Source: Candidatus Harrisonbacteria bacterium
GTDB lineage: Bacteria > Patescibacteriota > Minisyncoccia > UBA6257 > 02-FULL-45-10c
Assembly (NCBI GenBank): GCA_016214655.1
Contig: JACROC010000005.1
Span: forward strand, 67,078 to 131,077
Direction of reading: 5' to 3'
Length of the DNA: 64,000 bases
Shown: piece after piece, positions 1-64,000 of the stretch
How positions within the stretch are numbered: position 1 is the first letter of the stretch
Layout of the letters: each line of letters begins with the position of its first letter
Program-made: the position numbers and the translations under genes
The notes under the pieces: generated by a model
The model's database searches: none
What the model was told of the DNA's origin: nothing
The model's input: the letters and a program-made list of their open reading frames with translations, nothing else

Positions 1-306
1 GCTTTTTCGTTCAGATAAAAACTGTATTGATCGGTACAGTAGGATACGCCCCGGGCAAGGATCTGCTCAACGCATTTTTCCATATCCAGCTCCTTATAAT
101 ACTCCGTTTCAATTAAATTCAATATTTCAAAAAAGGTTATTTTAGCTCCGGCCTTGCTTTGAGTATTGCGAAAAAGCTCATTTAAAGATGTCGGTGCGGA
201 TTTTTGCTGATTTTGTTCAGGATACAAAGGCGCTTCCGGATCATTAGAAAAACCGTTATTCGTAAATACAAACAGAATTAAGATTGCACAAACCAGTCTT
301 CGCATT
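1..306 (-). CDS. hypothetical secreted protein (N-terminal part only, runs off the window start)
   Basis: ATG at 304-306 preceded by AAGGAGG SD on the minus strand. Open frame continues to position 1. N-terminus MRRLVCAILILFVF is signal-peptide-like. Not in the ORF track because it is truncated by the window edge. Confidence 0.4.
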
Positions 307-416
307 CATCCTCCTTATTCAATTTTCAATTTGCTTATATTAAACAGGAAACTAAGAAAAAAAGCAAACAGAATACCCGGAACAAAAGACGATTTTGGGT
401 ATTTCTAAAGTAATAC

Positions 417-1082
417 CTAAAAAGTCGCAAAGGGGCCGGCTATTAAGTAATAAAACCAATTAATAATTGGCGCTATCAGCTGAAAGTCAAAGAAAATAAA
501 GACCAATAAAATCCACAGGCCGTACTCTTCTAAAAATCGCTGTACATTATAATATTTTGGAGGTAAAAGAGCAAATAATATTTTAGAGCCGTCCAGCGGC
601 GGAATTGGCACCAGATTAAAAATAGCCAGCAGGATATTAATTAAAATAATCACATTAAAAAGCATGATTAAAGAAAGGTTTAAGCTGACTTGTTTATCAA
701 AAGCAATCGCTTCTAGGGTTAATAGCGGAGCAATCAGCCGAATCAAAATTCCGAAAACAACCGCCAGCAGAATATTGGCTAGCGGCCCGGCTGCACCGAT
801 AATTGCCGACCCCATTTTTGGATTTTTTAGGTTGCCGGGATTATAAGGAACTGGTTTTGCCCAGCCAAACAAAATTGGGCTTCGCGTCAATATTAAAAAT
901 AGTGGCAAAAATACCGATCCAATCGGATCCAAATGTTTTAAGGGATTTAAATTCAAGCGGTCCATTTCCTTGGCCGTCTCATCCCCCAAACGATAAGCTA
1001 CCGCGCCATGCGAAACCTCATGAACCATCACGGAAAAAATAAGGACGATTAGCTGAAATATTAATAAGACGATCTCATCCAT
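417..1082 (-). CDS. site-2 protease family (peptidase M50-like) membrane metalloprotease
   Basis: HEVSHG HExxH motif near the N-terminus within a polytopic membrane protein. LDGS-like motif later in the sequence (PLDGSKI). Confidence 0.7.
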   Translation of the reverse strand: MDEIVLLIFQLIVLIFSVMVHEVSHGAVAYRLGDETAKEMDRLNLNPLKHLDPIGSVFLPLFLILTRSPILFGWAKPVPYNPGNLKNPKMGSAIIGAAGPLANILLAVVFGILIRLIAPLLTLEAIAFDKQVSLNLSLIMLFNVIILINILLAIFNLVPIPPLDGSKILFALLPPKYYNVQRFLEEYGLWILLVFIFFDFQLIAPIINWFYYLIAGPFATF

Positions 1083-2053
1083 GGTTTTTGTTCTTTTTGT
1101 ATTTTATAAAGTTCCGGGTCAATTGTTCTGATAAAACAAGTTTTGCCGAGGTCGTGGCTCCAGTTTTGCCGGTACGGCCCTTCATAGTACGGCTGAACTG
1201 GTGTTGCTTTGGGGCTTCCAACTAAGCCTTCCGAAGGTAAATTAAAAACCGCGCACAACTCAAAAGAAAGGGGGCTAGCTACCTTATATTCATAAGGCAA
1301 ATTATTTTCCGGATCTTGCGGCGGCATAAATCCGGTAATGTCGTTTTTAAGTTCAACTAACTGAGCTGGAAGCTGGCCCTTCTGAATCCAATAGTTGATA
1401 ATTTCATTTTGTAAAATCTGCAGATCATTGATTCGCCTCTCATCAAACTGGTAAAGCCTGGCCTTAAAAGGAGATCCGGCAGTGAAAAAACCGCCGGCTA
1501 CGCTGATTAAAATTATTAATGCAACTGACCAAGCTAATAAGCGCAGATTTTTTTGAGCCAGCTTATTTCGCAAATCTAAAAGATAATATTCGAAGATAGT
1601 TCCCGCCACCAGAAGAATTACCAATATTTTCAGGAGGAAACGGCCGGTTAAATCTCCGCCCAAAAAATTGTAAACCAGCGTTACTAAATCGGTGATAATA
1701 ACTATGGCCGTCAGAAAAAGCGTGAAGTAAACCAGCCACTTTCTTATTTTTAATTCACGTTTCTCCGGGTTTTTGGAATAATCTTTATATAAAAGCCAGG
1801 AAACTAATAAATAAACCGGGAAAACGATAATTAATGAGGCCATGGACCAGCGGATCGGCCAGGCGACGGACGAATAATAAATCGGAAAAAGCGGATCCGG
1901 AAAAAGAATATTAATATATTGGAACAAAAGAGCTATCAAGCTCCCAGCGCTGATATAAAGAGCAATGATGCCAAGAAGATGCAAAAAAACGTCTTTCGGC
2001 AAACTTTTATTATTTTCATTCATAAGAAAGTTATTTATATTATACCACAGCAA
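1061..2053 (-). CDS. hypothetical polytopic membrane protein (DUF5671-like)
   Basis: Multiple hydrophobic helices and a C-terminal soluble domain. No recognisable catalytic motif. Confidence 0.45.
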   Translation of the reverse strand: MLWYNINNFLMNENNKSLPKDVFLHLLGIIALYISAGSLIALLFQYINILFPDPLFPIYYSSVAWPIRWSMASLIIVFPVYLLVSWLLYKDYSKNPEKRELKIRKWLVYFTLFLTAIVIITDLVTLVYNFLGGDLTGRFLLKILVILLVAGTIFEYYLLDLRNKLAQKNLRLLAWSVALIILISVAGGFFTAGSPFKARLYQFDERRINDLQILQNEIINYWIQKGQLPAQLVELKNDITGFMPPQDPENNLPYEYKVASPLSFELCAVFNLPSEGLVGSPKATPVQPYYEGPYRQNWSHDLGKTCFIRTIDPELYKIQKEQKPWMRSSY

Positions 2054-2083
2054 ATGAAAATCCCCCCTAAGGGAGAGTTTGGT

Positions 2084-2560
2084 TCAATCATCTCTGGCTA
2101 TTACTATTGATAAAGCTGCGATTCGCTCTTGCGGGCGTTGCTTTTCCATAAAAGAAATCCTTACTTTGTTGGCGATCTTGCGGCCGTTGGCAAAATTTAT
2201 CTCCACATCCAAAACAAAAATTTCATTCAATTTCTTGATAACCCAGCGGTTGTTTATGAAAAGTGCCAATCCTCGTGGAGAGCCAATGGTCATATTATTC
2301 AACGTCAGCCATTCAGTATAGACTGCGCCTTGGTTAAAAAAATCTATAGTGATAGCCTTGAGGCCCAAGGATTCATTCTGATATTCAATAACCGTCCCTA
2401 TTTTATCTAGCGGGTCTGCGGTTCCAAAGTTTTCCCAAGGGACGAATCTGCCATTGCGATGCGACAAATCATATTTTCCTATTTTTTCCCATCCCTCACC
2501 TTCATATTTATTCTGATCGGAAAAATCCGGCCTCCTTACGGTCCAGTCTAGTCCGGGCAT
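2084..2560 (-). CDS. hypothetical protein
   Basis: 158-aa ORF co-directional with its neighbours. No motif recognised. Confidence 0.35.
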   Translation of the reverse strand: MPGLDWTVRRPDFSDQNKYEGEGWEKIGKYDLSHRNGRFVPWENFGTADPLDKIGTVIEYQNESLGLKAITIDFFNQGAVYTEWLTLNNMTIGSPRGLALFINNRWVIKKLNEIFVLDVEINFANGRKIANKVRISFMEKQRPQERIAALSIVIARDD

Positions 2561-2641
2561 TTTGACCTATTCTATTTAGGTTTAAGATTCTAATTACAGA
2601 ATGCGTCTAGAATTATCAGAAGTCAATGAATTATGCCGCAG

Positions 2642-3613
2642 TTATTTAATCAACTTTTTAAATTCTTCTACCATTGGAACTTGTTCCGCCTCAACTTTAT
2701 ATTCCGTTGCTATATAATAAGCCGTCCAATCGGCAAAAATCAGAGAAGAAAAGATTTTTTGAAATGGCGTTTTTCCGTTTAGAATAATAACTTCTACCGG
2801 AAATCCACGTTCCCTATATAAACGTTCTGTAACATTCATTCGTTTTAAGATTTTAAGATTATCCGAAGAATCTTTAAGGAAAAGAAAAAAGAAATTTTTG
2901 GAAAGATCCCTGGTGGTATCTTGCGTATCAAATCCGGTCATTTCATTATGGTTAAGCTCTGGAAAGTTATTAATAAAGGCGGGAATTTTGCCGGTTTCAT
3001 TAAATTTAATCTTCCAATTGTAGGCAATGGGGAAGTTTTTCTGCGAAGAATAAATCACCGGGACATGCCCTTTTAATTTTTTAGCTAATGCTTTTCCGTC
3101 GCGTTCTTGCTGGTATGGCCTCAATGAATTAGCTAACTCTAAAGTTTCTCTTAACCCGTTCCTATCCCCCATGATTTTCAGGATGGCCTTAATATTCAGA
3201 CCCGTAGCAGAGCGCGGCTGAAGGTTAAAGTTGGGCATATGAATATATGGTTTCTTGTGTTTTCTTGCCAGATCCATGAGTTTACCGCCAGTACTTACAG
3301 CGGCTATTGGTAATTTTTCTTTTACTGCTTTTAAAAATGTGCTGATGGTTTCCTCGGTGTTGCCAGAATAGGAATTAGCAATAATTAAAGTTTCCTTAAG
3401 CTGGTTTTTAGGAATATTCGGCAGATCATAATTCCGATGCTCAATGATTTCTAACCCCGGATTTCTGATTTTCAGAAGCCCCGCAATTAAATTTGAGCCG
3501 CCCATCCCGGCTACGATAAATTTATCGTATTTTCTCAGGCTTTTTTCGTTCTCTATTTTCGGCTCGTATTCAAATTGTTTCGCAAAGTTTTTAATTGCTT
3601 CATACATTGACAT
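2642..3613 (-). CDS. bifunctional phosphoglucose/phosphomannose isomerase (SIS domain)
   Basis: Two SIS-type motifs (VAGMGGSNL, ANSYSGNTEE) and the archaeal-type PGI/PMI C-terminal region. Confidence 0.7.
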   Translation of the reverse strand: MSMYEAIKNFAKQFEYEPKIENEKSLRKYDKFIVAGMGGSNLIAGLLKIRNPGLEIIEHRNYDLPNIPKNQLKETLIIANSYSGNTEETISTFLKAVKEKLPIAAVSTGGKLMDLARKHKKPYIHMPNFNLQPRSATGLNIKAILKIMGDRNGLRETLELANSLRPYQQERDGKALAKKLKGHVPVIYSSQKNFPIAYNWKIKFNETGKIPAFINNFPELNHNEMTGFDTQDTTRDLSKNFFFLFLKDSSDNLKILKRMNVTERLYRERGFPVEVIILNGKTPFQKIFSSLIFADWTAYYIATEYKVEAEQVPMVEEFKKLIK

Positions 3614-3656
3614 ATGGGTATTTTATCTAATTATACCAATTTTGTATAATTTAGTT

Positions 3657-4592
3657 ATGAACTGGCAATTTTTAATCACCCTTCTTGGTTTGGCTACTTT
3701 TGAGGTAATCAGCAGCGTTGATAACGCGATTGTTAATGCTCATGTCCTTAAAACCTTGCCGGAAAAATTCCGGAAGTTTTTCTTGGTCTGGGGATTGCTT
3801 TTTGCGGTATTTTTAATGCGAGGCGTCTTGCCTTTTTTGATTGTTTGGTTGGCTAACCCAAGTCTTTCTCTGGGCCAGGTCTTAGGTTTTGTTTTTTCCA
3901 GCAGTCCGGAAGTGGAAACTTACGTCCAGCAATCAAAAGGCCTTCTGCTTTTGGGCGGCGGCGTTTATTTATTTTTTGTTTTCCTGGCGTGGCTATTTCT
4001 GGAAGAAAAAAAATATGCTTTTTTGGTGGAACACTTTATTCACCGCCAGTCAGTTTGGTTTTATGCGATTTCTTCAATATTTTTTACGTCCATCATTTAT
4101 ATCTCTCTTAAAATCAATCCCCTCCTAGCTTTATCTGCATCTATCGGCTCCACTGCGTTTTTTATTACTGATGGCTTTAAGAAAAACGCGGAAGAAGCGG
4201 AAAAAAAATTAATGCACGGATCCAATTTAAGCGCCTGGAGCAAGATTTTATATCTGGAAGTCTTGGACGCTTCTTTCTCAATTGACGGCGTGATCGGAGC
4301 TTTTGCTTTCACGATTTCCATTCCGCTGATACTTTTAGGCAACGGACTTGGAGCTTTTATTGTCCGAGAACTCACTATCAAGGGCATGGATATAATATCT
4401 AAATTTGCCTACTTAAAAAATGGCGCTATGTATTCTATCGGCATGCTCGGCGGTTTAATGGTTCTGGAAAGTTTTGGACAACACTACCCATTCTGGCTGG
4501 CTCCGCTCAACACCTTTTTGCTTCTCGGAATTTTCCTGTACTTATCTTATGTAGAAATCAAAGAAAAAGAAGCATCCGGCCATAAAATATAA
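3657..4592 (+). CDS. DUF475/TerC-like integral membrane protein
   Basis: Starts MNWQFL. SVDNAIVNA motif typical of DUF475/TerC. Extended -10 TGTATAAT ends about 7 nt before the ATG. The 5' extension of the track ORF (from 3444) overlaps the convergent PGI/PMI gene and is rejected. Confidence 0.6.
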   Translation: MNWQFLITLLGLATFEVISSVDNAIVNAHVLKTLPEKFRKFFLVWGLLFAVFLMRGVLPFLIVWLANPSLSLGQVLGFVFSSSPEVETYVQQSKGLLLLGGGVYLFFVFLAWLFLEEKKYAFLVEHFIHRQSVWFYAISSIFFTSIIYISLKINPLLALSASIGSTAFFITDGFKKNAEEAEKKLMHGSNLSAWSKILYLEVLDASFSIDGVIGAFAFTISIPLILLGNGLGAFIVRELTIKGMDIISKFAYLKNGAMYSIGMLGGLMVLESFGQHYPFWLAPLNTFLLLGIFLYLSYVEIKEKEASGHKI

Positions 4593-4627
4593 AAAGCCCA
4601 CAGATTAAATCTGCGGGCCGCTATAGA

Positions 4628-5233
4628 TTAACTTTCGGAACCAGCCAGAGCTTTCTTCCGGAGACGCTGGAAAATTTCTGCCTGCTCACGCGCGTCATCT
4701 AACGCATTGTGGGTATGCGGAAGCTTGGAAAGAAACTCTTTATCCATTGCTTTTTTAGCAGTTTCCCACCAAAACCGTTTCCGCATTAACCCGGCATAAT
4801 ATGCTTTGATATCCCATCCGGAAATTCCAAACGGATTATGTCCCAAGAAGTGGATAAAATACCAATGGATAAACATCCAGTCATAAGTTGCATTAAAAGC
4901 GATAAATACCGGGCGTCTGTCTGATCCGCAGACTTCTTTCAGCCATTGGTCAAATTCTTTCATGGCAACCGCGGGATCTGCTCCGGATATTTTCAATTTT
5001 TCCCGATCAAGGCCGGATATGCTCGCGGCTCTCTCAAAGTACTTTTCTGAAATTGGCTTTAATTCCCGATAGAAGCCATTTTCCGGAGAACGGATAACGC
5101 AAGCGCCAAAGGATGATATTGAGTAATCGCCGGGAATTGGGCCGTCGGCCTCAACATCAATTGATATAAATAATTCTTTCAAGGTTCTGCCTCCTTTCCA
5201 GATTTTTATCATCTGGATATTATAGGGTATCAA
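4628..5233 (-). CDS. DEDD-type 3'-5' exonuclease (DnaQ-like)
   Basis: SIDVEADGP (exo I) and HNALDDAREQA (exo III, DEDDh) motifs. Confidence 0.65.
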   Translation of the reverse strand: MIPYNIQMIKIWKGGRTLKELFISIDVEADGPIPGDYSISSFGACVIRSPENGFYRELKPISEKYFERAASISGLDREKLKISGADPAVAMKEFDQWLKEVCGSDRRPVFIAFNATYDWMFIHWYFIHFLGHNPFGISGWDIKAYYAGLMRKRFWWETAKKAMDKEFLSKLPHTHNALDDAREQAEIFQRLRKKALAGSES

Positions 5234-5507
5234 AAAATAAGTTGGATGTCAATTTACTGAGCTTAGTACTGAAAAGAGCTAACTTCTCTCCCCTCTTCCA
5301 TCGTTTTATTTCACTCTCTCTTCTGCGGGCTTCTTTTAGTGTCGCAAATGATTCTGAATATTTCAGTTTTACCGGCCGGCGGATTTTTGTGTAATGAGCT
5401 CCTGATTTTGAAGTATTATGCTGCTTTAAGCGCTTTTCTAAGTCTTTAGTGCAACCTACATACAAAGATTTGTCGGCGCATTCTAGTATGTAGGTGAAGT
5501 AAGGCAT
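5220..5507 (-). CDS. GIY-YIG nuclease family protein (UPF0213)
   Basis: YFTYILECADKSLYVGCT...LEKRLKQHN is a canonical GIY-YIG N-terminus. Overlaps the exonuclease gene start, so they form an operon. Confidence 0.75.
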   Translation of the reverse strand: MPYFTYILECADKSLYVGCTKDLEKRLKQHNTSKSGAHYTKIRRPVKLKYSESFATLKEARRRESEIKRWKRGEKLALFSTKLSKLTSNLFFDTL

Positions 5508-5740
5508 TTAATTTTTTAAAATTTGTTAGTTTCAGTAGTTTTCTATGTCTCCGATTATTTCAACGATGAATGCAACCGGCCCAACAACAAGGCCGGCGCT
5601 TTCCTTCTATAAGCTCCGTGCGCGTCCTTTTGATGTGATTTCTTCTTGTTTCCGGTTTTTTAGTGGAAATAATCTAGCAGATCCATTAGCCATATGATAA
5701 TTGTATCAAAACTGCTCGCGAGTAAGTTGTAATTATTAAT

Positions 5741-6211
5741 ATGAACAATTTGTTCTTAAGGATAGTAATTGTGCTCATCGGTATCGTGGCGCTGGCCATC
5801 ATGATCCGGTTTCCCTTGACCGAAGGGAGGGCCGTAAACTTAGACCTGTTTAGTATTTACGCTGATCCATTCATTATATATGGGTACGCAGTATCTATCG
5901 CATTTTTTGTTGCACTGTATCAGGCATTTAAATTACTCGGATACATCGGGCAAAATAAAGTATTCTCACTAAGCTCCGTGAGAGCTTTAAGGACTATAAA
6001 ATATTGCGCAATCATATTAAGTGCCTCAATTGTAATGGCAGTACTGTTCATTATGAAATCTCATAATACAGATGACAATCCAGCGGGCTTTATTGCTATA
6101 GGTATTTTGACTACTTTTATTTCTATCGTAATCGCCACTGCGACAGATGTATTCGAGAAGCTCTTGCAAACTGCTGTAGAGATGAAGCCGGAAAACGATC
6201 TAGCCGTCTAA
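5741..6211 (+). CDS. hypothetical membrane protein (DUF2975-like)
   Basis: Four predicted TM helices. 156 aa. Confidence 0.45.
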   Translation: MNNLFLRIVIVLIGIVALAIMIRFPLTEGRAVNLDLFSIYADPFIIYGYAVSIAFFVALYQAFKLLGYIGQNKVFSLSSVRALRTIKYCAIILSASIVMAVLFIMKSHNTDDNPAGFIAIGILTTFISIVIATATDVFEKLLQTAVEMKPENDLAV

Positions 6212-6242
6212 CTATATGGCTAAAATCACATGAAATCCTTTC

Positions 6243-6332
6243 TGGCGGAGGGTACAGGATTCGAACCTGTGATCCCCTTTCGGAGAAACTTGCTTTCCAA
6301 GCAAGCGCACTAGACCGCTGTGCGAACCCTCC
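6243..6332 (-). tRNA. tRNA-Ser (anticodon GGA)
   Basis: Reverse complement folds as a cloverleaf. Acceptor GGAGGGU/ACCCUCC. D stem GCAC/GUGC. Anticodon stem CUUGC/GCAAG with loop UUGGAAA. Long variable arm. T arm ACAGG-UUCGAAU-CCUGU. Encoded CCA. Confidence 0.85.
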
Positions 6333-6374
6333 AATTGCGCGGAGCGCAATAATTTATAACTTACAACAAAATAA

Positions 6375-6719
6375 CTACGCTTTCAATCCGTGCTGATTTA
6401 TTCTTGCGGCAAAAGCAAATTGATCAAAGTAGGATTGCAAACCGCTTAAAGAGCTTTTATATTCTTTGCCTCCATATATAGCATCCACAAATACTTCCCT
6501 TGCCCGATTAATTTCTCTAAGCCGGCCGCGCCAGCGCGGATCAGCTAAAGTTAAATCAAAAAGTTCTAAAGCGCGCTCGGCCGCTCCTCTAAAAAGCTTT
6601 TCATCTTTTTCTTGCCAGCGCGCCGCCCGGCTGACTTCGCTGCCAATATTGCCCATTTGCTCTTTTAAACTTAACTGCTGCCATCGGCCGGCGGCTAATT
6701 CTTTATGCTGAAAATCCAT
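6375..6719 (-). CDS. hypothetical protein
   Basis: 114-aa ORF with locally higher GC. Stop/start overlap with the next gene. Confidence 0.4.
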   Translation of the reverse strand: MDFQHKELAAGRWQQLSLKEQMGNIGSEVSRAARWQEKDEKLFRGAAERALELFDLTLADPRWRGRLREINRAREVFVDAIYGGKEYKSSLSGLQSYFDQFAFAARINQHGLKA

Positions 6720-7066
6720 CAGGATACTAATTTTTTAATTATCTGCTTTATTTTATCTCTGACTTCATCTTTTTCTACGCCGCGAGAACGATTGCCGTAA
6801 CTGGGTTTTAAATTTACCATGGAATCAAATTCAATAAAGTCATCTCCGGACTTTTCCAGATAAAGATTGATGCCCCAAGTATTTTCTCTTTTAGACCCCT
6901 CGTTTTCCATTAATAAAGACTCCTCATCTGCATGCAATTCTCCGCCAACTGCCATAATCCTCTGCTCCACATCTACCACTGCCTTTATTACATCGCCAAA
7001 TTCCTCTTTTGCCATTTCTAAAAGCTCTGCTTTGGTAATAGAATTTTTTACAATTTTTATTGCCAT
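6719..7066 (-). CDS. hypothetical protein (DUF5674-like)
   Basis: 115-aa acidic protein. Family assignment is from memory only. Confidence 0.4.
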   Translation of the reverse strand: MAIKIVKNSITKAELLEMAKEEFGDVIKAVVDVEQRIMAVGGELHADEESLLMENEGSKRENTWGINLYLEKSGDDFIEFDSMVNLKPSYGNRSRGVEKDEVRDKIKQIIKKLVS

Positions 7067-7080
7067 AGTTAGAGATTAAA

Positions 7081-8037
7081 TTATATTTTTAAACCACGCA
7101 ACGCTTTTAGGCGTTCTTCTACCGGCGGGTGGGTTAGGAATAATCCGTGCAAAAACGGCTTTTGCGGTTTTTGATCAAATGGATCATCAAACCAAAGATG
7201 AGCAGTGGTGTTATTAGCAACCCGGAGTGGGGTTGGATCTTTGGAAATTTTAATGAGCGCATTGGCAAGCGCATCCGGATAGCGAGTGAGCAGTGCCCCA
7301 GAAGCATCGGCCAACAGTTCCCTTTTTCTGGAAATTGCCAGACGCATTAAGGTTGCAGCCAGTGGCGCTAAAAGCGCTAAGACTAGACCAATTATAATTA
7401 AAATCGGATGTATATTATTCCGTTCATCTCGACTTGACCGGTGCCACCATAATGATCTCATAAAAAAATCGGATGCAATTGAAATAAAGCCAACTAAAAC
7501 CACTGCGGCAGTAGAGATTAGCATATCCCGATTCCCTATATGAGAAAGTTCATGGGCAATCACGCCTTCCAATTCAGATCGATCAAGCCGGCTTAAAAGT
7601 CCAGTGGTCACGGCTACGACTGCATGTTCCGGATTCCGTCCGGTCGCAAAAGCATTCGGCGCCGGTTCATTGATAATATAAATTTTCGGCGTCGGCAGAC
7701 CAGCGGTAATCGCCAGATTTTCCACTACATTATAAAGTTCTTTGGCATTTTCTTTGGTGACTGGTTCGGCATGCGACATCCGCAAAACAATTTTATCGGA
7801 AAACCAATAACTGGTGACGCTCATGCCCATGCTGAAAATAACCGCAACATATAAGATAGACGGGTCGCCGTATGCCTGCGAAAATACCCAGCCAACTCCC
7901 ATAACAACGCCGAAAAATAACGTGAAAAGCAGCCAAGTTTTGCGGATATTGGAATCCTTATGAGTGTACAAATTTGATGGCATGTTTGAGTGAATTATGA
8001 ATGATGAATTAGGAATAAAAGAAGAACCAAAAACCAT
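7081..8037 (-). CDS. htpX: zinc metalloprotease HtpX (peptidase M48)
   Basis: HELSHI motif, TM helices and a C-terminal EERLKAL region. The true start may be the internal Met (MPSNLY), 17 codons downstream. Confidence 0.8.
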   Translation of the reverse strand: MVFGSSFIPNSSFIIHSNMPSNLYTHKDSNIRKTWLLFTLFFGVVMGVGWVFSQAYGDPSILYVAVIFSMGMSVTSYWFSDKIVLRMSHAEPVTKENAKELYNVVENLAITAGLPTPKIYIINEPAPNAFATGRNPEHAVVAVTTGLLSRLDRSELEGVIAHELSHIGNRDMLISTAAVVLVGFISIASDFFMRSLWWHRSSRDERNNIHPILIIIGLVLALLAPLAATLMRLAISRKRELLADASGALLTRYPDALANALIKISKDPTPLRVANNTTAHLWFDDPFDQKPQKPFLHGLFLTHPPVEERLKALRGLKI

Positions 8038-8071
8038 TATTCATGATTCTTGATTCATAATTCGTAGAGTC

Positions 8072-8626
8072 CTAGAACTTTACTTTGACCGGAGCTTTTT
8101 CAGAAGTTTCAGCCTCAAAGAATTTTTCTTCAGAAAAACCAAATGGCTTTGCAATAAGATTAGTCGGGAAACTTTGGACTGCGGTATTGAGTGACATAAC
8201 CATAGTATTATAAAAACGGCGGGAGGCTTGGATTTTATTTTCAGTGTCCGCAAGTTCTCGCTGTAAATCTAAGAAATTAGCATTAGCTTTCAGGTCCGGA
8301 TAATTTTCGGAAACCGCAAATAGTGTTTTTAAGGTATTGGAAAGCTGTGTCTCCGCTTGATCACGATCTAAAGGACTGCCACCCATAGACATAACTGCGG
8401 TGCGGGCTTTGGTGACATTTTCTAAAACTGATTTTTCATGCTGCATATATCCTTTGACGGTTTCAATTAAATTGGGAATTAGGTCAAACCGGCGTTTTAA
8501 TTGGACATCAATATCGGAAAGCGCTTCTTTTGCTCGGTTGCGATAACGAACCAATGAATTAAATGTAAAAACTAGCCACAGCACAACGACTCCCAAAACC
8601 CCTAATAAAATATATAAAGTATTCAT
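8072..8626 (-). CDS. lemA: LemA family protein
   Basis: N-terminal TM helix followed by a LemA-like region (RYRNRAKEALSDIDVQLKRRFDLIPNL). Confidence 0.8.
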   Translation of the reverse strand: MNTLYILLGVLGVVVLWLVFTFNSLVRYRNRAKEALSDIDVQLKRRFDLIPNLIETVKGYMQHEKSVLENVTKARTAVMSMGGSPLDRDQAETQLSNTLKTLFAVSENYPDLKANANFLDLQRELADTENKIQASRRFYNTMVMSLNTAVQSFPTNLIAKPFGFSEEKFFEAETSEKAPVKVKF

Positions 8627-8668
8627 GGTAATTATTATACTATATTTTTCTTAAATTAAAAATCCCCG

Positions 8669-9103
8669 TTATGGGGATAGGTCTTTTGGCGGAAACACGC
8701 GAGTTGGTGAATTCATATATCGCCGCCAATCATCTCTTTTCTTACGGAGTTTATTTAAATAATTATCCCAGATTTTCAGATCTTCTTTTGAGCGTACGAC
8801 GACCACAACTCGTTCCGGTTTAATCCATTGATAGATATCTTCAAAAGAGTCATATACATCAATTGTTGTATAGGATGAGGTGCTAGTGATTAATTTCACT
8901 GTAACCGAATCAATATCTACCGAAACATCTTTTAGGCGTTCATCGACTGTAACTTCTTTAAAAAATATTTCACATTTACTGCCGCCAGTCGCATTAACGC
9001 TTTTAAATGGCAGATCCAGATAGGTTGCGGTATCGGAGTTAATGACATACGGATTTGCGGATACATTGCCGATAAAAAGGCTGGCTAAAAGGATTTTCAT
9101 CAC
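8669..9103 (-). CDS. hypothetical secreted protein
   Basis: Signal-peptide-like N-terminus (MMKILLASLFIGNVSA). Hairpin terminator downstream. Confidence 0.4.
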   Translation of the reverse strand: MMKILLASLFIGNVSANPYVINSDTATYLDLPFKSVNATGGSKCEIFFKEVTVDERLKDVSVDIDSVTVKLITSTSSYTTIDVYDSFEDIYQWIKPERVVVVVRSKEDLKIWDNYLNKLRKKRDDWRRYMNSPTRVFPPKDLSP

Positions 9104-9189
9104 TATGCCCTTTATAATATGAGCTGATATTATCTTAGTGCAATTATTTTAAAAGTCAATAAAAATCCCCGGCTTGACCGAGGACAATT

Positions 9190-9678
9190 TTATTTCTTTC
9201 TCCGATATCTTTGATAGCAGTAGTGATATGGCGCATTTTCGCCGCCATATTGCAAAGCGGATTGTTCAATTAATTCAAAAACTGATTCGTCAATCTCCGG
9301 GAAAAATGCGTCGCCTTCAAAATTGTGATTGATTAGTGTCACATAAAGCATACCGGCCTTTAGAAGTGCCTGTTTATAAATTTCGGCTCCGCCAATTACG
9401 TAAAGATCGTCCGGAATGCCCCAATTTAAGATTGCATCTAAAGAGTTAGCCAGCACTATTCCTACAGGACTGACTTTTCCTAGATGCCTGGTTATGACAA
9501 CATTAGTCCTATCCGGAAGAGGCTTCCCGATTGATTCATAAGTCTTACGTCCCATAACCACCCACTTGCCAGTAGTTAATTCTTTAAAACGCTTTAAATC
9601 TTCCGGCAGTTTCCAGGGAAGCTTATTATCTTTACCGATAACCCGATTTCTTCCCATTGCGACAACGATATTAATCAT
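9190..9678 (-). CDS. folA: dihydrofolate reductase
   Basis: [35 protein letters not shown] is a canonical DHFR N-terminus. Start overlaps the thyA stop (ATGA). Confidence 0.85.
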
Positions 9679-10469
9679 ACGGCAATCGGCGCCTTAATGC
9701 CGGGATACGGGTTATATCCAACCAACTCAAAGTCTTCTAATCGATAATCAAAAATTGAGTCAACTTTCCGTTTAATTAGCATCTCCGGAAGCGATCTGGG
9801 TTCTCGGCTAAGCTGGAGATCAGCCTGTTTAAAATGATTTAGATAAATATGCGCATCGCCTAAGACGTGGATAAATTCTCCGGGCTGTAATCCGGTCACC
9901 TCGGCAACCATCATGGTTAACAAAGCATAAGACGCAATATTAAACGGGACGCCGAGAAACATATCGCAGCTCCGCTGATAAAGCAGGCAGGAAAGTTTTC
10001 CGTTAGCAACATAAAATTGGAAAAGACAATGACAGGGCGGCAATTTCATTTTTTCAATATCCGCAACATTCCAAGCGCTTACGATTAATCGGCGGTCGTC
10101 TGGCTTCTGCTTGATACGTTCAATAACAGCAGAAACTTGATCAATATGCCTTCCGTCCGGTGCCGGCCAGGAACGCCACTGGTGTCCATAGACCGGACCC
10201 AGATTACCGTCTTTATCCCCCCACTCATCCCAGATTGTAACCCCATGTTCATGCAGAAATTTTAAGTTGGTATCTCCGCGAAGAAACCATAAAAGTTCAA
10301 CGATAATACTTTTAAGGTGCAATTTCTTGGTAGTCACAATAGGAAATCCTTGAGAGAGATTAAAACGCATTTGCCGGCCGAAAACGCTGATAGTGCCTAC
10401 GCCGGTACGATCGCTTTTTTGAGTGCCGTTTTGCCGGATATCGCGAAGCACATCAAGATATTGCTTCAC
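9675..10469 (-). CDS. thyA: thymidylate synthase (likely GTG start)
   Basis: [11 protein letters not shown] active-site region. A GTG start gives [11 protein letters not shown], a 264-aa protein like canonical ThyA. The track ATG at 10541 lies inside the terminator hairpin and is rejected. Confidence 0.85.
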
Positions 10470-10529
10470 TTTTTTATTTATTTTTTTATTGAGCTTTTTA
10501 TATTGTAAGTTGGGAAAATTAAAAAGGCA

Positions 10530-10562
10530 AATCCCCCACATAAATATTTATGTGGGGGATTA
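10530..10562. terminator. bidirectional intrinsic-terminator-like hairpin
   Basis: Perfect palindrome CCCCCACATAAATATTTATGTGGGGG flanked by A/T runs, between the caspase-like gene and thyA. Confidence 0.5.
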
Positions 10563-11138
10563 TTATTTTTTAGGATAACAAAAATTGTCTAACTGATCAC
10601 CGCAGCGAAGTAAGTCAATATATTTCTCCAAAATAAATGGTGTCCGCTTATCTTTGTCCATTACCCACAAGCGAGGATCTGCTAGCCGCCTTTCTTTCCA
10701 GCACCGTATGATTCCTGGTACAACGGACCCCTCTCCTTCACAAGTCTTTGGCGCTAACCCCAATAAAAGATATCGGCATTGTAATCCGCAAATATGATCT
10801 TTAAGCGCCATTCCGAAACAACAGTCATTTACGAAGATAGCTGGCTTACTTCGATTCCTCAGGATTTGGATAAGAGATCTGTAAGACATCAGGCGGTTTT
10901 CCAATAACTGCCACCCATCTCGGTAGCCATGGCCCCCGTAATAAAGTACTACCGGTTCATTAATTTTAGCAATGTCCTTTAAAAAATCCTCCAGGCTGAC
11001 CTTCTTTTTATAAACTTCTTCGTTATAGAAATGGATTCTATCCAACGGCAATTTAACTTGATTTCTGAAATATTCAAAAAATTCCGCAGTTTCCGATTCA
11101 AATTCCGGTTTAAAATGTTGAACTATGACAAGGTGCAT
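10563..11138 (-). CDS. minimal caspase-hemoglobinase-fold (caspase-like) peptidase candidate
   Basis: VVLYYGGHG (His70) and AIFVNDCCFG (Cys106/107) are 36 residues apart, each after a hydrophobic strand, matching the caspase/C14 His-Cys dyad. Strong SD AAAGGAGG 5 nt upstream. Own terminators on both sides. Confidence 0.45.
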   Translation of the reverse strand: MHLVIVQHFKPEFESETAEFFEYFRNQVKLPLDRIHFYNEEVYKKKVSLEDFLKDIAKINEPVVLYYGGHGYRDGWQLLENRLMSYRSLIQILRNRSKPAIFVNDCCFGMALKDHICGLQCRYLLLGLAPKTCEGEGSVVPGIIRCWKERRLADPRLWVMDKDKRTPFILEKYIDLLRCGDQLDNFCYPKK

Positions 11139-11250
11139 TTAGCCTCCTTTGGCTATTTTCTATAAAATAACACGTTTTGTATATTTTTTCAAGAAAAAAT
11201 CCCGCTTGGCGGGATTAATAAATTTAATGACCCTTCGATGAACTCAGGAC

Positions 11251-11805
11251 CTAGTGGTCCATCATTTCTGGATTATATTCCTCAATTGTTAATTTATTGC
11301 GCGCAATCAGCAAACCTCCGGGGCCCTGATGAAATTCCAGCGATTTTTGCAGTAATCGAACGACGCAAGAGTCAATCTTTTCAAGAATAACACCCTGTTC
11401 TTTGCGGGCCATTTCAACGTGTTCCTCTGTATCTTCCTTACGATAATCTTCCAGATAATAAATATTTTTAATCCCAACTGCCAAAAATAAGTTGAAACAA
11501 TCCTTGCACGGGCGAGTAGTAACAAAAGCATATCCGCCACTCAAATCTCTACCGCCGGAAAAAAGCACAGCATTTCTTTCAGCGTGCGTCACCCTGACAC
11601 AATGGCCATCAACCATTAAGTGGCCGACTTCATCGCATTGAGGAGCTCCTGCCGGCGCGCCATTATAACCAGTGGCAACAACTCTTTTATCCTTGAACAA
11701 TGCACAACCAACAATTTTTCTCCGGCATGTCGCTCTTAACGAAGCGCCATAAGCAAGAAAAGAACCGTATTCCAAAAAACTTAACCGCGGCGGATCTTCG
11801 TGCAT
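11251..11805 (-). CDS. dCMP deaminase (cytidine/deoxycytidylate deaminase zinc-binding family)
   Basis: HAERNA and PCKDC zinc-ligand motifs. Confidence 0.8.
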   Translation of the reverse strand: MHEDPPRLSFLEYGSFLAYGASLRATCRRKIVGCALFKDKRVVATGYNGAPAGAPQCDEVGHLMVDGHCVRVTHAERNAVLFSGGRDLSGGYAFVTTRPCKDCFNLFLAVGIKNIYYLEDYRKEDTEEHVEMARKEQGVILEKIDSCVVRLLQKSLEFHQGPGGLLIARNKLTIEEYNPEMMDH

Positions 11806-11884
11806 AATCTCCTCCTTAAATTTTATCGAACTAATTTATAAGTTAAATCAAAAACCCGCTCATTACAAGCGGGTTTTTGTGTTC

Positions 11885-13519
11885 TTACATCATTCCGCCC
11901 ATTCCCCCAGGCGGCATTGCCGGTCCTTCTTTTTTCGGCTCTGGTTTTTCTGTTACTGCGGCGCCAATCACTAAATAGTTTGCCGCAACTGATACAGCGT
12001 TCAAGAATGCAGTTTTGGTAACTTTGAGCGGATCAATAATGCCTGCTTTTTTAAGGTCATCGGTTTTGTTAGTGTGCGCGTTAAAACCCATCCAGGCATC
12101 TTTTTTATTCTTTAATTCTGAAAGAATTTTGGCAGCATTTTCTCCGCTATTTTCGACAATAGAAGTAATTGGGGCTTCCAACGCTCGCTTCAAAATAGTT
12201 TTTACCGCATTAGCTTCGTTATTTTCTTCTTTGGTCTCGCCCATCTCTTTTAGTGCATTAAATAGTGCCATACCACCTCCGGGCACAATTCCCTCTTCCA
12301 TAGCTGCGCGAGTAGCCGCAACCGCATCTTCCACTCTTTGCTTGAGCTCTTTCTGAGCAGATTCAGTAGGGGCGCCAACTTTTATCACAGAAACGCCGCC
12401 AGTAAGTTTTCCGAGACGCTCCTGCAATTTTTCTTTATCAAAGTCAGATTCAGTTTTCTTCAGCTGTACTTTAAGCTGTGATACCCTTGCCGCGATTTCT
12501 TCTTTTGATCCTTTTCCGCCGACAACGGTAGTGTTATCTTTATTTGAAACTACTCGATGAGCCTGGCCTAAATCATGCACATCTGCGGAATCCAGTTTTT
12601 TACCAACCTCTTCAGAAATAAAAGTGGCGCCGGTTACTACGCAAAGATCCTGCAGTATTTCTTTTCTACGATCGCCGAATCCGGGCGCTTTTACTGCAAG
12701 TACATTAAAAATTCCGCGCAATTTATTTACTACCAATGTTGCCAGTGCCTCGCCTTCAACCTCATCGGCAACAATTACCAATTCTTTCTTACCGCTTTGA
12801 ACTATTTTTTCTAAAAGCGGCAAAAGCTCTTGTATAGAAGAAACTTTTTTATCAGTGACTAAAATATAAGGGTTTTCTAGCACCGCTTCCATGCGTTCGC
12901 TATTGGTAACCATATATTGGGAAACATAACCGCGGTCAAACTGCATGCCCTCAACCATTTCATAGGAATTGCCAATGGTATTGGAATCTTCAATAGTAAC
13001 CACGCCATCGCGGCCGACTTTATTCATTACTTCGGCAATCAGTTTTCCAATTTCCGGATCTTTTGCTGAAAGAGTTGCCACCTCTTCAATTTTTTTATTG
13101 TCATTAATCGGTTCACGCTGTTTTTCAAGGGCGTGGATGACCTTTTCACTTGCTTTTTTTAATTCCTCGGCCAGCCGGATCACATTAAATCCTTTTTCCC
13201 GGATGGCGGTTTCCCCTTCATCAATCATGGCGTGCGCCAAGACCACTGAAGTAGTAGTTCCGTCGCCGACATTATCATTAGTTTTATCGGCAGCTTGTTT
13301 AATCAATTCCGCGCCGAGATTTTCATATTTATCTTCCAATTCCACTTCCTTAGCAACTGTCACGCCGTCAAAAGTAACTTGGGGAGCGCCGTAGCCTTTT
13401 TCAATCACAACTGCCCGGCCGCGTGGACCAAGAGTCATGCTAACTGCCGCTGCCAGCTTATCAATGCCTTTTTTAATAGCTGCGCGAGCGTCTTCGTTAA
13501 ATAAAAGTTGTTTTGCCAT
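11885..13519 (-). CDS. groEL: chaperonin GroEL
   Basis: Full-length Hsp60 with a GGM-rich C-terminus (PPGGMGGMM) and a conserved ATP-binding region (GDGTTT). Confidence 0.97.
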   Translation of the reverse strand: MAKQLLFNEDARAAIKKGIDKLAAAVSMTLGPRGRAVVIEKGYGAPQVTFDGVTVAKEVELEDKYENLGAELIKQAADKTNDNVGDGTTTSVVLAHAMIDEGETAIREKGFNVIRLAEELKKASEKVIHALEKQREPINDNKKIEEVATLSAKDPEIGKLIAEVMNKVGRDGVVTIEDSNTIGNSYEMVEGMQFDRGYVSQYMVTNSERMEAVLENPYILVTDKKVSSIQELLPLLEKIVQSGKKELVIVADEVEGEALATLVVNKLRGIFNVLAVKAPGFGDRRKEILQDLCVVTGATFISEEVGKKLDSADVHDLGQAHRVVSNKDNTTVVGGKGSKEEIAARVSQLKVQLKKTESDFDKEKLQERLGKLTGGVSVIKVGAPTESAQKELKQRVEDAVAATRAAMEEGIVPGGGMALFNALKEMGETKEENNEANAVKTILKRALEAPITSIVENSGENAAKILSELKNKKDAWMGFNAHTNKTDDLKKAGIIDPLKVTKTAFLNAVSVAANYLVIGAAVTEKPEPKKEGPAMPPGGMGGMM

Positions 13520-13661
13520 AAATTTATTAAATCCGAAATTCGAATATCGAAACTCGAAACAATATCTAAATTCAAATATTGAAACATTTTGAATTTATAA
13601 TTTTGTTTATTTATTTGAATTTGTTTCGAATTTAGTGCTTCGTGCTTCGGATTTGTCGCGA

Positions 13662-13952
13662 TTATTCTATAATCGCGAGTATGTCTGCTTCCTCCCCGAC
13701 TAAGTATTTTTTGCCGTCGACTTCCAGCTCATCGGGGCCGTATTTTTTAAATAAAACTACATTACCAACTTTTACTGACATTGGCGCGCGCTGGCCGTTT
13801 TCCAAAAGTTTTCCCGGGCCAACCGCCACCACTTTTCCTTTAATTGGTTTTTGTTTTTCCGCCGTTTCTGGCAGTACAATGCCAGATTTGGTGGTCTTTT
13901 CTTCCTCTAGCGGCTCAAGAAAGATGTGATCATTTAATGGGTGTAAATTCAT
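13662..13952 (-). CDS. groES: co-chaperonin GroES
   Basis: 96-aa Hsp10. IVLPETAEKQKPIKGKVVAVGPG mobile-loop region. Confidence 0.95.
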   Translation of the reverse strand: MNLHPLNDHIFLEPLEEEKTTKSGIVLPETAEKQKPIKGKVVAVGPGKLLENGQRAPMSVKVGNVVLFKKYGPDELEVDGKKYLVGEEADILAIIE

Positions 13953-13970
13953 ATATCAGATTTTATTCCC

Positions 13971-13997
13971 TTAGCAATCTTGCGTCAAGAGTGCTAA
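13971..13997. promoter_or_regulatory. CIRCE (HrcA operator) upstream of groES
   Basis: TTAGCAATC-N9-GAGTGCTAA matches the CIRCE consensus TTAGCACTC-N9-GAGTGCTAA with one mismatch. Confidence 0.7.
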
Positions 13998-14052
13998 ATA
14001 TAACTCCTTAAACTATTTAAAGGTTAACAAAATTAAAACCCCGTTTTGGGGT

Positions 14053-14394
14053 TTATATTTTTAGGATATCTTTTAATTCCCGCTCTACTTCTTTATAAAG
14101 CTGGTCGGAATTAGACTCCAGGAGATGCGCCCGGACACAAATCAGATGCTTTACAAAAGGATGCTTGCGGAGATGTTCCTGCATTTTATCTTCCCGGGTT
14201 GCTTTGCCGCTGCAGGTCTTAACCTGTAATGGCAATGCCCAGCCGTCATTTTTAAATATTAAAAAATCTATACCTGCGACATCCAAGGCGTCGTTTTGTT
14301 TATTTATTAAAAAGTGTAAGATTAATCTCCGTTCTTTCATTGATCCTAAAACCTTTGCAACTATATTTTCCGAGAGATTCTCTCTTTTCGGCAA
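14053..14394 (-). CDS. hypothetical protein
   Basis: 113 aa, immediately downstream of the nucleotidyltransferase. It has an R-x4-H spacing (RRLILH) but is not confidently HEPN. Confidence 0.35.
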   Translation of the reverse strand: MPKRENLSENIVAKVLGSMKERRLILHFLINKQNDALDVAGIDFLIFKNDGWALPLQVKTCSGKATREDKMQEHLRKHPFVKHLICVRAHLLESNSDQLYKEVERELKDILKI

Positions 14395-14436
14395 TCTATG
14401 TCCTTATGAAATTTTTAAGGTAATTTAAGTATAAAC

Positions 14437-15111
14437 TTATTTTTGTTTCAGCAGCAACTCTATGCGCCTGGTGTCAGGATGGAATTCTAGCTCGTTATCG
14501 CTAATGATAATTCTTGGCTTATATTCAATACTCTGATTTGCCATAATTTTGATTTTTTCAAATTGAATTTTTTTGAATAGTTTTTCAAACCAATCTCCTG
14601 TTCTACCAGATAAAAGTTGCTCCAATAACTTCTTGGTCTTACTGGCTTTTATATATACATGCCTATTATCTTCCTGATATAAACGGATTTTTTTCATCCA
14701 ATTTTTATTTGCCCGATAGAATTTTTGAATAAGCCGGGGATCGCCGTATACCGGAACTAAAGAATTATATAAATTTTTCCAGTATTTATTATGGGGTGGG
14801 GATAAGCGATATGAATTTGGAGTTACAAAATGATTGAAACAAAGTTTATCTTTGGAATCGTCCGGATGCTTAGCCCACCAACCCAAAGAACGGAAAATTA
14901 AGAAACAAATAAGCCTTGCTGTAAAGATTCTCCCTTGCCGGACGCCAACAATCACATCAAAATCCGACTCCTCATGCATATTTCCAGTCGCAAGCGATCC
15001 CGCGGCAAATACAAAATCAACAAATGGAATAAATCTAAATGGCCAAACGCATCTTAAAAATTTTTGCCATTTTAGTTTATATATATTATTACTTGACATA
15101 TATTGAAGCAT
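14437..15111 (-). CDS. nucleotidyltransferase (Pol-beta superfamily) domain protein
   Basis: AGSLATGNMHEESDFDVIV is a GS...DxD NTase motif. Confidence 0.6.
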   Translation of the reverse strand: MLQYMSSNNIYKLKWQKFLRCVWPFRFIPFVDFVFAAGSLATGNMHEESDFDVIVGVRQGRIFTARLICFLIFRSLGWWAKHPDDSKDKLCFNHFVTPNSYRLSPPHNKYWKNLYNSLVPVYGDPRLIQKFYRANKNWMKKIRLYQEDNRHVYIKASKTKKLLEQLLSGRTGDWFEKLFKKIQFEKIKIMANQSIEYKPRIIISDNELEFHPDTRRIELLLKQK

Positions 15112-15128
15112 CTGCTATAGTATGCATA

Positions 15129-15346
15129 CCCGCTTAGTATGGACGTCTTTTCCGAGGAAACCACTGGGAAAAGGCAATTTGCTCCGTAATGCGTGGATCT
15201 AAGAAACCTGGCGATGGCTGCAGTACAGATCGTGGCCCCGGCGGAAGTGGTCCGCACCGGAATCAGCCCGTGGTTAAGGTGGTAGGCTAATAACTTACCA
15301 CCTCCCCTTGGACGCGGCCCCCTTTGGAAACATCGGGGGCTTCTTT
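15129..15346 (+). ncRNA. unassigned ncRNA of about 220 nt with its own promoter and intrinsic terminator
   Basis: Near-consensus promoter TTGACA (15093-15098), 17-nt spacer, TATAGT (15116-15121). GC-rich structured body. Hairpin GGCCCCC..GGGGGC (15317-15340) followed by a U-run. No credible ORF. The overlapping track ORFs 15072..15257 and 15308..15628 are antisense or spurious. Confidence 0.45.
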
Positions 15347-16393
15347 TTATTCTTCCGAAACCACCTCCGGCTTTTCCAGAAGCTCCGGCTCTATACCGAC
15401 CGCGCTGTCGGTAATCTTCAAAACATCTTTATCAATTTTTCCAAGCTCTTTATAAGCACTGTTGTACATATTGACTGTAGTGCCAAGATGAGTGCCGAGT
15501 TTTTGCATGTATTCTTCATAACTGGAAAGATGTTTACCCAAAGCTTCAACTCGTTTCCTAATTTCTTTTGCCGATTCTTCAATCTGGAGAGCTTTAAGGC
15601 CCTGCAAAACAGTTTGCAAATAGGCTAGAAAAGAAGTCGGCGAAACAATTATCACGTGTTTATCTTTAAAGGCGTATTGGACCAGGTCTTGAGTATTAGT
15701 TTTTACAGTCCCAATTTTATTGATTAAAAGATCGTAATAGATCGCTTCTGCCGGAATAAACATAAAAGCAAAATCCATTGTCCCTTCTTCCGGTTTTACG
15801 TATTTGGAAGTTTCGTCAATTCGATTTTTTAAATCCTGCTTAAATGTTTTTTCTAATTCTTCACGAGTTTCCTGATCTCGGGCGTCCAGAATACGGTTAT
15901 AATTCTCCAGGCTGAATTTAGAATCTATAGGGATAACTTTATCTTGCACAAAAATAACTGCATCAACGATGCTTCCGTCTTTAAACGGATACTGCATCTG
16001 ATAACGTCCTGGCGGCAGAACATTTTTTAAAAGCGTCTCCAGATAATATTCGCCAAGTACTCCGCGCTGTTTTGGATTTTTCAGAATATCCTGAAGATTT
16101 TGAAGCTGGTCGGCAAAACTAACCACCTGCTTATTAGTCTCGTCTAATTTCGTTAAGCGTTCCGTTACGTCCCGAATAATGCGCGCGCTTTCAACAGATT
16201 GCCTTTGCATAGACCGGGTTGATTCTCCAAGCTTTAAATCCAGTGTCCGGACCACTTCATTCATCTGATTCTGCAGCAACATAAAAGCCCGATCATCGGT
16301 TTTATGTTCTTTATTTTGATTTTTTAAAGCCCAAAATACCGCGGCAAATCCACAAATAACAATAGACAGAAGCAATAATGAAAATAAGTCCAT
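15347..16393 (-). CDS. rmuC: DNA recombination protein RmuC
   Basis: N-terminal TM helix, long coiled coil and a C-terminal RmuC nuclease-like domain. Confidence 0.75.
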   Translation of the reverse strand: MDLFSLLLLSIVICGFAAVFWALKNQNKEHKTDDRAFMLLQNQMNEVVRTLDLKLGESTRSMQRQSVESARIIRDVTERLTKLDETNKQVVSFADQLQNLQDILKNPKQRGVLGEYYLETLLKNVLPPGRYQMQYPFKDGSIVDAVIFVQDKVIPIDSKFSLENYNRILDARDQETREELEKTFKQDLKNRIDETSKYVKPEEGTMDFAFMFIPAEAIYYDLLINKIGTVKTNTQDLVQYAFKDKHVIIVSPTSFLAYLQTVLQGLKALQIEESAKEIRKRVEALGKHLSSYEEYMQKLGTHLGTTVNMYNSAYKELGKIDKDVLKITDSAVGIEPELLEKPEVVSEE

Positions 16394-16450
16394 ATGTAAA
16401 AGTACTTTTATTTTATCATAAAATTTAAAATCTGCCTCCAGCGGGGCAGA

Positions 16451-16612
16451 TTATTTTTTAAGTCCCAAAACATCAAAAATGGCAATTGCGGATTTGGCGG
16501 AAAGTTGGGCTAAGACATCAACTAATCTGGAATGAAGTTCGTAAAGCGGGACCAATAGTATTAATGCTAACAACATTAGCATAATGGCGGCTAAAAACTG
16601 TCTTATTTTCAT
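16451..16612 (-). CDS. small hydrophobic protein (53 aa)
   Basis: MKIRQFLAAIMLMLLALILLVPLYELHSRLVDVLAQLSAKSAIAIFDVLGLKK. The ATG overlaps the upstream gene's TAA (TTAAATG). A hairpin plus T-run follows on the minus strand (16425-16450). Below the ORF-track length cut-off. Confidence 0.3.
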   Translation of the reverse strand: MKIRQFLAAIMLMLLALILLVPLYELHSRLVDVLAQLSAKSAIAIFDVLGLKK

Positions 16613-16999
16613 TTAAAGGAGGGATTTTATACAATTGCGCCAGGCCAGGATTCTTTTTCGTTTGAAAAGAACGATCTCTTTTATCGGGGAAAGGCTATTA
16701 ACGTAGAAATAACCTCCCAAGTGCAGTATGAATGGCAAATTGATTTGTTTTCGATAGCCGGCTCCAGCCCCATTAGTTACTCGAAACAAATGGGCGCGTA
16801 ATGGGAACAAGGAGATAATTTCTAAGAAATAATGGGTTCCCCGCTGGGTTTCAATCCTTAAGATATCCCCATACCTTACATATAATGGAACTAGCAGACA
16901 CCCTAATGAAAAGTAGTCGTCCGGTGATTTAAGAAGTAAACGGTTAACTAAAGCATCATTTATCTGCAAGCTCGGCAATATAAATGTGTTGGGCGCCAC
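16613..16999 (-). CDS. hypothetical protein
   Basis: 128 aa. Strong SD AAAAGGAGGAA directly upstream of the ATG. Confidence 0.45.
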   Translation of the reverse strand: MAPNTFILPSLQINDALVNRLLLKSPDDYFSLGCLLVPLYVRYGDILRIETQRGTHYFLEIISLFPLRAHLFRVTNGAGAGYRKQINLPFILHLGGYFYVNSLSPIKEIVLFKRKRILAWRNCIKSLL

Positions 17000-17051
17000 A
17001 TTTCCTCCTTTTCGTACGCTTATAACATGTTACTATAATTAATATAATATG

Positions 17052-17645
17052 TCAAGCAATTACCTTAATCATACTCAGAAGAAGAAAAATTCCGATGGTA
17101 TTCAAAATAAAAGATAATGATATAAATTTCCAAGAACTCACTTTATAAATTCCCAACAGCACTACTCCCAGCTCGTCTGGCAGCGGAGAAGCTATAATGA
17201 TGGCGCCGATTATTGGCATTAAAAAATTAAAATGGGAAGTCGTTAAAAGATTAAGAAATCGCAGACTGTATTCTCCGCCTAACGTCTTAAATAAATCCAT
17301 TAACTCGTCCGCCAGCTCATCTCTGATAAATTTAAAAATGGTAAAATCCCCAAGCACAGCGCCCAAACCGGCAAATACAGATACTAAAATTAAATTTAAA
17401 TTTTCGGCAAAAAGGGCCAATACCGCCGTGGCTGGGACTACGGTAAAGACCGAAGTCCAGAATATGCCGGCAACAAAAGCCCCAAAATAGTCCAGATCAT
17501 TTAAGGTTACCACCCATCTTTGCAACACCCCAGTTCTCAATAGAACGTAGGTTAAAAATATACTGGCAAATAAAATAGTTAAATTTGGATATCTGCGATT
17601 CCGATGGTCCATATTAAAATTATAATAAAAAGCCCCTTTACTCAA
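17052..17645 (-). CDS. membrane protein (DedA/TVP38-like, tentative)
   Basis: Five or six TM helices, 197 aa. Weak similarity to DedA-type topology only. Confidence 0.4.
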   Translation of the reverse strand: MSKGAFYYNFNMDHRNRRYPNLTILFASIFLTYVLLRTGVLQRWVVTLNDLDYFGAFVAGIFWTSVFTVVPATAVLALFAENLNLILVSVFAGLGAVLGDFTIFKFIRDELADELMDLFKTLGGEYSLRFLNLLTTSHFNFLMPIIGAIIIASPLPDELGVVLLGIYKVSSWKFISLSFILNTIGIFLLLSMIKVIA

Positions 17646-17653
17646 AAGCGGGC

Positions 17654-18058
17654 TTATAAACGCCTGTGACGATTCCGAAATACGTTTATTTTTACCGGGG
17701 GCTGATCTCTCTCAACTTGAAGATGCAGAGCTACTCCAATGTACTGATTATCTAGTTTTATGACACTGATTTTTATTTCTTCTCCAGGCATGCCAGTAAC
17801 CCATTGTCCTTCAGCCATTAACTGCGAAGCAACCACTATCAGGTGCTTATCAATAAACTTATACCAGATTCTGCCTACCGCGCCGCGCCAATAAATATTA
17901 ATCTCTCTAACAATTTCGTTCGGCCGCCGAATGCCTTGGTACAAAGTTTGCGATCCCAATAATCTTTCTATATTATCCCCGGAAGAAGTTGCCCACAGCT
18001 CTTCACTTTTTTTTATGACCTTCCATTCTTGCGTATCCCAGACTTTGGGGAATTCCAT
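17654..18058 (-). CDS. hypothetical protein
   Basis: 134-aa ORF co-directional with its neighbours. Confidence 0.4.
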   Translation of the reverse strand: MEFPKVWDTQEWKVIKKSEELWATSSGDNIERLLGSQTLYQGIRRPNEIVREINIYWRGAVGRIWYKFIDKHLIVVASQLMAEGQWVTGMPGEEIKISVIKLDNQYIGVALHLQVERDQPPVKINVFRNRHRRL

Positions 18059-18103
18059 ACCTCCCCTTTCTAGAAAGAACTTACTTTAAAAATAACGCAT
18101 TAT

Positions 18104-19291
18104 TTAAATATTATCTAGCTCTGACTGATATTTATTTAGGACTTCCTGGAACGCCGGCTGATCAGCTTCTTTTACCGGCTCACCGGCAGGAACTTTCTCC
18201 GTGAAAGGATTGATCAAAGATCCGAATTTATGCATTTCATAATGGAGGTGCGGCCCAGTGGAAAGCCCGGTTGAACCAACATAACCAACCACCTGCCCTT
18301 GTTTAACCTTTGTTCCAACGCGAATACCTTTGGCTAAACTCATAAAGTGCCCGTAAACTGTACTGTAGGTTTCATTGTGGCGGACTTTAATTGAAATTCC
18401 GTAATAGCCATTCCAGCCGGCCTGGACAACTGTGCCATCGCCAACACTAACTGCCGGCGTTCCTTGCGGAGCAGCGTAATCAATGCCGCGATGCCGGGTA
18501 AAAGTTTTTAAAATCGGATTAAATCGCTTATAGCTATATCCAGAGCTAATATACTTATATTGGAGCGGCGCCTTCAAAAATACTTTTTGAAGCGAGTTAC
18601 CTTCTTTATCATAATATCCCTCTTTAGTTTCGGCCCCGGTGAAATAAAATCCACGAAAACTTTCTCCATTATTAATAAATTCTGCGGCAATAATTTTACC
18701 GGGATGATCATATTGTCCGTCGCGATATTTTTTTTCATAAATAACTTTGAAACTGTCGCCCTTTTGTATTTGAGCGGCAAAATCTATCTGCCAAGCGAAC
18801 ATCTCCGCCAGCGCCAAAGCCAACCGTTCATCTAAGCCTTGATCAAGAATAGTTTCATATAAAGAACTTTCAATTGTTCCTCTAGCGCGGTCAATCTCAA
18901 TCATATATTCGATCGGCACCTTTTCTGCTTGCCATGCTTCCGCGGTAGTAGAGGCATTTTTAACGATAAGCTTTTCTTCCTTATCAATTTCATAAATTAA
19001 TTCTTCCAAATTCCCATTTTCTCCGTTATAGACTAAGGCTATTTCTTTGCCAGCTACAATCTTCGCCAAGTCATAGACCTCTTTAGCGCTCCCCAAAATA
19101 GCACTTGTGGTAGAAGTCGCCATACCAACTTCCTTCGCCAAAACACTGAAAGTTGTGCCGGCTAAAATTTCTTTTTTAACAGTTATTTTTGGATCAATAG
19201 CAGAAGTAGTGCTGCGATTCCCACCAAAAAAATATACTGATCCAATAATGCCGATTATGATTATGGTTATTTTTCCCGCCGAAGAATACAT
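18104..19291 (-). CDS. M23 family metallopeptidase (peptidoglycan DD-endopeptidase-like)
   Basis: C-terminal HxxxD...GSTGLSTGPHLHYE M23 motifs. N-terminal TM anchor. Confidence 0.8.
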   Translation of the reverse strand: MYSSAGKITIIIIGIIGSVYFFGGNRSTTSAIDPKITVKKEILAGTTFSVLAKEVGMATSTTSAILGSAKEVYDLAKIVAGKEIALVYNGENGNLEELIYEIDKEEKLIVKNASTTAEAWQAEKVPIEYMIEIDRARGTIESSLYETILDQGLDERLALALAEMFAWQIDFAAQIQKGDSFKVIYEKKYRDGQYDHPGKIIAAEFINNGESFRGFYFTGAETKEGYYDKEGNSLQKVFLKAPLQYKYISSGYSYKRFNPILKTFTRHRGIDYAAPQGTPAVSVGDGTVVQAGWNGYYGISIKVRHNETYSTVYGHFMSLAKGIRVGTKVKQGQVVGYVGSTGLSTGPHLHYEMHKFGSLINPFTEKVPAGEPVKEADQPAFQEVLNKYQSELDNI

Positions 19292-19329
19292 AACTGGATT
19301 CTATCAAGGAATCTATCTCAATAACAATT

Positions 19330-19422
19330 CCTAACGCGGCATCTCAAATTTAAATTTAGATCAAGGCGCGAGAAGGAAATCGTAGTTATAACTACCTTTC
19401 CGACAAGCAGCGGTGAGATGAA
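19330..19422 (-). other. structured RNA element, copy 1 (5' of the M23 peptidase gene in minus orientation)
   Basis: Shares conserved GGCGCGAGRAGGAAATCGTA-hairpin-TACCTTTCCGACRAGCA with copy 2. The internal hairpin and the closing stem differ but stay complementary (CATCTCA/TGAGATG). Confidence 0.4.
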
Positions 19423-19531
19423 CTTATTATTTTTTTTGAGGATTATTATTAAGATAGGTTCTTAAACTTTGCTAATTTTCGGATCTTTGTTTACTCTAAT
19501 CTATAGTCATTTGATAACCAGGTAATGATAT

Positions 19532-20485
19532 ATGTATGGCCGCTTGGAAGAAATAGACGAGATGCGCGGTTTGGCAGTCTTTATTATGATAATTTTTGAT
19601 TTTCTCTATATGTTTACTGCCGCACCTCCGTGGCTAAAGCATTCCACTGGTAACGGCTTTACCATTGCCGATTTAGTGGCTCCGCTATTCCTGTTTGCGC
19701 TTGGCTTGTCTTATCCCTTGTCTCTTTACCGACGAAGAGAAAGCAGGGGGTTAGTCAGTGCTATCCTGCACTTTATGCGGCGCTCTTTAACGTTAATTCT
19801 ATTTGGAATATTAGGAGAATTTTTGGTTAGATATTCACTGACTATTCGTTGGGGAGTTTTGCAAATGATTGGATTAAGTTCACTGTTATCGCTTCCCTTT
19901 CTTTTTGTCGGTTACAAAAAGCGGCTGGCGGCAGCTTTTGGATTCATCGCGGCTTGGCATCTCATTTTTCTCTTCTTGAATGTTGATGATCCTAACTTAG
20001 GAAGCATGGGCGGACCAATGGCATGCCTTGGCTGGATGTCAATCGTTTTGTTGGCTACTTCCTTAATGGAGATGTACGAACAAAAATTGCTTTCACTGAT
20101 GGAATTTTCCTCTTATGTAAATTGGGTGTTGATTATTTGGTTGGGAGTCTATGTTTGTCGAATAATTGGTCAGCTGCACTCACCTATCAATAAGTGGCTG
20201 GTGACCGCTCCCTATATTCTCTATAGCTTGGAGTGGATTATCCCGCTTTTCGTTGTTTTTCAGATCAAAGAGCATTTTGATCTACGGATACCGATTTTGT
20301 CTTTGCTTGGCAAAAATGCCCTGATTTTGTATATGCTAGCTGGGATCTTCGGCTTGTTGGTAGAAAAAAATTTGCCGTCTGACTTACCAGTCTATTTAGT
20401 CTTTGTAACTTGTGTTTCCGGTACTTCTGTCATGATTTTATTTGCAAAATACCTAGATCGGAAACAGTGGTATTTTAAAGTTTAA
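19532..20485 (+). CDS. DUF1624 (acyltransferase-3-like) membrane protein
   Basis: N-terminal RLEEIDEMRGLAVFIMII motif typical of DUF1624. About 9 TM helices. Confidence 0.55.
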   Translation: MYGRLEEIDEMRGLAVFIMIIFDFLYMFTAAPPWLKHSTGNGFTIADLVAPLFLFALGLSYPLSLYRRRESRGLVSAILHFMRRSLTLILFGILGEFLVRYSLTIRWGVLQMIGLSSLLSLPFLFVGYKKRLAAAFGFIAAWHLIFLFLNVDDPNLGSMGGPMACLGWMSIVLLATSLMEMYEQKLLSLMEFSSYVNWVLIIWLGVYVCRIIGQLHSPINKWLVTAPYILYSLEWIIPLFVVFQIKEHFDLRIPILSLLGKNALILYMLAGIFGLLVEKNLPSDLPVYLVFVTCVSGTSVMILFAKYLDRKQWYFKV

Positions 20486-20539
20486 AAATCAAAAACCCGC
20501 ATTTTACTGCGGGTCTTTAATTTTTATATTCCGAAATTT

Positions 20540-20746
20540 TTATCTTCCGAAACCTCCGCGGCCTCCCCTGAATGCTGGCCGGCGCTTTTTATTGCAATCG
20601 TAGCAATACAAGCGTCCATAGGTGCCATCTTCGCGCTTGGTTGGCTCAAATGGCAGCTCTTTGATCGGAGTGCCGCACTCTGAGCAGGTCAGGTTTAAAG
20701 CTGATACGTCATACATCTGACGTTGCGGCCGATTTTGCATATCCAT
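20540..20746 (-). CDS. small zinc-ribbon protein with RGG/FGR tail
   Basis: CSECG...CYDC four-Cys ribbon. C-terminal RPAFRGGRGGFGR. Confidence 0.5.
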   Translation of the reverse strand: MDMQNRPQRQMYDVSALNLTCSECGTPIKELPFEPTKREDGTYGRLYCYDCNKKRRPAFRGGRGGFGR

Positions 20747-20823
20747 CTCGTTCGCTTAAATTTATTTATATTTTTTCGTATATCTTTAGGCGAACGACTG
20801 TGGCCCTATCTTTACAAAAATCC

Positions 20824-20980
20824 CTTAACGCGTTGCAGGTTAAATTTACTTAGTATCAGGCGCGAGGAGGAAATCGTATCAGTAGATACCTTTCCGACGA
20901 GCAACGCCGTAATAAGTAAATTTAATCGCAACCCTTCGGGATACAGCCAATTTGTATTCATAACTGCGTTGCTCCTCCTC
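20824..20980 (-). other. structured RNA element, copy 2, plus adjacent hairpin-rich region
   Basis: Homologous to copy 1 with a compensatory closing stem (TTAAATTTACTTA/TAAGTAAATTTAA). Followed by a CCCUUCGGG UUCG-tetraloop hairpin. A segment at 20966-20980 is complementary to both halves of the conserved core (possible alternative pairing). Confidence 0.4.
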
Positions 20981-21228
20981 AACGTGCCTATTGGCACAGT
21001 TTCGTCGTCGCACCTGATTCCGAATAAAATTAGCTAGTATCGCATTAGGGAGATTTTATAAAGATAGGGTCTATATTATAATTCGCATGAGCGCTTTCGC
21101 ATTGCCAAAGGCCAAGGGCCGGAGGCGCGCTATTCGCGTGCAACTACTATCGCCTAACTACGATAAGAAAAAGCATAGCACGTTAGCTTATAGAAATCAA
21201 AAACCGCGAATTTATCGCGGCTTTACCA

Positions 21229-21330
21229 TTATCTCATAACCCAAACAGCCACAATAAGCACAACCAGAAGAATCGCCCATCTTAGCAAAAGCGGTTTCCA
21301 AGACATTCCCCAAGACATTCCCCAAGACAT
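21229..21330 (-). CDS. 33-aa hydrophobic peptide with N-terminal MSWG x3 repeat
   Basis: SD AAAGGAG 7 nt upstream. Sequence MSWGMSWGMSWKPLLLRWAILLVVLIVAVWVMR. Encoded partly by a 12-nt tandem repeat x3. Intrinsic terminator CCGCGATAAATTCGCGG plus TTTTT immediately downstream (21195-21225). Confidence 0.35.
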   Translation of the reverse strand: MSWGMSWGMSWKPLLLRWAILLVVLIVAVWVMR

Positions 21331-21410
21331 AGCCAAGCTCCTTTATCAAAGATTAATCTAGCTATAGCTTTATATAAATCGCAAAAAAACTCAACTGTAC
21401 ATATACAAAC

Positions 21411-23051
21411 CTACTCCCTAACCAAATGCTCAAATGCGTACTTTAAGCTAGCACCCACTTTCTTGCCTGGGTTAAAGATATTTTTAGGGTCAAAGATATG
21501 TTTAGTTTCTTCAAAAAGCTTATAAACTTTTTCGCCATACATTTTTTTGAGAAAAGGACTGCGAATTAAGCCATCATTATGTTCGGCGGTAATGGAGCCG
21601 CCATATTCCAAAACAAGATTATATACCTCGTCTGAAAGTCCGCGAATGATCTCGGCAGATTTGGGATCAGCCAAATCCATCAGCGGAATAATATGAAAAT
21701 TGCCATCGCCCACATGCCCGGCAATGGTATAAGTTAGCTCATATCGATCAAGAATTTTATTCAAGCGCGGCAAAAACTCTGGCAGATCTTCCACGCGCAC
21801 TATAAAATCATCGATAAACGGCGCGGTCCTCTTGCCGCGAACGTGTTTTCTTAAAAGATTGAAACTTTCCCGCCGCATTGTCCAATATTTTTTAGCATCT
21901 TCCTCATTCGGGCTGATTCTGAATTTAATTTGCAAAGATTTCAAATTTCGCTTCAAATCTTGCAGTCGATTTTCTAAATTCTTTTCATTATTATCCGCTA
22001 ATTCAACTAATAAAATCAATTTGGGGAAACCGCCGGTAAGCGTCATCCAGGCTTCGGGCAAAAAACTCAAACCCAATTTTATTAAATTTTTCGGCTTTAA
22101 AATCTTGATTAAATCCGGCAGAAAACGCATTGCTAATTTAAGAGTGTGGTCATCAAACGATTCAAAACTTTCCGGCTGGAATTTCATCACTATTCTGATT
22201 ATTTCTAACAGCAGATTTAAATCTTTAAGGAAAATCACTGTCAGCCGCGAATACGGCTTAGGCTTAACCAGTCTGAATTTGATTTTCGTGATAACTCCCA
22301 GAGTTCCCTGCGAACCGACAAAAAGCTTGGTTAAATCAAAAATTTTCCCATCCCAGATATCCCAAAGATTATAACCGGCGGAGTTTTTAGACACATTAGG
22401 CTCGGCTTTCTGCAAAAGATCAAAATTATATTTGGCTAAATCATACATTTTACGGTATATTTCTCCCTCCAAATCACCCCGCCTTCTTTTCATCAATAAT
22501 TCGTCTTCGTTCAGCGGCCTCAAAACATGTTCTTCCCCGTCGCTCAAAACCGTATGCAATTCCATGACATAATTTTCGGTTTTTCCATAGGCCAGCGTCT
22601 TTTCGCCACCGGCATTATTAGCTACCATCCCGCCGACGGCGCAAATTTCCCGTGAAGCGGGATAAGTCGGCAAAATCAAACCATGCTTTAAAGTTTCTTT
22701 TTCAAAGTCTCTGTAGAAAACTCCCGGTTCTACTACTGCATGTCCGCTTTCCGCATTTTGGACGCCAACTTCAATAATTTTATTAAAATATTTTGTAAAA
22801 TCCAAAACCACCGATTCCGAAAGCGGCGCGCCGGTCATATCGGTGCCTCCGGACCTGGGAGTCAAAGAAATGTTCTTATTTTCGTTCGCAAATTTAATTA
22901 ATTTTTTCAGATCTTCAGTATCCTTTGGAAAAACCACCGCTTCCGGCGTTATTTCAAATAAGCTGGCATCGTGGCTGTACTTGGCCTTTGTCGCTTCATC
23001 ATCCAGCACTTCGCCTTTTAATATTTTTTTTAAATCATTATTCAGCGGCAT
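21411..23051 (-). CDS. FAD-binding oxidoreductase (GlcD / D-lactate dehydrogenase-like)
   Basis: FAD-binding PCMH-type N-terminal domain (RSGGTDMTGAPL) and a C-terminal FAD-linked oxidase domain. Confidence 0.75.
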   Translation of the reverse strand: MPLNNDLKKILKGEVLDDEATKAKYSHDASLFEITPEAVVFPKDTEDLKKLIKFANENKNISLTPRSGGTDMTGAPLSESVVLDFTKYFNKIIEVGVQNAESGHAVVEPGVFYRDFEKETLKHGLILPTYPASREICAVGGMVANNAGGEKTLAYGKTENYVMELHTVLSDGEEHVLRPLNEDELLMKRRRGDLEGEIYRKMYDLAKYNFDLLQKAEPNVSKNSAGYNLWDIWDGKIFDLTKLFVGSQGTLGVITKIKFRLVKPKPYSRLTVIFLKDLNLLLEIIRIVMKFQPESFESFDDHTLKLAMRFLPDLIKILKPKNLIKLGLSFLPEAWMTLTGGFPKLILLVELADNNEKNLENRLQDLKRNLKSLQIKFRISPNEEDAKKYWTMRRESFNLLRKHVRGKRTAPFIDDFIVRVEDLPEFLPRLNKILDRYELTYTIAGHVGDGNFHIIPLMDLADPKSAEIIRGLSDEVYNLVLEYGGSITAEHNDGLIRSPFLKKMYGEKVYKLFEETKHIFDPKNIFNPGKKVGASLKYAFEHLVRE

Positions 23052-23733
23052 ATCTTTTATAATAAAGCGGAACGACTTTTAACGCCAAAATAATAGCAAA
23101 GATTATGGCAAAACCGCACATAATTGAGGGTGTTGCATTCCAGGCTGCCGCCGCAGAGATTAAATAAACAATTCCCATTGGAAGCATAAAAGATGCATAT
23201 CCTAATATCATCCAATACAAGATTGCCGCATTTTTAACCAGCAACGTCTTGACCGCTACCCAAATTCCCAAAAACAAAAATCCGAAATAATAAACGGCGT
23301 AAGTCCACCACAACTCTTGGGCGGTATTAAAAATAATATAATTACCGCCGCAAGTGGCTTGGCTAATGGCTTTTTCGCCAAAAGCAAAAATAGCGATGTA
23401 TGTGAACATCAGTACATAACCGAATTTCAGAAAATAATCCTTACCGGCCAATAAGGTAATGAGATGTAATCCCAAAACCGGCAAAAGAGTGATGATAATA
23501 AAGCCGATCCGGGACCAAAAGATAGAGTCACTGCCCACACAAATCTGGTATTCGGCGAACTGAAATCCGGCAAGCAGCATAAGCAGTAAAACAGCTAACC
23601 TGCTGAATGGAGTTGTACGGTAACGGATAAAAACATATAGCGCCAAAATGGTTTCAATTAAAAAAGTCGCCAGCATCACTTCCGGCGTAAAACAAAAGAA
23701 AGTTGAATTTTTATTCTTTAAAATTTTGGTCAT
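23038..23733 (-). CDS. hypothetical polytopic membrane protein
   Basis: Seven hydrophobic helices. Start overlaps the upstream gene's stop. Confidence 0.45.
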   Translation of the reverse strand: MTKILKNKNSTFFCFTPEVMLATFLIETILALYVFIRYRTTPFSRLAVLLLMLLAGFQFAEYQICVGSDSIFWSRIGFIIITLLPVLGLHLITLLAGKDYFLKFGYVLMFTYIAIFAFGEKAISQATCGGNYIIFNTAQELWWTYAVYYFGFLFLGIWVAVKTLLVKNAAILYWMILGYASFMLPMGIVYLISAAAAWNATPSIMCGFAIIFAIILALKVVPLYYKRYAAE

Positions 23734-24248
23734 TGTGTTTCTGATTCGTATTTTATTTCAATTTTATCTTTATCTTTCATTATATAGTTCTCAAATTCAT
23801 TATTTTCTGATCCATTAACCGACATCTTTACTTTTCCCTGAGGTCCGTTGCAGTAATTAAAAATACAATTAGCGTTAAAATCCCGCTGCCAAGCCTTAAA
23901 AAATTTATCCAACTTAATATCGTTTTTAGCGACTAATCCGGTAAATTCCAAATGTAATACTCCGCTATCATCGTGCGTATGAATCGGATTATGAACGGCA
24001 CTCAATCCAATTCCCTCCGGTATTTGATGCTCTTCACCGTTAATAAAAATTTTCAGCTCTGAATGCCAATGCATGCCCTGTCTGGAAATAATTTGATCTT
24101 CCGGCAGAGATGGCAGCGAAATAACAAACCAAACGGCTAATGCCGCCAATCCAACAATAATGCCAGCCGGAAGGATAATCCTTTTGAGATATTCAAATCG
24201 ATGGGTTTTTTGCCGTTTAGTATTCCAATTTTCTTTTTTACACATCAT
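23730..24248 (-). CDS. membrane-anchored His-rich putative metal-binding protein
   Basis: N-terminal TM helix, then MHWHSE...HNPIHTHDDSGVLHLE His cluster. Confidence 0.4.
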   Translation of the reverse strand: MMCKKENWNTKRQKTHRFEYLKRIILPAGIIVGLAALAVWFVISLPSLPEDQIISRQGMHWHSELKIFINGEEHQIPEGIGLSAVHNPIHTHDDSGVLHLEFTGLVAKNDIKLDKFFKAWQRDFNANCIFNYCNGPQGKVKMSVNGSENNEFENYIMKDKDKIEIKYESETQ

Positions 24249-26482
24249 TATTGAACTGTAATCTTGCCAGTCGCCTTAAGTACATCGTTTAACGGCCACC
24301 AGGATTGGAATTCAAATGGCTCGTCGGCTAAAAATTCAACCGTTGCCGTACTGCCAGGCTTTACCGCTTCAGTTTTAAATTTAGGACTAGTAAATCTCAA
24401 ACCGCCGTAATAAACGTTTTCGGTTCTCACCAAAAAATGAATTTTGACTTTTGACCCCCTTGGCACGCTTAATGATGGGTTTGGATAAAATCCGCGATCA
24501 TCTGCCTCTAATTTAAATTCGTATGGCATTGGCTCAGACGTGGCTGGTTCCGGTAAAATACATTCCGCCGGTAAAGTGCACCCCTTTTCATCGGTGCGGC
24601 TGACTAATTTGCCGCCTTTTTCGGCGCAAGATTTCTCAAATTCCGGAGATGGCGCTGCAAACAACGGACAAGATGCGGGTTTTGCACCAATCCGGCATTC
24701 TCCTGTATATTGGATGCCTGCTCCAGCAATTTTCGCAGTACAGGCATTGGAATAGGTTTTGCCGTCTAATCCGCAAACCGGATTATATTCTTGAGTACAG
24801 ATTTCCGGCTTTTCAATTTCCCGCATGGCTGGAGTTGCAGCCGGTATCTCACAAGCTGACAATTCTTTTTTTAGAGTCTCATATTTTAATTTGTAATCTG
24901 CTTCACCAATTTTTTCTGATTTCAACAATTCTTCCAGTTGAGCCAAGCTGCCCCTTAATCCTTCGCATCGAGACGGCAAAACTGAAGTAACTTGCGGCTT
25001 TACTTCGGTCGGTATGGCTCTTTTAACTTCTGCTTTTTTCAGCTCTGCATCCTTCCCGCCGCTTTCAATAAAACGGGACAAATCGTTTAAATAACCCCTA
25101 ACATGACTAACGTGAAGGACCACATCTTCCAAGTTATTCCGTAAAAGCGCATCTTGCGCGGAAGTGAGATATTTTCTTGCCTCTGCTAAAATAGCGTAAG
25201 CTTTTGGATTTTTTTCCGGAGTAAATTCCCTTAATTTTAATATCTCTTCATATTTATTAATTTTTATTTCCAGCTCGTTTAACTCGGCTTTTAAGCGATC
25301 TGCTTGCGGACGCTCTTCTTCCAGCATCTTAAAAGCGTTTCTGGCTAAGACTTCCGCCGATCGCGCTTGTCCGAAAGCCTCCCCGTAATTATTGTCCGCA
25401 TATGCTGATTGCGCTTCCGTTAAATGCTCTTTGGATTGATTCAATAATGCAACCGGAACACGCGGAGCATTCTCCGTTTGTTTGATTCTTTCTTCTAATT
25501 TTTTAAGCACTTCTTCGGCGCGAGTTAATTGTTCTTTAGCTTTAGCGGCAATATTTTCTTGTTCACGGGTCGTTTTATCTAAAATAGCTCCTGCCTTATT
25601 TAAGGCCTCTGACAACCTCTGCTCTGCTTTTTCCTTAATCTCGTCAAAAATTACCGATCTTCTTGCGGTGTCTCCCGGTAATTCCGTAATTGCATCCTGG
25701 ACAGCTTGAGAACCCCCTTTTTCAAACAGATCTTTGATATCCGATTCTAACTTTTGAGAAAACTCCTGGCGAAGCCTTTCTAAAGATTGTTTTGCCGCTT
25801 CCGAAGCATTTTGCGAAAGATTATCAATGAATTCTACAGAACGAAGGTGCTTCAGGTCCCCTCCCTTGGTTTCTATCAAGGCTTTTTCCAATTTAACTGC
25901 AAATTTGGCAGGTTCATCTTTTTCAGCTGCCCGAGATACGGACTCCTCTAATTTTTTTTGAGTATCCGCCGTTAAACTGGATATTTTTTCATCATTTTCA
26001 AATTGCTTTGAAATCCCATCAATGATATTGGCGTGCTTGACTGTTTTTCCGGTCAAATCACCTAAAAGACGGTCAATGTTCGGATTTTGGGAAGTCTCTT
26101 TTAATAATTCCAGCCTGGAACTCAATCTTACTTGGGCTTCCTGATAATTCTCCAATGCTTCAGTGATGGCTTCTGCATCTTCCGGCCTTGCTTCCTGGAC
26201 TTTCTTTAATTCTGCCGCTTTTTCATTGGTAATTTTTAATTCAAATTCGGTTTTCTTAACCGGGTCAAAAGTAAAAACCCGCCGAAACCCTCTGCCCCAT
26301 TCTTTTAGAAAATAAAACGGGTTGGTTGGTAATAGCCCCGGGTTTTCAATGCCTAAATCCGAAGCAGTAACATTTTCTGTCTCTATAATCGCAGATGTTT
26401 CTGCCGCTTGTGCGTAAACGACTGCCGCGCCCATCGGTAAAAGATTAATTATTAACAACGAAGAAATTAAGTATTTTTTCAT
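24248..26482 (-). CDS. large secreted coiled-coil protein with Kazal-type inhibitor-like domain
   Basis: Signal peptide, extensive charged coiled-coil segments and CTQEYNPVCGLDGKTYSNACTAKIAG (Kazal signature), plus a C-terminal beta-rich domain. Confidence 0.55.
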   Translation of the reverse strand: MKKYLISSLLIINLLPMGAAVVYAQAAETSAIIETENVTASDLGIENPGLLPTNPFYFLKEWGRGFRRVFTFDPVKKTEFELKITNEKAAELKKVQEARPEDAEAITEALENYQEAQVRLSSRLELLKETSQNPNIDRLLGDLTGKTVKHANIIDGISKQFENDEKISSLTADTQKKLEESVSRAAEKDEPAKFAVKLEKALIETKGGDLKHLRSVEFIDNLSQNASEAAKQSLERLRQEFSQKLESDIKDLFEKGGSQAVQDAITELPGDTARRSVIFDEIKEKAEQRLSEALNKAGAILDKTTREQENIAAKAKEQLTRAEEVLKKLEERIKQTENAPRVPVALLNQSKEHLTEAQSAYADNNYGEAFGQARSAEVLARNAFKMLEEERPQADRLKAELNELEIKINKYEEILKLREFTPEKNPKAYAILAEARKYLTSAQDALLRNNLEDVVLHVSHVRGYLNDLSRFIESGGKDAELKKAEVKRAIPTEVKPQVTSVLPSRCEGLRGSLAQLEELLKSEKIGEADYKLKYETLKKELSACEIPAATPAMREIEKPEICTQEYNPVCGLDGKTYSNACTAKIAGAGIQYTGECRIGAKPASCPLFAAPSPEFEKSCAEKGGKLVSRTDEKGCTLPAECILPEPATSEPMPYEFKLEADDRGFYPNPSLSVPRGSKVKIHFLVRTENVYYGGLRFTSPKFKTEAVKPGSTATVEFLADEPFEFQSWWPLNDVLKATGKITVQ

Positions 26483-26512
26483 ATTAACTTTAATTATATC
26501 ACACCTTCGCTA

Positions 26513-27058
26513 TTGCAACTGATAACGGTTGATTTTATGATGCAAACAGCTGTTTTAGATGAAATCAGCACCATGAAAGAGCGACCAGCAAAGAGGGTGC
26601 CTGAATCGGCTATAAATGATAGCCTCTATATGATTCAGCCGAATGACCTTAATTATTTAGGAACAATTTTTGGCGGCACAGTTATGGCGGAATCAGATAA
26701 AATCGCTGCCGTAGTCGCTAAAATACATTGCGGGCAAACCTGTGTAACAGCATCGGTAGATGCCTTCCGCTTTCTGGCTCCGGCTTACGTCAGTGAAGTC
26801 TTGGTGTTTAAGGCATCCGTAAATCGAGTTTGGAACGCCTCATTAGAAGTTGGCATTAAGGTCTTTGCCAAAAATACATTAACCGGAGAAAACCGCCATA
26901 TAGTTTCCGCCTATTTTACCTTTGTTCCAATAGATGAAACCCGGAAGCCTGTACCGGTAAAATATTCCCTTAACCCGGAAACCGAGGAAGAAAAACGCCG
27001 CTGGCGAGAAGCAGATAAGCGGCGGGAACGTCGCCTGCAGGAAAGAAGTAAAAAATAA
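26513..27058 (+). CDS. acyl-CoA thioesterase (hotdog fold, YciA-like)
   Basis: LNYLGTIFGGTVMAESDKIAAVVA hotdog motif. Basic C-terminal tail. The true start may be the internal Met at MKERPAK. Confidence 0.65.
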   Translation: MQLITVDFMMQTAVLDEISTMKERPAKRVPESAINDSLYMIQPNDLNYLGTIFGGTVMAESDKIAAVVAKIHCGQTCVTASVDAFRFLAPAYVSEVLVFKASVNRVWNASLEVGIKVFAKNTLTGENRHIVSAYFTFVPIDETRKPVPVKYSLNPETEEEKRRWREADKRRERRLQERSKK

Positions 27059-27069
27059 AAATACCCCGA

Positions 27070-27606
27070 TTAAATCTGGGGCGTTTTTTTATTGGGTCTT
27101 TTATTTAGCCAATAGATTATTCCGTAAAATATAATTAATAAGGAATAATTCGGTATTAAAAATTCCAGTCTTGCCCAGGAAATCACACTTGCTTTATAGG
27201 GGGAAAACGGCCATAAAAATGGCGTCGGGAAAAATCTGGAAGTATGGGTTGGTATATCGCTCAAAATATGAAGTCCCCACGTCCCCATTTCCCAAAATGG
27301 CTTTCTCCGGATAAGCCAAATTAAAAGAAAAACGGCTAAAAAGACTATCAAACTGTGGGTGTAATTATAAAGCGTAAAAACGTAGTGAGGCACGAATGCT
27401 CCATTTAGTCCATGCTCTCCGCTGGCAAATTCCGGCCGGAATAATCCCCGGAAAAATAAATTTTCTATAAATAAAATTCCGAAAGAAAATAAGTCCGGCG
27501 CTACTCCGAAAAATACCGCCCATAAAATTTTTAACTTCTTGCGCGGCGGCAAAGAAATAGCCTTATAAATTCCTCCTGACCAAAGAGCATGAGAAAATAT
27601 GTCCAT
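27070..27606 (-). CDS. membrane-bound metal-dependent hydrolase (DUF457/YdjM-like)
   Basis: MDIFSHALWSGG N-terminus typical of the YdjM/DUF457 family. Confidence 0.6.
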   Translation of the reverse strand: MDIFSHALWSGGIYKAISLPPRKKLKILWAVFFGVAPDLFSFGILFIENLFFRGLFRPEFASGEHGLNGAFVPHYVFTLYNYTHSLIVFLAVFLLIWLIRRKPFWEMGTWGLHILSDIPTHTSRFFPTPFLWPFSPYKASVISWARLEFLIPNYSLLIIFYGIIYWLNKRPNKKTPQI

Positions 27607-28005
27607 CTACTTTTTCTTTTCTAATTCAAGGCAGACCGAGTTAATGCAATATCTTTTTCCATCAGGTGCAGGCCCGTCGTCAAAAATATGCCCGAGGTGC
27701 GAACCGCATTTTTTACAGACAACTTCAGTTCTTTTCATTCCGTAACTGGCATCTTCGCGAAGCTCAATATTTTCTAGATTAGCCGGTTCAGTGAAACTCG
27801 GCCAGCCTGTTCCGGAATCAAATTTGGTGTCAGAAGAAAAAAGTTCGACGCCGCAAGCTGCGCACCTATACATTCCCTTAGAGTGCTCATTCCAATATTT
27901 TCCGGAAAACGGAGCTTCGGTTCCCTTCTCGCGCATCACTTTATATTGTTCCGAAGTCGGTTCCTTTTTTAGCTCTTTTTCGGTTTTTAGATTTTTTTGA
28001 TTCAT
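27607..28005 (-). CDS. msrB: peptide-methionine (R)-S-oxide reductase MsrB
   Basis: Two CxxC pairs (CAACG, CKKCG) and RCxxC...HLGHIF SelR motifs. Confidence 0.85.
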
Positions 28006-28033
28006 TTAATCGAATAATATCATGGATACTTCT

Positions 28034-28777
28034 TTACGGCTTGATCAGTGAATATAATTCATCCTCCAGTTTATAAAAATCACCTGAGCGTTCGGCCCTG
28101 GGCCTCGGCAAAGAGTTTGACGTCACTTTCTCTATTTTACCCGGCCGCGGAGTCAAAACCGCAACCCGGTCGCCCAACTTTAAAGCCTCAGAAATAATGT
28201 GCGTTACCATAACTATCGTCGGCTTTCTTTTTTGCCAAATATTTAAAAGTTCTTTCCGTAATTCTTCCGCGGTAAAAGAATCGAGCTCGGAAAACGGTTC
28301 GTCCATAAAAATTATTTTCGGATTTGTTACTATTGCCCGCGCGATTCCGACCCGCTGGCGCATTCCCCCGGAAAGCTCTTTTGGCCTGGAATTTTTAAAT
28401 TGCTCAAGACCAAATAATTTAAGTTCTTCCGCGACCCGCCTCTTTCTTTCATTTTTAGAAATCTTTCTTCCGATTAATCCAAGTTCTATATTTTCTTCCA
28501 CCGTCAGCCAGGGCAGGAGCGCAAATTGCTGAAAAACAAAACTGGTATCGGCACTGCTGATTCCGGCCTTTAATTTAACCTCGCCATCATAAGATTTTTC
28601 CAGGCCGCTCATGATGCGGAGCAATGTTGATTTACCGGATCCGGAAGGCCCTACCAATACCAGAAATTCGCCGTCAAAAACTTCCAGATTAATATCTTCC
28701 AATACCTTAAGAGGCGGCAAGTCCGGCCGTTCTTTAAAAGTTTTGTTTATTTTATGAAGCGAGATTATCGGTTCCAT
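28034..28777 (-). CDS. ABC transporter ATP-binding protein (NitT/TauT nitrate/sulfonate/taurine family)
   Basis: Walker A GPSGSGKST, signature LSGGMRQRVGIARA and Walker B IIFMDEPFS. Confidence 0.8.
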   Translation of the reverse strand: MEPIISLHKINKTFKERPDLPPLKVLEDINLEVFDGEFLVLVGPSGSGKSTLLRIMSGLEKSYDGEVKLKAGISSADTSFVFQQFALLPWLTVEENIELGLIGRKISKNERKRRVAEELKLFGLEQFKNSRPKELSGGMRQRVGIARAIVTNPKIIFMDEPFSELDSFTAEELRKELLNIWQKRKPTIVMVTHIISEALKLGDRVAVLTPRPGKIEKVTSNSLPRPRAERSGDFYKLEDELYSLIKP

Positions 28778-28780
28778 TAT

Positions 28781-29518
28781 TTATTCTTCCGTTTCGTGGT
28801 GGCCCCACTCCAGCAGAGGCAGCCAGACCAGTTTATTAATGCTAAAAATCAATGCCAGAAAGCCTAAAATCCCGAATATTGTGACATTGGCATTGTTAGA
28901 AAACTGCTGGAAAAAACTTCCAAGGCCGGTTTTGATGCCGACGATTATTTCCGTCGCTACCAGCGCTTCCCACCCCTCTCCCAGCCCTATAATTGAACCG
29001 GTTATAAGACCGGTCACGCTTACCGGCCAAAGGAAATACCGCAGGTAATCCAGCCCGCTTAAACGCGACATTATTGCCGCTTCTTCCCAGTCCTGCCTTA
29101 TCAGCTTCAGAGAGCTGACAATTGAAAATAGAATCGGCCAGATCACCGTCAATACGAGAAAAAATATAATGGTAAAGTTAGACGGCCCGAAAAAGAAAAC
29201 AGCAAGGGGCAAAGCGGCAAAAGTTGGGAAACTTTGAAGCACGTCAAAAATCGGAAGCGCGACGGCTGCAAATTTTTCCTGATGGAAAAGAACCGCCAAA
29301 CACCAAGCCATAACCGCCGCAATCAAATAGGCCGCCAGAAGCCGCCAACCGGAAATTAAAATGTCCAATAATAATTTTGTTGAAGGAATATTGGCCAAAC
29401 CCGAAAATACCAGAAAAAAAAGAAATGGAAATAAAACAATCAAAAGGGTTATTGCCAAATGCCACCGCTTTTTATAAATTTTCATCAATTTTTTCCGCAT
29501 GCTTTTATTATAAATCAA
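28781..29518 (-). CDS. ABC transporter permease (NitT/TauT family)
   Basis: Polytopic protein with an EAA-like loop (EAAIMSRLSG), upstream of the ATPase. Confidence 0.7.
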   Translation of the reverse strand: MIYNKSMRKKLMKIYKKRWHLAITLLIVLFPFLFFLVFSGLANIPSTKLLLDILISGWRLLAAYLIAAVMAWCLAVLFHQEKFAAVALPIFDVLQSFPTFAALPLAVFFFGPSNFTIIFFLVLTVIWPILFSIVSSLKLIRQDWEEAAIMSRLSGLDYLRYFLWPVSVTGLITGSIIGLGEGWEALVATEIIVGIKTGLGSFFQQFSNNANVTIFGILGFLALIFSINKLVWLPLLEWGHHETEE

Positions 29519-29969
29519 ATCTCATCCTGAATTTATATTCTTTAAATCCGGCGCTTTTCCAGAATCTTATTCCGGCTTCGTTTCTGACGTCTACGCTAAG
29601 CTCAATGTTTTTAGCTTTTTTTATTTCAAACCATTTTAAAGCTTCATTTAAAAGCTGTCTGGCAATTCCCCGCTTACGATACTTTTCTGAAACAAAAGCA
29701 TCATAAATAATTCCGATTTTTTTTACGATCGCATAATCTGGCGCCCTTTCCACCCCGGCCCTCAAATAGCCGACCAACTTCCCGTTATCTTCCGCTACCA
29801 AACTCCTGGTGTCTTTATCGTTCAGCCAAAATTTCACGTCCTCCTCCAAAGTTTTATATTCGGAAAATGCTTTATAATATCCATCAATTTCATGGTGGTA
29901 ATCCACCATGCCTTCAATTAAATTCAATAATCCAAGTAAATCTGATTTTTGTAAATTTCTTATAATCAT
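29508..29969 (-). CDS. GNAT family N-acetyltransferase
   Basis: Acetyl-CoA-binding motif RKRGIARQLL...A. Start chosen at MIIRNLQKS, since the track N-terminal extension is low-complexity. -10 TATAGT close to the ATG. Confidence 0.6.
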   Translation of the reverse strand: MIIRNLQKSDLLGLLNLIEGMVDYHHEIDGYYKAFSEYKTLEEDVKFWLNDKDTRSLVAEDNGKLVGYLRAGVERAPDYAIVKKIGIIYDAFVSEKYRKRGIARQLLNEALKWFEIKKAKNIELSVDVRNEAGIRFWKSAGFKEYKFRMRFDL

Positions 29970-30035
29970 ATAGGATTGACTATAGCAAAAATTTGTTATA
30001 AAATATAGGCGGTTCTTAAAAACTAAAAATGCAGT

Positions 30036-31157
30036 ATGAAAAGAGCAGTTTACGCCGGCAGTTTTGATCCGCCCACCATCGGCCATCTCTGGATGATAGA
30101 GCAGGGAGCCAAACTTTTTGACGAATTAATAGTAGCCCTCGGAACTAATGCGGATAAAAAATACGCTTTTACGGAACAAGAGAGATTGGCTATGCTTGGC
30201 AAATGTACGGCCCATTTATCGAATGTCAAAGTGACATTTTTTGTTAATCAATTTTTAGTAAATTACGCGCGCTCCGCCGGAGCAACATACATTTTACGCG
30301 GTATTAGAAACGAAAGTGATTATGAATACGAAAAAGGAATGCGCTACATCAATAGCGATCTTGATCCTCAAATCACAGCCATATTTCTTATTCCGCCGCG
30401 AAAAATTGTAGAAATTAGTTCCAGTTTGGTAAAGGGATTGATCGGGCCAGAAGGCTGGGAGAAAATAATCGGAAAATTTGTTACTCCAGCCGTTCATCAA
30501 AAATTATTAGAGAAGTTTAGAGACTCAACGAACGAAGCGTCGTTAAAAAATCGGTGGTTAGCACTTTGCATGACAATAGGCGCCACTCAAGATACCGAAA
30601 AAATATTTGCTATTTTATCTCGTCTATATTCTGAAAAGGAACGCGCCTATCATAAATTTCTACATATTGAGGAATGTCTTAATGAGCTAGAAAATACGCG
30701 GGCATTATGTATGGATCCAAACACTTTAGAAATGGCCATCTGGTTTCACGATGCTATCTATAATCCACGCTTGAAAAATAACGAGGAACAAAGCGCTAAG
30801 CTGGCGTATGAAGCTACAAAGACGATGGGGCTTTCAGAAACATTTGCACAAAAAGTTGCTGACCTTGTTCGAACCACAATCCATAAAGCTGTTCCGACTG
30901 ATCCAGACGCTCAATTACTCACAGATATTGATTTATCTATTCTTGGAAAACTGGCGGCAGAATTTGATGAATATGAGAAGAAGATTCGTAAAGAATATAG
31001 CTGGGTTTCAGAAGACCAATTCCGCGCTGGCCGCACCGCTATTCTCCGATCTTTTCTTGCTCGTCCAAGCATCTACGCTACAGAATATTTCCGAAACAAG
31101 TATGAAAAACAAGCCCGCGAAAATCTGGCTAGGTCGCTTGCCAAACTTTCACCATAA
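30036..31157 (+). CDS. coaD: phosphopantetheine adenylyltransferase (CoaD) fused to HD-superfamily phosphohydrolase-like domain
   Basis: The N-terminal 160 aa read AVYAGSFDPPTIGHLWMI...ISSSLVKGL, a canonical CoaD. The C-terminal 200 aa has YHKFLHIEE...WFHDAIYNP His/Asp motifs like COG4339 HD-type hydrolases. Confidence 0.65.
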   Translation: MKRAVYAGSFDPPTIGHLWMIEQGAKLFDELIVALGTNADKKYAFTEQERLAMLGKCTAHLSNVKVTFFVNQFLVNYARSAGATYILRGIRNESDYEYEKGMRYINSDLDPQITAIFLIPPRKIVEISSSLVKGLIGPEGWEKIIGKFVTPAVHQKLLEKFRDSTNEASLKNRWLALCMTIGATQDTEKIFAILSRLYSEKERAYHKFLHIEECLNELENTRALCMDPNTLEMAIWFHDAIYNPRLKNNEEQSAKLAYEATKTMGLSETFAQKVADLVRTTIHKAVPTDPDAQLLTDIDLSILGKLAAEFDEYEKKIRKEYSWVSEDQFRAGRTAILRSFLARPSIYATEYFRNKYEKQARENLARSLAKLSP

Positions 31158-31209
31158 ACCAAAAACGCCCATTGGGCGTTTTTAAATTTCATTTAATTAT
31201 ACCAAGAAC

Positions 31210-31428
31210 TTAACTGATCTCTATAATTTTCTGCTTGGATTTCAAACCGGAAATTATTTCGATATTGGACTGTGCTACATGAAAATACTCCGCAACCGTT
31301 TTGATTATTGCCGAATTAGCCCTCCCCTCAATCGGCGATTCTTTTACTGATATTTTAAAATGATTTTCATCCAATTTTTCCACTTCATTCTTCTTGACTC
31401 CAGTTTTTATTTTCACAAAAATTTTCAT
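31210..31428 (-). CDS. DUF167 (YggU-like) protein
   Basis: 72 aa with a GRANSAIIKTVAEYFHVAQSNIEIISGLKSKQKII pattern typical of DUF167. Confidence 0.65.
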   Translation of the reverse strand: MKIFVKIKTGVKKNEVEKLDENHFKISVKESPIEGRANSAIIKTVAEYFHVAQSNIEIISGLKSKQKIIEIS

Positions 31429-32106
31429 TTAAAAAAGCAAATCTAATTCTTTTTGATTTAATTCGCGGGTTTGGCCGGGTTTTAATTTGCCAAGCATAAT
31501 ATGCCCAATACGGATCCTTTTTAGGGCTTCCACGGTATAACCAAGCTCTCCTAGCATCACGCGTATCTGGTGCCGCTTTCCTTCCCTCAACACAACCGAA
31601 AGCGTATACTCATTAATCATTTTGGTTTTTGCCGGAAGCATTCTGCCGAATGTTTCCGTACGCATTCCTTTTTGAAAGATAGCAGGAATGCCTTTTCTCA
31701 ATTTCTCCCGGGTATTTACAATATATTCTTTTTCGAATTTCTCTTCACTGCCTAAAATTTTAGATGTAACCCGGCCGTCATTAGTTAAAATTAAAAGCCC
31801 TTCGGATTCCTTATCCAGCCTGCCAATCGGAAATAGTCCTCTTTCCCGCCATTCGGCAATCACGCTTTCTGATCCTTCCTGTATTTGCGTTGCCAAACCC
31901 CGCGGCTTGTAATAAGCAAGATATTCGTAAGTTTTTTTATTTTCTCCGCGCAATTCCACCTTATCCTTTCCAAGGATTTGCATACCCGGTTCAGCGCGTT
32001 TGCCATTCACCAAAACCTTACCGGCTAAAATAAGCTTATCTGCCTCCCTTCGCGAAGCCAGGCCTTTATCGCGCAAATATTTATTAATCCGAATTGGATA
32101 TTCCAT
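31429..32106 (-). CDS. pseudouridine synthase (RsuA/RluB family, S4 domain)
   Basis: N-terminal S4 domain (RINKYLRDKGLASRREADKLILAGKV). Catalytic GRLDKESEGLLILTNDG. Confidence 0.8.
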   Translation of the reverse strand: MEYPIRINKYLRDKGLASRREADKLILAGKVLVNGKRAEPGMQILGKDKVELRGENKKTYEYLAYYKPRGLATQIQEGSESVIAEWRERGLFPIGRLDKESEGLLILTNDGRVTSKILGSEEKFEKEYIVNTREKLRKGIPAIFQKGMRTETFGRMLPAKTKMINEYTLSVVLREGKRHQIRVMLGELGYTVEALKRIRIGHIMLGKLKPGQTRELNQKELDLLF

Positions 32107-32115
32107 TGAATTACA

Positions 32116-34308
32116 TCAACTAAGCGGCATTTGAAACCAAAAAGTGCTTCCTTTCCCCTCTTCTGATTCAAAACCTATTTTGCCGTCATGCTGTTCAATA
32201 AAATATTTAGCCAGCGAAAGTCCGATCCCGGATGCATCTGTTTTCATTGTATAAGCATTAGTAGCACGGAAAAATCTGGAAAAAATCCGCGGCTGTTCAG
32301 CCGTTGGAATCCCAATACCGGTATCAATGATCTCAAATCTAATTTCGGAATCCCCGGCCTGCATCTTTACGGTAATTTTTCCTTTATTCGGAGTATAGGT
32401 CACGGCATTATCTAATAACTGTTCCAATGCTTTACGCATCTTTTCCCCGTCGCAATTTACCGGCGGAAGTTCTTTTTGGGGATCTATATATTGAAATTCC
32501 AGCTCTTTAAGATTAATCCTATTTTTAAATTCGCCCATTACCGATTTCCAGATGCTATCCAGTGAAATTTCTTCCTTTTTAAATGTAATTCTTCCCTCCT
32601 CAACGTCCATTACGGTTAATATATCGTCAAGCCGCTTTAAAACTTCAATATTAGCTTCATAAGGAATTTTTAAGAAATTTCTCTGTTCGTCCTTTAATTT
32701 TCCGATATCTCCTGCTAATAGCGTCTCAATACTCCAGCGCATAGAGTTCAATGGCGTACGGAGCTGATGCGACATTAATTGAATGAATTTATTCCGCAAA
32801 TCGTTCAGCTCTTTAACGCGTTTATCGGCATGCGCTTTTTCTGTGGCATCGCTCGAATAAATCATGACAACTTTTACCCGTCCGGCCCCATCTTTAATCG
32901 GAGAAAAAATACTTAAACACCAGCCGTGCATAGAACCTTCCGGTGTATGGGCAAATTCTATTATTCCGCGTTCTCCACGCAAAGCATTCTTATACATTTT
33001 TTGCACTGCCTCACGAAATCCGCTTTCAATAGTTTTTATCCAATCCCATTGCAAAATATCCGCCCCCTCTTTAATAAAATGCTCATCCCTTCCGTATTTA
33101 TTCAGAAAAATTACCCGGCCTTCGCTATTGACAATCTTTATACAAATCGGGACAGTTTCAATAAGATTGCGATATTTTTCCTCACTTCTTAAAAGCTCCC
33201 CCGTTCTCTTAAGCACCATTTGTTCAAGATTATCATATGCCTCCTTCAGCTTTTGTGACATTAAGTTAAAAGATTCTGTGAATTTTCCTCGTTCATCACT
33301 TGATGATACCTGCAAGGTAATACTGTACTCACCTTTTTGTATTCTTACGGCCGCACTATACCAATCTTTTATCTGATTGTTGATTCTTCTGCCTAGAAAG
33401 TAAGATATTATGCCAACAATTAATAAGTCTAATATAGTAAAGATCATTACCCTATTACGCAAATTCAAAATTGGAGCTAAAAGCACATTCTTGTCTCCGG
33501 AAATAATAATCCCCCAGTTATTTCCCGGAAAATCCCTGAATCCAGTGCCATTTGCAAACCCGCTGAATACCACTTCCTTATGCGGAGAATAGAATTCCTC
33601 AATAAATCCGCTTTTGCCCTCTAAAACCATATTCACTGACGGAATATCCGGGGCTTTCTCTTTTAAAATTTTATCTTTAAAATATTCATCGGTGGAAAAA
33701 ATAACATTACGATTTTTATCAATTAATAATGCATGAGTTCCTTCCTCAATTATTACTTTATCTAAAAGGGCCTGAATATCCTCGGCAATGTAGCGCATAA
33801 CCAAAACACCCCAAGGCTTGCCTCTTGTATTAAGTACCGGTGCGGCAAAATAAATGATTGGTATATTAAGGTCCTCGGCAATCCTAATATCCCGTCCCGC
33901 ACTTATCTTTCCGGCCAATGCATCCTCCCAGTACGGGGTCAACTCATGCTGTTTCCCAACATCTTTATCCTTAGTATCAACCAACCTGACTCTGTCCATA
34001 TTGAAAAAAGACAAAGAGGCATAACCGGCTTTATTTTGATACGCAAGCAAAATATTCTTTATATCTTCTAAGCTGCTGGACTCGTCCTTTAGCACCAAAC
34101 TTTCCTTTAAGCGTAAAAGGTCGTGGTAATTGTTGTACATGATCGTTTCGATCATGGCCATCACGGTTTTTGAGTCATTCTGTAAATGATGTTCAGTGTC
34201 CTGTTTAATAGCAGATTCTCCGGCCTGTTCGCCTAAATAACTAATGCCGATAACCGGCACTAGTGAAATAACAATTAAAAGTAAAATAATTTTATAAATC
34301 AGCTTCAT
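32116..34308 (-). CDS. sensor histidine kinase (extracytoplasmic sensor domain, PAS, HisKA, HATPase_c)
   Basis: Two TM helices flank a periplasmic domain. H-box LMSHQLRTPLNSM. C-terminal G1/G2 boxes (DTGIGIP, GIGLSLAK). Confidence 0.8.
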   Translation of the reverse strand: MKLIYKIILLLIVISLVPVIGISYLGEQAGESAIKQDTEHHLQNDSKTVMAMIETIMYNNYHDLLRLKESLVLKDESSSLEDIKNILLAYQNKAGYASLSFFNMDRVRLVDTKDKDVGKQHELTPYWEDALAGKISAGRDIRIAEDLNIPIIYFAAPVLNTRGKPWGVLVMRYIAEDIQALLDKVIIEEGTHALLIDKNRNVIFSTDEYFKDKILKEKAPDIPSVNMVLEGKSGFIEEFYSPHKEVVFSGFANGTGFRDFPGNNWGIIISGDKNVLLAPILNLRNRVMIFTILDLLIVGIISYFLGRRINNQIKDWYSAAVRIQKGEYSITLQVSSSDERGKFTESFNLMSQKLKEAYDNLEQMVLKRTGELLRSEEKYRNLIETVPICIKIVNSEGRVIFLNKYGRDEHFIKEGADILQWDWIKTIESGFREAVQKMYKNALRGERGIIEFAHTPEGSMHGWCLSIFSPIKDGAGRVKVVMIYSSDATEKAHADKRVKELNDLRNKFIQLMSHQLRTPLNSMRWSIETLLAGDIGKLKDEQRNFLKIPYEANIEVLKRLDDILTVMDVEEGRITFKKEEISLDSIWKSVMGEFKNRINLKELEFQYIDPQKELPPVNCDGEKMRKALEQLLDNAVTYTPNKGKITVKMQAGDSEIRFEIIDTGIGIPTAEQPRIFSRFFRATNAYTMKTDASGIGLSLAKYFIEQHDGKIGFESEEGKGSTFWFQMPLS

Positions 34309-34316
34309 AAAAATAT

Positions 34317-35006
34317 CTATTCAACTATTTTTCTTTTTTCCAGCCACTCGCAGCGTTTGCAGAAATTATTAGGGCCAGGAAATGGGCCGTTTAAAAGATC
34401 AATCATTTCTTTCATTTTTTTAGGAAACTCTGCAAGATCAATTGCAACTTCATCGGCATGAAAATTCAGGTCCATCGACATTGAAGGATCTTCCCTGTCT
34501 TTCGTGTAATAATGAAGCAAATATGCTTTATTCCCTACCTCATACCCACGATTGGCGAACATCCAGGCATAAGCCGCCAGCTGTAAACGGTAATATTTCT
34601 GCTTGTCTTCTTTTGGAGGATCGCCGGAAGATTTATAATCAGCCGGAATAAATTCGTTATTCTTGCCGAGAAAAAGTTCATCAATTTTGCCATCAAGTAC
34701 GTATCCCAATTTTTCATCTATATACCGGAGCGCAGTCTTGTTATTGCGCCATTCTTCCAATTGGACTAAATCCGGAAAAAGACGGATTCCTTTAACTTCT
34801 GCGGCAAGTTCCGGCGGCAACCCGCCTTTTGCGCGAAATAAATCATACCGGGACTTAAGCCGCGAATCCATTGCGTCATTAAGGCGGAGCGGCAAAGTAA
34901 ACGGATGGCTGCCGATATGATTTTCCGCCCAAAAACAGCTTGGGCAATCCACAAAGCTGTACAACTTGCTGGGGCTCAATTTCCAGAATCCTTCATTATT
35001 TCGCAT
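34317..35006 (-). CDS. PD-(D/E)XK nuclease, Cas4/RecB-like with Cys cluster
   Basis: N-terminal CPSC and C-terminal CKRCEW cysteines (4Fe-4S-like arrangement). DGKIDEL and IPADYKSS are RecB motif II/III-like. Confidence 0.5.
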   Translation of the reverse strand: MRNNEGFWKLSPSKLYSFVDCPSCFWAENHIGSHPFTLPLRLNDAMDSRLKSRYDLFRAKGGLPPELAAEVKGIRLFPDLVQLEEWRNNKTALRYIDEKLGYVLDGKIDELFLGKNNEFIPADYKSSGDPPKEDKQKYYRLQLAAYAWMFANRGYEVGNKAYLLHYYTKDREDPSMSMDLNFHADEVAIDLAEFPKKMKEMIDLLNGPFPGPNNFCKRCEWLEKRKIVE

Positions 35007-35068
35007 ATCTTTTTTATTTTAGCATAAACAAAAACAAAAAACCGCTGATAATCAGCGGCAATCGGCCA

Positions 35069-35269
35069 TCAAGGCCTCGGACAAGGTTCTACTCGATCCA
35101 TAACATATACGTGATATTCCGTAGTCTCCGGATCACGATCGTGCAAGAGCTTTTCATACTTGCATCCGTTAGTGCATCCCACTTCATCAATTTCTCCTTG
35201 GCATTCTTTACAGATTAATTTCCGTAATTCTTTCCTAAGACTTTTCTTGAGGTTTGGCTTTTTGGCCAT
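35069..35269 (-). CDS. small cysteine-rich zinc-ribbon protein
   Basis: CKECQ...CTNGC...C pattern in 66 aa. Confidence 0.35.
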   Translation of the reverse strand: MAKKPNLKKSLRKELRKLICKECQGEIDEVGCTNGCKYEKLLHDRDPETTEYHVYVMDRVEPCPRP

Positions 35270-35332
35270 TTAATATCTCCGATTTTCAAATCGTCTGAAT
35301 AAAATAATAACACTGTAATTTAGAACAAACAA

Positions 35333-36112
35333 CTATTGCACAATCCTTCCGCCGAAATAAGTTCCGGTTGATCTCCGTTTTTCCTCATTTTTGTAGCAAG
35401 TAAGTCCGGTAAAATTTCCGCTCATGGTATTGCTGGTTATAGCGCCAGAAAAACCTATTCCGGAAGCGCCGCCGCTTCTTACGCTCCAATTGGCTGTATC
35501 ACCGGAACGCGATCCGCCCACAGATCCGCTTACACCCGCATCCGCGCTAAATTCCCCGCTGATAACTCCGCCGTTTTCTGATAAAAACGCCTGCCATCCG
35601 CCAGTTTCACCCTTGCATTCCGGAGGCGCAGTAACAGTATATTGGCCATGCCATTCTCCGGTAGCTGTTACTGGCTTAGGCGCAGGAGCAGGTGCCGGAG
35701 CCGGCTGAACTATAGGAGTACCATATCTTGAGTCTGTACTTACAGGTTCTTTTGGCAATTCTAACGGTTTTTCCTCAACTGGCCGCGCTGGAAATGGATT
35801 ATTTACCGTGGGCTGAATTTCCTCCACTGGAGCAGGGGCTTTTTTAAAAAAATCCGAAATTTCTTCCTTAAAAGCGACACCCATCCAGCCGGTCATTATA
35901 GCTAAGAGTCCGAGCGCAATTAAAATCTCCATTCCCGTAAATCCACCCTCCTGATCTTTTTCTTCGTCTTCAGTATTATGGCTGCCATCGGCGCAACCAC
36001 ATTCCCTTAAAGATTTGCCGTGATCCGGGCAATCTTCTGCCTGGCAAACTCCGGACTTATCCGACAACCCCTCGCACCCGCCGGTACAAACATAATGTTT
36101 ATTATTTTTCAT
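35333..36112 (-). CDS. membrane-anchored protein with Cys-rich N-terminal domain, Pro-rich linker and Gly/Ser-rich extracellular domain
   Basis: Start set at MKNNKHY. CTGGCEG...CQAEDCPDHG...CGCADGSH cytoplasmic metal-binding-like segment, one TM helix, a PAPAPAPAP linker and a C-terminal GS-rich region. Confidence 0.45.
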   Translation of the reverse strand: MKNNKHYVCTGGCEGLSDKSGVCQAEDCPDHGKSLRECGCADGSHNTEDEEKDQEGGFTGMEILIALGLLAIMTGWMGVAFKEEISDFFKKAPAPVEEIQPTVNNPFPARPVEEKPLELPKEPVSTDSRYGTPIVQPAPAPAPAPKPVTATGEWHGQYTVTAPPECKGETGGWQAFLSENGGVISGEFSADAGVSGSVGGSRSGDTANWSVRSGGASGIGFSGAITSNTMSGNFTGLTCYKNEEKRRSTGTYFGGRIVQ

Positions 36113-36192
36113 AAATTTATTTATAAATATATTATAGCATAAATTAAAAAACCGCCCTGACATTATATCGGGGCGATTTTTCTTAGTGGCGT

Positions 36193-36390
36193 TTATGCAC
36201 GCTCTACGTTAGTAGCAGCCGGGCCTTTTTCGCTTTGAGTGACCTCAAAAGTGACTTCGTCGCCAACTTTTAATTCATCAAATGCCACGCCCTTCAATTC
36301 TTTAGAATGGAAGAAGAGATCCTTTGTTTCGCCTTCGCGAGAAATGAATCCGAATCCCCGATCCGTAAGAGTTTTGATTGTTCCTTTCAT
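36193..36390 (-). CDS. cspA: cold-shock protein (CspA family)
   Basis: GTIKTLTDRGFGFISREGETKDLFFH contains RNP1- and RNP2-type motifs. Confidence 0.9.
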   Translation of the reverse strand: MKGTIKTLTDRGFGFISREGETKDLFFHSKELKGVAFDELKVGDEVTFEVTQSEKGPAATNVERA

Positions 36391-36509
36391 ATAATATTTA
36401 TAATTACTTTTTGCGATAAATTCGACTAGGTTTTCGTGTCTTATTTGCTTGAAGATAATACTATACTATAATTTATAGTTTGTCAAGTCCCCAGTACATA
36501 CGCGTATTT

Positions 36510-37265
36510 TTACGCCGCAAGCCAGCCGCCATCCACATAAAATGTGGCGCCAGTCACATAACTTGATTCTTCAGAAGCTAAAAATATCACCATTGCCGAT
36601 ACTTCTTCCGGTCTGCCGATACGCTTCAATGGAACACGGGTTTTAATTTCATTTGCCACTTCTTCAGTAACTTGTCCCACCATCGGCGTTTGAATAGCTC
36701 CCGGTGCAATCACGTTCACCGTAATGCCAAGCGGCGCCCACTCTATTGCCATCGTTTCACTCATTCCAATTATTCCGCCTTTAGACGCGGCATAATGGGC
36801 TGCGCCTTCAAAACCGATACCAACTCCGCCAGAAGCGATCGAGGCTATATTTATAATTCTGCCCCATTTTTGTTTTGCCATTTCCTGGGCCGCGCGCTGG
36901 GCGCATAAAAATTCTCCCTTCAAATTAATCGCAATGGTTTTATCCCAGTCTTTTTCAGACATTTCCAGCGCCGGTTTCGGATCAAAAATTCCGGCATTGT
37001 TCACTAAAATATCCAGCCGCCCAAACTGCCGCAACACTTCGTTAAAAACGCCGTCAACTTCTGATTTATCTGATACATCCATCTTAAAACAAACTCCCAG
37101 GCCGCCGCCTCCTTTTATTTTATCAACCACCGACTGGCATTCCGCCAAATCAACATCAGTTACCACAACCGTTGCTCCCTGCTTTGCAAGCGTAAGCGCA
37201 TGAGAGCGGCCCATACCGCGCCTCCCGCCAGTAACCAACGCAATTTTTCCTTTTAGATCAAACAT
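36510..37265 (-). CDS. SDR family oxidoreductase (FabG-like)
   Basis: TGGRRGMG cofactor-binding motif and a YAASK catalytic Tyr/Lys pair. Confidence 0.8.
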   Translation of the reverse strand: MFDLKGKIALVTGGRRGMGRSHALTLAKQGATVVVTDVDLAECQSVVDKIKGGGGLGVCFKMDVSDKSEVDGVFNEVLRQFGRLDILVNNAGIFDPKPALEMSEKDWDKTIAINLKGEFLCAQRAAQEMAKQKWGRIINIASIASGGVGIGFEGAAHYAASKGGIIGMSETMAIEWAPLGITVNVIAPGAIQTPMVGQVTEEVANEIKTRVPLKRIGRPEEVSAMVIFLASEESSYVTGATFYVDGGWLAA

Positions 37266-37299
37266 TATTTATAAGTTTATTATATTTTAATAAATTATT

Positions 37300-38448
37300 C
37301 TACTCTTTAGGAGTAAAATATTTTTTACCTTTCAGTTTTTCCGGCAGAAGTTCGTCCTTGGTATATTTTTCATATCCCTTTCCGTATCCCAAATTTTTCA
37401 TCAGTTTAGTGGGTGCGTTCCTGATTTTCATCGGCACCGGAAGATTGCCCAATTTCTCCGCATCCTCCATCGCCAGCAGATATGCTTCATAAGCGCTCCT
37501 GTCTTTTTTGGCAAGCGACAGATAAACCACCCCGTGCGCGAGGTTAATGCCGCATTCAGGCATACCAATGATATCCACTGCCTGAAATACTTCATTAGCA
37601 ACTACCAGCGCCGTTGGCTGAGCCATCCCGATATCTTCGCTGGCAAATATCACCATGCGCCGGGCAACAAACTTCGGATCTTCTCCGGCTTTCAGCATCC
37701 GGGACAGATAATAAAGCGCCGCATCCGGCTGGCTAGCCCGCATGCTTTTAATGAATGCACTGATGAGATTGTAGTGCTCCTCGCCTTTTTTATCATAACG
37801 CAAAAATTTAGACTGGAGAGTATTTTTCAGATTCTTGAGATTAATCTTTTTATATAGTCCGTAAGTATTTTCCAGCATGGCAATCGCCTGCCGGGCATCG
37901 CCATTAGCCATCGCCACCAGCCATTCCACGGATTCTTTATCCATCGGATAACCGGCCCGCTTGATTATCTTTTCCATATCCGCCGCCGGCAATTCATTAA
38001 GCACAAAAACCCGGCACCTGGAAAGCAAAGCCGGAATCACTTCAAAGCTCGGATTTTCAGTAGTCGCGCCGATCAGCGTCAGTTCGCCGCGCTCCACAAA
38101 AGGCAACAGAAAATCCTGCTGGGCTTTATTGAAGCGGTGAATTTCATCCAAAAATAAAACTTTCGGCTTGCCCCGCACCGAACCCATAAAACCATCCTCA
38201 ATAATGCGCCGGATATCATCCTTACCGGCCGAAACCGCAGAAAGCTCATACATCTCCGCATCCAGGCTTTTGGCATAAATTCTCGCTAAAGTTGTTTTGC
38301 CGCATCCCGGCGGACCCCAAAGGATAAAAGAAAAAAGATGCTTCTTTTCAATGGCAGTCCTAAGCGGACCACCCTTGCCGGCCAAATGTTCCTGGCCGAT
38401 AAAATCCTTTAAGGTTAAAGGCCGTATTTTTGAAGCCAATGGTTCCAT
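37300..38448 (-). CDS. rarA: replication-associated recombination protein A (RarA/MgsA AAA+ ATPase)
   Basis: [15 protein letters not shown] Walker [16 protein letters not shown] Walker B and sensor regions, plus a C-terminal MgsA domain. Confidence 0.85.
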
Positions 38449-38514
38449 GCTAATAAAATAAAACTGCTATCAGAATTTGCATTATGCATTTTTTGCACAT
38501 TGCTTTTTATTCAA

Positions 38515-39174
38515 TTAATTAAGAAAGCTCGGCTTTTTAATGACCTGAACTACCTTCCCGTTGATCATAAAATTATCATTCGGGTGGATATAGATCGGCG
38601 GAAAATCTTTGGTAGATTCAGACATCAGCACCACCTGGTTATTATTTTTATCCAGATAAAATTTCTTGATGTTCGCCATGCCATCAATAATGGAAAGCAC
38701 AATGTCTCCGGTTTTGACGTTCTTATCGTCTACATTCACAACCACATAATCCCCGTCTTCAATATTTTTCCCGCCGATTTTCGCCCGGTTCATACTGGGA
38801 CCGACTACTTTCAGGGCAAAAAGACGGCTCTCCTTAGCTTTTGCCGGCGCAAGCAATGAACTGGAAATCCTTAAAAATCCTTCAATATTAGTTTCGGCAA
38901 AAATCGTCGCTGGTCCGGCATTTACCGATCCTAAAATAGGAATAGTAAGGAGCTTGCCGTTGCCGGACATAGTTTCCCATTCCTGCCTGATTTTCTTGAT
39001 CATTCCCTTAGCTTTATTAATTTTAATAAGCCCCTTAGCTTGGAGCTGTAAAAGATGATGTTTAACTTTCTGCGGAGAATCCACTCCGATAAACGACCCT
39101 ATTTCTCTCAAGGTATGCTGGCCCAAGTTTTTCTCCTGGGCGACTTTTAATAATTGTTCTTGTATTTTATGCAT
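38515..39174 (-). CDS. lexA: LexA repressor (HTH plus S24 peptidase)
   Basis: N-terminal winged HTH. Cleavage-site-like NAGP. Catalytic Ser in VVGPSM and Lys in a KVVQVIKK-type C-terminus. Confidence 0.75.
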   Translation of the reverse strand: MHKIQEQLLKVAQEKNLGQHTLREIGSFIGVDSPQKVKHHLLQLQAKGLIKINKAKGMIKKIRQEWETMSGNGKLLTIPILGSVNAGPATIFAETNIEGFLRISSSLLAPAKAKESRLFALKVVGPSMNRAKIGGKNIEDGDYVVVNVDDKNVKTGDIVLSIIDGMANIKKFYLDKNNNQVVLMSESTKDFPPIYIHPNDNFMINGKVVQVIKKPSFLN

Positions 39175-39182
39175 ACCCGGTG

Positions 39183-39446
39183 CTACAACTTCGATTGGTA
39201 ATAGATTTTAAGCCGTTTAGCTAAAAACCTGCGACCTCTCGTAGTTTTTAAATATTCTTCGCGCCTTTCCGCGTCTTGTTGATTGACGCAAGCTTCAAAA
39301 TAAATAAGTTTCATAGGTAATCGTGGTTTAGTAGAAAATGATTTACCTTGATTATGTTCTTCTATCCTGCGCTTCAAATTATTGGTGTAACCGACATACC
39401 TTTGCTTATCATATAAACTTTCTAATACGCAAACGTAGAAGAACAT
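39183..39446 (-). CDS. GIY-YIG nuclease family protein (UPF0213)
   Basis: MFFYVCVLESLYDKQRYVGYTNNLKRRIEEHN. Start moved to the internal Met matching the family N-terminus. Lies immediately upstream of lexA, probably as an operon. Confidence 0.7.
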   Translation of the reverse strand: MFFYVCVLESLYDKQRYVGYTNNLKRRIEEHNQGKSFSTKPRLPMKLIYFEACVNQQDAERREEYLKTTRGRRFLAKRLKIYYQSKL

Positions 39447-39604
39447 AATCGAAGTTGTAGCACCGGGCATATTCTTATTATAGCATATTAGTTATGTAAA
39501 AGTACAACCCAGTTGACAGAGTTGACAAGATTTTAAAGAATATAAGGGTGTTGTTGGGATAAAAACTTATAAAACTCCCGCGGAAGGGAAATTTATTATT
39601 CTAA

Positions 39605-40003
39605 TTAAAAATTTAAAAAGAAGATTGCTAACTGCAGTACCGTTGCAAATGCGCCCCAGAAAAGATACGGCAAAAGCAAAACAAAAATCAATTTTGAATA
39701 TTGCCAAATTCTGTATTCAAAAAATGCCAAAGTCCCTAAAATTATTAAAATATCGATTGATGCCGGCCAAAGCGGCCTTAACCCTAGCTGAATTGGGGTG
39801 AATAAAAGATTGGCAGCCAGATTAGCAAGAAAAATCCACAGTAAATTTTTCGGCGCTTCTTTCCTATAAACTAAATAAATCAAATATATTCCCGCGGCCG
39901 CGATCAGCGGATAGATAATCCCCCACGCCAGCCCAAACACCCGTTCCGGCGGAGAAAAAAATGGCTTTTGAATATTCTGATAGAATTCTTGATAAGTTCT
40001 CAC
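39605..40003 (-). CDS. TspO/MBR family (tryptophan-rich sensory protein-like) membrane protein
   Basis: Five TM helices with conserved Trp/Pro positions (GLAWGIIYPLIA, LFTPIQLGLRPLWPA). Confidence 0.65.
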   Translation of the reverse strand: MRTYQEFYQNIQKPFFSPPERVFGLAWGIIYPLIAAAGIYLIYLVYRKEAPKNLLWIFLANLAANLLFTPIQLGLRPLWPASIDILIILGTLAFFEYRIWQYSKLIFVLLLPYLFWGAFATVLQLAIFFLNF

Positions 40004-40080
40004 ATTTTTATTCTACCATACTAAATTCCCGCGGAAGGCAAATTTAGAAACAAAAAACCGCCTAGTTAATCAGGCGGTTA

Positions 40081-40836
40081 TTATTTTTTAGACAAACTCC
40101 AGACAAGAGCAGTGGCATTATCTTCCAAGCCCCGATCCTCTGCCCACTTCATAACATCTTGAGCTGTTGAGCGCCGCATCGCGCATTCTTTGATTTCTTC
40201 AAGAAGCTTGCCGGTGTTGTGATGTCCCGGATCAAAAACTCCATCCGATGCGACCAACACCCACTCTGGATTATGAATCGTATAAATGTCCGGTTCACGC
40301 GAAAGGACTTTGCCGAGATAAGAATCGCCTAAAGCCCGGCTCATTTGCAAACCACGGACTAAAGCACTTAAGTCGGTCCAGATATATCCATCCGCATATA
40401 TTCCGCCGCGCTGTTCCGCCGCTTTCCGCTCTTTAAGATTGGAACGGACATTATGTTCCGGGCTTACATTAAGATTCCCCTCTTGATCCAATACCACTAC
40501 CGGAGAATCACCGAGAACCGCAACCGAAACCCCGGGAATACCATCCAACAGCAGCGCGGCTGAAAAAGTTGAACCCTCACTATAAGCTTCGGTTTGGCTG
40601 TTCAAATCGGCAACCAAGCAGCGCAGGGATTCTTCTGCCTGGCTTTCATCTGTGATCTGAAATAAATCTTTGATTTTTTCCGCGCAAAGTTCCGCAACCG
40701 CTTTCCCGACATGGCCATCCATCACCGCAAGCAGCCAACCTTTTAAATCAGGCTTATCAATCCGCAAGCGGACATATCTGTCTTCCTGATGACTCCTTGG
40801 GCCTTGCCTGATCTCAACACTAACAATGCCTTTCAT
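40081..40836 (-). CDS. PP2C-family serine/threonine phosphatase
   Basis: RSHQEDRY, AVMDGHVG and VASDGVFD metal-binding motifs. Confidence 0.75.
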   Translation of the reverse strand: MKGIVSVEIRQGPRSHQEDRYVRLRIDKPDLKGWLLAVMDGHVGKAVAELCAEKIKDLFQITDESQAEESLRCLVADLNSQTEAYSEGSTFSAALLLDGIPGVSVAVLGDSPVVVLDQEGNLNVSPEHNVRSNLKERKAAEQRGGIYADGYIWTDLSALVRGLQMSRALGDSYLGKVLSREPDIYTIHNPEWVLVASDGVFDPGHHNTGKLLEEIKECAMRRSTAQDVMKWAEDRGLEDNATALVWSLSKK

Positions 40837-40980
40837 TATTCACCCCTCAATAATGCTGATAACAAAATAACTTATCGCGAATCACTCCGTCAATACTCAA
40901 AACTCCTCTGAAAATCAAATTTTATTTTTTTATTATTGCGCCACGACACCGCGGTGTAGTGACGGGCATGTGATATAATG

Positions 40981-41181
40981 CTAAACCAATCTATACTTTT
41001 CATTTCTATAAACTACCCTAACTTTTCTCGTATCTATCTCAATCCATTTTTGGTCCAGCTTATTTTTATAATCCTCTTTCTTTATATAACAATGACCCCA
41101 AATTTTAACTTGGTTTTTCTTATTTTTATCGAAATAAATTTCGGCTAATTTGTTATTTACAATCGCGAAACTCCAGGACAT
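40981..41181 (-). CDS. small protein downstream of XRE regulator (possible toxin partner)
   Basis: 66 aa, basic. Preceded by a repeated operator/promoter cassette identical to the one upstream of 42078..42929. Confidence 0.4.
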   Translation of the reverse strand: MSWSFAIVNNKLAEIYFDKNKKNQVKIWGHCYIKKEDYKNKLDQKWIEIDTRKVRVVYRNEKYRLV

Positions 41182-41263
41182 ATGTTTATTTTATCACAAA
41201 ACAGAGCCACGAGGCGCTGTTTTGATTTTTTACCTCCCGCGGAAGAGAAATTTTATATAAATT

Positions 41264-41566
41264 CTAAACTAAAGAAATTTTCAATTTCCCCTTGAGTGAA
41301 TTAGCGATTTTATTTAGTTTATCCGCTGTAACGTTCTGCTCTCCGCTTTCAATTCTAGCAATCTCGCTCTGAGTGGTTTGCATTTTTTTAGCTAATTCTT
41401 TTTGAGTTAAACCCCTTTTCTTTCTTGCGGAATAAATTTCGTAGCCAAGCGCAAGTCTGTGAAACCTCTCATCGGCTTTCGCCCGAGCTTTTTTAGTTGG
41501 ATATTGCTCTTTTAAAATATCTTCAAAAGAGCGGAATTTAATTTTTGTATTTTGGTTTTTTGTCAT
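41264..41566 (-). CDS. XRE-family helix-turn-helix transcriptional regulator
   Basis: RKKRGLTQKELAKKMQTTQSEIARIESGEQNVTADKLNKIANSL is a canonical Cro/C1-type HTH. Confidence 0.75.
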   Translation of the reverse strand: MTKNQNTKIKFRSFEDILKEQYPTKKARAKADERFHRLALGYEIYSARKKRGLTQKELAKKMQTTQSEIARIESGEQNVTADKLNKIANSLKGKLKISLV

Positions 41567-41680
41567 TATTTTATTTAAATAAAAATAGCATATATGCTAT
41601 ATTTGTCAATGGTGGTTTGTGAATAACTACCCCACTACACCGCGGTGTAGTGACGTGGTAAGTAAAATTAAAGTAAAAAT

Positions 41681-42073
41681 TTATAATTTTACTTCTTTGA
41701 TTTCAATCTGCGATCTACCTTTTCCTTCCTCTTTTGGCTTTTGAAAATTTATAAGTAAACCAATTTTTATTTTGAGAATTCTCATATAATTTTTGATTTG
41801 TTGCTCCTCAGACGCCCCAAGCTCACTACCAACCGCTTTCAACTCCAGAACTACCCTATCCTTCCCGAAACTTACAATTATATCCGGATATCCTTCGCCG
41901 ACATAATGATCTTTGTATTTAAGCTCAACTACTTTTTGATTTTCATATCTGATTTTCGCCAACCTTAAACCAACCTGCATGGCTTTATCATATACATCTT
42001 CCGAAAAACCGGAGCCTAAGGAGCGGTAAACATCCCTGGCGATTTTTTTGATTTTATTCAATTTGTTTTGCAT
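41681..42073 (-). CDS. GxxExxY protein (PD-(D/E)XK nuclease-like)
   Basis: GEGYPDIIV...LELKAV matches the GxxExxY signature. Start taken at MQNKLNKI, 4 nt after the upstream stop. Confidence 0.65.
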   Translation of the reverse strand: MQNKLNKIKKIARDVYRSLGSGFSEDVYDKAMQVGLRLAKIRYENQKVVELKYKDHYVGEGYPDIIVSFGKDRVVLELKAVGSELGASEEQQIKNYMRILKIKIGLLINFQKPKEEGKGRSQIEIKEVKL

Positions 42074-42077
42074 AAGT

Positions 42078-42929
42078 TTATTTTCTCTTATTTTCATCTA
42101 AAGTCTTCCCATTTTTATCTTCCCACTGAGTCCATCCATTTACAGATCTTCCCATGATAACATCTCCAGCAGCGCTCGGACTTCTAAAAATGTGGTCCTT
42201 TGTAAAAATAAAAGATTTGTCATTTTCTTTTTTTAAAACACCGTCATTCTGAAGTTTTTGACGAAGATTTCGGCTGCTCATAGGAAGTCCTCTCCTCTCA
42301 GCTATGCGAACCAATGAACCTTTATAAACCACAAATTCTCCATTCTCAAGTAATAAGCCAGAGCCCCTTGCATCTTTATTTTTTTTATCCTCACAAAAAT
42401 ATTTTTCTTCTGTATCTTTTTTAAGATCGTGAATATCTTGAAATAAAGTAAATCCTAAAAAATTTAAAATAAATTGAATTTTACTAAAAAGTTCATCATT
42501 AACAATCCTTTTGTGTTCTGAAAGCCTGGCTTCTTCTGGTTCTGGTTTTGTTTTATTTTCAATATCATAACGATCTACATGCTTTGCTAATTTTATAGAC
42601 TTACTTTCAAGATATTTTATATCGGCGCTATCTAAATTTTTATTAGTAATTATAACCCCAGTCTCCCAAAATTCTTTTTCTGCGTCATGATTACTAAGTC
42701 TTTGATAAAATTTTTCTGATTGTCCAATATAAACAATCTGTCTTGAAGGATCTTCTCCGGCGCCAAAAAGGAAATAAACTCCTGCCTGATTAACTTCTGA
42801 TCGCTTTCCAAGATCTTTTAATTTATTCCGCGGAACCACAAATACCTCACTATTAAAATTAGCGAGATCAATTATTTTAATTCCGTTTGGATTATCATCA
42901 GGAAGTAATATTGTTATAACTTGCGCCAT
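42078..42929 (-). CDS. GIY-YIG nuclease domain protein with C-terminal DUF4357-like domain
   Basis: N-terminal GVYFLFGAGEDPSRQIVYIGQSE...RLSNHD GIY-YIG core. C-terminal region resembles the DUF4357 domain found on such nucleases. Confidence 0.6.
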   Translation of the reverse strand: MAQVITILLPDDNPNGIKIIDLANFNSEVFVVPRNKLKDLGKRSEVNQAGVYFLFGAGEDPSRQIVYIGQSEKFYQRLSNHDAEKEFWETGVIITNKNLDSADIKYLESKSIKLAKHVDRYDIENKTKPEPEEARLSEHKRIVNDELFSKIQFILNFLGFTLFQDIHDLKKDTEEKYFCEDKKNKDARGSGLLLENGEFVVYKGSLVRIAERRGLPMSSRNLRQKLQNDGVLKKENDKSFIFTKDHIFRSPSAAGDVIMGRSVNGWTQWEDKNGKTLDENKRK

Positions 42930-43318
42930 ATATTTATTTTATCACAAAACAGCGCCACAAGGCGCTGTTTTAATTTTTTGACTCCCGCGGAAGGGAATTT
43001 TTATTTAACTTCTTAATAAACAACCTGCTTAAGCAGACACCCTCGCAAAAAGAAATAAAGTAATTACTTACCTTTAATCTAATGATCCCAAACCCTTATC
43101 GCTATAAGAAAAACCTTAACCGAGAAGAATGCCACAAGATGCATCGCGTAAAACCATATTTCATCAAACATCTGTATTCCCCATATCTTATATGAAATCC
43201 AGAATACCAAAGAATGAAAAACTAAATAAGTTAAACTCCCAATGAATCGATTAGAGTTTGGAGATAAACCATTTGAAGATCTATAATGATGCTGGAATTT
43301 TATCATTTACATACTATC

Positions 43319-43678
43319 TTATTTAATTAAACTGGCTTCAAGTAATTTACCCGTAACAGAATTTATTCTTTCGTAAATCACAAAAACTTTACTTTTAGCC
43401 ATTCCAATATTTTCTATCTTTTTATCAAAATGAACGATATCGTTTCTGTATTCTTGTATGAAATTTCGCAAATAAGTAATATCAATTTTTATACTCTCCC
43501 CTAGTTTCTTTTCAAAAATTGGTGCTAAAAAATTTCCATTGCCACAAGCAGGCTCAAGAAAGCGAGATTCGATTCTCTCTGTCTCATTTTTAACCAAATC
43601 TAACATTGCATCCACCTCTCGTTCCCGGGTGAATACTTCGCCATGATCCTTAACTCTTTGTTTAGACTTTATTTGCAT
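43319..43678 (-). pseudogene. N-terminal fragment of an N6-adenine DNA methyltransferase (Eco57I-like), truncated
   Basis: VFTREREVDAMLDLV...LEPACGNGNFL holds motif X and motif I only. No NPPY motif IV. Followed by an unrelated small ORF, so the gene is decayed. Confidence 0.5.
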
Positions 43679-43924
43679 AATATTTTATTTAAAAAATCTC
43701 GCTGTCGGCACGCCGAGGGCTTTAGTGATTCTTTTGACGGTATAAAAAGTCGAGTTCGGTGTTGCCCTAGCTTCAATTTTAGCGTCAATAAATACATCTT
43801 AAAGTGCTTATAAAATTTTTGTTCCTTGGGTATAATTTATACATAAATTATACATCAAATTAATTCTTAATAAGAATCAACAAAAGTTAATAACAGGGTT
43901 CACCTAGCTAGGCGAATCTTGAAA

Positions 43925-44104
43925 AAACTAAACCTATCTGTCGTACGGCAACTACGGAAGCGCCAAAAGCTAGGAACCGCAGCCCCGACGATATGTCGGG
44001 GCTTTTTGCGATAGCAAAACCAGGTTTTTGGCGCTGAGACGTAGGAGCCGTCCCGCGCTGGACGGGACGGACTCCGGTGCCGGTAGACAAATAGGTTTAG
44101 TTTT
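43925..44104 (+). ncRNA. GC-rich structured RNA, paralog A of an unassigned family
   Basis: 5' AACTAAACCTATCTG pairs with 3' CAAATAGGTTTAGTT. Conserved cores GTCGTACGGCAACTACGGA and CCGGTGCCGGTAG are shared with paralog B. Internal hairpins GCGCCAAAAG..TTTTGGCGC and CCGTCCC..GGACGGG. The track ORF 43908..44090 is spurious. Confidence 0.45.
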
Positions 44105-44162
44105 AAAGAGGTTTAAAAATCAAAAAGAGGCCTTATGGCCTCAAATTATCTTAGCTCGGCTA

Positions 44163-44459
44163 TTAAGCCGTCTTAAATTCAGGATATAACTGCACATCAT
44201 TTTCTAGATTCCGGATTCTCTTTATTAAACTCTTGTGCACGTATATTTCTGGAGTTCTAGGCGCGGGAGACTTAAATAAAAATATATCATTGCTTATGCT
44301 GCAGTTAATCCAGACTTCAAAATCTGGGCGGAGCACAATCAGATTATTTTTTAAATCCCAGCTATCCAGGTCCCCAAGGTCAAATACCGCTCCCCCGGGA
44401 GATACGCCGTGCGGAGTCATGTGCAACTGCTCGGTAAATACAACCTCCAACATGTCCAA
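44163..44459 (-). CDS. hypothetical protein
   Basis: 98 aa, downstream of fic. A hairpin plus T-run terminator follows on the minus strand (44115-44140). Confidence 0.4.
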   Translation of the reverse strand: MDMLEVVFTEQLHMTPHGVSPGGAVFDLGDLDSWDLKNNLIVLRPDFEVWINCSISNDIFLFKSPAPRTPEIYVHKSLIKRIRNLENDVQLYPEFKTA

Positions 44460-44538
44460 TCCCTTTATAAAAAGTTCTGAAAAGAGTATATCAATAAGTT
44501 TTTACAAGGTCAAAGATGAGATACTATATTGCCGTCAA

Positions 44539-45420
44539 CTAAATACCGATTTTCCAAATATTCTTTTCTAAAAAAGCCTCAATGGTCTGCCGACTGGCCT
44601 TATTGATAAGATTTGAATGAGAGAGTTTATTATTCTTCGCGTATTCGGTTAAGGTAATAATTTTTTTACCCTCTAAATATGCCAACCGTTTATAATAACT
44701 ATTCGTAAGCGCCCTGCCTACTATCTCCTCCATAATGGCAGTTTTGCCTTTTTCATCAAATTCTTTAAACGCTTCGTAATATTTAACCCTATCAATAAAT
44801 TTTATATTTATCGGAACAAAACCTTCCCGGATCAATAAATAGTTATTTATAACTCTTCCAATGCGGCCATTGCCATCAATAAACGGATGGGTATGCTCAA
44901 ATGTAAGATGCAATAACGCAATGCGTTTTATAATATTTTCATGGCTGCTTGCGTTATATTCTGCAAGCATTTTTTCTAATCGTTCTATTATTTCTTTTGG
45001 CGCCGGAGCGATGTGGCTACCGACACGAACACGCTCGTCACCTTTTCTAAATCTTCCGGCTATATCGTCACGGATGTTAGAAATAAGCATTTTGTGAAGT
45101 GACAACATGACGTCCAACGTCAATTCTTGTTCTTTAGCTCTTTTATCTATGTACGACACCACTCGCGCAAGATTTTTTGCTTCAAAAATCTCGCGTTCAC
45201 TGATAAATCGGTCCAAGTCAATCTGGAGAAGTATCTTTTCCGTCTCCTCAAGCGTGAGAGTACTATTCTCAATGGCGTTTGAGTTATATACCTGTTCAGC
45301 GACCTCAGCCTCAGAGACAAGTTTAATAAGCGCATTTTTACCAACAGATGCTTTGTAGTATCTCTCGCGAAGAGAATGTATCTTATTAAATACGCCAGAT
45401 ATTTTTGTCATATATAACAA
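44539..45420 (-). CDS. fic: Fic/DOC family protein (AMPylase-type motif)
   Basis: HPFIDGNGRIGR matches the HPFx(D/E)GNGRxxR Fic motif. Confidence 0.8.
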   Translation of the reverse strand: MLYMTKISGVFNKIHSLRERYYKASVGKNALIKLVSEAEVAEQVYNSNAIENSTLTLEETEKILLQIDLDRFISEREIFEAKNLARVVSYIDKRAKEQELTLDVMLSLHKMLISNIRDDIAGRFRKGDERVRVGSHIAPAPKEIIERLEKMLAEYNASSHENIIKRIALLHLTFEHTHPFIDGNGRIGRVINNYLLIREGFVPINIKFIDRVKYYEAFKEFDEKGKTAIMEEIVGRALTNSYYKRLAYLEGKKIITLTEYAKNNKLSHSNLINKASRQTIEAFLEKNIWKIGI

Positions 45421-45430
45421 TTATAGCCAC

Positions 45431-45528
45431 TTTCACGGTTTTGTCAATATAACCGTGAAAATACCTGTTTTTTCCTATATTTACACGGTTTTGGATCGTT
45501 CTATATTCAATTGTCAAGTAATTGACAA
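45431..45528. promoter_or_regulatory. inverted-repeat operators in the fic promoter region
   Basis: TTTCACGGTT-N10-AACCGTGAAA (45431-45460) and TTGTCAA-gtaa-TTGACAA (45511-45528), upstream of the minus-strand fic start. Confidence 0.45.
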
Positions 45529-46125
45529 CTAACGTACAGAATATTTTTTTCGATTCCAAAAACAATGTTCCATATGGTCATTCACCATCCCGGTTGCCTG
45601 CATATGGGCGTACAAAGTCGTTGGACCGAGAAATTTGAAGCCACGGTTCTTCAGATCTTTTGACCACGTAATAGCCTCATCGCTCACCGCCTTATAGTCG
45701 CTCATTTTCGCCACCTTATTGATAATCGGACGATTATCTACAAACCCCCACATATATTTTGAGAAGGTGCCAAATTCTTTTTTAACTTCCAAAAACCGGG
45801 CGGCGTTGTTGATGGCCGCTTCTATCTTTAATCGGTTCCGCACAATTCCGGCATCCTGCATCAGGCGGTTAAAATCTTTTTTAGTAAACCTGGCTACCCG
45901 CACCGGATCAAAACCCGCAAAAGCCTTCCGGAAGTTTTTCCTTTTATTAAGAATCGTCCTCCAGCTCAAACCGGCCTGGAAACTCTCCAGGCACAAAAAT
46001 TCAAATATCTTTTTATCATCATGAAGCGGAACGCCCCATTCCTTATCGTGATATTCTTTCATTAAGAAATCCTGCTCCAATACCCACTTGCACCGCCCTA
46101 GTGTTTTATTTATTGTCCGTACCAT
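45529..46125 (-). CDS. tag: DNA-3-methyladenine glycosylase I
   Basis: RCKWV...YHDKEWGVP...FEFLCLESFQAGLSW aligns with the E. coli Tag N-terminus. C-terminal zinc ligands HMEHC. Confidence 0.85.
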   Translation of the reverse strand: MVRTINKTLGRCKWVLEQDFLMKEYHDKEWGVPLHDDKKIFEFLCLESFQAGLSWRTILNKRKNFRKAFAGFDPVRVARFTKKDFNRLMQDAGIVRNRLKIEAAINNAARFLEVKKEFGTFSKYMWGFVDNRPIINKVAKMSDYKAVSDEAITWSKDLKNRGFKFLGPTTLYAHMQATGMVNDHMEHCFWNRKKYSVR

Positions 46126-46178
46126 AACCCCAATGATAACAAAATAATTTTCAATAAAAAAACGGCGCTTTGGCCGTT

Positions 46179-46907
46179 CTATTCTTGGACTATCTTAATA
46201 TCTATAGAACACCGGAAAACTGCGGAAAATAGAGTAAACATAGAATAAATCCAAAATACTGATAAAACAGTGTCATTGATAAAATACGCGCCGACATCAA
46301 AAAATATTCTTCCGCCGTCCAAAAATCCCGCCGGCATCAAATTAAGAACAAAAAGCATCAGGTTAAAATGCAGGAAATATTTTACCGCATCATTCACGGC
46401 TACCGGACCGACCCTTAAAGGAAGTTTTACATGACTGCTGAAAGTGAAAAAATGCGTAAAGAATAAGGCGGCTGACAACAATAATTGCAGCGGAAGCTCT
46501 GCGGCATTGCACGAAAAATCCTTCCAGGAAAGTTTTCCGTTCCAAACTGCCAGAAGTTGGAGAAGTAAAACAGTAAATATGACACCCAGCGCGTTATTCC
46601 GAACACCAGCCAAGCTGATCATGCATCGGTCTAAAACAGGCATAGCTTTTTCCTTCAGATTTCCCGCTTTAGTCGGACGGACATAAGCCATAATCGGGAT
46701 TAAGCGGACATTCAGATTCCAACCGCCCATATCATGGGAATAAAGTATAGGCCCGAGACCAAGTGAAAATTCTTCCACCGGTATGTTTCTTTTTTGACAT
46801 TCGCGAAAATGGCCGAATTCATGCAAAGCAAAACAGGCTTCCAATACCGCTAAAACTAAGAAAATTCGAAGTATCCACTTCGGGCCGCGCAGAGGATCGG
46901 CAGACAT
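46179..46907 (-). CDS. membrane metalloprotease (HExxH, site-2-protease-like)
   Basis: HEFGHF motif in the first TM region. Polytopic. Confidence 0.5.
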   Translation of the reverse strand: MSADPLRGPKWILRIFLVLAVLEACFALHEFGHFRECQKRNIPVEEFSLGLGPILYSHDMGGWNLNVRLIPIMAYVRPTKAGNLKEKAMPVLDRCMISLAGVRNNALGVIFTVLLLQLLAVWNGKLSWKDFSCNAAELPLQLLLSAALFFTHFFTFSSHVKLPLRVGPVAVNDAVKYFLHFNLMLFVLNLMPAGFLDGGRIFFDVGAYFINDTVLSVFWIYSMFTLFSAVFRCSIDIKIVQE

Positions 46908-46988
46908 TCTTATTCCGCTTTCAAAGATACTGACCCCAGATTACATGAAAATAATCAAGCGCGCAACAAAAATCCGCCGATTGGCGGA

Positions 46989-47312
46989 CTACTGGGTCAA
47001 GAATTTTTTCAGAAACTCTTCAGTGGACGGGATACCTCGGGCAACATCAACCTGCCGGCCGTTCTTGAATAAAATCAAAGTCGGAATAGAACGGACATTG
47101 TATTCCAGCGGAGTCATCGCATTCTGGTCGATATTCAATTTTACAAATTTTACCTTGCCAGCAAACTTTTTCGCGTACTCTTCAAACATCGGCGCCAACG
47201 CTTGGCACGGCGCGCACCATGGAGCCCAGAAATCCACTACTACCGGCTTATCGGAACGCAAAACCACTTCCTCAAAATTCGCGTCAGTAACTTCCTCTAC
47301 GTATTCGTTCAT
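46989..47312 (-). CDS. trxA: thioredoxin
   Basis: VVDFWAPWCAPCQALAP contains the WCxPC active site. 107 aa. Confidence 0.85.
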   Translation of the reverse strand: MNEYVEEVTDANFEEVVLRSDKPVVVDFWAPWCAPCQALAPMFEEYAKKFAGKVKFVKLNIDQNAMTPLEYNVRSIPTLILFKNGRQVDVARGIPSTEEFLKKFLTQ

Positions 47313-47321
47313 ACTAGCTTC

Positions 47322-47352
47322 CTATTTATTTTATCAAAACTAAGCTGAATAT
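47322..47352. terminator. bidirectional terminator hairpin
   Basis: AAAAATTCCC-tgttaatcct-GGGAATTTTT perfect 10-bp inverted repeat flanked by A/T runs, between the RRM gene and trxA. Confidence 0.4.
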
Positions 47353-47438
47353 ATAATAGTCCAGAAAATTTAAAATTGCAAGCGGGAAAATAAAAATTCC
47401 CTGTTAATCCTGGGAATTTTTATTAGGTATAGATTGTT

Positions 47439-47765
47439 TTACCAATCTCTCTGCCGGCGCTCACCGCCGCCAAAGCCACCTCGGCCACCGCGGCCTCCTC
47501 CGCCTTCGCGTCGCGGTTCCATCGGACGAGCTTCATTAACAGTCAACGGACGACCATCGTGCTCTTTACCATTGAACATTTCAATAGCTTTCTGAGCTTC
47601 TTCATCCGAAGCCATTTCTACGAAGCCAAATCCCTTGGATCGGCCAGACATTTTGTCCATGATAACGGTAGCTGTCTCAACGGTTCCAGCCTGAGAAAAA
47701 AGATCTCTCAAGTTATCACCGGTAGTGCCCCAGGACAAATTGCCTACATATAATTTCTTTGCCAT
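47439..47765 (-). CDS. RRM-type RNA-binding protein with RGG C-terminus
   Basis: KLYVGNLSW (RNP2), KGFGFVEM (RNP1) and a GGGRGGRGGFGGG tail. Start set at MAKKLYVG. Confidence 0.85.
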   Translation of the reverse strand: MAKKLYVGNLSWGTTGDNLRDLFSQAGTVETATVIMDKMSGRSKGFGFVEMASDEEAQKAIEMFNGKEHDGRPLTVNEARPMEPRREGGGGRGGRGGFGGGERRQRDW

Positions 47766-48003
47766 ATTACACAAACAATGTAACTAATAACAAACTAACG
47801 ACCTTTTCACGCTTCGCTACACTTAATTATAATTATTTTTGTGTAAGAAGGGGCAATATAAACTTGCTTGACAATTATAGCATAAAGGGACTTGTAAAGT
47901 CAATGACGCAAAAACCCCACTGAATTAACCGGCTCTCCTTGTCAAAATTTGATAAATATGGCATAATATAACGAGTTTCATTTCTAACTTCACAGGAGGA
48001 AAC

Positions 48004-49809
48004 GTGAAAAATTTCGTCTGGAAAGTTCTGGAAATCTACAAGCCCTTCAGAAGGATTGCTTTAGTGATGCTTTTATTCCTGACTGTGATGCAATCGCTGT
48101 CCATTATTTCGCCGTTTTTGCTCGGAAAAATCGTAGACAGCGTGGTCTCCAAAAAACCGCTGGAATTCATCTTATCGCTGGCAGGAATTTCTTTGGGAAT
48201 ATTCTTGCTGCGCGACGTCCTGCTCAATTATTACAAAGAAAAATTCGAACTGGACTGGGTTGATTACGATATCCCCCGCTACGTGGCTAATAAGACTCTG
48301 AAAAAAGTTTTCAGCTTGTCCATCGGCCAGCATAACAATCAGCATTCGGGCATCAAGCAAAGCATCATCAACCGCGGGGAACACTCGCTGCAGACGCTCG
48401 CTTTTATGACGCTCTACGAAGTCATGCCGCTGATCCTCAAAATCGGCGTCATGGGAACTTTCATCCTGGTCAGGAATCCGCTGATCGGCGGAGTTCTGAT
48501 TACTGCCGGCTTAATCTTTGGCGGCATCAGCATCTATATCAATTCGCTGCTTCAAGACGAATTGGAAAATCATCAGGAAATCGGACACCGGAATTATAAA
48601 AGACACTCGGAACTGCTCCGGAACGTGGAACTGATTCTGGTCAGCGCTCAGGAAAAAAAGGGGCAAGATGAGTACGATCAAGCGCTCGCCCGCTACTCCG
48701 ATGCCGGCAAACATCTCTGGAAAAGATATATCCGGCTTACAGGGTTAAGGAATGTTGCAATCGGAGTTGCCAAATTCGCAATCGTAGCTGTCGGCGTTAT
48801 GCAGGTTTACCAAAACCAATACACGCCAGGCGATCTGGTGCTTTATCTTTCGCTGTCCAGCGATCTCATGGGAAATCTCTGGAGCATCGGCCCGATTCAC
48901 CGGCAAGTCCTGGATCTTTATACCGCAGTCAATAAGTATTTCACTCTGCTGGATATTGAACCGGAAGTTAAGACAGATGCTAACCCGGTCAAACCGGATA
49001 ATCTCCGCGGCCGGATTGAGTTTAAAGATGTATCCTTCACCTATCCGGTCAGAAAATATATCGTCAGCGACGAAGAGGAAAAATCCGGAGAGGACCCGAA
49101 GCCGCGGGATAAAAACCACGGAGCGCTTTTCAATGTCAGTTTCACTATTGAAGCCGGGCAAAAAATAGCGCTGGTCGGCCATTCCGGTGCCGGCAAATCA
49201 ACTATCGCCTATCTTATATTAAGAGCTCATGATCCGGACCAAGGGCAGATTATCGTGGATGAAAACGATCTCCGCCAACTGGATCTTCACGAATACCGCC
49301 GGCGGATCGGCGTAGTGGAACAGCAAGTCGGATTATTTGACGCCACTTTGCGCTATAATATCTTGTTCGGACTGCAAAACGGCCAGCAAGTCACCGATGA
49401 AGAACTCCGGGAGATCGCCAGGATTTCCTGCATTGACCGTTTCTTCTACCGGCTAGAAAAAGGTTTTGACACGTTTATCGGAGAAAGAGGCGTACGGCTT
49501 TCCGGCGGAGAACGCCAGCGAGTCGGCATTGCCCGCGCATTAATCAAGAAACCGAAAATGCTGATCCTGGATGAAGCGACTTCCAGTCTGGATTCGGAAA
49601 ACGAATCACTGATCCGGGAAGCTATCGGAAAGGCATCGCAGGGAAAAACTACCATCATCATCGCCCACCGCCTTTCCACCATCAGGGACGCCGATAAAAT
49701 TCTGGTTCTGGATAAAGGCAGTCTGGTTGGGCAAGGTAAACATCAAGAACTGCTGGAGTCCTGCGAGACTTACCGGAATCTCATCACTCATCAGATAGTA
49801 AAACCCTAA
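48004..49809 (+). CDS. ABC exporter, fused permease/ATPase (MsbA-like)
   Basis: GTG start with AGGAGG SD. Six TM helices, Walker A GHSGAGKST, signature LSGGERQRVGIARA and Walker B ILILDEATS. -35 TTGTCA / -10 CATAAT promoter upstream. Confidence 0.85.
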   Translation: MKNFVWKVLEIYKPFRRIALVMLLFLTVMQSLSIISPFLLGKIVDSVVSKKPLEFILSLAGISLGIFLLRDVLLNYYKEKFELDWVDYDIPRYVANKTLKKVFSLSIGQHNNQHSGIKQSIINRGEHSLQTLAFMTLYEVMPLILKIGVMGTFILVRNPLIGGVLITAGLIFGGISIYINSLLQDELENHQEIGHRNYKRHSELLRNVELILVSAQEKKGQDEYDQALARYSDAGKHLWKRYIRLTGLRNVAIGVAKFAIVAVGVMQVYQNQYTPGDLVLYLSLSSDLMGNLWSIGPIHRQVLDLYTAVNKYFTLLDIEPEVKTDANPVKPDNLRGRIEFKDVSFTYPVRKYIVSDEEEKSGEDPKPRDKNHGALFNVSFTIEAGQKIALVGHSGAGKSTIAYLILRAHDPDQGQIIVDENDLRQLDLHEYRRRIGVVEQQVGLFDATLRYNILFGLQNGQQVTDEELREIARISCIDRFFYRLEKGFDTFIGERGVRLSGGERQRVGIARALIKKPKMLILDEATSSLDSENESLIREAIGKASQGKTTIIIAHRLSTIRDADKILVLDKGSLVGQGKHQELLESCETYRNLITHQIVKP

Positions 49810-50115
49810 GAATTTATCAAGGAGCCAAACGGCTCCTTTTTTGTCATAACAAAAACTCCCCGGTGGCCACCGGGGAGTTTTTCTCACACTAACGAGACTT
49901 TCTTTTTTTTACAGCTTTTCTCTTTGCCATTTTGTTATCTTCAGCTTTTAGCGTTTAGCTGTTAGCTTTTAGATTTTTATTTTGGTTTATAAATTTGACT
50001 GCTGCCGGAAATTTTTTGCGCGGAAAATTTTCGGCGAGCTGAACGATTTATTTTTCGTCCATTAAATATAACGAGAATTGAAAATTTTGTTACAAAAAAC
50101 TGTGCAAAGCGCAGT

Positions 50116-50451
50116 TTATAAACCTAAAAAATCCAGCAGAGCCATGAACCAGTTCTTCCTCTCTGCCGCCTCCTCCTCCTCTTTCTTTAGAACTTCAAGA
50201 AGCACTGTGTTATTTGGCATACGGTCTTCTGCCGGAAGATATCCGCTACGGAAACGCATTTTTCGCAATTGCGGCATCATATAATAAGCTGTAATACATT
50301 GACCACTGCCACTTGAGTAGCAAAAAAGAATATCACCTTTTAAATCCACGGCTATAATCTCGCCAGATCGAAAAGGCCGCTTACAGCTTTCACAGAAATT
50401 CCGCTCACCGCGATACACCGGCAATCTAAGATACTGCTTTTCGCTAATCAT
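50116..50451 (-). CDS. hypothetical Cys-containing protein
   Basis: CESCK...CYSSGSGQC. 111 aa. Tightly coupled to the upstream gene. Confidence 0.4.
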   Translation of the reverse strand: MISEKQYLRLPVYRGERNFCESCKRPFRSGEIIAVDLKGDILFCYSSGSGQCITAYYMMPQLRKMRFRSGYLPAEDRMPNNTVLLEVLKKEEEEAAERKNWFMALLDFLGL

Positions 50452-50453
50452 AG

Positions 50454-50903
50454 TTAATCTCCACCCGATGACAAGTATCTTATTTTAATCCCCAGCCTCA
50501 ATGCCTGTTCATGCTCCCACTTTGCGCCATAAGAACTCTGCCAATCCGACATGAAGTACAAGATTTTTACCAGACCAGACTCAAAGATAGGCAAATAAAA
50601 TTTGTGAAGCAACTGATCCCCGCCTTGATAATACGGCGTGGCCTTAATCCGGAACATCGGCTGTTCAAACAGCATTTGATTGAAAATACTTTCTCCCCTA
50701 TCCCGGAGCAAATCAATCGTCTTTTGAAACCGCTCCAAATTCTTTTCAACCGAACCAAGCCCCCCGGAAGTAATCGGCCCACAAACTTGCGCGACTGGTT
50801 GAGGCATTCGCCTAATAATCCGCAAAGCCAAATCCGCTAGTTCCTCAAAAGTATTCACAGCCTGAACATCGGCAATATCCTGATTGAGCCAGTATGGCTC
50901 CAC
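50454..50903 (-). CDS. hypothetical protein (DUF4406 / nucleoside 2-deoxyribosyltransferase-like, tentative)
   Basis: VCGPITSGG and YFMSDWQSSYGAKWEHEQAL resemble the DUF4406 family. Low confidence. Confidence 0.4.
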   Translation of the reverse strand: MEPYWLNQDIADVQAVNTFEELADLALRIIRRMPQPVAQVCGPITSGGLGSVEKNLERFQKTIDLLRDRGESIFNQMLFEQPMFRIKATPYYQGGDQLLHKFYLPIFESGLVKILYFMSDWQSSYGAKWEHEQALRLGIKIRYLSSGGD

Positions 50904-50959
50904 CTGACCCCCGCATTATTCTCTACTCAAGAAACTGAAAGGAGCTTAACATGAGTATT

Positions 50960-51526
50960 TTAAAATTTAAAGGGCGACCACGCACCCCGCCGGAGCAATA
51001 TAGGACGGCCGTTTTTAATTTCAATTAAAGTTGAAGGCGGAGACTCTAATTTTCCCGCATCAACATAAAAATCCGCTTTATTGCCGAAATATTTTTTAGC
51101 CTCTATAATAGTTTTTGCCGAGGGATAACCCTCCCAATTAGCGCTTGGCGCCACCAGCGAACCAGTTTTCTTTAAAAGTCGGATTAAATCTTTTTTCTTC
51201 GGCAAACGGAAAGCTAAAGTTTTAGTACCGCGATGCAGGTATTTAAATTTTTTATCTGCACATGGCAAAATAACGCTCACTTTTCCCGGCCATAACTTTT
51301 CAAGCAGTTTCTTTGTTTCTCTGTTTAATCTAATGTTAAAAAGTTTTAGGTCTCTTAAAGAGCTAATCAAAATAATCAGCGGCTTTTGGGGATTCCTTTT
51401 CCGCAATTTATAAATTCTGACCACGGCTTTTTTGGACATTGCCAAACCGACTACTCCATAAATAGTATCAGTCGGCAGAACTCCAACTCCTCCACTTGAT
51501 AAAATTTTTCCGATATCCTGTTTCAT
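50960..51526 (-). CDS. tsaC: L-threonylcarbamoyladenylate synthase (YrdC/TsaC family)
   Basis: GVLPTDTIYGVVG and the YrdC fold signature. 188 aa. Confidence 0.75.
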   Translation of the reverse strand: MKQDIGKILSSGGVGVLPTDTIYGVVGLAMSKKAVVRIYKLRKRNPQKPLIILISSLRDLKLFNIRLNRETKKLLEKLWPGKVSVILPCADKKFKYLHRGTKTLAFRLPKKKDLIRLLKKTGSLVAPSANWEGYPSAKTIIEAKKYFGNKADFYVDAGKLESPPSTLIEIKNGRPILLRRGAWSPFKF

Positions 51527-51573
51527 TAAATTAATTTTAATATAAAAACAAAAAATCCTGAAAAATTCAGGAT

Positions 51574-51993
51574 TTAATTTGGGTTATTTTTAATTTCCGG
51601 ATCTATAGAAAACATGATGCGATTGCCTTTGGATTTTTCTAATTCCTGCCTTTCCTCTTCAGTAGCAAAAAGATAAAATTGCGTATTTTCTCCTTCCGGA
51701 AATACTCCTTTTCCGTTTTGATCAACTGGTTTGACAGTAAATTTTACGTATCCTTTTTCTACCATTTCCATTTCAATGCGCATGCAATGAAATGGAATTT
51801 GTTTTGCAACGCATTTCCTGTTCAGTTTATCCATATTTGCCGCGAAAAGCCCCAGTAACGTCAATAATTGGCTCGCATTAATTTCCTGATTGCGTTTTTG
51901 CGCGACTTCCGCAATATCTTGAATAAAGGTATTAACAAAATCATTTGTAACCACAGAAAGCTCGTATCCCCTGAAAACATCTATAAACTTCAT
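51574..51993 (-). CDS. hypothetical protein
   Basis: 139 aa, no motif recognised. Confidence 0.4.
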   Translation of the reverse strand: MKFIDVFRGYELSVVTNDFVNTFIQDIAEVAQKRNQEINASQLLTLLGLFAANMDKLNRKCVAKQIPFHCMRIEMEMVEKGYVKFTVKPVDQNGKGVFPEGENTQFYLFATEEERQELEKSKGNRIMFSIDPEIKNNPN

Positions 51994-52072
51994 CTATTCT
52001 CCTTTTTAAATGTCCTATTGTCACTATATACAATTTCGTTCCAAAACAAAATACCGGCGCTTGACCGGTATT

Positions 52073-52405
52073 TTATCTGTTATCTCCGTCCCCCTGAAGC
52101 TTGCCGCGTGCCTGACGGGATCTTAACTTCTCAATATTAGCCTCCGCCACTTCATTTAAACTTAATCCAAGTTCCGCCGAAAGCTGAGAAACATACCAAA
52201 GCGCATCGCCAATTTCTTTAGCCATTTCTTTCTTAGTTTCTGCATTAATTACTCCTTTTTTGTCCCTGATAACTTTCTTCATTTTATCCGTCACCTCACC
52301 TGCCTCGCTCGCTAATCCCAAAGTCGTATAAATTAAATTCAAACCATCTTCAGTGGGATAAATCGCAGTGCTCTTAGTAAATTCTTGATATTCTTCAAAT
52401 GTCAT
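52073..52405 (-). CDS. MazG-like nucleotide pyrophosphohydrolase
   Basis: EAGEV...EIGDALWYVSQLS is the MazG EExxE/D motif context. Confidence 0.65.
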   Translation of the reverse strand: MTFEEYQEFTKSTAIYPTEDGLNLIYTTLGLASEAGEVTDKMKKVIRDKKGVINAETKKEMAKEIGDALWYVSQLSAELGLSLNEVAEANIEKLRSRQARGKLQGDGDNR

Positions 52406-52479
52406 AAATTAACTTTAACATAAAAATTTCCGAAAAAGAAAAGCTCCTTTTAACTTGCGCCAAAAGGAGCTTCAAAATT

Positions 52480-53259
52480 TTATCCGGGCTTCACGCCAAA
52501 CCGATACTTATCTAAAAATGATTTACCCGACTCCTCTAAATTACAAACGTAATTCAATAAACCGCCAAAAATCATTGAGCCCGTCATGCCAATTATCCAA
52601 CAAAAAGGAAAAAGTAACACAAGCAAACAGAACCTCCAATCTTCAAAAAATAAACCTAGGCCAATCGAAAAAATGATTTGAAAAACGACCCCATAGAAGG
52701 ATTTACGCCAGTCAGCCGATGATTGAATCTTCTTGCTCTTTTCTACTAATTCCTTAATTTTTTCAAAAGGCATCAAACTCTCGGCCCAGCGTGCGATAAG
52801 ATACGGAGTATTCTTGAAATATCCGATAAGAATCGGGTCCTGCATTTCCGGAGATTCCGGCGTCCGTATCTCATAAACTTCAAATAAGCCGAGATTCTTC
52901 GCTAATTTCCATTCAGCTAAAACTTCTTCCGGAATCTGATCAAATCTATAATCTTTAAAATCACTTTCGCTATACAACCTCGGCAACCAAGTTCCCCAAA
53001 TTTTCATATTCTCCGTTGAAATTTCCGGATAAAAAGCACCTCGCCGTATTATACTGCCCCTCAAACATTCCAACTTTAATGATAGAATTTGTTCCTCTAC
53101 CAGCTTAACCTGAGCCAGCAACCCAAGCTCTAAATATTGATTTTTAAGGGCCTCAAGCTTGATTATCGCATCTCCATGACTGCTTTCTGCTTTCGTTCTT
53201 TCAGTCTCCATCACTTCCCGCGATGGAAGTTCTGCCACACGATACGTCTCTATTTTCAC
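52480..53259 (-). CDS. hypothetical protein with C-terminal TM helices
   Basis: GTG start preceded by AAAGGAGG. -35 TTGACA / -10 TTAATAT promoter upstream. 259 aa. Confidence 0.45.
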   Translation of the reverse strand: MKIETYRVAELPSREVMETERTKAESSHGDAIIKLEALKNQYLELGLLAQVKLVEEQILSLKLECLRGSIIRRGAFYPEISTENMKIWGTWLPRLYSESDFKDYRFDQIPEEVLAEWKLAKNLGLFEVYEIRTPESPEMQDPILIGYFKNTPYLIARWAESLMPFEKIKELVEKSKKIQSSADWRKSFYGVVFQIIFSIGLGLFFEDWRFCLLVLLFPFCWIIGMTGSMIFGGLLNYVCNLEESGKSFLDKYRFGVKPG

Positions 53260-53386
53260 AAATGCCTCCTTTCTACGGTCCTATTTGTACTGCTAAGCTA
53301 TCAAGTAAATGCTTCTGATATATTAACACAAAAAATTAGCTTGTGTCAATCGATACGCAATGAACCTTTTTATATCTTATTAAATT

Positions 53387-53488
53387 AAAAGACTGTGCTG
53401 TTTTCGGATATTCGGGCTGGCGGTGGGATCAATTTACCCTGAAAGGGTTTAAATATATAGGCGATATCCAAAAATAGCACAGTCTTTT
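53387..53488. other. structured element between the cyclase gene and the next promoter
   Basis: Perfect 13-bp closing stem AAAAGACTGTGCT/AGCACAGTCTTTT encloses GGATAT/ATATCC and a CCCTGAAAGGG GNRA hairpin. A U-run follows on both strands. Confidence 0.4.
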
Positions 53489-53494
53489 AGCCGA

Positions 53495-55240
53495 TTATTG
53501 TGATTCGATAGTATAAATATTCAGCGGTTCTTTGCGGCCTTTTACAGCTACTGACCCTAAGAATTTAAAGTTATACTTGCCTTTAATTTTATTTTTAGTG
53601 GTCTCGCCGATGATAATTTGGGTTTTATATTCCTTATTCAATCCTTCCAGGCGCGACGCCACATTAACCGTGTCCCCCATCACCGTATAATCAAACCGCA
53701 GATCCGAACCGACATTTCCGACAATCGCCGGACCAGTATAAAGACCGATGCCGATATTAATTTCCGGATCGCCGATGGCTTTCAGTTCTTTATTTAATTC
53801 CTTCAGCTTATCCAGCATTTTCAGCGAAGCCACCAAGGCATTTTCCGCCTGATCCGGATCATCAATCGGCGCGCCCCAAAAAGCCATAATCGCATCGCCA
53901 ATATACTTATCTAATACCCCACCATTATCTAAAACTTCTTTAGTCATGGCGGTAAAATATTTATTTAAAATCCTAACCAATTCTTTTGGCGTAGTTTTTT
54001 CCGAAATAGTCGTAAAACCGCGGATATCAGAGAAAAATACCGTCACCTCTTTTTCTTCGCCGCCAAGCTTAACTTTAGCGGGGTCGCTCAAAATTTCATT
54101 TAAAACATCTTTGGAAACATATTTAGAAAAAAGGTTCTTAATCTCCCGCTTTTCTTTCTCCACGACAAAATACCTGTATCCGAAAACCCACAGAGTGGAA
54201 AGCACCCAGGAAAAATTAACATGCAGCAAATTAACCGCTATGCCTTTATCAAAAAGCAAAATTATCAGAATTAAATAAATAAATCCGAATATGACGTTTA
54301 CCGCGACTGCCGCCAAAGAACTCCGCGCAACCATCATAAAAACCAAAGCCGGCAACAAAGCGGAAAAGAAAATCCAGATAAACGATGACGCCGCGTCCAA
54401 AGAACTTAATCGATACCCACTAAGCAGCATATTAATAATACTTGCCTGTATCCCGACTCCAGACATCGCCCTGCCCCTTGAAAATGAAGTCAGCTGTTCA
54501 TCGTGAAGATCAGCCGCAGTCGCTCCAATAAGTACAATTTTTCCCTTCAATTTAGATAAGAAGTCTTCATCTTCCAATATGCGCCAAAAACTCATATATC
54601 CTATCTGTGCCGGCGGCAAAGCATAAACGATTTTATTTATACCCGACAAAGAGGATTCATCAAGAACTTCCTTGCCGGATTTTTTAACTAACTCATAGGC
54701 AAAAGCTTTCACGCCATCAACGGCCAGCGGAAACCGCCGGACAACATTATCTCTGTCTGAAATTAAATTCACGCTTCCTAAACTGACATTTTTAGAATTT
54801 TCAAAAATCGGCAGAGGTTTTGATAAGTTTCCGGCTCTGGCTTGGCCATTTTCCAAAATCAACGGCTGGGCTTCTGCCGGCATTACCACGGGATAAGAAA
54901 TTTCATTTAAGGCATCGGCCAGGGCCCGGTCATCCTGAATTCCCAAACGAGATGGTTCGGAAAAGATTACGTCCAGCCCAACTGCAGCCGGCGGATTCTG
55001 ATTAAACTTTAAAAGCGCGTCGGCAAAAACCTTTCTCGGCCACGGCCACTGTCCGATATTCCGGATGGATTCATCTTCAATCCCCAAAATTACAATCTCG
55101 TTATGGTTAAAATATTTTTCTGAAAATAAAAGGTCTTCAAAAAAGTTTTCCAGGCCGACGAAAAACCCGGCGGAAAAAGAAGCGGAAACTATAATTCCCG
55201 CCGCCAAAGCAATAAATAAGTAAGGTAGTTTTCTAGCCAT
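53495..55240 (-). CDS. class III adenylate/guanylate cyclase with CHASE2 sensor domain
   Basis: N-terminal CHASE2 region between TM helices. C-terminal FSDIRGFTTISE...YIGDAIMAFWGAP cyclase motifs. Confidence 0.8.
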   Translation of the reverse strand: MARKLPYLFIALAAGIIVSASFSAGFFVGLENFFEDLLFSEKYFNHNEIVILGIEDESIRNIGQWPWPRKVFADALLKFNQNPPAAVGLDVIFSEPSRLGIQDDRALADALNEISYPVVMPAEAQPLILENGQARAGNLSKPLPIFENSKNVSLGSVNLISDRDNVVRRFPLAVDGVKAFAYELVKKSGKEVLDESSLSGINKIVYALPPAQIGYMSFWRILEDEDFLSKLKGKIVLIGATAADLHDEQLTSFSRGRAMSGVGIQASIINMLLSGYRLSSLDAASSFIWIFFSALLPALVFMMVARSSLAAVAVNVIFGFIYLILIILLFDKGIAVNLLHVNFSWVLSTLWVFGYRYFVVEKEKREIKNLFSKYVSKDVLNEILSDPAKVKLGGEEKEVTVFFSDIRGFTTISEKTTPKELVRILNKYFTAMTKEVLDNGGVLDKYIGDAIMAFWGAPIDDPDQAENALVASLKMLDKLKELNKELKAIGDPEINIGIGLYTGPAIVGNVGSDLRFDYTVMGDTVNVASRLEGLNKEYKTQIIIGETTKNKIKGKYNFKFLGSVAVKGRKEPLNIYTIESQ

Positions 55241-55255
55241 GTTTAAATTACGGCT

Positions 55256-56704
55256 CTATCCCCGGGTAGAATCAAAGTTCAGATCAACTTTCAATTCCAC
55301 TTTAAATAAAGGGCTTTTACCGAGAAAAGCTTCGCCGGTTTTTTCATTTTTCCAGGTCACCGCTACTAATCCCTGGGCTTCGCCCAGTTCGGAAACTTCC
55401 GGGCTGAGGCCGGCGGAAAACATTCCGGGTTTTGCCATTCTTCCGATCGGCCCGATAACCTGCCAGGAAACCGCGTCAGTAACATCGCGGGACGAGCCGT
55501 CGCTCATTCTTAAAAGAGCCTGAAAGAAAATGTCGTCTCCTTCAAAAACCTGGCTTAAATTATTTTTAGCCACTACTTCCAATCCTTTCGGGATAATCTG
55601 AACAGCCAGTTTTATTGCCGGTAAAATTTCTTCGGTAGCATCTTTTACCTCTACAGATCTGGTAACCGTCTGCACTTCTTCCTTTAAAGATTCTAACCGC
55701 GTTTTCGCTTCTTCAGTCTTTAATTCCAAATTTTCGCGCTGATCTTTCACTTCATCCTTAATCGCTTCTTTAATCTGTTCCCGCTTTTCCTGAAATTCTT
55801 TCCGCCTGTCTTCAATGGCATCTTTAAACTCTTCCTGAAGTTCTTTTCTCATTTCTTTCATTGCCTCTTTTTCATCCTTCATCCTTTCTTTCAGCTCCCG
55901 AATCTTCTGATTTAATTTATCGTCTTCTTGAATTGCCCGCTTAACCCAGTCCTTTTTTAAAACTTCCTCCGAAACCTCTTTGACTTCCATTAAAGCTTTC
56001 CCGGCCTCCGTTGCAACGGCAGAAGCGTTGGATTTTATCTGGCCCAATGCCAAATGCGTTTTCATGTCCTGAATTGCTTCTTTTTTGACTTCTAAAAACT
56101 TTTTCGCGTCTACAACCATGCTGACTTCTTGCATGACCTCTTTAGTATCCGGATCAACCATTTTAACCTCCACTTTATTTTCGTGGCCGACAAAGCTGGC
56201 TTTTCCTTCTTCAATGTATTCCACTCCGAATGCGGTACCTCGGACCGTAGCTACGGCAGTGCTGGTTTTAACTTCCCAAGCCGATTCCGGCGTAGCCAAA
56301 GTAATAATTTTTGACCAAACCCGTCCCCATAAAAGATTAATCCTGACCACCAGCGAATCTTTTTGCGCATCATACGATCCCCTTTCTAAAATAATCCGCG
56401 TGTCCGAATCCAGTCTGGCAACCGAACCGTCCGAAAAATGAATATTAGCCAAGCCGCCTTTCTGCACTTTTATAACTGTGCCTTCCAGCAGCTCATCGCC
56501 AGTTTTTAATTCCCTGATTTCGGTTTTCTGATCCGGCGCCAGCTCCACAACTCTCGGCGAAACAACTTCCAGCCACGGCCGCAAAATTTCCAAAACGGCT
56601 TCTTGTTCCGGCGCCATAAATCCAGGAAACTGCTTAACAATCAAAAAACCGCCCCCTACCAGCACGGCTACGCCTAGCAAAGCTAAAACCACGCTTAATT
56701 TCAT
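55256..56704 (-). CDS. FecR-domain protein with coiled-coil region
   Basis: VRGTAFGV FecR signature. Signal/TM N-terminus. Long K/E-rich coiled coil. Immediately upstream of the cyclase. Confidence 0.65.
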   Translation of the reverse strand: MKLSVVLALLGVAVLVGGGFLIVKQFPGFMAPEQEAVLEILRPWLEVVSPRVVELAPDQKTEIRELKTGDELLEGTVIKVQKGGLANIHFSDGSVARLDSDTRIILERGSYDAQKDSLVVRINLLWGRVWSKIITLATPESAWEVKTSTAVATVRGTAFGVEYIEEGKASFVGHENKVEVKMVDPDTKEVMQEVSMVVDAKKFLEVKKEAIQDMKTHLALGQIKSNASAVATEAGKALMEVKEVSEEVLKKDWVKRAIQEDDKLNQKIRELKERMKDEKEAMKEMRKELQEEFKDAIEDRRKEFQEKREQIKEAIKDEVKDQRENLELKTEEAKTRLESLKEEVQTVTRSVEVKDATEEILPAIKLAVQIIPKGLEVVAKNNLSQVFEGDDIFFQALLRMSDGSSRDVTDAVSWQVIGPIGRMAKPGMFSAGLSPEVSELGEAQGLVAVTWKNEKTGEAFLGKSPLFKVELKVDLNFDSTRG

Positions 56705-56779
56705 AACTTCTCTATATTAATTAAAAAAATAGGTTTTTACAAGAAAATATTGAATATATATACAAACCACCTTTTGATA

Positions 56780-56808
56780 TTGACAAAATTATTTAAATAT
56801 CTTAGTAT
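56780..56808 (+). promoter_or_regulatory. sigma70-type promoter of the sixA-like operon
   Basis: TTGACA (56780-56785), 17-nt spacer, TAGTAT (56803-56808). Confidence 0.55.
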
Positions 56809-57022
56809 ATAAACATATGTTATTATCAAATAACTGCCAATGGAATAAGCACATCGGATCTGACCGCAAAACCTATGCGGCAGAGTTCGGTTTGTTTAAC
56901 CAAGGCGGTTTTTATACTCAATAACTTCAGCATCTAACTGAATGTAAAGAACGCCTCGGCTAGACAGACCGGGGCGTTTTTCGGTCTGTCTAGAAGAAGT
57001 ACCTTGAAAAAGGAGGAGGGGA
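56809..57022 (+). promoter_or_regulatory. long structured 5' leader with terminator-like and alternative hairpins
   Basis: Terminator ACGCCTCGG-loop-CCGGGGCGT plus TTTTT (56951-56981) overlaps the perfect 12-bp inverted repeat CTAGACAGACCG/CGGTCTGTCTAG (56960-56993). Upstream hairpins CCGCaaaacctatGCGG. Strong SD AAAGGAGGAGGGG before the ATG. Confidence 0.45.
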
Positions 57023-57445
57023 ATGAAAGTGCTGTGTATCAGACATGGTGAAGCTTGTGATAGCTTATCTGAAAAAGGCAAAATTCAAATTAAGCAAGCG
57101 GCGGATATCCTAAAGAAACATAACATCGCTAATAATGCTATGGTTTTCACTTCCCCGCTGAAGAGGGCGGTAGAATCAGCAAAAATCATTACTGATAACT
57201 GTGGCTTTAAAAAGGCCGAAGTCGTTCAGTGGTTGAATTTTGAGGAATCGTCCCCCGATTACGCCTTAAATCAAATTAAGAATTTAATGCGTATCCATGA
57301 AAAGAAATTTTCAACGATGATCGTGATAAGCCACGCTCCTCTATTGGAAGGACTGATAGAAATTTTTGGCAATCGTTCCAGAATCGGAAACGGCGAAATT
57401 TTTGAAATTGACATCAAAACCCGGACTTGTAGGCGGCTGGTCTAA
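57023..57445 (+). CDS. histidine phosphatase family protein (SixA-like)
   Basis: LCIRHGEA is the RHG catalytic motif. A late HAPLL motif is also present. 140 aa. Confidence 0.6.
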   Translation: MKVLCIRHGEACDSLSEKGKIQIKQAADILKKHNIANNAMVFTSPLKRAVESAKIITDNCGFKKAEVVQWLNFEESSPDYALNQIKNLMRIHEKKFSTMIVISHAPLLEGLIEIFGNRSRIGNGEIFEIDIKTRTCRRLV

Positions 57446-57465
57446 ATAAAAGGGGAACTAAAGTA

Positions 57466-58140
57466 ATGACCGAAAAACAAAAGCAGGCGAAAGAACAACT
57501 ACTACAATCATTGAAGCCGAAATTGCGCAATGAAAAATTTCTTTTGGTAAGTTACAACGCCGTTGAGGGCTTCGAAAGCGGCATCCACGGTAATGGCAGA
57601 TTAATAATTTTTGCAAACGATATCGGAAGAGGCTTCCTTACTAGAGAAGACGGCACCCTGGATCGGGAATTGCAAGAAAGGTGCAATCAGGCATTTGCTG
57701 CAGTAGAAAAAGAATTGAATGATACAAGCCCTGAAAATTTTACTGTTAATAAATTGGAAGGGGCCTTGCGTTCCGCTCAAGCGAAAAATCCTGAATTGCC
57801 GATTATAAATGGAAGCAATAAAGGTATGGAAGATGCACGTGCGAAAAAAGTGATGCAAAATTTAAGCGGCAAAGCAAAAGAGATTGTGTTATTGCGAAAC
57901 ATCAAATTCGTAATAATTTATGCGGGATTGCACGCTTTTAAATCAGCTATAGAATTAGCCAAAAGCGTAAAAAAGCAAAACAAAAATACCCGGATTCTGG
58001 TGGTATCTTGCCCCTGTGATTGGCACGATAAAGAACAGCTATTAGAAGGCACCAGTATTAACATAATGGGATGCGAATGCGGCGGGAGGTTAACGATGGG
58101 AATGATTGCAAAAGATATTGAAAAATTGATTTCTGAATAA
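57466..58140 (+). CDS. hypothetical protein
   Basis: 224 aa. C-terminal CPCDWH...GCECGG Cys cluster. Confidence 0.4.
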   Translation: MTEKQKQAKEQLLQSLKPKLRNEKFLLVSYNAVEGFESGIHGNGRLIIFANDIGRGFLTREDGTLDRELQERCNQAFAAVEKELNDTSPENFTVNKLEGALRSAQAKNPELPIINGSNKGMEDARAKKVMQNLSGKAKEIVLLRNIKFVIIYAGLHAFKSAIELAKSVKKQNKNTRILVVSCPCDWHDKEQLLEGTSINIMGCECGGRLTMGMIAKDIEKLISE

Positions 58141-58144
58141 CCAT

Positions 58145-58729
58145 ATGGAAGAAAAACAAAAAGTTGTCTTTCTTAAGGGCAAGAAGGTAATTCTGCGGCC
58201 ACTAAATAAAGAAACTGATTTAGAACACATCACACGATGGATTAATGATCATGAGGTCACCCAATATCTAACCATATATCTTCCCACAACTAGGAAAAAC
58301 GAGGAAGGATGGCTCGATTCATTGAATAAGGATAAAGAGAATATTGTTTTAGCCATTGAAACCCTGGACGGCAAATTTATCGGGACGATGGGAATCCATC
58401 AAATTAACTGGAAAGATAGAACCGCTACCACCGGAGCATTAATCGGTGAAAAAGAATATTGGGGCAAGGGTTATGGTACAGATGCAAAAATGCTCCTCCT
58501 TGAATATGCTTTTCACACGCTGAATCTTCGAAAAATCTGCTCGGTAGTCTTTTCCTTCAACAAAAGGAGCTTGCGGTACAGTCTGCATTGCGGCTACAAG
58601 ATTGAAGGCACGAAAAGAAAACAAATGTTCCGAAAAGGCAGATATTGGGATGAGATTATACTAGGACTTTTCAAAGAAGAATGGCTGCCAATCTGGAGGC
58701 GATACAGAAAAACTGGTAGAATACGATAG
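58145..58729 (+). CDS. GNAT family N-acetyltransferase (RimJ/RimL-like)
   Basis: WGKGYGTDAKMLLLEYAFHTLNLRKI acetyl-CoA-binding region. Confidence 0.7.
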   Translation: MEEKQKVVFLKGKKVILRPLNKETDLEHITRWINDHEVTQYLTIYLPTTRKNEEGWLDSLNKDKENIVLAIETLDGKFIGTMGIHQINWKDRTATTGALIGEKEYWGKGYGTDAKMLLLEYAFHTLNLRKICSVVFSFNKRSLRYSLHCGYKIEGTKRKQMFRKGRYWDEIILGLFKEEWLPIWRRYRKTGRIR

Positions 58730-58770
58730 AAATAGTTATAAGCTGGTACTTAAGGTACCAGTTTTTTATT

Positions 58771-60423
58771 ATGAATAAAAAAGATATATTATTTTATATT
58801 TTAGTAACCGCGGCACTTCTCCGGTTGGTTAATCTTTCAGTCGGCGATACGATAAGCGATGAGGTATTCATGTCGTTCCGGGGCATCGGAATGATTGATT
58901 TTGACGAAGCCGCACAGCAAATCACGCCATGGGAATGGCAGGATCCGGATATTAAGTGGTGGGCTAAATTATCTTTCCATGACCATCCCCTGCTGGTTCC
59001 ATATATACAGCACATTTCTATGGCTATGTTCGGCGAAAATAATTTTGCCTTCCGGCTGCCATCGGCAATCTTAGGGACGGCCTCGGTATATCTTTTATAT
59101 CTCATCGGCACACTTCTTTATTCTGAAAATGCTAGCCTACTATCCGCCGCATTCCTAGGATTAACTCTCAACCACGTATATATCAGCCGGACTGGCATGC
59201 AAGAGGCATATGTCATATTCTTTATACTGCTAGGATTTTATATTTTCTTAAAATCATTGCGTAATGAAAAATATTTACCTTGGGTTGGCGCGGTCATAGG
59301 GCTGGCGGCGGAAACAAAATATACTTCACTGATTTTAGTGCCGATTTTTCTAACTTATCTCCTAATATTTAAACGGAATTATTTCAAAAATAAATATTTA
59401 TGGTATGGGATTCTGCTTTTCTTTTTGATTTTCAGCCCAACAATTATTTATAACACAATGCTTTACCGGGAAACTGGACATTTTGATTTTCAATTTTCCC
59501 ATATCTTCGGACAGCGGCCGGAAGTCTGGAAAGTAGCTCCCGGAAAAGAAATCGGGACGCTGGGAGACAGAATCCGAAATTTCATCCCGCGGATGATTGC
59601 CAGTAATTCTTGGTTATTCCTATCAACAACTGCGTTTTCACTTATCGCTTTTCTCTGGTTATTATTTAAAAATCCGCGGGAAACCTTAAACAAAAATTCC
59701 TTTTTGCTTATTGTTTTTTCCTTTTTGCTGTTACTGCTATTACTGATCGGTCCGTCATACAGATTCCTGACCATGCTAACGCCATTTTTAACTTTAGCAA
59801 TCGGTCTAATGCTGATAAAAATTTGGGACTTGCATTATTTCGGAAATAAATTCGCATTATTAATAATTGCTTTGATTTTTCTTTTTGAAATCTTCTATTC
59901 AATCAATAATCAAATCCTCGCCTACCCCATAGGACCAGAACCATGGCTCGCTTCAAAAGTCCGTTACGAAAATTATAACTGGGGCTATAATGAGCTGGGT
60001 GAATTCCTGGAAAAAGAATTAAGCGGGAAAATGCCGGCGCTTTCGTTCGATCTCCAATACAAATTTTTGGAAGACCTGCGGGATCAAGCTTTAGAAAAAG
60101 GACAACGGGGTGGCCTGGAACCCTACCCGGCATTATTTGTTTACAGCGGAAATTTTGATATGGCCGCCAAACTTTGGATACTGGACCGCCTCCAGATTTA
60201 TCACGCCTGGCCAATTATCAGTTTAAAAACCTATTATGACTACTTGCAAGAGCGCGGTTTTGATTATTATGATAGAGCCGGCTTTAAAAATTACTATTTT
60301 ATTTTACAGACAAATACGGTACCATCGGAAGCAGACCAGGCGCTGATGCGAGGCGTGCCTATCAGTATTTATAACAAGCGTGGCGAAGAGATATTCAAAA
60401 TTTATAAATATACTAACTTATAA
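58771..60423 (+). CDS. glycosyltransferase family 39/83-like membrane protein (ArnT/PMT-type)
   Basis: About 12 TM helices, an N-terminal DE-containing loop (ISDEVFMSFRG) and a large C-terminal periplasmic domain. Confidence 0.6.
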   Translation: MNKKDILFYILVTAALLRLVNLSVGDTISDEVFMSFRGIGMIDFDEAAQQITPWEWQDPDIKWWAKLSFHDHPLLVPYIQHISMAMFGENNFAFRLPSAILGTASVYLLYLIGTLLYSENASLLSAAFLGLTLNHVYISRTGMQEAYVIFFILLGFYIFLKSLRNEKYLPWVGAVIGLAAETKYTSLILVPIFLTYLLIFKRNYFKNKYLWYGILLFFLIFSPTIIYNTMLYRETGHFDFQFSHIFGQRPEVWKVAPGKEIGTLGDRIRNFIPRMIASNSWLFLSTTAFSLIAFLWLLFKNPRETLNKNSFLLIVFSFLLLLLLLIGPSYRFLTMLTPFLTLAIGLMLIKIWDLHYFGNKFALLIIALIFLFEIFYSINNQILAYPIGPEPWLASKVRYENYNWGYNELGEFLEKELSGKMPALSFDLQYKFLEDLRDQALEKGQRGGLEPYPALFVYSGNFDMAAKLWILDRLQIYHAWPIISLKTYYDYLQERGFDYYDRAGFKNYYFILQTNTVPSEADQALMRGVPISIYNKRGEEIFKIYKYTNL

Positions 60424-60447
60424 TAAATAACTGCTGGGTTCCATTGA

Positions 60448-60590
60448 GAGATCTGCCTGTCTGTCGTGCGGCAATTACGGAGCCCTGAAATGCTTGGATT
60501 TTTGCGAAGCAAAAAATTTCAGGGCGAGGCATAGGCGGCACCGACCGCAGGAGTCGGTGAACGCCGGTGCCGGTAGGCAGATAGGCTGAG
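60448..60590 (+). ncRNA. GC-rich structured RNA, paralog B, immediately 5' of tgt
   Basis: CCTGTCTGTCGTGCGGCAATTACGGAGCC ... CCGGTGCCGGTAGGCAGATAGG. Closing helix CCTGTCTG/CAGATAGG. Internal hairpins GCCCTGAAAT..ATTTCAGGGC and CACCGAC..GTCGGTG. Confidence 0.45.
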
Positions 60591-60609
60591 CTCTTATAGA
60601 ATAGCTAAA

Positions 60610-61758
60610 ATGATTAAATTTAAAATTCTAAAAAAATCCAATAAGAGCCGGGCGAGACTGGGGTTGCTGGAAACGCCGCATGGAGTAGTGGAAACACCGT
60701 CGCTGGTGCCGGTAGCAACACAGGCAGTAGTTAAAACACTGACAAGTGAAGAGGTTCTGCAAACTAAAACCCAGATTTTAATTTCCAATACTTTTCATCT
60801 CCATTTAAAACCGGGGGAGAAAATTGTAGAATCCGCCGGCGGGATCCATAAATTTATGAACTGGCTAAAATCGCTGATGACCGACTCCGGCGGTTTTCAG
60901 GTATTTAGCTTAGGATTCGGACACGACCTTCAAGTCGGAAAAGTTTTAAAATATTTTCCAGGGCAAGAACGGAGGGAAATTCTGGATAAAAGCGCCCAAC
61001 CGAAACAAGTTAAAATCACCAATGATGGCGTACATTTCCGGTCACCCTTAGACGGCAAAGAATTATTTATTGGCCCCAAGGAATCCATGAAAATCCAGCA
61101 GGCGCTGGGAGCGGATATTATTTTTGCTTTTGACGAATGCACCTCTCCCCTTTCTACCTACGAATACGTGAAAGAATCTTTAAAAAAAACACATGCCTGG
61201 GCAAAAATTTGTACTAAAGAAGTAAAATCCGGCCAAGCTCTATTCGGTATTATTCAAGGATCAAGATTTAAAGATCTGCGGCACGAAAGCTCTACTCTTA
61301 TAAATTCGCTTGGTTTCCCCGGCTACGGCATCGGCGGAGACTTGGGGACCAGCAAAGAAGACATGAAAAAGATTTTGGAGTGGACCATTCCCTACCTCGA
61401 CGAAAATAAACCCCGACACCTGCTTGGCATCGGCTACCTGGAAGATATGGAAAATATTATAAAAAACGGCATTGATACCTTTGATTGCACCGTACCAACG
61501 CATTACGGCCGCCGAGGAATTGCTTTCACCAGCGAAGGGAAATTAGACCTGCGCAAGACAAAATTTCTAAAAGATAAAAGCCCGCTTGATAAAAAATGCA
61601 AATGCAAAGTTTGCCAAACTTACACGCGGCAGTATATTTGCCACCTTCTTAAGGCAAATGAAATAACCCCGCTTAGTTTATTAACCTTTCACAATATTTA
61701 TTTCTTCAACACTTTTGTAGAAAAGATTAGGGAGAAAATAAAACAAGGGAAGCTTTAG
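60610..61758 (+). CDS. tgt: queuine tRNA-ribosyltransferase
   Basis: Full-length TGT with catalytic Asp regions and a zinc site CKCKVCQTYTRQYICHL. Confidence 0.9.
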   Translation: MIKFKILKKSNKSRARLGLLETPHGVVETPSLVPVATQAVVKTLTSEEVLQTKTQILISNTFHLHLKPGEKIVESAGGIHKFMNWLKSLMTDSGGFQVFSLGFGHDLQVGKVLKYFPGQERREILDKSAQPKQVKITNDGVHFRSPLDGKELFIGPKESMKIQQALGADIIFAFDECTSPLSTYEYVKESLKKTHAWAKICTKEVKSGQALFGIIQGSRFKDLRHESSTLINSLGFPGYGIGGDLGTSKEDMKKILEWTIPYLDENKPRHLLGIGYLEDMENIIKNGIDTFDCTVPTHYGRRGIAFTSEGKLDLRKTKFLKDKSPLDKKCKCKVCQTYTRQYICHLLKANEITPLSLLTFHNIYFFNTFVEKIREKIKQGKL

Positions 61759-61818
61759 GTTGTCAAACTAAAAATTTTCTACTATAATCTCTGCAGCAAC
61801 TTAACTCCATATAAAGGG

Positions 61819-62787
61819 TTGAAAATGTTAAATAATAACCCCGTAAGAACAACGACTTTAAATGTCGTGGAAACTGCCAGGCAGGTTAAAATTAACCGCG
61901 AGGCAATTGAAAAGCTAGCCGCAGAATGGAATAAGACCGGCCTGCCTATCACTTGCTGGAACAGCAGAATGCATTTAGAAACAGATGACGAAACGAAAAT
62001 GCTGGATTATTTGATTATTTTAGACAGTTTAAATTTCTGCTTCTGGCATCCGAGAAAAGAACGCTGGAGCATCGTCTATAACCACGAAAAATATAGTGGA
62101 TACTTTGCCCTTTCGCTGGCTTTAAAAAATTACTTTGAAAGGCATCCCAGCAAAGCTAACCTAAGAAATTTCGCCGATATTTCATTTGAAGATTTTATTT
62201 ATCTGCTCCAAGGCGGAAATCATCTGCTCTTCCTGGATAAACGCTGGGAAATTATAAAAGCCGTAAGCCAATATCTGGTTAAGCGCGGAGGTTCCAAGGC
62301 ATTTATTCTTTCCGCCGATCAGAAATTATCCATCCTGATTCCTAAAATTGCAGAGTCTCTCTCTTCTTTCGATGACACGGCTGATTATAACGGAAAAAAA
62401 GTTTATATTTGGAAAAGAGCGCAAATTCTTGCCGTCGACATTTATGGCGCGCTATGCGGGCGCGGAGCAGGATATTTTACCGATCTAGATTACCCGACGG
62501 CTTTCGCTGATTATAAACTCCCGCAAATCCTGGTACACTACGGAATTCTGGAATATTCGCCTGAGCTTAAAAAGAAAATAGAAGATGGTGATCATATTCC
62601 GCCTGGATCCGCAGAAGAAGTGGAAATACGCAGCGCCACTGTCTGGGCGGTTGAATGGCTGAAAAACGAGCTAAAAAAATACGGCGGCCTATATGAATCG
62701 TTTCTGCTGGACTGGGTTCTTTGGGAACAATCACAGAAGGAAAAGATGCAGTTCCCCCATCACCGGACGCAAACAATTTTTTACTAA
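61819..62787 (+). CDS. DUF2419-like protein (putative queuosine-salvage Qng1 family)
   Basis: LDSLNFCFW segment and adjacency to tgt. Family recall from memory, so moderate confidence. Confidence 0.45.
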   Translation: MKMLNNNPVRTTTLNVVETARQVKINREAIEKLAAEWNKTGLPITCWNSRMHLETDDETKMLDYLIILDSLNFCFWHPRKERWSIVYNHEKYSGYFALSLALKNYFERHPSKANLRNFADISFEDFIYLLQGGNHLLFLDKRWEIIKAVSQYLVKRGGSKAFILSADQKLSILIPKIAESLSSFDDTADYNGKKVYIWKRAQILAVDIYGALCGRGAGYFTDLDYPTAFADYKLPQILVHYGILEYSPELKKKIEDGDHIPPGSAEEVEIRSATVWAVEWLKNELKKYGGLYESFLLDWVLWEQSQKEKMQFPHHRTQTIFY

Positions 62788-62801
62788 ATTAAAATGGCAC
62801 C

Positions 62802-63221
62802 TTAACTGGTGCCTTTTAAATTCATCCCGATGGCAAAATTGAAAACTCTAACTTGCTCTACGCGATCAGGCGCAACCCGGAGTTCAACGGAAACACCGCA
62901 AAATTTCCCATCCAATGATAAACCCTGAAAAGCTATGGATTCATTTTCCATTCCGCCAAGCCATTGTCCGGCTTTTTTAATCTGGGCGTAAACCGGCTTA
63001 AACTCCTTAACATTCCCAACCCACATCCGCGCCAATAACTGATTGCCAAAAACATAAATCTCTAATGCCCTTTCCAATGGATTATTAATTTTCTGATAAA
63101 CTTTCTTTACTCCGACTACCCTTTCTGTACCATCATCAAGCTCAAGTTTGAAATCCTCAGTTTCAACCAAACACCACTCCCAGCTATCTTTGACTCTGGG
63201 AAATTTCATCCACTCCTCCAA
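62802..63221 (-). CDS. hypothetical protein
   Basis: 139 aa, no motif recognised. Confidence 0.4.
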   Translation of the reverse strand: MEEWMKFPRVKDSWEWCLVETEDFKLELDDGTERVVGVKKVYQKINNPLERALEIYVFGNQLLARMWVGNVKEFKPVYAQIKKAGQWLGGMENESIAFQGLSLDGKFCGVSVELRVAPDRVEQVRVFNFAIGMNLKGTS

Positions 63222-63246
63222 TCCAAGAAACTGGTAATATTCTAAC

Positions 63247-63963
63247 CTATTGTCCCGATAAATTAAAGGGCGGCAGATAATTGCCTAATAATTTTCGCTT
63301 CCACCAATCGCCGGTTTTTTGCTTCTCTTCAAAATTAGTAAACTGATAATCATAAAGCTGGGCGCGGACATAGCGCGGCGGCCGGTCTGGAAAAGGATTT
63401 TTTCCAAGCAAAGCAAGAACCGGCTCTGATCCCTCCAATATTTTTTTCGCAAAATTAACGAACCAAAGATTCTGCCGGAAAGTTCCCAGCGCCGCAAACC
63501 ACATTTGCCAATCCAGTCGCGGCTGATAAGGAGCCGCCCATTGCGGCGCCCGCTTTAAATTCCCCGGCTTATATTTAAATTCATACTCTTTCCAATTCTG
63601 GCCGTCATTGCTTCCTTCCAAAATAATTTCTGGCCGGCTAGTAGTCATAGTTGCAAATAGGCCGTAAGTATTAACAACACGAAATGGCGCAATGATTTCC
63701 TGCAACTTAACCACCGGCTTAATTTCGGTTCCAAAAACTACCGCCAGTAATTGCGAACTGTTAATAACAACTATCACGGCCGAAATAACACCAATTGCCA
63801 ATTTGCCGTAATAAGATCCCCGTTTTATGGAAAACGACTTTTTAAAAAATCTAATAATGGCCTTGGGCGTCCAGCGCAGTAAAATTGAATCTTCCAATAA
63901 AAAGATACAAAGCAGGGTAGTTAACAGATTGAAAAAGTTATAATTGCCAGTGAGTAAAATCAA
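63247..63963 (-). CDS. lipase-maturation-factor-like membrane protein (possibly N-terminally incomplete in the window)
   Basis: TM helices followed by a W-rich soluble domain (WQMWFAALG) resembling the LMF family. The upstream window edge may truncate the true start. Confidence 0.4.
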   Translation of the reverse strand: MILLTGNYNFFNLLTTLLCIFLLEDSILLRWTPKAIIRFFKKSFSIKRGSYYGKLAIGVISAVIVVINSSQLLAVVFGTEIKPVVKLQEIIAPFRVVNTYGLFATMTTSRPEIILEGSNDGQNWKEYEFKYKPGNLKRAPQWAAPYQPRLDWQMWFAALGTFRQNLWFVNFAKKILEGSEPVLALLGKNPFPDRPPRYVRAQLYDYQFTNFEEKQKTGDWWKRKLLGNYLPPFNLSGQ

Positions 63964-64000
63964 AGCTTCTAAAGTGACAATTGATCCGGCCGCAAAAAAT

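What the first reader, a model, noticed from the sequence alone, without database searches (positions are those of the whole stretch)
39576..42997. Four-copy motif CTCCCGCGGAAGGGAAATTT in the island's intergenic regions
- TCCCGCGGAAGG(G/C/A)A occurs at 39576-39589, 40027-40040, 41235-41248 and 42984-42997.
- Each copy lies upstream, in minus-strand transcription direction, of a gene start: the GIY-YIG-lexA operon, tspO-like, the small TA-like gene, and the GIY-YIG/DUF4357 gene.
- The motif holds a TCCC/GGGA inverted repeat around a CCGCGG palindrome. It could be a transcription-factor site, possibly for the adjacent LexA or the XRE regulator, or a short RNA hairpin.
- I did not see it elsewhere in the window.
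Basis: seen in the sequence. Interest (0 to 1): 0.6.

Follow-up and report, generated by a model that had tools for sequence, protein, structure and literature searches.

The report
Gene-boundary repeat of a CPR bacterium
Four copies of a 20-25-base sequence lie between genes in a variable stretch of an uncultivated Harrisonbacteria genome; they are this genome's own version of a short repeat that related genomes carry just after stop codons, and they more likely mark the joints between gene units than serve as a LexA or XRE binding site.

Summary
Four same-strand copies of CTCCCGCGGAAGGGAAATTT (0-2 mismatches) lie in non-coding DNA within 3.4 kb, and there are none elsewhere in the 64 kb. The named interpretations fail. 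Relatives keep the lexA promoter without the motif. The XRE gene has a different palindrome in its own promoter. The TCCC/GGGA hairpin is weak and is not kept in related copies.

The main new result is that related Paceibacteria contigs carry the same element in another 'dialect', AAAWTT-SCCTTTC-YK-GAAAATTT. All copies are in gene orientation, and most of those with a called upstream gene lie 4-18 nt after its stop codon. They cluster in variable gene neighbourhoods. One copy sits at the orthologous place behind TspO.

Homology between genomes ends at the element, or in one case inside it. All four window copies share one invariant 11-nt centre, while their arms vary.

My best reading, at about 0.37 confidence, is a protein-recognised DNA junction site of shuffled gene units, cassette-like. 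No recombinase gene was found among the window ORFs scanned, and no mobility is shown. The rivals are an operator of an unidentified regulator, a selfish or neutral dispersed repeat, and a weak terminator. The element has not been described before and is of moderate interest.

The parts
39572..39596 (-). Copy W1: ATAAATTTCCCTTCCGCGGGAGTTT, written in gene sense. Its core starts 16 nt after the TspO stop codon (39605) and lies about 100 nt upstream of the small GIY-YIG/lexA start.
   Evidence: 25.2 bits. It is at the orthologous position to L054 copy 496-520 behind a 77%-identical TspO. It is the only copy followed by a U-run, and the scan flagged it as terminator-like.
40023..40047 (-). Copy W2: CTAAATTTGCCTTCCGCGGGAATTT. 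It starts right after the T-run of the PP2C terminator and lies 10 nt upstream of the extended -10 of TspO.
   Evidence: 24.4 bits. Homology of three relatives' PP2C loci ends at the terminator T-run, where W2 begins.
41231..41255 (-). Copy W3: TAAAATTTCTCTTCCGCGGGAGGTA. Its core starts 16 nt after the XRE stop codon (41264). It is followed by a hairpin and by the promoter of the 66-aa gene.
   Evidence: 18.1 bits. It is part of the 90-nt repeat D1.
42979..43003 (-). Copy W4: TAAAAATTCCCTTCCGCGGGAGTCA. It lies upstream of the GIY-YIG/DUF4357 (PDC-S14) gene and 21 nt after the hairpin at 43023-43038.
   Evidence: 21.3 bits. It is part of the 90-nt repeat D1.
41179..41268 (-). 90-nt intergenic module, copy A. 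It holds the motif W3, the hairpin AAAACAGCGCC-N4-GGCTCTGTTTT (41199-41224), the extended -10 TGATAAAAT (41188-41196) and the ATG. Similarity ends exactly at the start codon.
   Evidence: D1, 88% identity to 42927-43016; sequence.
42927..43016 (-). 90-nt intergenic module, copy B. It holds the motif W4, the hairpin at 42946-42971, the extended -10 TGATAAAAT (42936-42944) and the ATG of the 283-aa gene.
   Evidence: terminator-like hairpin with 11 pairs; sequence.
40056..40079 (-). Canonical intrinsic terminator of PP2C, conserved in relatives. W2 begins 10 nt after its stem.
40010..40018 (-). Extended -10 (TGGTAGAAT) of TspO, with the GTG start 7 nt downstream (leaderless layout). The same layout occurs at 39477-39485 (TGCTATAAT, GIY-YIG/lexA).
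   Evidence: Sequence; upstream-region table. The TAGAAT is conserved before the L054 TspO.
47392..47421 (-). Possible hairpin-type relative: AAAAATTCCC-N10-GGGAATTTTT, about 18 nt after the stop codon of the RRM-protein gene. Its arms equal the W4 left arm and the W2 right arm, and it looks like an ordinary terminator.
   Evidence: 11.3 bits, E = 0.04. A comparable A-tract/CCCC/GGGG/T-tract terminator follows the RRM gene in L045.

Best explanation
The four copies are this genome's 'dialect' of a short, strand-specific intergenic repeat shared by related Paceibacteria/Harrisonbacteria. The family consensus, written in gene sense, is AAAWTT-SCC-TTYC-NN-GRRA-RTTT. It is a 12-bp imperfect dyad, CTTYC-NN-GRRAG, with an extra SC on its left side and A/T-rich arms. 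The element sits at the 3' edge of gene units, usually 4-18 nt after a stop codon, in variable gene neighbourhoods.

I think it most likely acts as double-stranded DNA: a protein-recognised junction site at which gene units (one to three genes with their own promoters) are joined, exchanged or homogenised by recombination. This would be comparable in role to integron attC sites or Xer-dependent dif-module sites. The asymmetric, genome-specific centre (TTCCGCGGG here) would be the part that must match between partner sites.

Shown:
- the family exists, with its orientation, position and clustering;
- the centre is invariant among the four window copies;
- homology breakpoints fall at or inside the element.

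Inferred:
- that a protein binds it;
- that recombination occurs there;
- which enzyme acts.
For: (1) Family. The element occurs in relatives at L047 8639, L053 223/1104/1430/4060, L054 496/1357, L055 471 and viral contig L057 717. All are non-coding, and all eight on contigs with called genes share the orientation of the flanking genes. A weight matrix built from the relatives alone ranks W1 and W2 second and fourth among about 128,000 window positions.

(2) Orthology. A 132-aa TspO, 77% identical, is followed in both genomes by the element at the same place, and the alignment ends right after it.

(3) Position. In 7 of the 10 copies with a called upstream gene on the same strand, the core starts 4-18 nt after the stop codon (gene tables). 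Distances to the next start codon are spread more widely, 12-105 nt.

(4) Clustering in variable regions. There are 4 copies in 3.4 kb and none in the other 60 kb of the window, 4 clear copies in the first 4.1 kb of L053, 2 in the 3.5 kb of L054, and none in L034's 20 kb of core genes. The genes between copies differ between genomes. In the window they include candidate defence genes.

(5) Breakpoints. PP2C homology ends at the terminator, where W2 starts. Relative to L047 (GreA-PP2C adjacent), L053 has 2.7 kb inserted. The two sequences diverge inside the element, after the left arm AAAAATTCYCC, and an AAAAATT...CC stretch recurs at the right end of the insert.

(6) Pattern of conservation. 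In the window the central 11 nt are identical in all four copies while both arms vary. The dyad column pair 14/19 is T-A in all 9 relatives and C-G in all 4 window copies. That is what sites that must match each other, or one co-evolving protein, would show.

(7) No stable RNA structure at family level, and no Rfam family.
Against: No recombinase, integrase or transposase gene was found among the roughly 40 window ORFs scanned, which include every ORF of 40 aa or more examined within about 8 kb of the copies and all window ORFs of 300-400 aa. No circular or empty/filled pair shows mobility directly, and the L047/L053 comparison is a single case in A/T-rich DNA.

Some units between copies hold lineage-conserved genes with their own conserved promoter and terminator, such as PP2C and GreA. 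The L054 TspO unit has no copy within 90 nt of its 5' side.

Intergenic DNA is where rearrangement breakpoints fall anyway. The family rests on 13 members from about 155 kb, sampled around two genes (lexA, PP2C). The rest of the 271-kb contig could not be read.

The W1-versus-L054 similarity (11 of 17 core positions) is near what orthologous spacer DNA might keep without selection.
Confidence: 0.37

Rival explanations
1. It is the operator of an unidentified DNA-binding regulator, neither LexA nor the adjacent XRE. This regulator would control the leaderless promoters that follow each copy, with the dialect reflecting co-evolution of protein and site.
For: Every window copy lies upstream of an extended -10/leaderless promoter. 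The 90-nt module D1 is conserved from the motif to exactly the start codon, which is the transcription start of a leaderless gene, in front of two unrelated genes. A 76-nt module in L047 and L053 likewise runs from the motif to an ATG. Seven of 12 copies end 35-59 nt before the next start codon. The core is an imperfect dyad kept across the family, with 87.7% of cells paired, and no shuffle reached that value. Three relatives carry TAGAAT at a fixed offset.
Against: The distance from motif to -10 is 10, 40, 40 and 92 nt in the window, and it also varies in relatives. All copies share one orientation with the genes, which a symmetric operator does not need. The position is tied more tightly to the upstream stop codon. 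The genes downstream of the copies form no recognisable regulon. The half-sites lie only 7 bp apart, which is unusual for helix-turn-helix dimers (own knowledge).
Confidence: 0.22
2. It is a selfish or neutral dispersed short repeat, REP- or MITE-like, or locally copied and homogenised spacer DNA with no function of its own.
For: The element is intergenic and close to gene 3' ends. It has genome-specific sequence types, and two subtypes occur within one genome (L053: TTTCTGG and TTTCCTG). W3 and W4 are no better conserved than their 90-nt flanks: 2 differences in 20 nt against 88% overall. The same region holds a second, palindromic repeat family and a small GIY-YIG ORF bracketed by 24-nt inverted repeats, so small repeats do spread here.
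Against: There is no stable hairpin, no GTAG signature and no terminal inverted repeats. The 23-nt sequence AAAATTCCCTTTCCTGAAAATTT is identical at two L053 sites, and L055 differs by a single extra A, while the flanks are unrelated. Boundaries are sharp, and W1 and W2 share nothing beyond about 25 nt with W3 and W4. Neutral copying of only 25 nt to four junctions needs a mechanism of its own.
Confidence: 0.18
3. It is a weak intrinsic terminator or RNA 3'-end hairpin that closes the upstream transcription unit.
For: The copies are in sense orientation a few nucleotides after stop codons. W1 is AUAAAUUUCCC-UUCCGC-GGGAGUUUUAU followed by a U-rich run, folds to -9.1 kcal/mol and was flagged as terminator-like. 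Ordinary terminators of this lineage have the same build of A-tract, YCCC, loop, GGGR and T-tract. The G-to-A change in copy 3 keeps a G-U pair only on the gene-sense RNA.
Against: W2, W3 and W4 lack a U-run and sit next to strong canonical terminators. Fold energies are within about 2 sd of shuffles. The commonest type in relatives folds to about 0 kcal/mol. The TCCC/GGGA pairs are absent in 9 of 13 family members. The conserved inner dyad leaves a 2-nt loop. The element is absent behind the other roughly 70 genes of the window.
Confidence: 0.1
4. It is an operator for the adjacent LexA or for the XRE protein.
For: Proximity only. Copy 1 is 92 nt upstream of the lexA operon's -10, and the XRE gene lies between copies 3 and 4.
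Against: Relatives keep the lexA promoter and its conserved tandem TTGTCAAS element without the motif, and no motif occurs in their lexA loci. The XRE promoter has its own 16-bp perfect palindrome overlapping the spacer and the -10 (41585-41600). Family members occur in relatives' loci that have no LexA or XRE gene nearby.
Confidence: 0.04

Closest known systems
Integron attC sites and cassette arrays
   Same: Direct, co-oriented repeats lie right after the stop codons of one- to few-gene units in a variable array. Site sequences are homogeneous within a genome and differ between genomes. The units are mostly accessory genes.
   Different: The element is 25 nt rather than 55-140 nt. It has no R''/L''-L'/R' imperfect hairpin and no RYYYAAC...GTTRRRY ends, and it is recognised, if at all, by sequence rather than by folded structure. 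No intI or attI was found in the window. Units carry their own promoters and include lineage-conserved genes.
Xer-dependent dif modules (pdif sites) of Acinetobacter plasmids (PMC6449649, PMC13141974)
   Same: Short sites of about 28 bp, with two arms around a 6-bp asymmetric centre, bound small modules of 1-3 accessory genes that are shuffled between replicons. The recombinase is encoded elsewhere.
   Different: There is no similarity to the conserved XerD arm (TTATGTTAAAT type). All copies here are in direct orientation, whereas pdif sites alternate. The element is chromosomal, in a CPR genome. Xer involvement is untested.
REP/BIME elements with RAYT transposases
   Same: Short intergenic repeats near gene 3' ends, with orientation bias, species-specific families and several subtypes per genome.
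   Different: There is no stable palindrome and no GTAG head. Only 4 copies occur in 64 kb, all within 3.4 kb, and no RAYT gene was seen. A different, truly palindromic family in the same region (CACTACACCGCGGTGTAGTG) is more REP-like.
Intrinsic terminators of the same lineage (for example behind the RRM-protein gene)
   Same: A-tract, YCCC, loop, GGGR, T-tract, a few nucleotides after a stop codon. The arms are identical to those of W4 and W2.
   Different: The four copies share an identical loop. Three lack a U-run and duplicate a neighbouring strong terminator. Related copies in other genomes do not fold.
LexA (SOS) boxes and C-protein/XRE operators
   Same: A short dyad-containing sequence near promoters of DNA-damage or defence-type genes.
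   Different: The element is not in the conserved part of the lexA promoter, is absent from relatives' lexA promoters, is not upstream of the XRE gene, lies at variable distance from the -10 elements, and is strictly co-oriented with the genes.

Membership tests
LexA operator (SOS box) | Present in, and overlapping, the lexA promoter, and conserved there in related genomes | tested here: not met
   Homology with the closest relative's lexA promoter ends at 39533, whereas the motif is at 39575-39594. L040, L043, L045 and L034 lack it.
LexA operator (SOS box) | Found upstream of other SOS genes (recA, uvrA and the like) across the genome | not testable with these tools
   Only 64 kb of the genome is readable. 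No further copy occurs in the window, and the source contig is not on record for look-ups.
XRE / controller-protein operator | A dyad overlapping the regulator's own promoter (autoregulation) | tested here: not met
   The XRE promoter holds a different perfect palindrome, ATAGCATATATGCTAT (41585-41600), between TTGACA and TATTTT. The motif lies 10 nt downstream of the XRE stop codon.
Intrinsic (Rho-independent) terminator | A stable G+C-rich stem-loop followed directly by a U-run | tested here: not met
   Only W1 has a U-run. Fold energies are -5 to -9.1 kcal/mol with z-scores of -0.6 to -2.2. Relatives' copies fold to 0 to -5 kcal/mol.
Structured RNA motif (any Rfam family, or a conserved hairpin) | A match to a covariance model, or base pairs kept across homologues | tested here: not met
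   No Rfam match at E<=1 in 38400-45600 or in L053-L055. TCCC/GGGA is paired in 63.5% of cells, no better than shuffles. The inner 5-bp dyad is kept (87.7%) but leaves a 2-nt loop.
REP/BIME | A 20-40-nt imperfect palindrome with a GTAG head, in many copies genome-wide, with an associated RAYT gene | tested here: not met
   There is no GTAG and no stable palindrome. The 4 copies are confined to 3.4 kb. No Y1-transposase domain appeared among the roughly 40 window ORFs scanned. The genome-wide copy number could not be tested.
Integron attC | A 55-140-nt imperfect inverted repeat with RYYYAAC ... GTTRRRY ends, and an intI gene with attI next to the array | tested here: not met
   Read directly from the sequence, no such core sites flank the copies. 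No tyrosine recombinase was found in the window ORFs scanned. A dedicated attC model (IntegronFinder) could not be run.
Xer dif / pdif module site | A 28-bp site with a conserved XerD arm and 6-bp centre, and sites in alternating orientation around modules | tested here: not met
   No TTATGTWAA-type arm is in or next to the element, and all copies are direct. Binding by the organism's Xer proteins is not testable here.
DNA uptake sequence (DUS/USS) | About one copy per kb genome-wide, in both orientations, enriched in core genes | tested here: not met
   There are 4 copies in 64 kb, all in one 3.4-kb variable stretch and all on one strand.
The new family proposed here (stop-codon-proximal boundary repeat of Paceibacteria) | Fits AAAWTT-SCCTTYC-NN-GRRARTTT, is non-coding, is in gene sense, and lies shortly after a stop codon | tested here: met
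   The ungapped 31-column alignment has 75% mean identity. W1 and W2 rank 2nd and 4th under a matrix built from relatives only, although W3 and W4 score below 7 bits there. W1 is orthologous to the L054 copy. All four hits reach E<=2.4e-4 with model R1, which includes them.

The most novel reading that the evidence does not exclude
Patescibacteria (CPR) may carry an undescribed cassette-like gene-shuffling system. Gene units with their own leaderless promoters would be bounded by a 25-bp site with A/T arms and a genome-specific asymmetric centre, and exchanged by a recombinase or structure-specific nuclease encoded elsewhere. One candidate is the SLX1/UPF0213-type small GIY-YIG protein, which in this window is itself a mobile-looking mini-gene bracketed by 24-nt inverted repeats. 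This would give these tiny genomes an integron- or dif-module-like way to turn over accessory and defence genes.
Probability: 0.2. Interest if true: 0.8.

Novelty: new variant of a known kind. Interest (0 to 1): 0.5.

Why it matters
CPR/Patescibacteria have very small genomes, few regulators and rapidly changing gene order, and almost nothing is known about their non-coding signals. A short, strand-specific element that sits at gene-unit boundaries, recurs in the variable neighbourhoods of several related genomes and changes its centre in concert within a genome is a concrete handle on how these organisms gain, lose or insulate accessory and defence genes. If it is a recombination site, it would be a new cassette system outside the integron and Xer paradigms. 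If it is a regulatory or termination signal, it would be among the first lineage-specific cis-elements defined for this group. Either way it can be tested directly with public metagenomes (structural variants bounded by the element) and metatranscriptomes.

Tried and rejected
- **Exact-pattern scans.** YTCCCGCGGAAGRSAAWTTT gave 19 hits in 185,579 species genomes, 14 in JGI metagenomes and none in IMG/VR. All are single, mostly coding hits in unrelated taxa, about what chance predicts. This dialect is therefore essentially private to this genome.
- **Source contig.** Window proteins are not on record for contig look-up, so I could not read the rest of the 271-kb contig.
- **Homologue of the 283-aa GIY-YIG/DUF4357 gene.** The closest one with context (54% identical, L046) has no motif.
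- **Phage origin.** There is no DNA similarity to GenBank phages.
- **Viral scans with the relatives' dialects.** They gave one intergenic copy (L057/L059). The other hits were coding or did not score as family members.
- **Sigma-70 promoter reading.** TTGCCT in copy 2 is 20 nt from TAGAAT, and no common -35/-10 geometry holds across the copies.
- **attC, dif, sigma-54, sigma-28, CodY-box, boxA/nut and Hin/Gin hix resemblances.** I considered these from memory. None fits beyond a few bases, and none is claimed.
- **CCGCGG as a restriction target.** GIY-YIG enzymes Eco29kI and Cfr42I cut CCGCGG (own knowledge). However, CCGCGG is not avoided in the window (27 observed, 24.8 expected), and the 283-aa protein has no PDB sequence match. 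I dropped this link.
- **Literature.** A search for the sequences themselves found only unrelated primers.

Full report
**The observation**

The 20-mer CTCCCGCGGAAGGGAAATTT occurs four times on the + strand, at 39575-39594, 40026-40045, 41234-41253 and 42982-43001, with 0, 2, 1 and 1 mismatches. Nothing else in the 64 kb matches at up to 3 mismatches, and none of 100 dinucleotide-preserving shuffles gave four matches.

The 11-mer TCCCGCGGAAG is invariant. All four copies are in non-coding DNA, although about 89% of the window is ORF. Four random sites would fall within 3.4 kb with P = 6e-4. CCGCGG as such is unremarkable: 27 observed against 24.8 expected.

**Local anatomy**

All genes here are on the minus strand. 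The order in gene direction is as follows.

- Fragment of an MmeI-like methyltransferase, a 75-aa ORF and a hairpin.
- **W4**, a hairpin, the extended -10 TGATAAAAT, then the ATG of the GIY-YIG/DUF4357 gene. That gene matches PADLOC PDC-S14 at E = 2.6e-86. A PD-(D/E)XK gene follows, then a 20-bp palindrome.
- The XRE gene with its own promoter.
- **W3**, whose core starts 16 nt after the XRE stop codon. It is followed by a hairpin, an extended -10 and the ATG of a 66-aa gene. That ORF is a real family, with 178 representatives. The second copy of the palindrome follows.
- PP2C with its own promoter, Shine-Dalgarno sequence and canonical terminator.
- **W2**, the extended -10 TGGTAGAAT, then the GTG of TspO.
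- **W1**, whose core starts 16 nt after the TspO stop codon, then about 90 nt and TGCTATAAT.
- The ATG of a 95-aa GIY-YIG gene, then lexA and rarA.

In all four downstream genes the start codon begins 7 nt after the -10. This leaderless layout is common across the window.

W3 and W4 belong to a 90-nt repeat, 88% identical, that runs from about 15 nt before the motif to exactly the start codon of two unrelated genes. W1 and W2 share only about 25 nt with them.

LexA. The window comes from a Candidatus Harrisonbacteria MAG, because proteins 100% identical to window ORFs are named so by NCBI. The closest lexA relative, L040 (LexA 94%, DNA 86%), has lexA-rarA and the same promoter. It has neither the small GIY-YIG gene nor the motif, and homology stops at 39533. 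The lexA promoters of relatives share CTTGTCAAS-YTTGTCMAC and ATATGCTATAAT, not the motif. About 35 kb of non-redundant lexA loci of relatives hold no copy.

XRE. Its promoter holds a perfect 16-bp palindrome, ATAGCATATATGCTAT (41585-41600), across the spacer and the -10. That is the usual place for an autoregulatory operator.

RNA hairpin. The motif folds weakly as RNA, at -5 to -9.1 kcal/mol with z-scores of -0.6 to -2.2. No Rfam family matches.

**Search for the motif elsewhere**

Exact-pattern scans of species genomes, JGI metagenomes and IMG/VR gave only single, chance-like hits in unrelated organisms. This precise sequence is therefore private to this genome.

**The family**

Contigs carrying close PP2C homologues (74-79% identical) hold a related element: AAAWTT-SCCTTTC-YK-GAAAATTT. 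It occurs at L047 8639, L053 223, 1104, 1430 and 4060, L054 496 and 1357, L055 471, and on a viral contig at L057 717.

An ungapped alignment with the four window copies has 75% mean column identity. Conserved columns lie in the A/T left arm, CC, TT, C, G, A and TTT.

A weight matrix made from the relatives alone ranks W1 and W2 second and fourth of about 128,000 window positions. W3 and W4 score low on it. A sequence-only covariance model finds exactly the 12 clear members in the window and the relatives' contigs searched (L057 was not among them). It also finds a truncated copy at L047 9324 and a hairpin-type relative at window 47392-47421, and nothing else of note in about 140 kb.

The strongest single argument for homology is TspO. 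The window and L054 encode 132-aa TspO proteins that are 77% identical. In both, the stop codon is followed by an A-rich spacer and the element, and the alignment breaks off right after it.

**Properties of the family**

- All members are non-coding, and every copy on a contig with called genes has the orientation of the flanking genes.
- In 7 of the 10 copies with a called upstream gene on the same strand, the core starts 4-18 nt after the stop codon. Distances to the next start codon range from 12 to 105 nt (gene tables).
- Copies cluster in variable neighbourhoods. There are four clear copies in the first 4.1 kb of L053, two in the 3.5 kb of L054, four in 3.4 kb of the window, none in the other 60 kb of the window and none in L034's 20 kb.
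- The genes between copies differ between genomes.
- The family has no stable RNA fold. Seven copies from relatives give 0 to -5 kcal/mol with z-scores from -1.9 to +1.3, six of them above -1.
- What is kept is a 5+5-bp dyad, CTTYC-NN-GRRAG, with 87.7% of cells paired. One column pair is T-A in all nine relatives and C-G in all four window copies. This probably reflects one event, so it is weak as covariation. The 2-nt centre rules out an ordinary RNA hairpin.

**Breakpoints and concerted change**

PP2C, with its promoter and terminator, is conserved in four genomes. The similarity ends at the terminator's T-run, and in the window the next base starts W2.

L047 has GreA directly before PP2C, while L053 has 2.7 kb (DUF5654 and a PhoD-like gene) between them. 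The two sequences run together through TAA-gtcagcc..AAAAATTCYCC and part inside the element. An AAAAATT..CC stretch recurs at the right end of the insert, just before the PP2C -35.

A 76-nt module that begins with the element is 87% identical between L047 and L053 in unrelated contexts. Their orthologous coding DNA is 77-83% identical.

In the window the centre TTCCGCGGG is identical in all four copies, although the arms differ. L053 carries two centres, TTTCTGG and TTTCCTG.

**Interpretation**

The data show a lineage-wide, sequence-defined, strand-specific boundary element, of which the finding is one genome's dialect. Its function is inferred.

I rank a protein-recognised DNA junction site of shuffled gene units first, at about 0.37. 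This reading fits five things together:
- the lack of structure;
- the restriction to variable arrays;
- the stop-codon-proximal, co-oriented placement (as with attC);
- the breakpoints at or inside the element;
- the invariant centre with variable arms.

Against it:
- no recombinase was found among the roughly 40 window ORFs scanned;
- some units hold conserved genes;
- mobility is not shown;
- the sample is small and was gathered around two genes.

The rivals are as follows.

| Rival reading | Confidence | Main support |
|---|---|---|
| Operator of an unidentified regulator | 0.22 | Conserved promoter modules that end at the start codon |
| Selfish or neutral dispersed repeat | 0.18 | Genome-specific types; other small repeats spread in this region |
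| Weak terminator | 0.10 | Plausible for W1 only; ordinary terminators here have the same arms |
| LexA or XRE operator | 0.04 | Proximity only |

**Comparison with known systems**

The element fails the defining features I could test for LexA boxes, C-protein/XRE operators, intrinsic terminators, Rfam families, REP/BIME, attC, dif/pdif and uptake sequences (see the membership table). In role it is closest to attC or to the pdif sites of Acinetobacter dif modules (PMC6449649, PMC13141974), but it is a member of neither. The sequences do not appear in the held literature.

I rate it a new variant of a known kind, short dispersed boundary or junction repeats, of moderate interest. Interest would be high if recombination at the site were shown.

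Noticed in passing
window 39173-39470 (minus strand): The 95-aa GIY-YIG ORF (UPF0213/SLX1-like) is bracketed exactly by a 24-nt inverted repeat, 96% complementary: ATGCCCGGTGCTACAACTTCGATT ... AATCGAAGTTGTAGCACCGGGT-ATG. It sits between the leaderless lexA promoter and lexA's ATG. The closest relative, L040, has the same promoter joined directly to lexA without this ORF. It looks like a mobile mini-gene that lands on a leaderless start codon and regenerates an ATG for the host gene.
   Followed up: partly
window 40941-40960 and 41633-41652; L053 1372-1395: A second repeat family is a 20-bp palindrome, CACTACACCGCGGTGTAGTG (perfect in one copy, one mismatch in the other). It lies downstream of the 66-aa and PD-(D/E)XK genes. 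L053 has GGTGCTACACCTAGGTGTAGCACC, with the same arms but centre CCTAGG. The inverted repeat around the small GIY-YIG ORF shares CCGGTGCTACA with it. In this genome both repeat families have CCGCGG at their centre, which I cannot explain.
   Followed up: partly
window 43915-44112 and about 60445-60590: Two paralogous G+C-rich stretches without ORFs share a long closing stem (CCTRTCTGTCGTRCGGCA ... TGCCGGTAGRCARATAGG). The first folds to -100.1 kcal/mol with z = -10.2. The second lies directly upstream of a gene I read as tgt from its sequence, which is followed by a queuosine-salvage gene. There are no Rfam matches. They are candidates for an unknown structured RNA or riboswitch.
   Followed up: partly
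window 39512-39529; L040, L043, L045 upstream of lexA: A tandem CTTGTCAAC-TCTGTCAAC element about 30 nt upstream of the lexA -10 is conserved in relatives as CTTGTCAAS-YTTGTCMAC. It is a better candidate for this lineage's LexA operator, or a doubled -35, than the motif.
   Followed up: partly
window 41585-41600: A perfect 16-bp palindrome, ATAGCATATATGCTAT, lies between the -35 TTGACA and the -10 TATTTT of the XRE gene's promoter. It is a likely autoregulatory operator.
   Followed up: no
window-wide, e.g. 39477-39485, 40010-40018, 41188-41196, 42936-42944, upstream of 8626 and 26482: Many genes have an extended -10 (TGnTAnAAT) that ends 6 nt before the start codon and no Shine-Dalgarno sequence. 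This implies leaderless mRNAs. Other genes in the same window have strong AGGAGG sites.
   Followed up: partly
window 42078-45420: This stretch looks like the remains of a defence neighbourhood. It holds a GIY-YIG/DUF4357 protein (PADLOC PDC-S14, E = 2.6e-86), a 119-aa N-terminal fragment of an MmeI-type methyltransferase (43319-43678) and a Fic protein matching SoFic/PDC-S04.
   Followed up: partly
L047 5936-7477: A 513-aa protein combines a LexA DNA-binding domain, an S24 peptidase and an N6/N4 DNA methyltransferase. It is encoded near the PP2C locus of a relative.
   Followed up: no
window 40981-41181: The 66-aa ORF with no Pfam match belongs to a widespread family of small proteins of 65-110 aa. 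It has 178 cluster representatives at E<=0.001 and 69 at E<=1e-10. Its function is unknown.
   Followed up: partly

What the first reader, a model, noticed from the sequence alone, without database searches (positions are those of the whole stretch)
41190..41232. Duplicated palindromic-operator plus leaderless-promoter cassette (second copy 42940-42982)
Two genes, 40981..41181 and 42078..42929, are each preceded by a near-identical arrangement:
- the CCCGCGGAAGGG motif;
- a perfect or near-perfect inverted repeat (AACAGCGCC-ACAA-GGCGCTGTT at 42945-42966; ACAGAGCC-acga-GGCGCTGT at 41200-41221);
- the identical string TGTGATAAAATAAA(C/T)ATATG, in which an extended -10-like TGTGATAAAAT abuts the start codon. 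This implies leaderless mRNAs.

The palindromes are ideal dimeric HTH operators, plausibly for the XRE regulator encoded between them. The XRE gene's own promoter also carries a perfect 16-bp palindrome, ATAGCATATATGCTAT (41585-41600), between a TTGACA -35 and a -10.
Basis: seen in the sequence. Interest (0 to 1): 0.55.

Follow-up and report, generated by a model that had tools for sequence, protein, structure and literature searches.

The report
Duplicated terminator plus leaderless-promoter module
A 90-base stretch between genes, made of a transcription stop signal followed directly by a start signal that abuts the start codon, occurs twice in front of two unrelated accessory genes of an uncultured Patescibacteria genome; its parts are ordinary, and its palindrome is most likely a terminator, not a binding site for the neighbouring regulator.

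Summary
A 90-nt direct repeat (41179-41268 and 42927-43016, 88% identical) precedes the 66-aa gene and the 283-aa GIY-YIG/DUF4357 gene, both on the minus strand.

Read in the gene direction, each copy contains:
- a small hairpin around CCCTTCCGCGGGAG ("M");
- an A-tract;
- a GC-rich hairpin, followed by TTTTG;
- TGATAAAAT, then 6 nt, then ATG.

The leaderless-promoter reading is supported. Homologues confirm both start codons. There is no room for a Shine-Dalgarno site. A -10-like hexamer sits 6-7 nt upstream of 12 of 84 gene starts in the window, and the same peak appears in 80 related Patescibacteria loci.

The operator reading of the GC palindromes is not supported. They are built like at least ten other intrinsic terminators in the window, and one lies about 40 nt after the XRE stop codon. 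The XRE protein is an orphan HigA-type antitoxin. Its own 16-bp palindrome ATAGCATATATGCTAT is conserved with the promoter in two relatives and is unrelated to the hairpins.

The unusual points are the duplication itself and two further local repeats: M (four copies) and a CCGCGG-centred palindrome (two copies). All lie in a variable island between the tag and rarA genes. The closest analogue is the phage PeSL terminator/promoter cassette. Interest is low to moderate.

The parts
41179..41268 (-). Copy a of the 90-nt composite module (M hairpin, terminator hairpin, extended -10, start codon of the 66-aa gene)
   Evidence: D1, reference copy; sequence
42927..43016 (-). Copy b of the 90-nt composite module, upstream of the 283-aa GIY-YIG/DUF4357 gene
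   Evidence: 88% identical to copy a
41188..41196 (-). Extended -10 TGATAAAAT of copy a. A 6-nt spacer AAACAT (41182-41187) follows, then ATG at 41181-41179.
42936..42944 (-). Extended -10 TGATAAAAT of copy b. A 6-nt spacer AAATAT (42930-42935) follows, then ATG at 42929-42927.
41197..41224 (.). Hairpin H1a: AAAACAGCGCC-UCGU-GGCUCUGUUUUG with one internal mismatch, -15.1 kcal/mol. Read as the intrinsic terminator after the XRE gene (stop codon at 41264-41266).
42945..42972 (.). Hairpin H1b: perfect AAAACAGCGCC-UUGU-GGCGCUGUUUUG, -19.2 kcal/mol. The scan also calls it as a + strand terminator.
41232..41251 (-). M hairpin copy (stem around the constant hexaloop UUCCGC), starting about 12 nt after the XRE stop codon
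42981..42998 (-). M hairpin copy inside module copy b
40021..40047 (-). M copy with a longer stem. It lies after the PP2C terminator and directly before the TspO promoter TGGTAGAAT-6 nt-GTG.
39575..39595 (-). M copy starting about 10 nt after the TspO stop codon, followed by UUUUAUAAGUUUUU
40939..40964 (.). Palindrome P1 (CCGCGG-centred), downstream of the 66-aa gene stop codon; no U-tract
41630..41655 (.). Palindrome P2, downstream of the 138-aa gene stop codon and about 20 nt upstream of the XRE -35 box
40981..41181 (-). 66-aa gene of a conserved small-protein family (function unknown); N-terminus MSW(S/C)FAIVNN is shared with homologues
42078..42929 (-). 283-aa GIY-YIG/DUF4357 gene; homologues have the same length and cover it fully
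41681..42076 (-). PD-(D/E)XK (PDDEXK_3) gene, probably co-transcribed with the 283-aa gene (the TAA stop lies 1 nt before its probable ATG at 42076)
41264..41566 (-). XRE/HTH_3 gene; a HigA-type antitoxin homologue without a toxin partner
41582..41609 (-). XRE promoter: TTGACA, 16-nt spacer, TG-TATTTT, with the conserved 16-bp operator ATAGCATATATGCTAT at 41585-41600

Best explanation
The repeat is a compact intergenic regulatory module that has been copied once. In the direction of transcription (minus strand) it does three things.
1. It ends the upstream transcript with a canonical, bidirectional intrinsic terminator: A-tract, 7-9-bp GC-rich stem, 4-nt loop, UUUUG. A small hairpin (M) precedes this terminator.
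2. It then restarts transcription from an extended -10 promoter, TGnTAAAAT, which has no usable -35 box.
3. The -10 hexamer ends 6 nt before the ATG, so the predicted transcript begins at the A of AUG. That makes a leaderless mRNA for the 66-aa gene and for the GIY-YIG/DUF4357-PDDEXK_3 operon.

The XRE protein between the copies is an orphan HigA-type antitoxin. It most likely represses only its own promoter, through the unrelated 16-bp palindrome ATAGCATATATGCTAT.

Shown: the repeat, the hairpin energies, the start codons, the positional enrichment of -10 boxes, and conservation of the XRE operator. Inferred: termination, the transcription start site, protein binding, and the way the module came to be duplicated.
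For: Repeat: 90 nt, 88% identity; no chance matches expected.

Terminator reading:
- Hairpin energies are -15.1 and -19.2 kcal/mol, with z-scores of -5.9 and -6.2.
- The scan calls copy b as a terminator.
- At least ten other hairpins just downstream of stop codons in the window have the same A-tract / GC stem / 3-4-nt loop / T-tract build, for example CAAAAACCCGC..GCGGGTTTTTG and AAAAACGCCC-ATT-GGGCGTTTTT.
- H1a begins about 40 nt after the XRE stop codon.
- XRE relatives L093 and L091 have unrelated hairpins followed by U-rich tracts at the same place.

Leaderless reading:
- Stop codons lie in frame just upstream of both ATGs and there is no GGAGG.
- Homologues share the N-termini.
- A -10-like hexamer at gap 6-7 precedes 12 of 84 gene starts, against 1.6% of other ATGs (p = 6e-8) and 5.1% of ATGs in AT-rich context (p = 0.01). 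Six of the 12 carry TGn.
- The gap histogram peaks at 6-7.
- The same peak, 63 against a background of about 15, appears over 963 ORFs in 80 Patescibacteria loci.
- A Pribnow box 6-8 nt from the start codon is the published leaderless signature (PMC6028130).
- Compact terminator-to-promoter junctions recur at gene starts 51526, 46125 and 35006.

XRE operator:
- The palindrome and the -35 box are conserved in L091 and L093.
- L093 has a Gp49/HigB-like toxin gene upstream of its XRE gene.
Against: - There are no transcript data for this uncultured organism.
- Copy b has no intact ORF immediately upstream for its terminator to serve.
- The U-tract on the gene strand is short (UUUUGUGAU) and is better on the opposite strand.
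- The hairpin spans roughly -16 to -43 of the predicted promoter, which is also where a repressor would bind.
- Only two copies exist and no related sequence was found elsewhere. Covariation therefore cannot separate an RNA structure from a DNA palindrome.
- The one stem difference between the copies is an uncompensated mismatch.
- The role of M is unexplained.
Confidence: 0.65

Rival explanations
1. The GC palindromes are operators of a dimeric DNA-binding repressor (the adjacent XRE protein or another regulator such as the LexA-like protein at 38515-39174). That repressor would co-regulate the two leaderless promoters.
For: Both copies are 9+9-bp dyads with a 4-bp spacer, lying over the -35 region of the predicted promoters. 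Two unrelated genes share the whole module, as members of a regulon would.
Against: - The XRE family's conserved operator is ATAGCAYATATGCTAT, with a different half-site and spacing.
- The relatives' XRE loci lack H1.
- No H1-like sequence lies in the promoter upstream of the GIY-YIG and LexA-like genes.
- The flanking A- and T-tracts and the GC-rich stem are terminator features with no role in an operator.
Confidence: 0.1
2. The repeats (the 90-nt module, M and P) are chiefly recombination handles. On this view they are PeSL-like mobile regulatory cassettes, whose homologous recombination inserts, deletes and swaps accessory genes in this island. Their regulatory activity would be real but secondary. 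This is compatible with the best explanation for how the parts work and competes only on why they are repeated.
For: - All copies lie in direct orientation at gene boundaries within 3.5 kb.
- The genes they bracket are unrelated accessory or defence-type genes and gene remnants.
- The tag-rarA interval is 7 kb here but 1.5 kb, with different genes, in the relative L016.
- Homology of the XRE cassette to L091 and L093 ends at the stop codon, just before M, and just after P.
- PeSLs are composite terminator/promoter repeats that do exactly this in T4-like phages (PMC2839356, PMC4122927).
Against: - There are only two copies of the composite.
- No other copy was found in JGI metagenomes, IMG/VR, phage or plasmid records, or 80 related loci.
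- No close relative is available to show indels bounded by the repeats.
- The copies are 12% diverged.
Confidence: 0.2
3. TAAAAT is not a promoter. On this view the genes are translated from longer, leadered or read-through transcripts, and the AU-rich sequence before the ATG serves Shine-Dalgarno-independent initiation.
For: Only about 13-15% of putative genes have an SD-like motif, so SD-independent initiation must be common. AT-rich upstream regions produce -10-like hexamers by chance: 5.1% of control ATGs in AT-rich context have one.
Against: The enrichment is position-specific, at gaps 6-7 and not at neighbouring gaps. It survives the AT-rich control (p = 0.01). Half of the cases carry the TGn extension. 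A strong hairpin lies directly upstream.
Confidence: 0.12
4. The hairpins act on the + strand, as terminators of antisense transcripts. One candidate starts at the TGTGATATAAT element at 40969-40979 and runs antisense through the 66-aa gene.
For: The T-tract is better on the + strand, TTTT(G/A)ATTTTTT. A consensus extended -10 faces into the 66-aa gene from its 3' side.
Against: No comparable + strand promoter is evident for copy b. No + strand gene lies nearby. The idea is speculative.
Confidence: 0.05

Closest known systems
Rho-independent (intrinsic), bidirectional terminators
   Same: A GC-rich stem with a 4-nt loop, flanked by an A-tract and a T-tract. It lies after a stop codon and is built like the other terminators of this genome.
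   Different: The U-tract on the gene strand is only four U residues and runs straight into the TG of the next promoter. Copy b follows no intact gene.
Leaderless-mRNA promoters (GeneMarkS-2 'group C' signature; Actinobacteria, Deinococcus-Thermus; PMC6028130)
   Same: A Pribnow box ending 6 nt before an AUG, no Shine-Dalgarno site, and positional enrichment across the genome.
   Different: The organism is a Patescibacteria (Candidatus Harrisonbacteria) MAG. Here only about 14% of gene starts show the signature, alongside genes with a strong GGAGG. In the paper library searched, I found no paper that links leaderless transcription with this phylum.
PeSL composite promoter/terminator cassettes of T4-like phages (PMC2839356, PMC4122927)
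   Same: A short repeated intergenic unit that combines a stem-loop terminator with a sigma-70-type promoter. It sits upstream of accessory genes or ORFans in a variable region, in direct orientation.
   Different: This is a cellular genome, not a phage. There are two copies rather than about 50. The promoter is leaderless and has no -35 box or SD site. No recombination products have been observed.
HigB(Gp49)-HigA(XRE) toxin-antitoxin operon with an autoregulatory operator
   Same: The XRE protein is 86% identical to one encoded downstream of a Gp49 toxin gene (L093). [quoted passage not shown]
   Different: The toxin gene is missing from the window. The promoter/operator lies 15 nt from the XRE start codon, so this is an orphan antitoxin or regulator.
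REP/MITE-type extragenic palindromes and integron attC sites
   Same: Short hairpin-forming repeats at the 3' ends of genes, bracketing small single-gene units (M, P).
   Different: The copies are few and local. There is no RAYT, transposase or integrase within 28-52 kb. There is no attC-type R''-L''/L'-R' structure.

Membership tests
Intrinsic terminator | Stable GC-rich stem-loop with a short loop | tested here: met
   -15.1 and -19.2 kcal/mol; z-scores -5.9 and -6.2
Intrinsic terminator | U-tract directly 3' of the stem on the transcribed strand | tested here: met
   UUUUGUGAU on the minus strand; UUUU(G/A)AUUUUUU on the + strand
Intrinsic terminator | Lies downstream of the stop codon of a gene in the same orientation | tested here: inconclusive
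   Copy a starts about 40 nt after the XRE stop codon. Copy b follows only gene remnants.
Intrinsic terminator | Actually terminates transcription | not testable with these tools
   No transcript data. At least ten terminators of the same build lie after stop codons in the window.
Operator of the adjacent XRE regulator | Dyad symmetry overlapping the core promoter | tested here: met
   9+9-bp dyad with a 4-bp spacer, lying over the -35 region
Operator of the adjacent XRE regulator | Shares half-site and spacing with the regulator's own conserved operator | tested here: not met
   ATAGCAYATATGCTAT versus AACAGCGCC-N4-GGCGCTGTT. The only other weak match to the XRE operator is at 39480-39495.
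Operator of the adjacent XRE regulator | Co-occurs with the regulator in related loci | tested here: not met
   L091, L092 and L093 carry the XRE gene and the 16-bp palindrome but no H1.
Leaderless-mRNA promoter | A -10 hexamer ending 6-8 nt before the start codon, with no SD site | tested here: met
   TGATAAAAT, 6 nt, ATG in both copies
Leaderless-mRNA promoter | The start codon is the true N-terminus and is AUG | tested here: met
   Homologues begin MSW(C/S)FAIVNN. Homologues of 274-283 aa cover 98-100% of the 283-aa protein. In-frame stop codons lie upstream.
Leaderless-mRNA promoter | The signature is enriched at gene starts genome-wide | tested here: met
   12 of 84 gene starts versus 1.6% of other ATGs, p = 6e-8. 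The peak at gap 6 also appears in 80 related loci.
Leaderless-mRNA promoter | The transcription start coincides with the A of AUG | not testable with these tools
   Needs dRNA-seq, 5'-RACE or in vitro transcription.
PeSL-type mobile regulatory cassette | A repeated composite of a stem-loop terminator and a promoter, upstream of accessory genes in a variable region | tested here: met
   Two copies. The island between tag and rarA differs from the relative L016.
PeSL-type mobile regulatory cassette | Indels or mini-circles with breakpoints in the repeats | not testable with these tools
   No close relative and no reads. The source contig is not readable with these tools.
PeSL-type mobile regulatory cassette | Many copies in a phage genome | tested here: not met
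   Two copies in 64 kb of a cellular genome. No match in phage, plasmid or viral collections.
Integron cassette array | An integron integrase nearby and attC-type sites | tested here: not met
   No recombinase family passes threshold in the ORFs scanned between 28 and 52 kb. M and P lack the attC architecture, judged by inspection.
HigBA-type autoregulated TA operon (for the 16-bp palindrome) | A palindrome within the promoter, conserved with the antitoxin gene | tested here: met
HigBA-type autoregulated TA operon (for the 16-bp palindrome) | A toxin gene adjacent to the antitoxin gene | tested here: not met
   The toxin gene is present in L093 (PF05973). It is absent from the window, where the promoter sits 15 nt from the XRE ATG.

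The most novel reading that the evidence does not exclude
The 90-nt terminator/promoter composite, together with the M and P hairpin repeats, is a cellular counterpart of the phage PeSL cassettes. On this reading they are portable expression units whose direct repeats drive insertion, deletion and swapping of single accessory genes in the variable islands of a Patescibacteria genome, with each gene delivered with its own terminator and leaderless promoter.
Probability: 0.15. Interest if true: 0.55.

Novelty: new member of a known kind. Interest (0 to 1): 0.27.

Why it matters
Gene regulation in the uncultured Patescibacteria (CPR) is almost unstudied. This locus gives a clean pair of sequences that can be tested.
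- It predicts leaderless transcription from extended -10 promoters.
- It shows how tightly terminators and promoters are packed in these small genomes.
- It corrects a tempting misreading of a terminator as an operator.

If the repeats also mediate gene shuffling, they would be a simple way for such genomes to turn over accessory genes without dedicated recombinases. As it stands, the parts are ordinary and only the duplication is unusual.

Tried and rejected
Source contig. Three exact-protein look-ups, plus one with the 100%-identical hit P0033, found no record. The proteins are identified as MBI4991995.1 and MBI4991997.1 of a Candidatus Harrisonbacteria MAG, on a 271,595-bp contig. The rest of that genome could not be read.

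Other copies of the repeats:
- M, the promoter/hairpin 19-mer and P gave no match in IMG/VR.
- M gave four hits in JGI metagenomes, all in high-GC unrelated contigs; I read these as chance.
- M and P gave no match in 80 Patescibacteria rarA loci.
- The 90-mer gave no match in phage or plasmid records.

Link between the module and the gene it precedes. Homologues of the 66-aa gene lie in unrelated contexts, with unrelated upstream DNA and no XRE neighbour. This rejects an XRE/66-aa toxin-antitoxin pair.

Known RNA families. Rfam found only one tRNA in the window and nothing credible in 38.4-44.6 kb.

Integron or recombinase idea. No integrase was found.

Restriction-site avoidance around CCGCGG. 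The site is over-represented in the window, not avoided: 27 sites against 4.3 expected.

A -10-like TAGAAT upstream of M as the promoter of a small RNA. Its spacing to M is inconsistent between copies, so I dropped it.

Covariation analysis of H1. This is impossible with two copies.

Full report
**Observation**

All genes around the finding lie on the minus strand. A 90-nt direct repeat, 41179-41268 and 42927-43016, is 88% identical between its two copies. It ends at the start codons of a 66-aa ORF (40981-41181) and a 283-aa ORF (42078-42929). Neither the shared 19-mer nor the palindrome pattern is expected by chance. The first, at 41200-41221, has one mismatch inside an arm.

Read in the gene direction, each copy is: AAATTTC(C/T)CTTCCGCGGGAG ("M"), an A-tract, AACAGCGCC-T(T/C)GT-GGC(G/T)CTGTT, then TTG-TGATAAAAT-AAA(T/C)AT-ATG.

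**Context**

The window is 40.6% GC. It comes from a Patescibacteria MAG. The XRE and GIY-YIG proteins are 100% identical to MBI4991995.1 and MBI4991997.1 of a Candidatus Harrisonbacteria bacterium, on a 271,595-bp contig. The nearest rarA relatives in GTDB are only 79% identical at the protein level.

The region between rarA (37300-38448) and tag (45529-46125) holds these accessory genes and remnants:
- a LexA-like S24 protein;
- a small GIY-YIG protein;
- TspO;
- PP2C;
- the 66-aa protein;
- the XRE protein;
- a PDDEXK_3 protein;
- a GIY-YIG/DUF4357 protein;
- a truncated methyltransferase;
- Fic.

In relative L016, tag and rarA are 1.5 kb apart with different genes between them. The interval therefore looks variable.

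**The leaderless promoter**

Both start codons are secure. Homologues of the 66-aa protein (32 found, 52-79% identical) begin MSW(C/S)FAIVNN. Homologues of the 283-aa protein are 274-283 aa long and cover it fully. In-frame stop codons lie directly upstream of both ATGs, and there is no purine-rich Shine-Dalgarno sequence.

TGATAAAAT is an extended -10 element (TGn + TAAAAT). Its hexamer ends 6 nt before the ATG, which places the usual start site on the A of AUG.

This arrangement is a property of the genome, not of this locus alone.
- A -10-like hexamer at gap 6-7 precedes 12 of 84 putative gene starts. The figure is 1.6% for all other ATG triplets (p = 6e-8) and 5.1% for ATGs in equally AT-rich context (p = 0.01). 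Six of the 12 carry TGn.
- The gap histogram peaks sharply at 6-7.
- The neighbouring TspO gene (TGGTAGAAT-6 nt-GTG) and the small GIY-YIG gene (TGCTATAAT-6 nt-ATG) show the same arrangement.
- Across 963 ORFs in 80 related Patescibacteria loci, gap 6 has 63 hits against a background of about 15.

A Pribnow box 6-8 nt from the start codon is the published signature of bacterial leaderless transcription (PMC6028130). In the paper library searched, I found no paper that links leaderless transcription with this phylum.

**The GC palindromes**

As RNA, the two hairpins fold at -15.1 and -19.2 kcal/mol (z-scores -5.9 and -6.2) on the gene strand, and about as well on the other strand. Each is flanked by AAAA and UUUU. 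The scan calls copy b as a terminator.

A survey of hairpins just downstream of stop codons found at least ten with the same build: A-tract, 5-7 GC pairs, a 3-4-nt loop and a T-tract. H1a starts about 40 nt after the XRE stop codon. Terminator hairpins that run directly into a leaderless -10 element also occur at gene starts 51526, 46125 and 35006. The module therefore matches the normal compact intergenic layout of this genome.

**The XRE protein and its operator**

The XRE protein hits HTH_3 and HTH_37.
- A homologue 86% identical (L093) is encoded directly downstream of a Gp49/HigB-type toxin gene.
- A homologue 88% identical (L091) follows a decayed remnant of that toxin gene.
- In both loci the palindrome ATAGCA(C/T)ATATGCTAT, the -35 box and about 15 nt upstream align with the window's XRE promoter.
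- The window's tttaaataaaatAATG matches the junction between toxin end and antitoxin start in L093.

The window therefore carries a HigA-type antitoxin that has lost its toxin gene but kept its autoregulated promoter. Its operator is unrelated to the GC hairpins in half-site and spacing, and H1 is absent from those loci.

Downstream of the XRE stop codon, both relatives have unrelated hairpins followed by U-rich tracts. Upstream of the L093 promoter, where palindrome P sits in the window, there is a terminator hairpin. The position is conserved and the sequence is not. That pattern fits terminators, not operators.

**Other repeats**

M occurs four times (39575, 40026, 41234, 42982), in the same orientation and only in this region.
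- Each copy can form a 5-11-bp stem around a constant loop UUCCGC. The stem differences between copies are one-sided or wobble changes only, as read from the sequences. This is therefore weak evidence for an RNA structure.
- Two copies start about 10-12 nt after a stop codon (TspO and XRE). One follows the PP2C terminator.
- The distance from M to the next start codon varies (22, 52, 52 and 104 nt). That argues against a promoter-bound factor.

P (CACTACACCGCGGTGTAGTG and a variant) occurs twice, downstream of the 66-aa and 138-aa genes. It folds at -13 to -17 kcal/mol but has no U-tract.

No integrase or transposase lies within 28-52 kb. No copy of any of these repeats was found in any collection searched.

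**Interpretation**

The best-supported reading is a duplicated intergenic module made of a terminator and a leaderless promoter (confidence about 0.65). The 16-bp palindrome is the only credible XRE operator.

Why the module, M and P are repeated within 3.5 kb is unresolved. The closest known analogue is the PeSL terminator/promoter cassette, which mediates modular shuffling in the variable regions of T4-like phages (PMC2839356, PMC4122927). That reading is possible (about 0.15-0.2) but cannot be tested without the full genome, close relatives or reads.

**Verdict**

The element types are ordinary and the finding is of modest interest.

Noticed in passing
window 39172-39471 (TIRs 39176-39196 and 39447-39467): The 95-aa GIY-YIG gene is bounded by perfect 21-bp terminal inverted repeats (CCCGGTGCTACAACTTCGATT), with TATG on both outer sides. 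It looks like a roughly 290-bp element, with inverted-repeat ends and a 4-bp target-site duplication, inserted exactly at the start codon of the LexA-like gene. On this reading the insert borrows the leaderless promoter TGCTATAAT-aagaat-ATG and regenerates an ATG for the LexA-like gene. Four GIY-YIG homologues in related loci showed no such flanking repeats in a crude search.
   Followed up: partly
window 43920-44108: A GC-rich element of about 185 nt that looks non-coding. It is closed by a 27-nt inverted repeat and contains three internal GC hairpins. The MFE is -100 kcal/mol on the minus strand and -106 on the + strand, with z-scores of -10 and -11.6. It lies just after a terminator downstream of the Fic gene and a 98-aa ORF. 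There is no Rfam match even at E <= 10, and a 21-mer from it has no match in IMG/VR. It is a candidate unknown structured RNA or DNA element.
   Followed up: partly
window 41264-41609; L093 307-931; L091 440-998: The XRE gene is an orphan HigA-type antitoxin. The Gp49/HigB toxin gene present in L093, and decayed in L091, has been cleanly deleted here. The autoregulated promoter is left 15 nt from the XRE start codon.
   Followed up: yes
window 38449-45528 versus L016 8484-10000: The interval between tag and rarA is about 7 kb of accessory and defence-type genes here. In one relative it is 1.5 kb with two unrelated genes on the opposite strand. It looks like a variable island or insertion hotspot.
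   Followed up: partly
window 40969-40979 (+ strand): A consensus extended -10 (TGTGATATAAT) next to palindrome P1 points antisense into the 66-aa gene. The H1a hairpin at the other end is a good + strand terminator. Together these could give an antisense transcript of about 245 nt.
   Followed up: no
window 39480-39495: ATAACTAATATGCTAT overlaps the -10 element of the promoter upstream of the GIY-YIG and LexA-like genes. It shares a full half-site (ATATGCTAT) with the XRE operator. Statistically it is a weak match, with 3 mismatches overall; 6 of 100 shuffles gave at least two matches.
   Followed up: no
window 43319-43678 and 43017-43318: A 119-aa ORF carries only the N-terminal motif of an MmeI-type methyltransferase (EPACGNGNFL). 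It is followed by a 75-aa hydrophobic ORF. These are probably gene remnants upstream of module copy b.
   Followed up: no
window-wide, and loci L001-L080: Only about 11-15% of putative genes have an SD-like motif 5-16 nt upstream, while a subset have a strong GGAGG. Leaderless, SD-led and other modes of initiation seem to coexist in these Patescibacteria.
   Followed up: partly

Follow-up and report, generated by a model that had tools for sequence, protein, structure and literature searches.

A dispersed, multi-copy family of structured non-coding elements in Candidatus Harrisonbacteria-like genomes

Comparison of a 64,000-nt stretch of Candidatus Harrisonbacteria DNA (hereafter the window) with related genomes indicates that two of its loci, A and B, are copies of a dispersed, multi-copy family of structured non-coding elements of about 150-190 nt. 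About 60 distinct relatives came to light in exact-pattern scans and a covariance-model search, all of them from Ca. Harrisonbacteria-like groundwater genomes, and we consider a new structured-RNA dispersed-repeat family to be the best reading of these sequences. The original prediction had described A and B as a paralogous pair; they are indeed two related copies, but not a lone pair.

Copies A and B and their relatives

We scanned the window with the two 22-nt cores that A and B had been predicted to share, allowing up to three mismatches. The 5' core (TCTGTCGTRCGGCAAYTACGGA) matched exactly twice, in A and at 60460-60481 in B, as did the 3' core (CCGGTGCCGGTAGRCARATAGG), in A and at 60564-60585 in B, all four on the + strand and at the places predicted, with 0 matches per core expected from 100 shuffles. 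Both loci are as GC-rich as had been noted (0.54-0.56, compared with ~0.33 in the flanking DNA), and their ncRNA-like folding was confirmed against dinucleotide shuffles, with a minimum free energy (MFE) of -106.8 kcal/mol and z = -10.9 for A, and -77.9 kcal/mol and z = -6.4 for B. The covariance model scored A at 126.8 bits (E = 1.7e-30) and B at 160.4 bits (E = 2.6e-39). The two loci had thus been placed correctly but not delimited correctly, since the folds run past the coordinates first assigned, to the ends listed in Table 1.

Table 1. Features of copies A and B and of their surroundings in the window
Feature	Position	Strand	Description
Copy A, whole unit (inferred ends)	43887-44119	+	5' leader TTAATAAC..GGGTTCA.., fold, short 3' trailer ..TTTAAAA
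Copy A, folded core	43915-44113	+	outer helix, P1, bulged G, UA/UA, bulged G, P2, three-way junction with P3 and P4
A 5' core	43937-43958	+	inner P1 strand, bulged G43943, U-A step, P2 strand CGGCA 43946-43950, junction AC-UACG-GA
A-specific insertion in P3 arm	43979-44007	+	hairpin GCCCCGAC-GAUAU-GUCGGGGC then U5, terminator-like
A middle junction strand	44036-44045	+	GAGACGUAGG; family consensus GAGGCGUAG; near-invariant across 50 sequences
A 3' core	44074-44095	+	CC-GG junction, P2 strand UGCCG 44078-44082, bulged G44083, UA, inner P1 strand
Copy B, as indel	60424-60609	+	186-nt block between PMT stop codon and tgt ATG
Copy B, folded core	60445-60596	+	from MFE, covariance model and pair table
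B P1	60445-60465 with 60576-60596	+	
B P2	60469-60473 with 60568-60572	+	
B P3	60482-60491 with 60516-60525	+	
B P3a hairpin	60499-60515	+	
B P4	60534-60545 with 60553-60565	+	loop CGCAGGA 60546-60552
PMT/GT39-type glycosyltransferase	58771-60423	+	upstream gene of B
tgt (tRNA-guanine transglycosylase)	60610-61758	+	downstream of B; 100% identical to P0001, Ca. Harrisonbacteria
Fic-family protein	44539-45420	-	reading of translation
N6-methyltransferase N-terminus, truncated	43319-43678	-	reading of translation
GIY-YIG/DUF4357-like protein	42078-42929	-	reading of translation
XRE-type HTH protein	41264-41566	-	reading of translation

We infer the termini of the A unit, which would consist of leader, fold and trailer; a leader motif AATAAC..GGGTTC and a trailer ..YTAAAA are common to A and B despite the unrelated loci in which the two copies lie, and the B unit runs from a leader TAAATAAC... 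through the fold to a trailer ...GCTAAAA. The interiors of the two copies had been called completely different, which proved mistaken. Both share a P3 stem with a GCUNGG bulge, a small hairpin UUUUUGC-GAA/GAUA-GCAAAA, the junction strand GAGRCRUAGG, and a P4 hairpin whose loop is the 7-nt CGCWGGA, and by alignment the interiors are homologous, the main difference being a 35-nt hairpin inserted in the P3 arm of A and missing from B and from nearly all other members. This insert, a GC-rich hairpin followed by U5, is a perfect terminator look-alike and gave a weak PsrR1-terminator-like match in a permissive Rfam scan. Because such an internal look-alike could truncate the sense transcript, if A is transcribed, A may be a disabled copy.

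The surroundings of copy A (41264-45420) have the appearance of a decayed defence or mobile island, as judged by reading translations (Table 1), and two stand-alone 95-aa GIY-YIG-type nuclease-like ORFs lie elsewhere in the window on the minus strand (5220-5507 and 39183-39470). A hairpin at 44127-44142 (GAGGCCTTATGGCCTC), called as a terminator on both strands and carrying the minus-strand tail TTTTTGATTT, probably ends Fic-side transcription just before copy A.

Searches of the two loci against Rfam 15 (4227 families, with riboswitches, self-cleaving ribozymes and HEARO among them) bore out the claim that they match no known RNA. At the gathering score the sole match in the window was a tRNA-Ser at 6246-6332, with none at A or B, and searching A and B at E<=10 returned chance partial matches alone. 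Twenty further member loci yielded no Rfam family overlapping any element. ARAGORN found nothing at the elements, and a linkage of the elements to tRNAs was sought and not found. A small ORF in the 3' core (GUG CCG GUA ... UAG) was rejected as unconserved in the GUCAGG subfamily. Short matches to the 5S rRNA loop E/helix III, 16S helix 18 and the sarcin-ricin loop, and to the SRP Alu domain, k-turn, CsrA GGA sites and Shine-Dalgarno-like GGAG motifs, are either not colinear or not conserved; the P4 loop, for example, is GCUAGA in some variants. Since Rfam supports none of these resemblances, we treat them as leads only.

To map the distribution of the family, a 19-nt core pattern was scanned over one genome per GTDB species and returned 16 loci. 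Nine of these carry the second core at the right distance and are true members, from four Patescibacteria MAGs (six in Ca. Harrisonbacteria JACPTS01, one in Harrisonbacteria MHJG01, and two in other relatives), while the remaining seven, in Streptomyces, Pseudomonas and the like, are without the second core and their number fits chance by a rough estimate. A looser junction pattern gave 49 metagenome loci, all from groundwater-type samples. Covariance model R1, built from 50 distinct sequences, re-found all pattern-found loci and turned up six further, divergent copies flanking known ones; applied to the window with filters off, it returned A and B and no third copy. Viral contigs, phage records and plasmid collections held no member. 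The copies have a GC content of 0.46-0.62 in a genome of about 35% GC, and at least nine were counted in the sampled parts of one MAG with a roughly 1-Mb genome; copies sharing a genome are old and divergent, not recent bursts. Judged by these searches, the family is specific to Ca. Harrisonbacteria-like Patescibacteria and previously undescribed.

Consensus fold, covariation and strand

The consensus fold takes the shape of a long closing rod topped by a three-way junction with two arms. From outside in, the rod consists of a 2-3-bp outer helix, a tandem G.A step (P0) and P1 of 14-16 bp, followed by a 2-bp step (UR/YA) set between two bulges, a G on the 5' strand below it and a G or U on the 3' strand above it, and finally by the 5-bp P2 (CGGCA/UGCCG). 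The tandem G.A step, recognised by visual inspection in the boxes RYGAGC and GCGAGC and outside the covariance test, is absent from A and different in B. Both helices of the original prediction are real: the pairing of the ends is the closing helix, with the exchange of A-U for G.U between the copies correctly described and one C.A mismatch in A passed over, and the nested CGGCA/UGCCG pairing is P2. At the top of the rod the junction reads AAC-UACG-GA, arm P3, GAGG-CGUA, arm P4 and GG, and its strands are near-invariant (AACUACGGA, GAGGCGUAG and C-GGU). Arm P3 carries a GMUNGG bulge and a small GAA-loop hairpin, and arm P4 ends in the 7-nt loop CGCWGGA.

RNAalifold applied to 50 distinct sequences gave 42 pairs, 33 of which show compensatory double changes. 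When the 2-bp step was added, 98.5% of 2200 cells were standard pairs and double changes were present at 34 of the 44 pairs. None of 500 column shuffles reached any of five measures, and sliding the partners by 1-3 columns left 34-44% paired. P2 covaries as well (UGGCA/UGCCA, GAGCA/UGCUC, GAGAA/UUCUC). Helices vary, but little variation is seen in the junction strands, in the GMUNGG bulge of P3 or in the CGCWGGA loop of P4. The only place where insertions occur is the apex of P3 (in A, L005+, L003b and L040). A mutual-information scan of the P3 bulge, P4 loop and junction detected extra local pairs only and no tertiary or pseudoknot covariation; long-range covariation would be undetectable here, because the candidate positions are almost invariant.

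The + strand had been proposed as the sense strand, and the asymmetry of G.U pairs agrees. The sense fold is more stable than its reverse complement in 51 of 53 copies (means of -80.6 and -69.5 kcal/mol), with 158 G.U pairs in the sense direction compared with 81 in the reverse complement, and two P1 positions are G.U in a third to half of the sequences, which on the other strand become C.A mismatches. The greater sense stability and the excess of G.U pairs therefore point to selection on a single-stranded form of the + strand, that form being RNA or, less likely, single-stranded DNA. Together, these alignments show a real fold maintained by compensatory change on one strand only. The original prediction of an undescribed, lineage-specific structured RNA family, which was to fall if related genomes lacked homologues or covariation, still stands because pattern scans and the covariance-model search that it proposed found homologues with very strong covariation in those genomes; the Rfam negatives support it as well.

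Gene ends, transcription and turnover

Copies of the element lie at gene ends, with the downstream neighbour convergent in 34 of 46 cases and co-directional in 12, and where the two flanking genes run in one direction, the element is antisense to them in 20 cases and sense in 7. In about 28 cases the stop codon of the neighbour lies 0-12 nt beyond the fold, and this stop codon is sometimes provided by the element's own terminal ..GAGCUA. Neighbours include the housekeeping genes secY, adk, map, gyrB, nusG, dnaE, metG and tgt (names taken from reading ORF translations, with database support for tgt and PMT only); no gene family accompanies the element, and the neighbours have no common function. 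This is not a regulatory context.

This placement bears on whether the element is a cis-acting transcript-end device, that is, a partly bidirectional terminator, insulator or 3'-end stabiliser selected locally. The short distance between fold and stop codon would suit such a device, as would an antisense fold that still reaches about -69 kcal/mol, the U-rich tract that follows the antisense fold in 15 of 57 copies, and the copies at loci L004, L049 and L014 that sit atop long stems followed by U-runs. We nonetheless hold it to be very unlikely, given that a plain hairpin would be enough for this task, that it is the sense fold with its invariant junction and loops and not the antisense fold that is preserved, that most copies lack a U-tract on either strand, and that canonical terminators already adjoin many copies. 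By the criterion of at least 6 U in 8 within 15 nt, a U-tract follows the fold in the sense direction in only 5 of 57 copies, and an intrinsic terminator (a G+C-rich stem plus U-tract) was rejected since U-tracts are too rare on either strand. Because the element often lies between a stop codon and a downstream hairpin, its antisense strand is probably transcribed as 3' UTR in many loci.

At least 12 copies are immediately preceded by a canonical hairpin-plus-U terminator and then an A/T-rich leader of about 20 nt, which in these copies contains a -10-like hexamer, a TAACAAC-like motif and an AAG directly before the fold. A strict sigma-70 scan found no promoter upstream of A or B, and the positions of TANNNT across copies were diffuse, with no sharply placed -10 element. 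Signals of transcription are weak, and independent transcription of the element, possibly from a promoter of its own, is plausible. The pattern of orientations and signals excludes a riboswitch-type leader and a plain terminator. Directly upstream of the leader of one copy, at L011 4585-4705 (minus strand), we observed a GC-rich segment of ~120 nt with a strong hairpin and U9 terminator at its end. It overlaps two short ORFs, of 39 and 44 aa, but none that reaches 90 aa, matches no Rfam family, and may be another small RNA.

Copy B sits between the PMT and tgt genes, with the tgt start about 13 nt past the fold, a position that raises the idea of a riboswitch-like aptamer controlling downstream tgt or metG, or controlling antisense read-through into a convergent gene. 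The distal loops and the invariant core of the three-way junction would be in keeping with an aptamer, and at L014 a copy stands upstream of metG and has a U-run following P1. Against it, a co-directional downstream gene is present in only 12 of 46 copies, the neighbours are functionally unrelated, conserved linkage to any gene class is largely ruled out, P1 exceeds 20 bp with no alternative-pairing expression platform seen, and B is absent upstream of tgt in four relatives. We therefore regard this explanation as highly improbable.

These relatives also inform the history of copy B. In L066, the closest relative found (Tgt 92% identical) and one of the four without the element, the same PMT-tgt-Q_salvage order is kept and the PMT stop and tgt start overlap as TAATG, exactly where the window has its 186-nt block. 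The window and L066 do not agree in the last three codons of PMT; outgroup PMTs end ...IYKF*, both ingroup sequences have different 3-residue extensions, and the indel is not polarised by this comparison. Because the codons overlap in the empty site, gain of B at PMT-tgt would be more parsimonious, with loss in the relative as the alternative. As separate observations at this locus, tgt is followed by Q_salvage (PF10343) in the window (60610-62787) and in L066, L068 and L069, by gene order a conserved queuosine-salvage pair in these reduced genomes, and the B 3' core and trailer (60574-60602) match a sigma-70-like promoter, TAGGCA-17-TAGAAT, reading into tgt with the ATG 8 nt downstream. This match could drive a near-leaderless tgt mRNA after insertion, or be due to chance.

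Comparison of orthologous loci provided further cases of turnover. In the map-GT2 spacer JACPTS01 carries an antisense element where another organism has a member of a different subfamily in the opposite orientation, and at three other sites one genome carries a copy that a relative lacks, one of these sites being empty in this window. A resident copy that is intact in L057 is reduced in L004/L064 to its 5' half followed by a long-stem variant, and L045 carries an additional standard copy nested atop the long-stem variant. The P3 or P4 helices differ between orthologous loci whose flanks are nearly identical, and since the swapped helices come from a limited, recurring set, modules appear to be exchanged between copies. 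The alignments thus document copies that have been gained or lost between close relatives, nested, truncated and placed in either orientation, with P3/P4 modules exchanged.

We looked for hallmarks of transposition around the copies. The best 10-mer flank repeat reached at least 9/10 in 10 of 55 copies, compared with 22% for mismatched flanks, which gives no evidence of target-site duplications. The only clear flanking duplication among the 55 copies is at L061 (about 9860-10075), where leader and element lie between 15-nt direct repeats (TTGACGGGGCTTTTT) that equal the 3' half of a terminator. Conserved terminal repeats were not found, the arms instead pairing, varying and covarying, with 4-5 pair types in each outer P1 column, and no transposase or reverse transcriptase was evident in the window or in the flanks of the other copies, covered as 8-14-kb genome slices. 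General insertion into the loop of a pre-existing hairpin was considered and rejected, as extra complementary flanks occur in 7 of 57 copies with ~3 expected; the extra outer stems are a subfamily trait (L004/L064, L045, L029/L052 and L020/L049).

Two further arrangements were observed in these slices. At L049 (3850-4150), L023 and L031, members of the CCGGAGAG subfamily form part of a larger composite, itself conserved, in which UUUUCAGACAU pairs with AUGUCUGAAAA as an outer stem, CCCCCACAUAAAUACUUAUGUGGGGG adds a hairpin, and CAUCGCCUCCA and GGAUCCCACCGCCAGCCCGA are the conserved flanks. The whole lies inside a locus-specific stem of 23-27 bp that is followed by a U-run in L049. At one locus shared by two genomes (L006 6038-6764 and L035 619-945) two copies occur together in divergent orientation, 15 nt apart in L035 and flanking a 100-aa ORF in L006.

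An explanation that dispenses with dedicated mobility is that the copies are stationary paralogous genes for trans-acting sRNAs, much like multi-copy regulatory sRNAs, spread by ordinary duplication, the losses being deletions of unstable hairpin DNA. The secY-adk copy keeps its place and direction in three genomes, paralogues that share a genome have diverged deeply, target-site duplications are missing, and the core is strongly conserved with a strand-specific fold, all of which fit such genes. It is harder to reconcile with them that one intergenic site holds different subfamilies in opposite orientations, that copies are nested and 5'-truncated, that the 186-nt block precisely separates a stop and a start codon which in the relative overlap, and that so many copies occur in the sampled parts of a single roughly 1-Mb genome; we judge stationary sRNA genes to be unlikely. 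What fits best is that, over evolutionary time, the family has behaved as a low-activity, non-autonomous mobile or duplicative repeat.

Known systems and biological meaning

We compared the element with known classes of small bacterial repeats. MITE-like repeats (ERIC, Correia, BOX/RUP/SPRITE, QMITE and Rickettsia palindromic elements) are non-coding, multi-copy and 100-200 nt long, lie in intergenic positions near gene ends, give transcripts that form very stable stem-loops, insert into one another, and can provide stop codons, terminators or sRNAs (PMC10969869). The Harrisonbacteria element is like them in being small and multi-copy, in its gene-end placement, in its stable folds and in its nesting. 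However, MITEs are AT-rich and have sequence-conserved terminal inverted repeats and target-site duplications, whereas the Harrisonbacteria element is GC-rich, its arms vary and covary, its internal junction is conserved, no duplications are detectable and no parent insertion sequence is known. REP/REPIN sequences are extragenic palindromes that lie for the most part 3' of coding regions, where the adjoining genes are unidirectional or convergent; they are probably transcribed, probably act at the RNA level, and are long-lived and vertically inherited at many sites. REPs themselves are simple hairpins of 20-40 bp that leave a GTAG or CGTC tag unpaired and number tens to hundreds of copies (PMC3733652). 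Intergenic gene-end placement, a stable fold and long-lived copies are common to REPs and the Harrisonbacteria element, but the latter is about 150 nt and branched, has an invariant junction and loops, and shows no end tag, and no RAYT gene was seen. The element lacks the defining features examined for both classes: it has no conserved terminal repeats, target duplications or AT-richness and is not a 20-40-bp tagged palindrome.

Its architecture instead resembles that of orphan structured ncRNA motifs, with which it shares a GC-rich island, covariation, an invariant junction, variable peripheral stems and a lineage-restricted range, and on these comparisons the family is real and novel. It differs from such motifs in being multi-copy per genome and in its gain and loss, nesting and module shuffling, which are normally not seen there.

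Integron attC sites conserve structure and not sequence, with extrahelical bases in a long stem and a variable branched top, and they lie directly behind the stop codon of a gene with the folded strand being the bottom strand of that gene. The Harrisonbacteria element shares the conserved structure, the extrahelical bases, the variable branched top, the position after stop codons and the bottom-strand fold; in contrast, its interior is highly conserved where that of attC is variable. When we examined it for attC features, the stem base read RYGAGC...GCGAGC with no core sites, and the copies stood solitary between housekeeping genes without arrays or integrase.

This likeness leads to the proposal that the element acts as DNA and not RNA, its one-strand fold serving as a single-stranded substrate for a recombinase or HUH/Y1 transposase, with IS200/IS605-derived palindromic elements, REP/RAYT and attC sites as models. 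Strand-specific pairing that tolerates G.T, the lack of target duplications, extrahelical bases at fixed places in the stem, immediate adjacency to gene ends, the folded strand being antisense to the gene, and the observed gain, loss and nesting are all compatible with such a substrate. Yet no RYYYAAC/GTTRRRY core sites, cassette arrays or integrase were found, nor a Y1 transposase in the window or flanks; the invariant junction and loops resemble those of a tertiary-folded RNA; and the orientation is mostly opposite to the lagging-strand targeting of co-oriented genes expected from IS608. The size and branched, conserved interior are also unlike IS200/605 ends or REPs, the latter being 20-40 bp (PMC3733652). 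We consider a DNA-level element decidedly unlikely.

Returning to a structured-RNA repeat, we put forward a working model to which we would give about an even chance, in which the leader and fold unit yields a small stable RNA whose junction and loops bind a partner, while copies persist behind stop codons and cap transcript ends. Under this model, transcription from the A/T-rich 5' leader would produce a small, nuclease-resistant sense RNA, and the conserved junction and two GG-rich loops would form a compact platform for a protein or other partner. The leader and fold would propagate as a non-autonomous duplicative or mobile unit, with copies surviving only where they are harmless, mostly directly behind stop codons, and there the element would probably also serve as a 3'-end structure for the neighbouring gene.

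A bolder and decidedly improbable version holds that the invariant three-way junction is an active site or binding pocket, making the element a new self-processing ribozyme or a partner-recruiting RNA that copies itself via a single-stranded intermediate. If copying were driven by the junction in this way, new sites would be positions behind stop codons, the tops of hairpins and other copies, and the ultra-small CPR genomes would harbour a new type of mobile element driven by RNA structure.

Candidate Phyla Radiation (CPR) bacteria have tiny genomes of about 1 Mb, and to our knowledge almost no non-coding RNAs have been characterised in them. Copies of the element alter gene ends, as in the last three PMT codons, and separate formerly overlapping genes, as at PMT-tgt, and annotation could mistake them for ORFs. 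The alignment and covariance model provide a probe for the distribution of the family, for its protein partner through phylogenetic profiling, and for its expression in groundwater metatranscriptomes. An element that is GC-rich, selectively maintained, kept in at least nine copies by one genome and subject to turnover between close relatives would be either a heavily used RNA tool or an uncatalogued genomic parasite of these bacteria.
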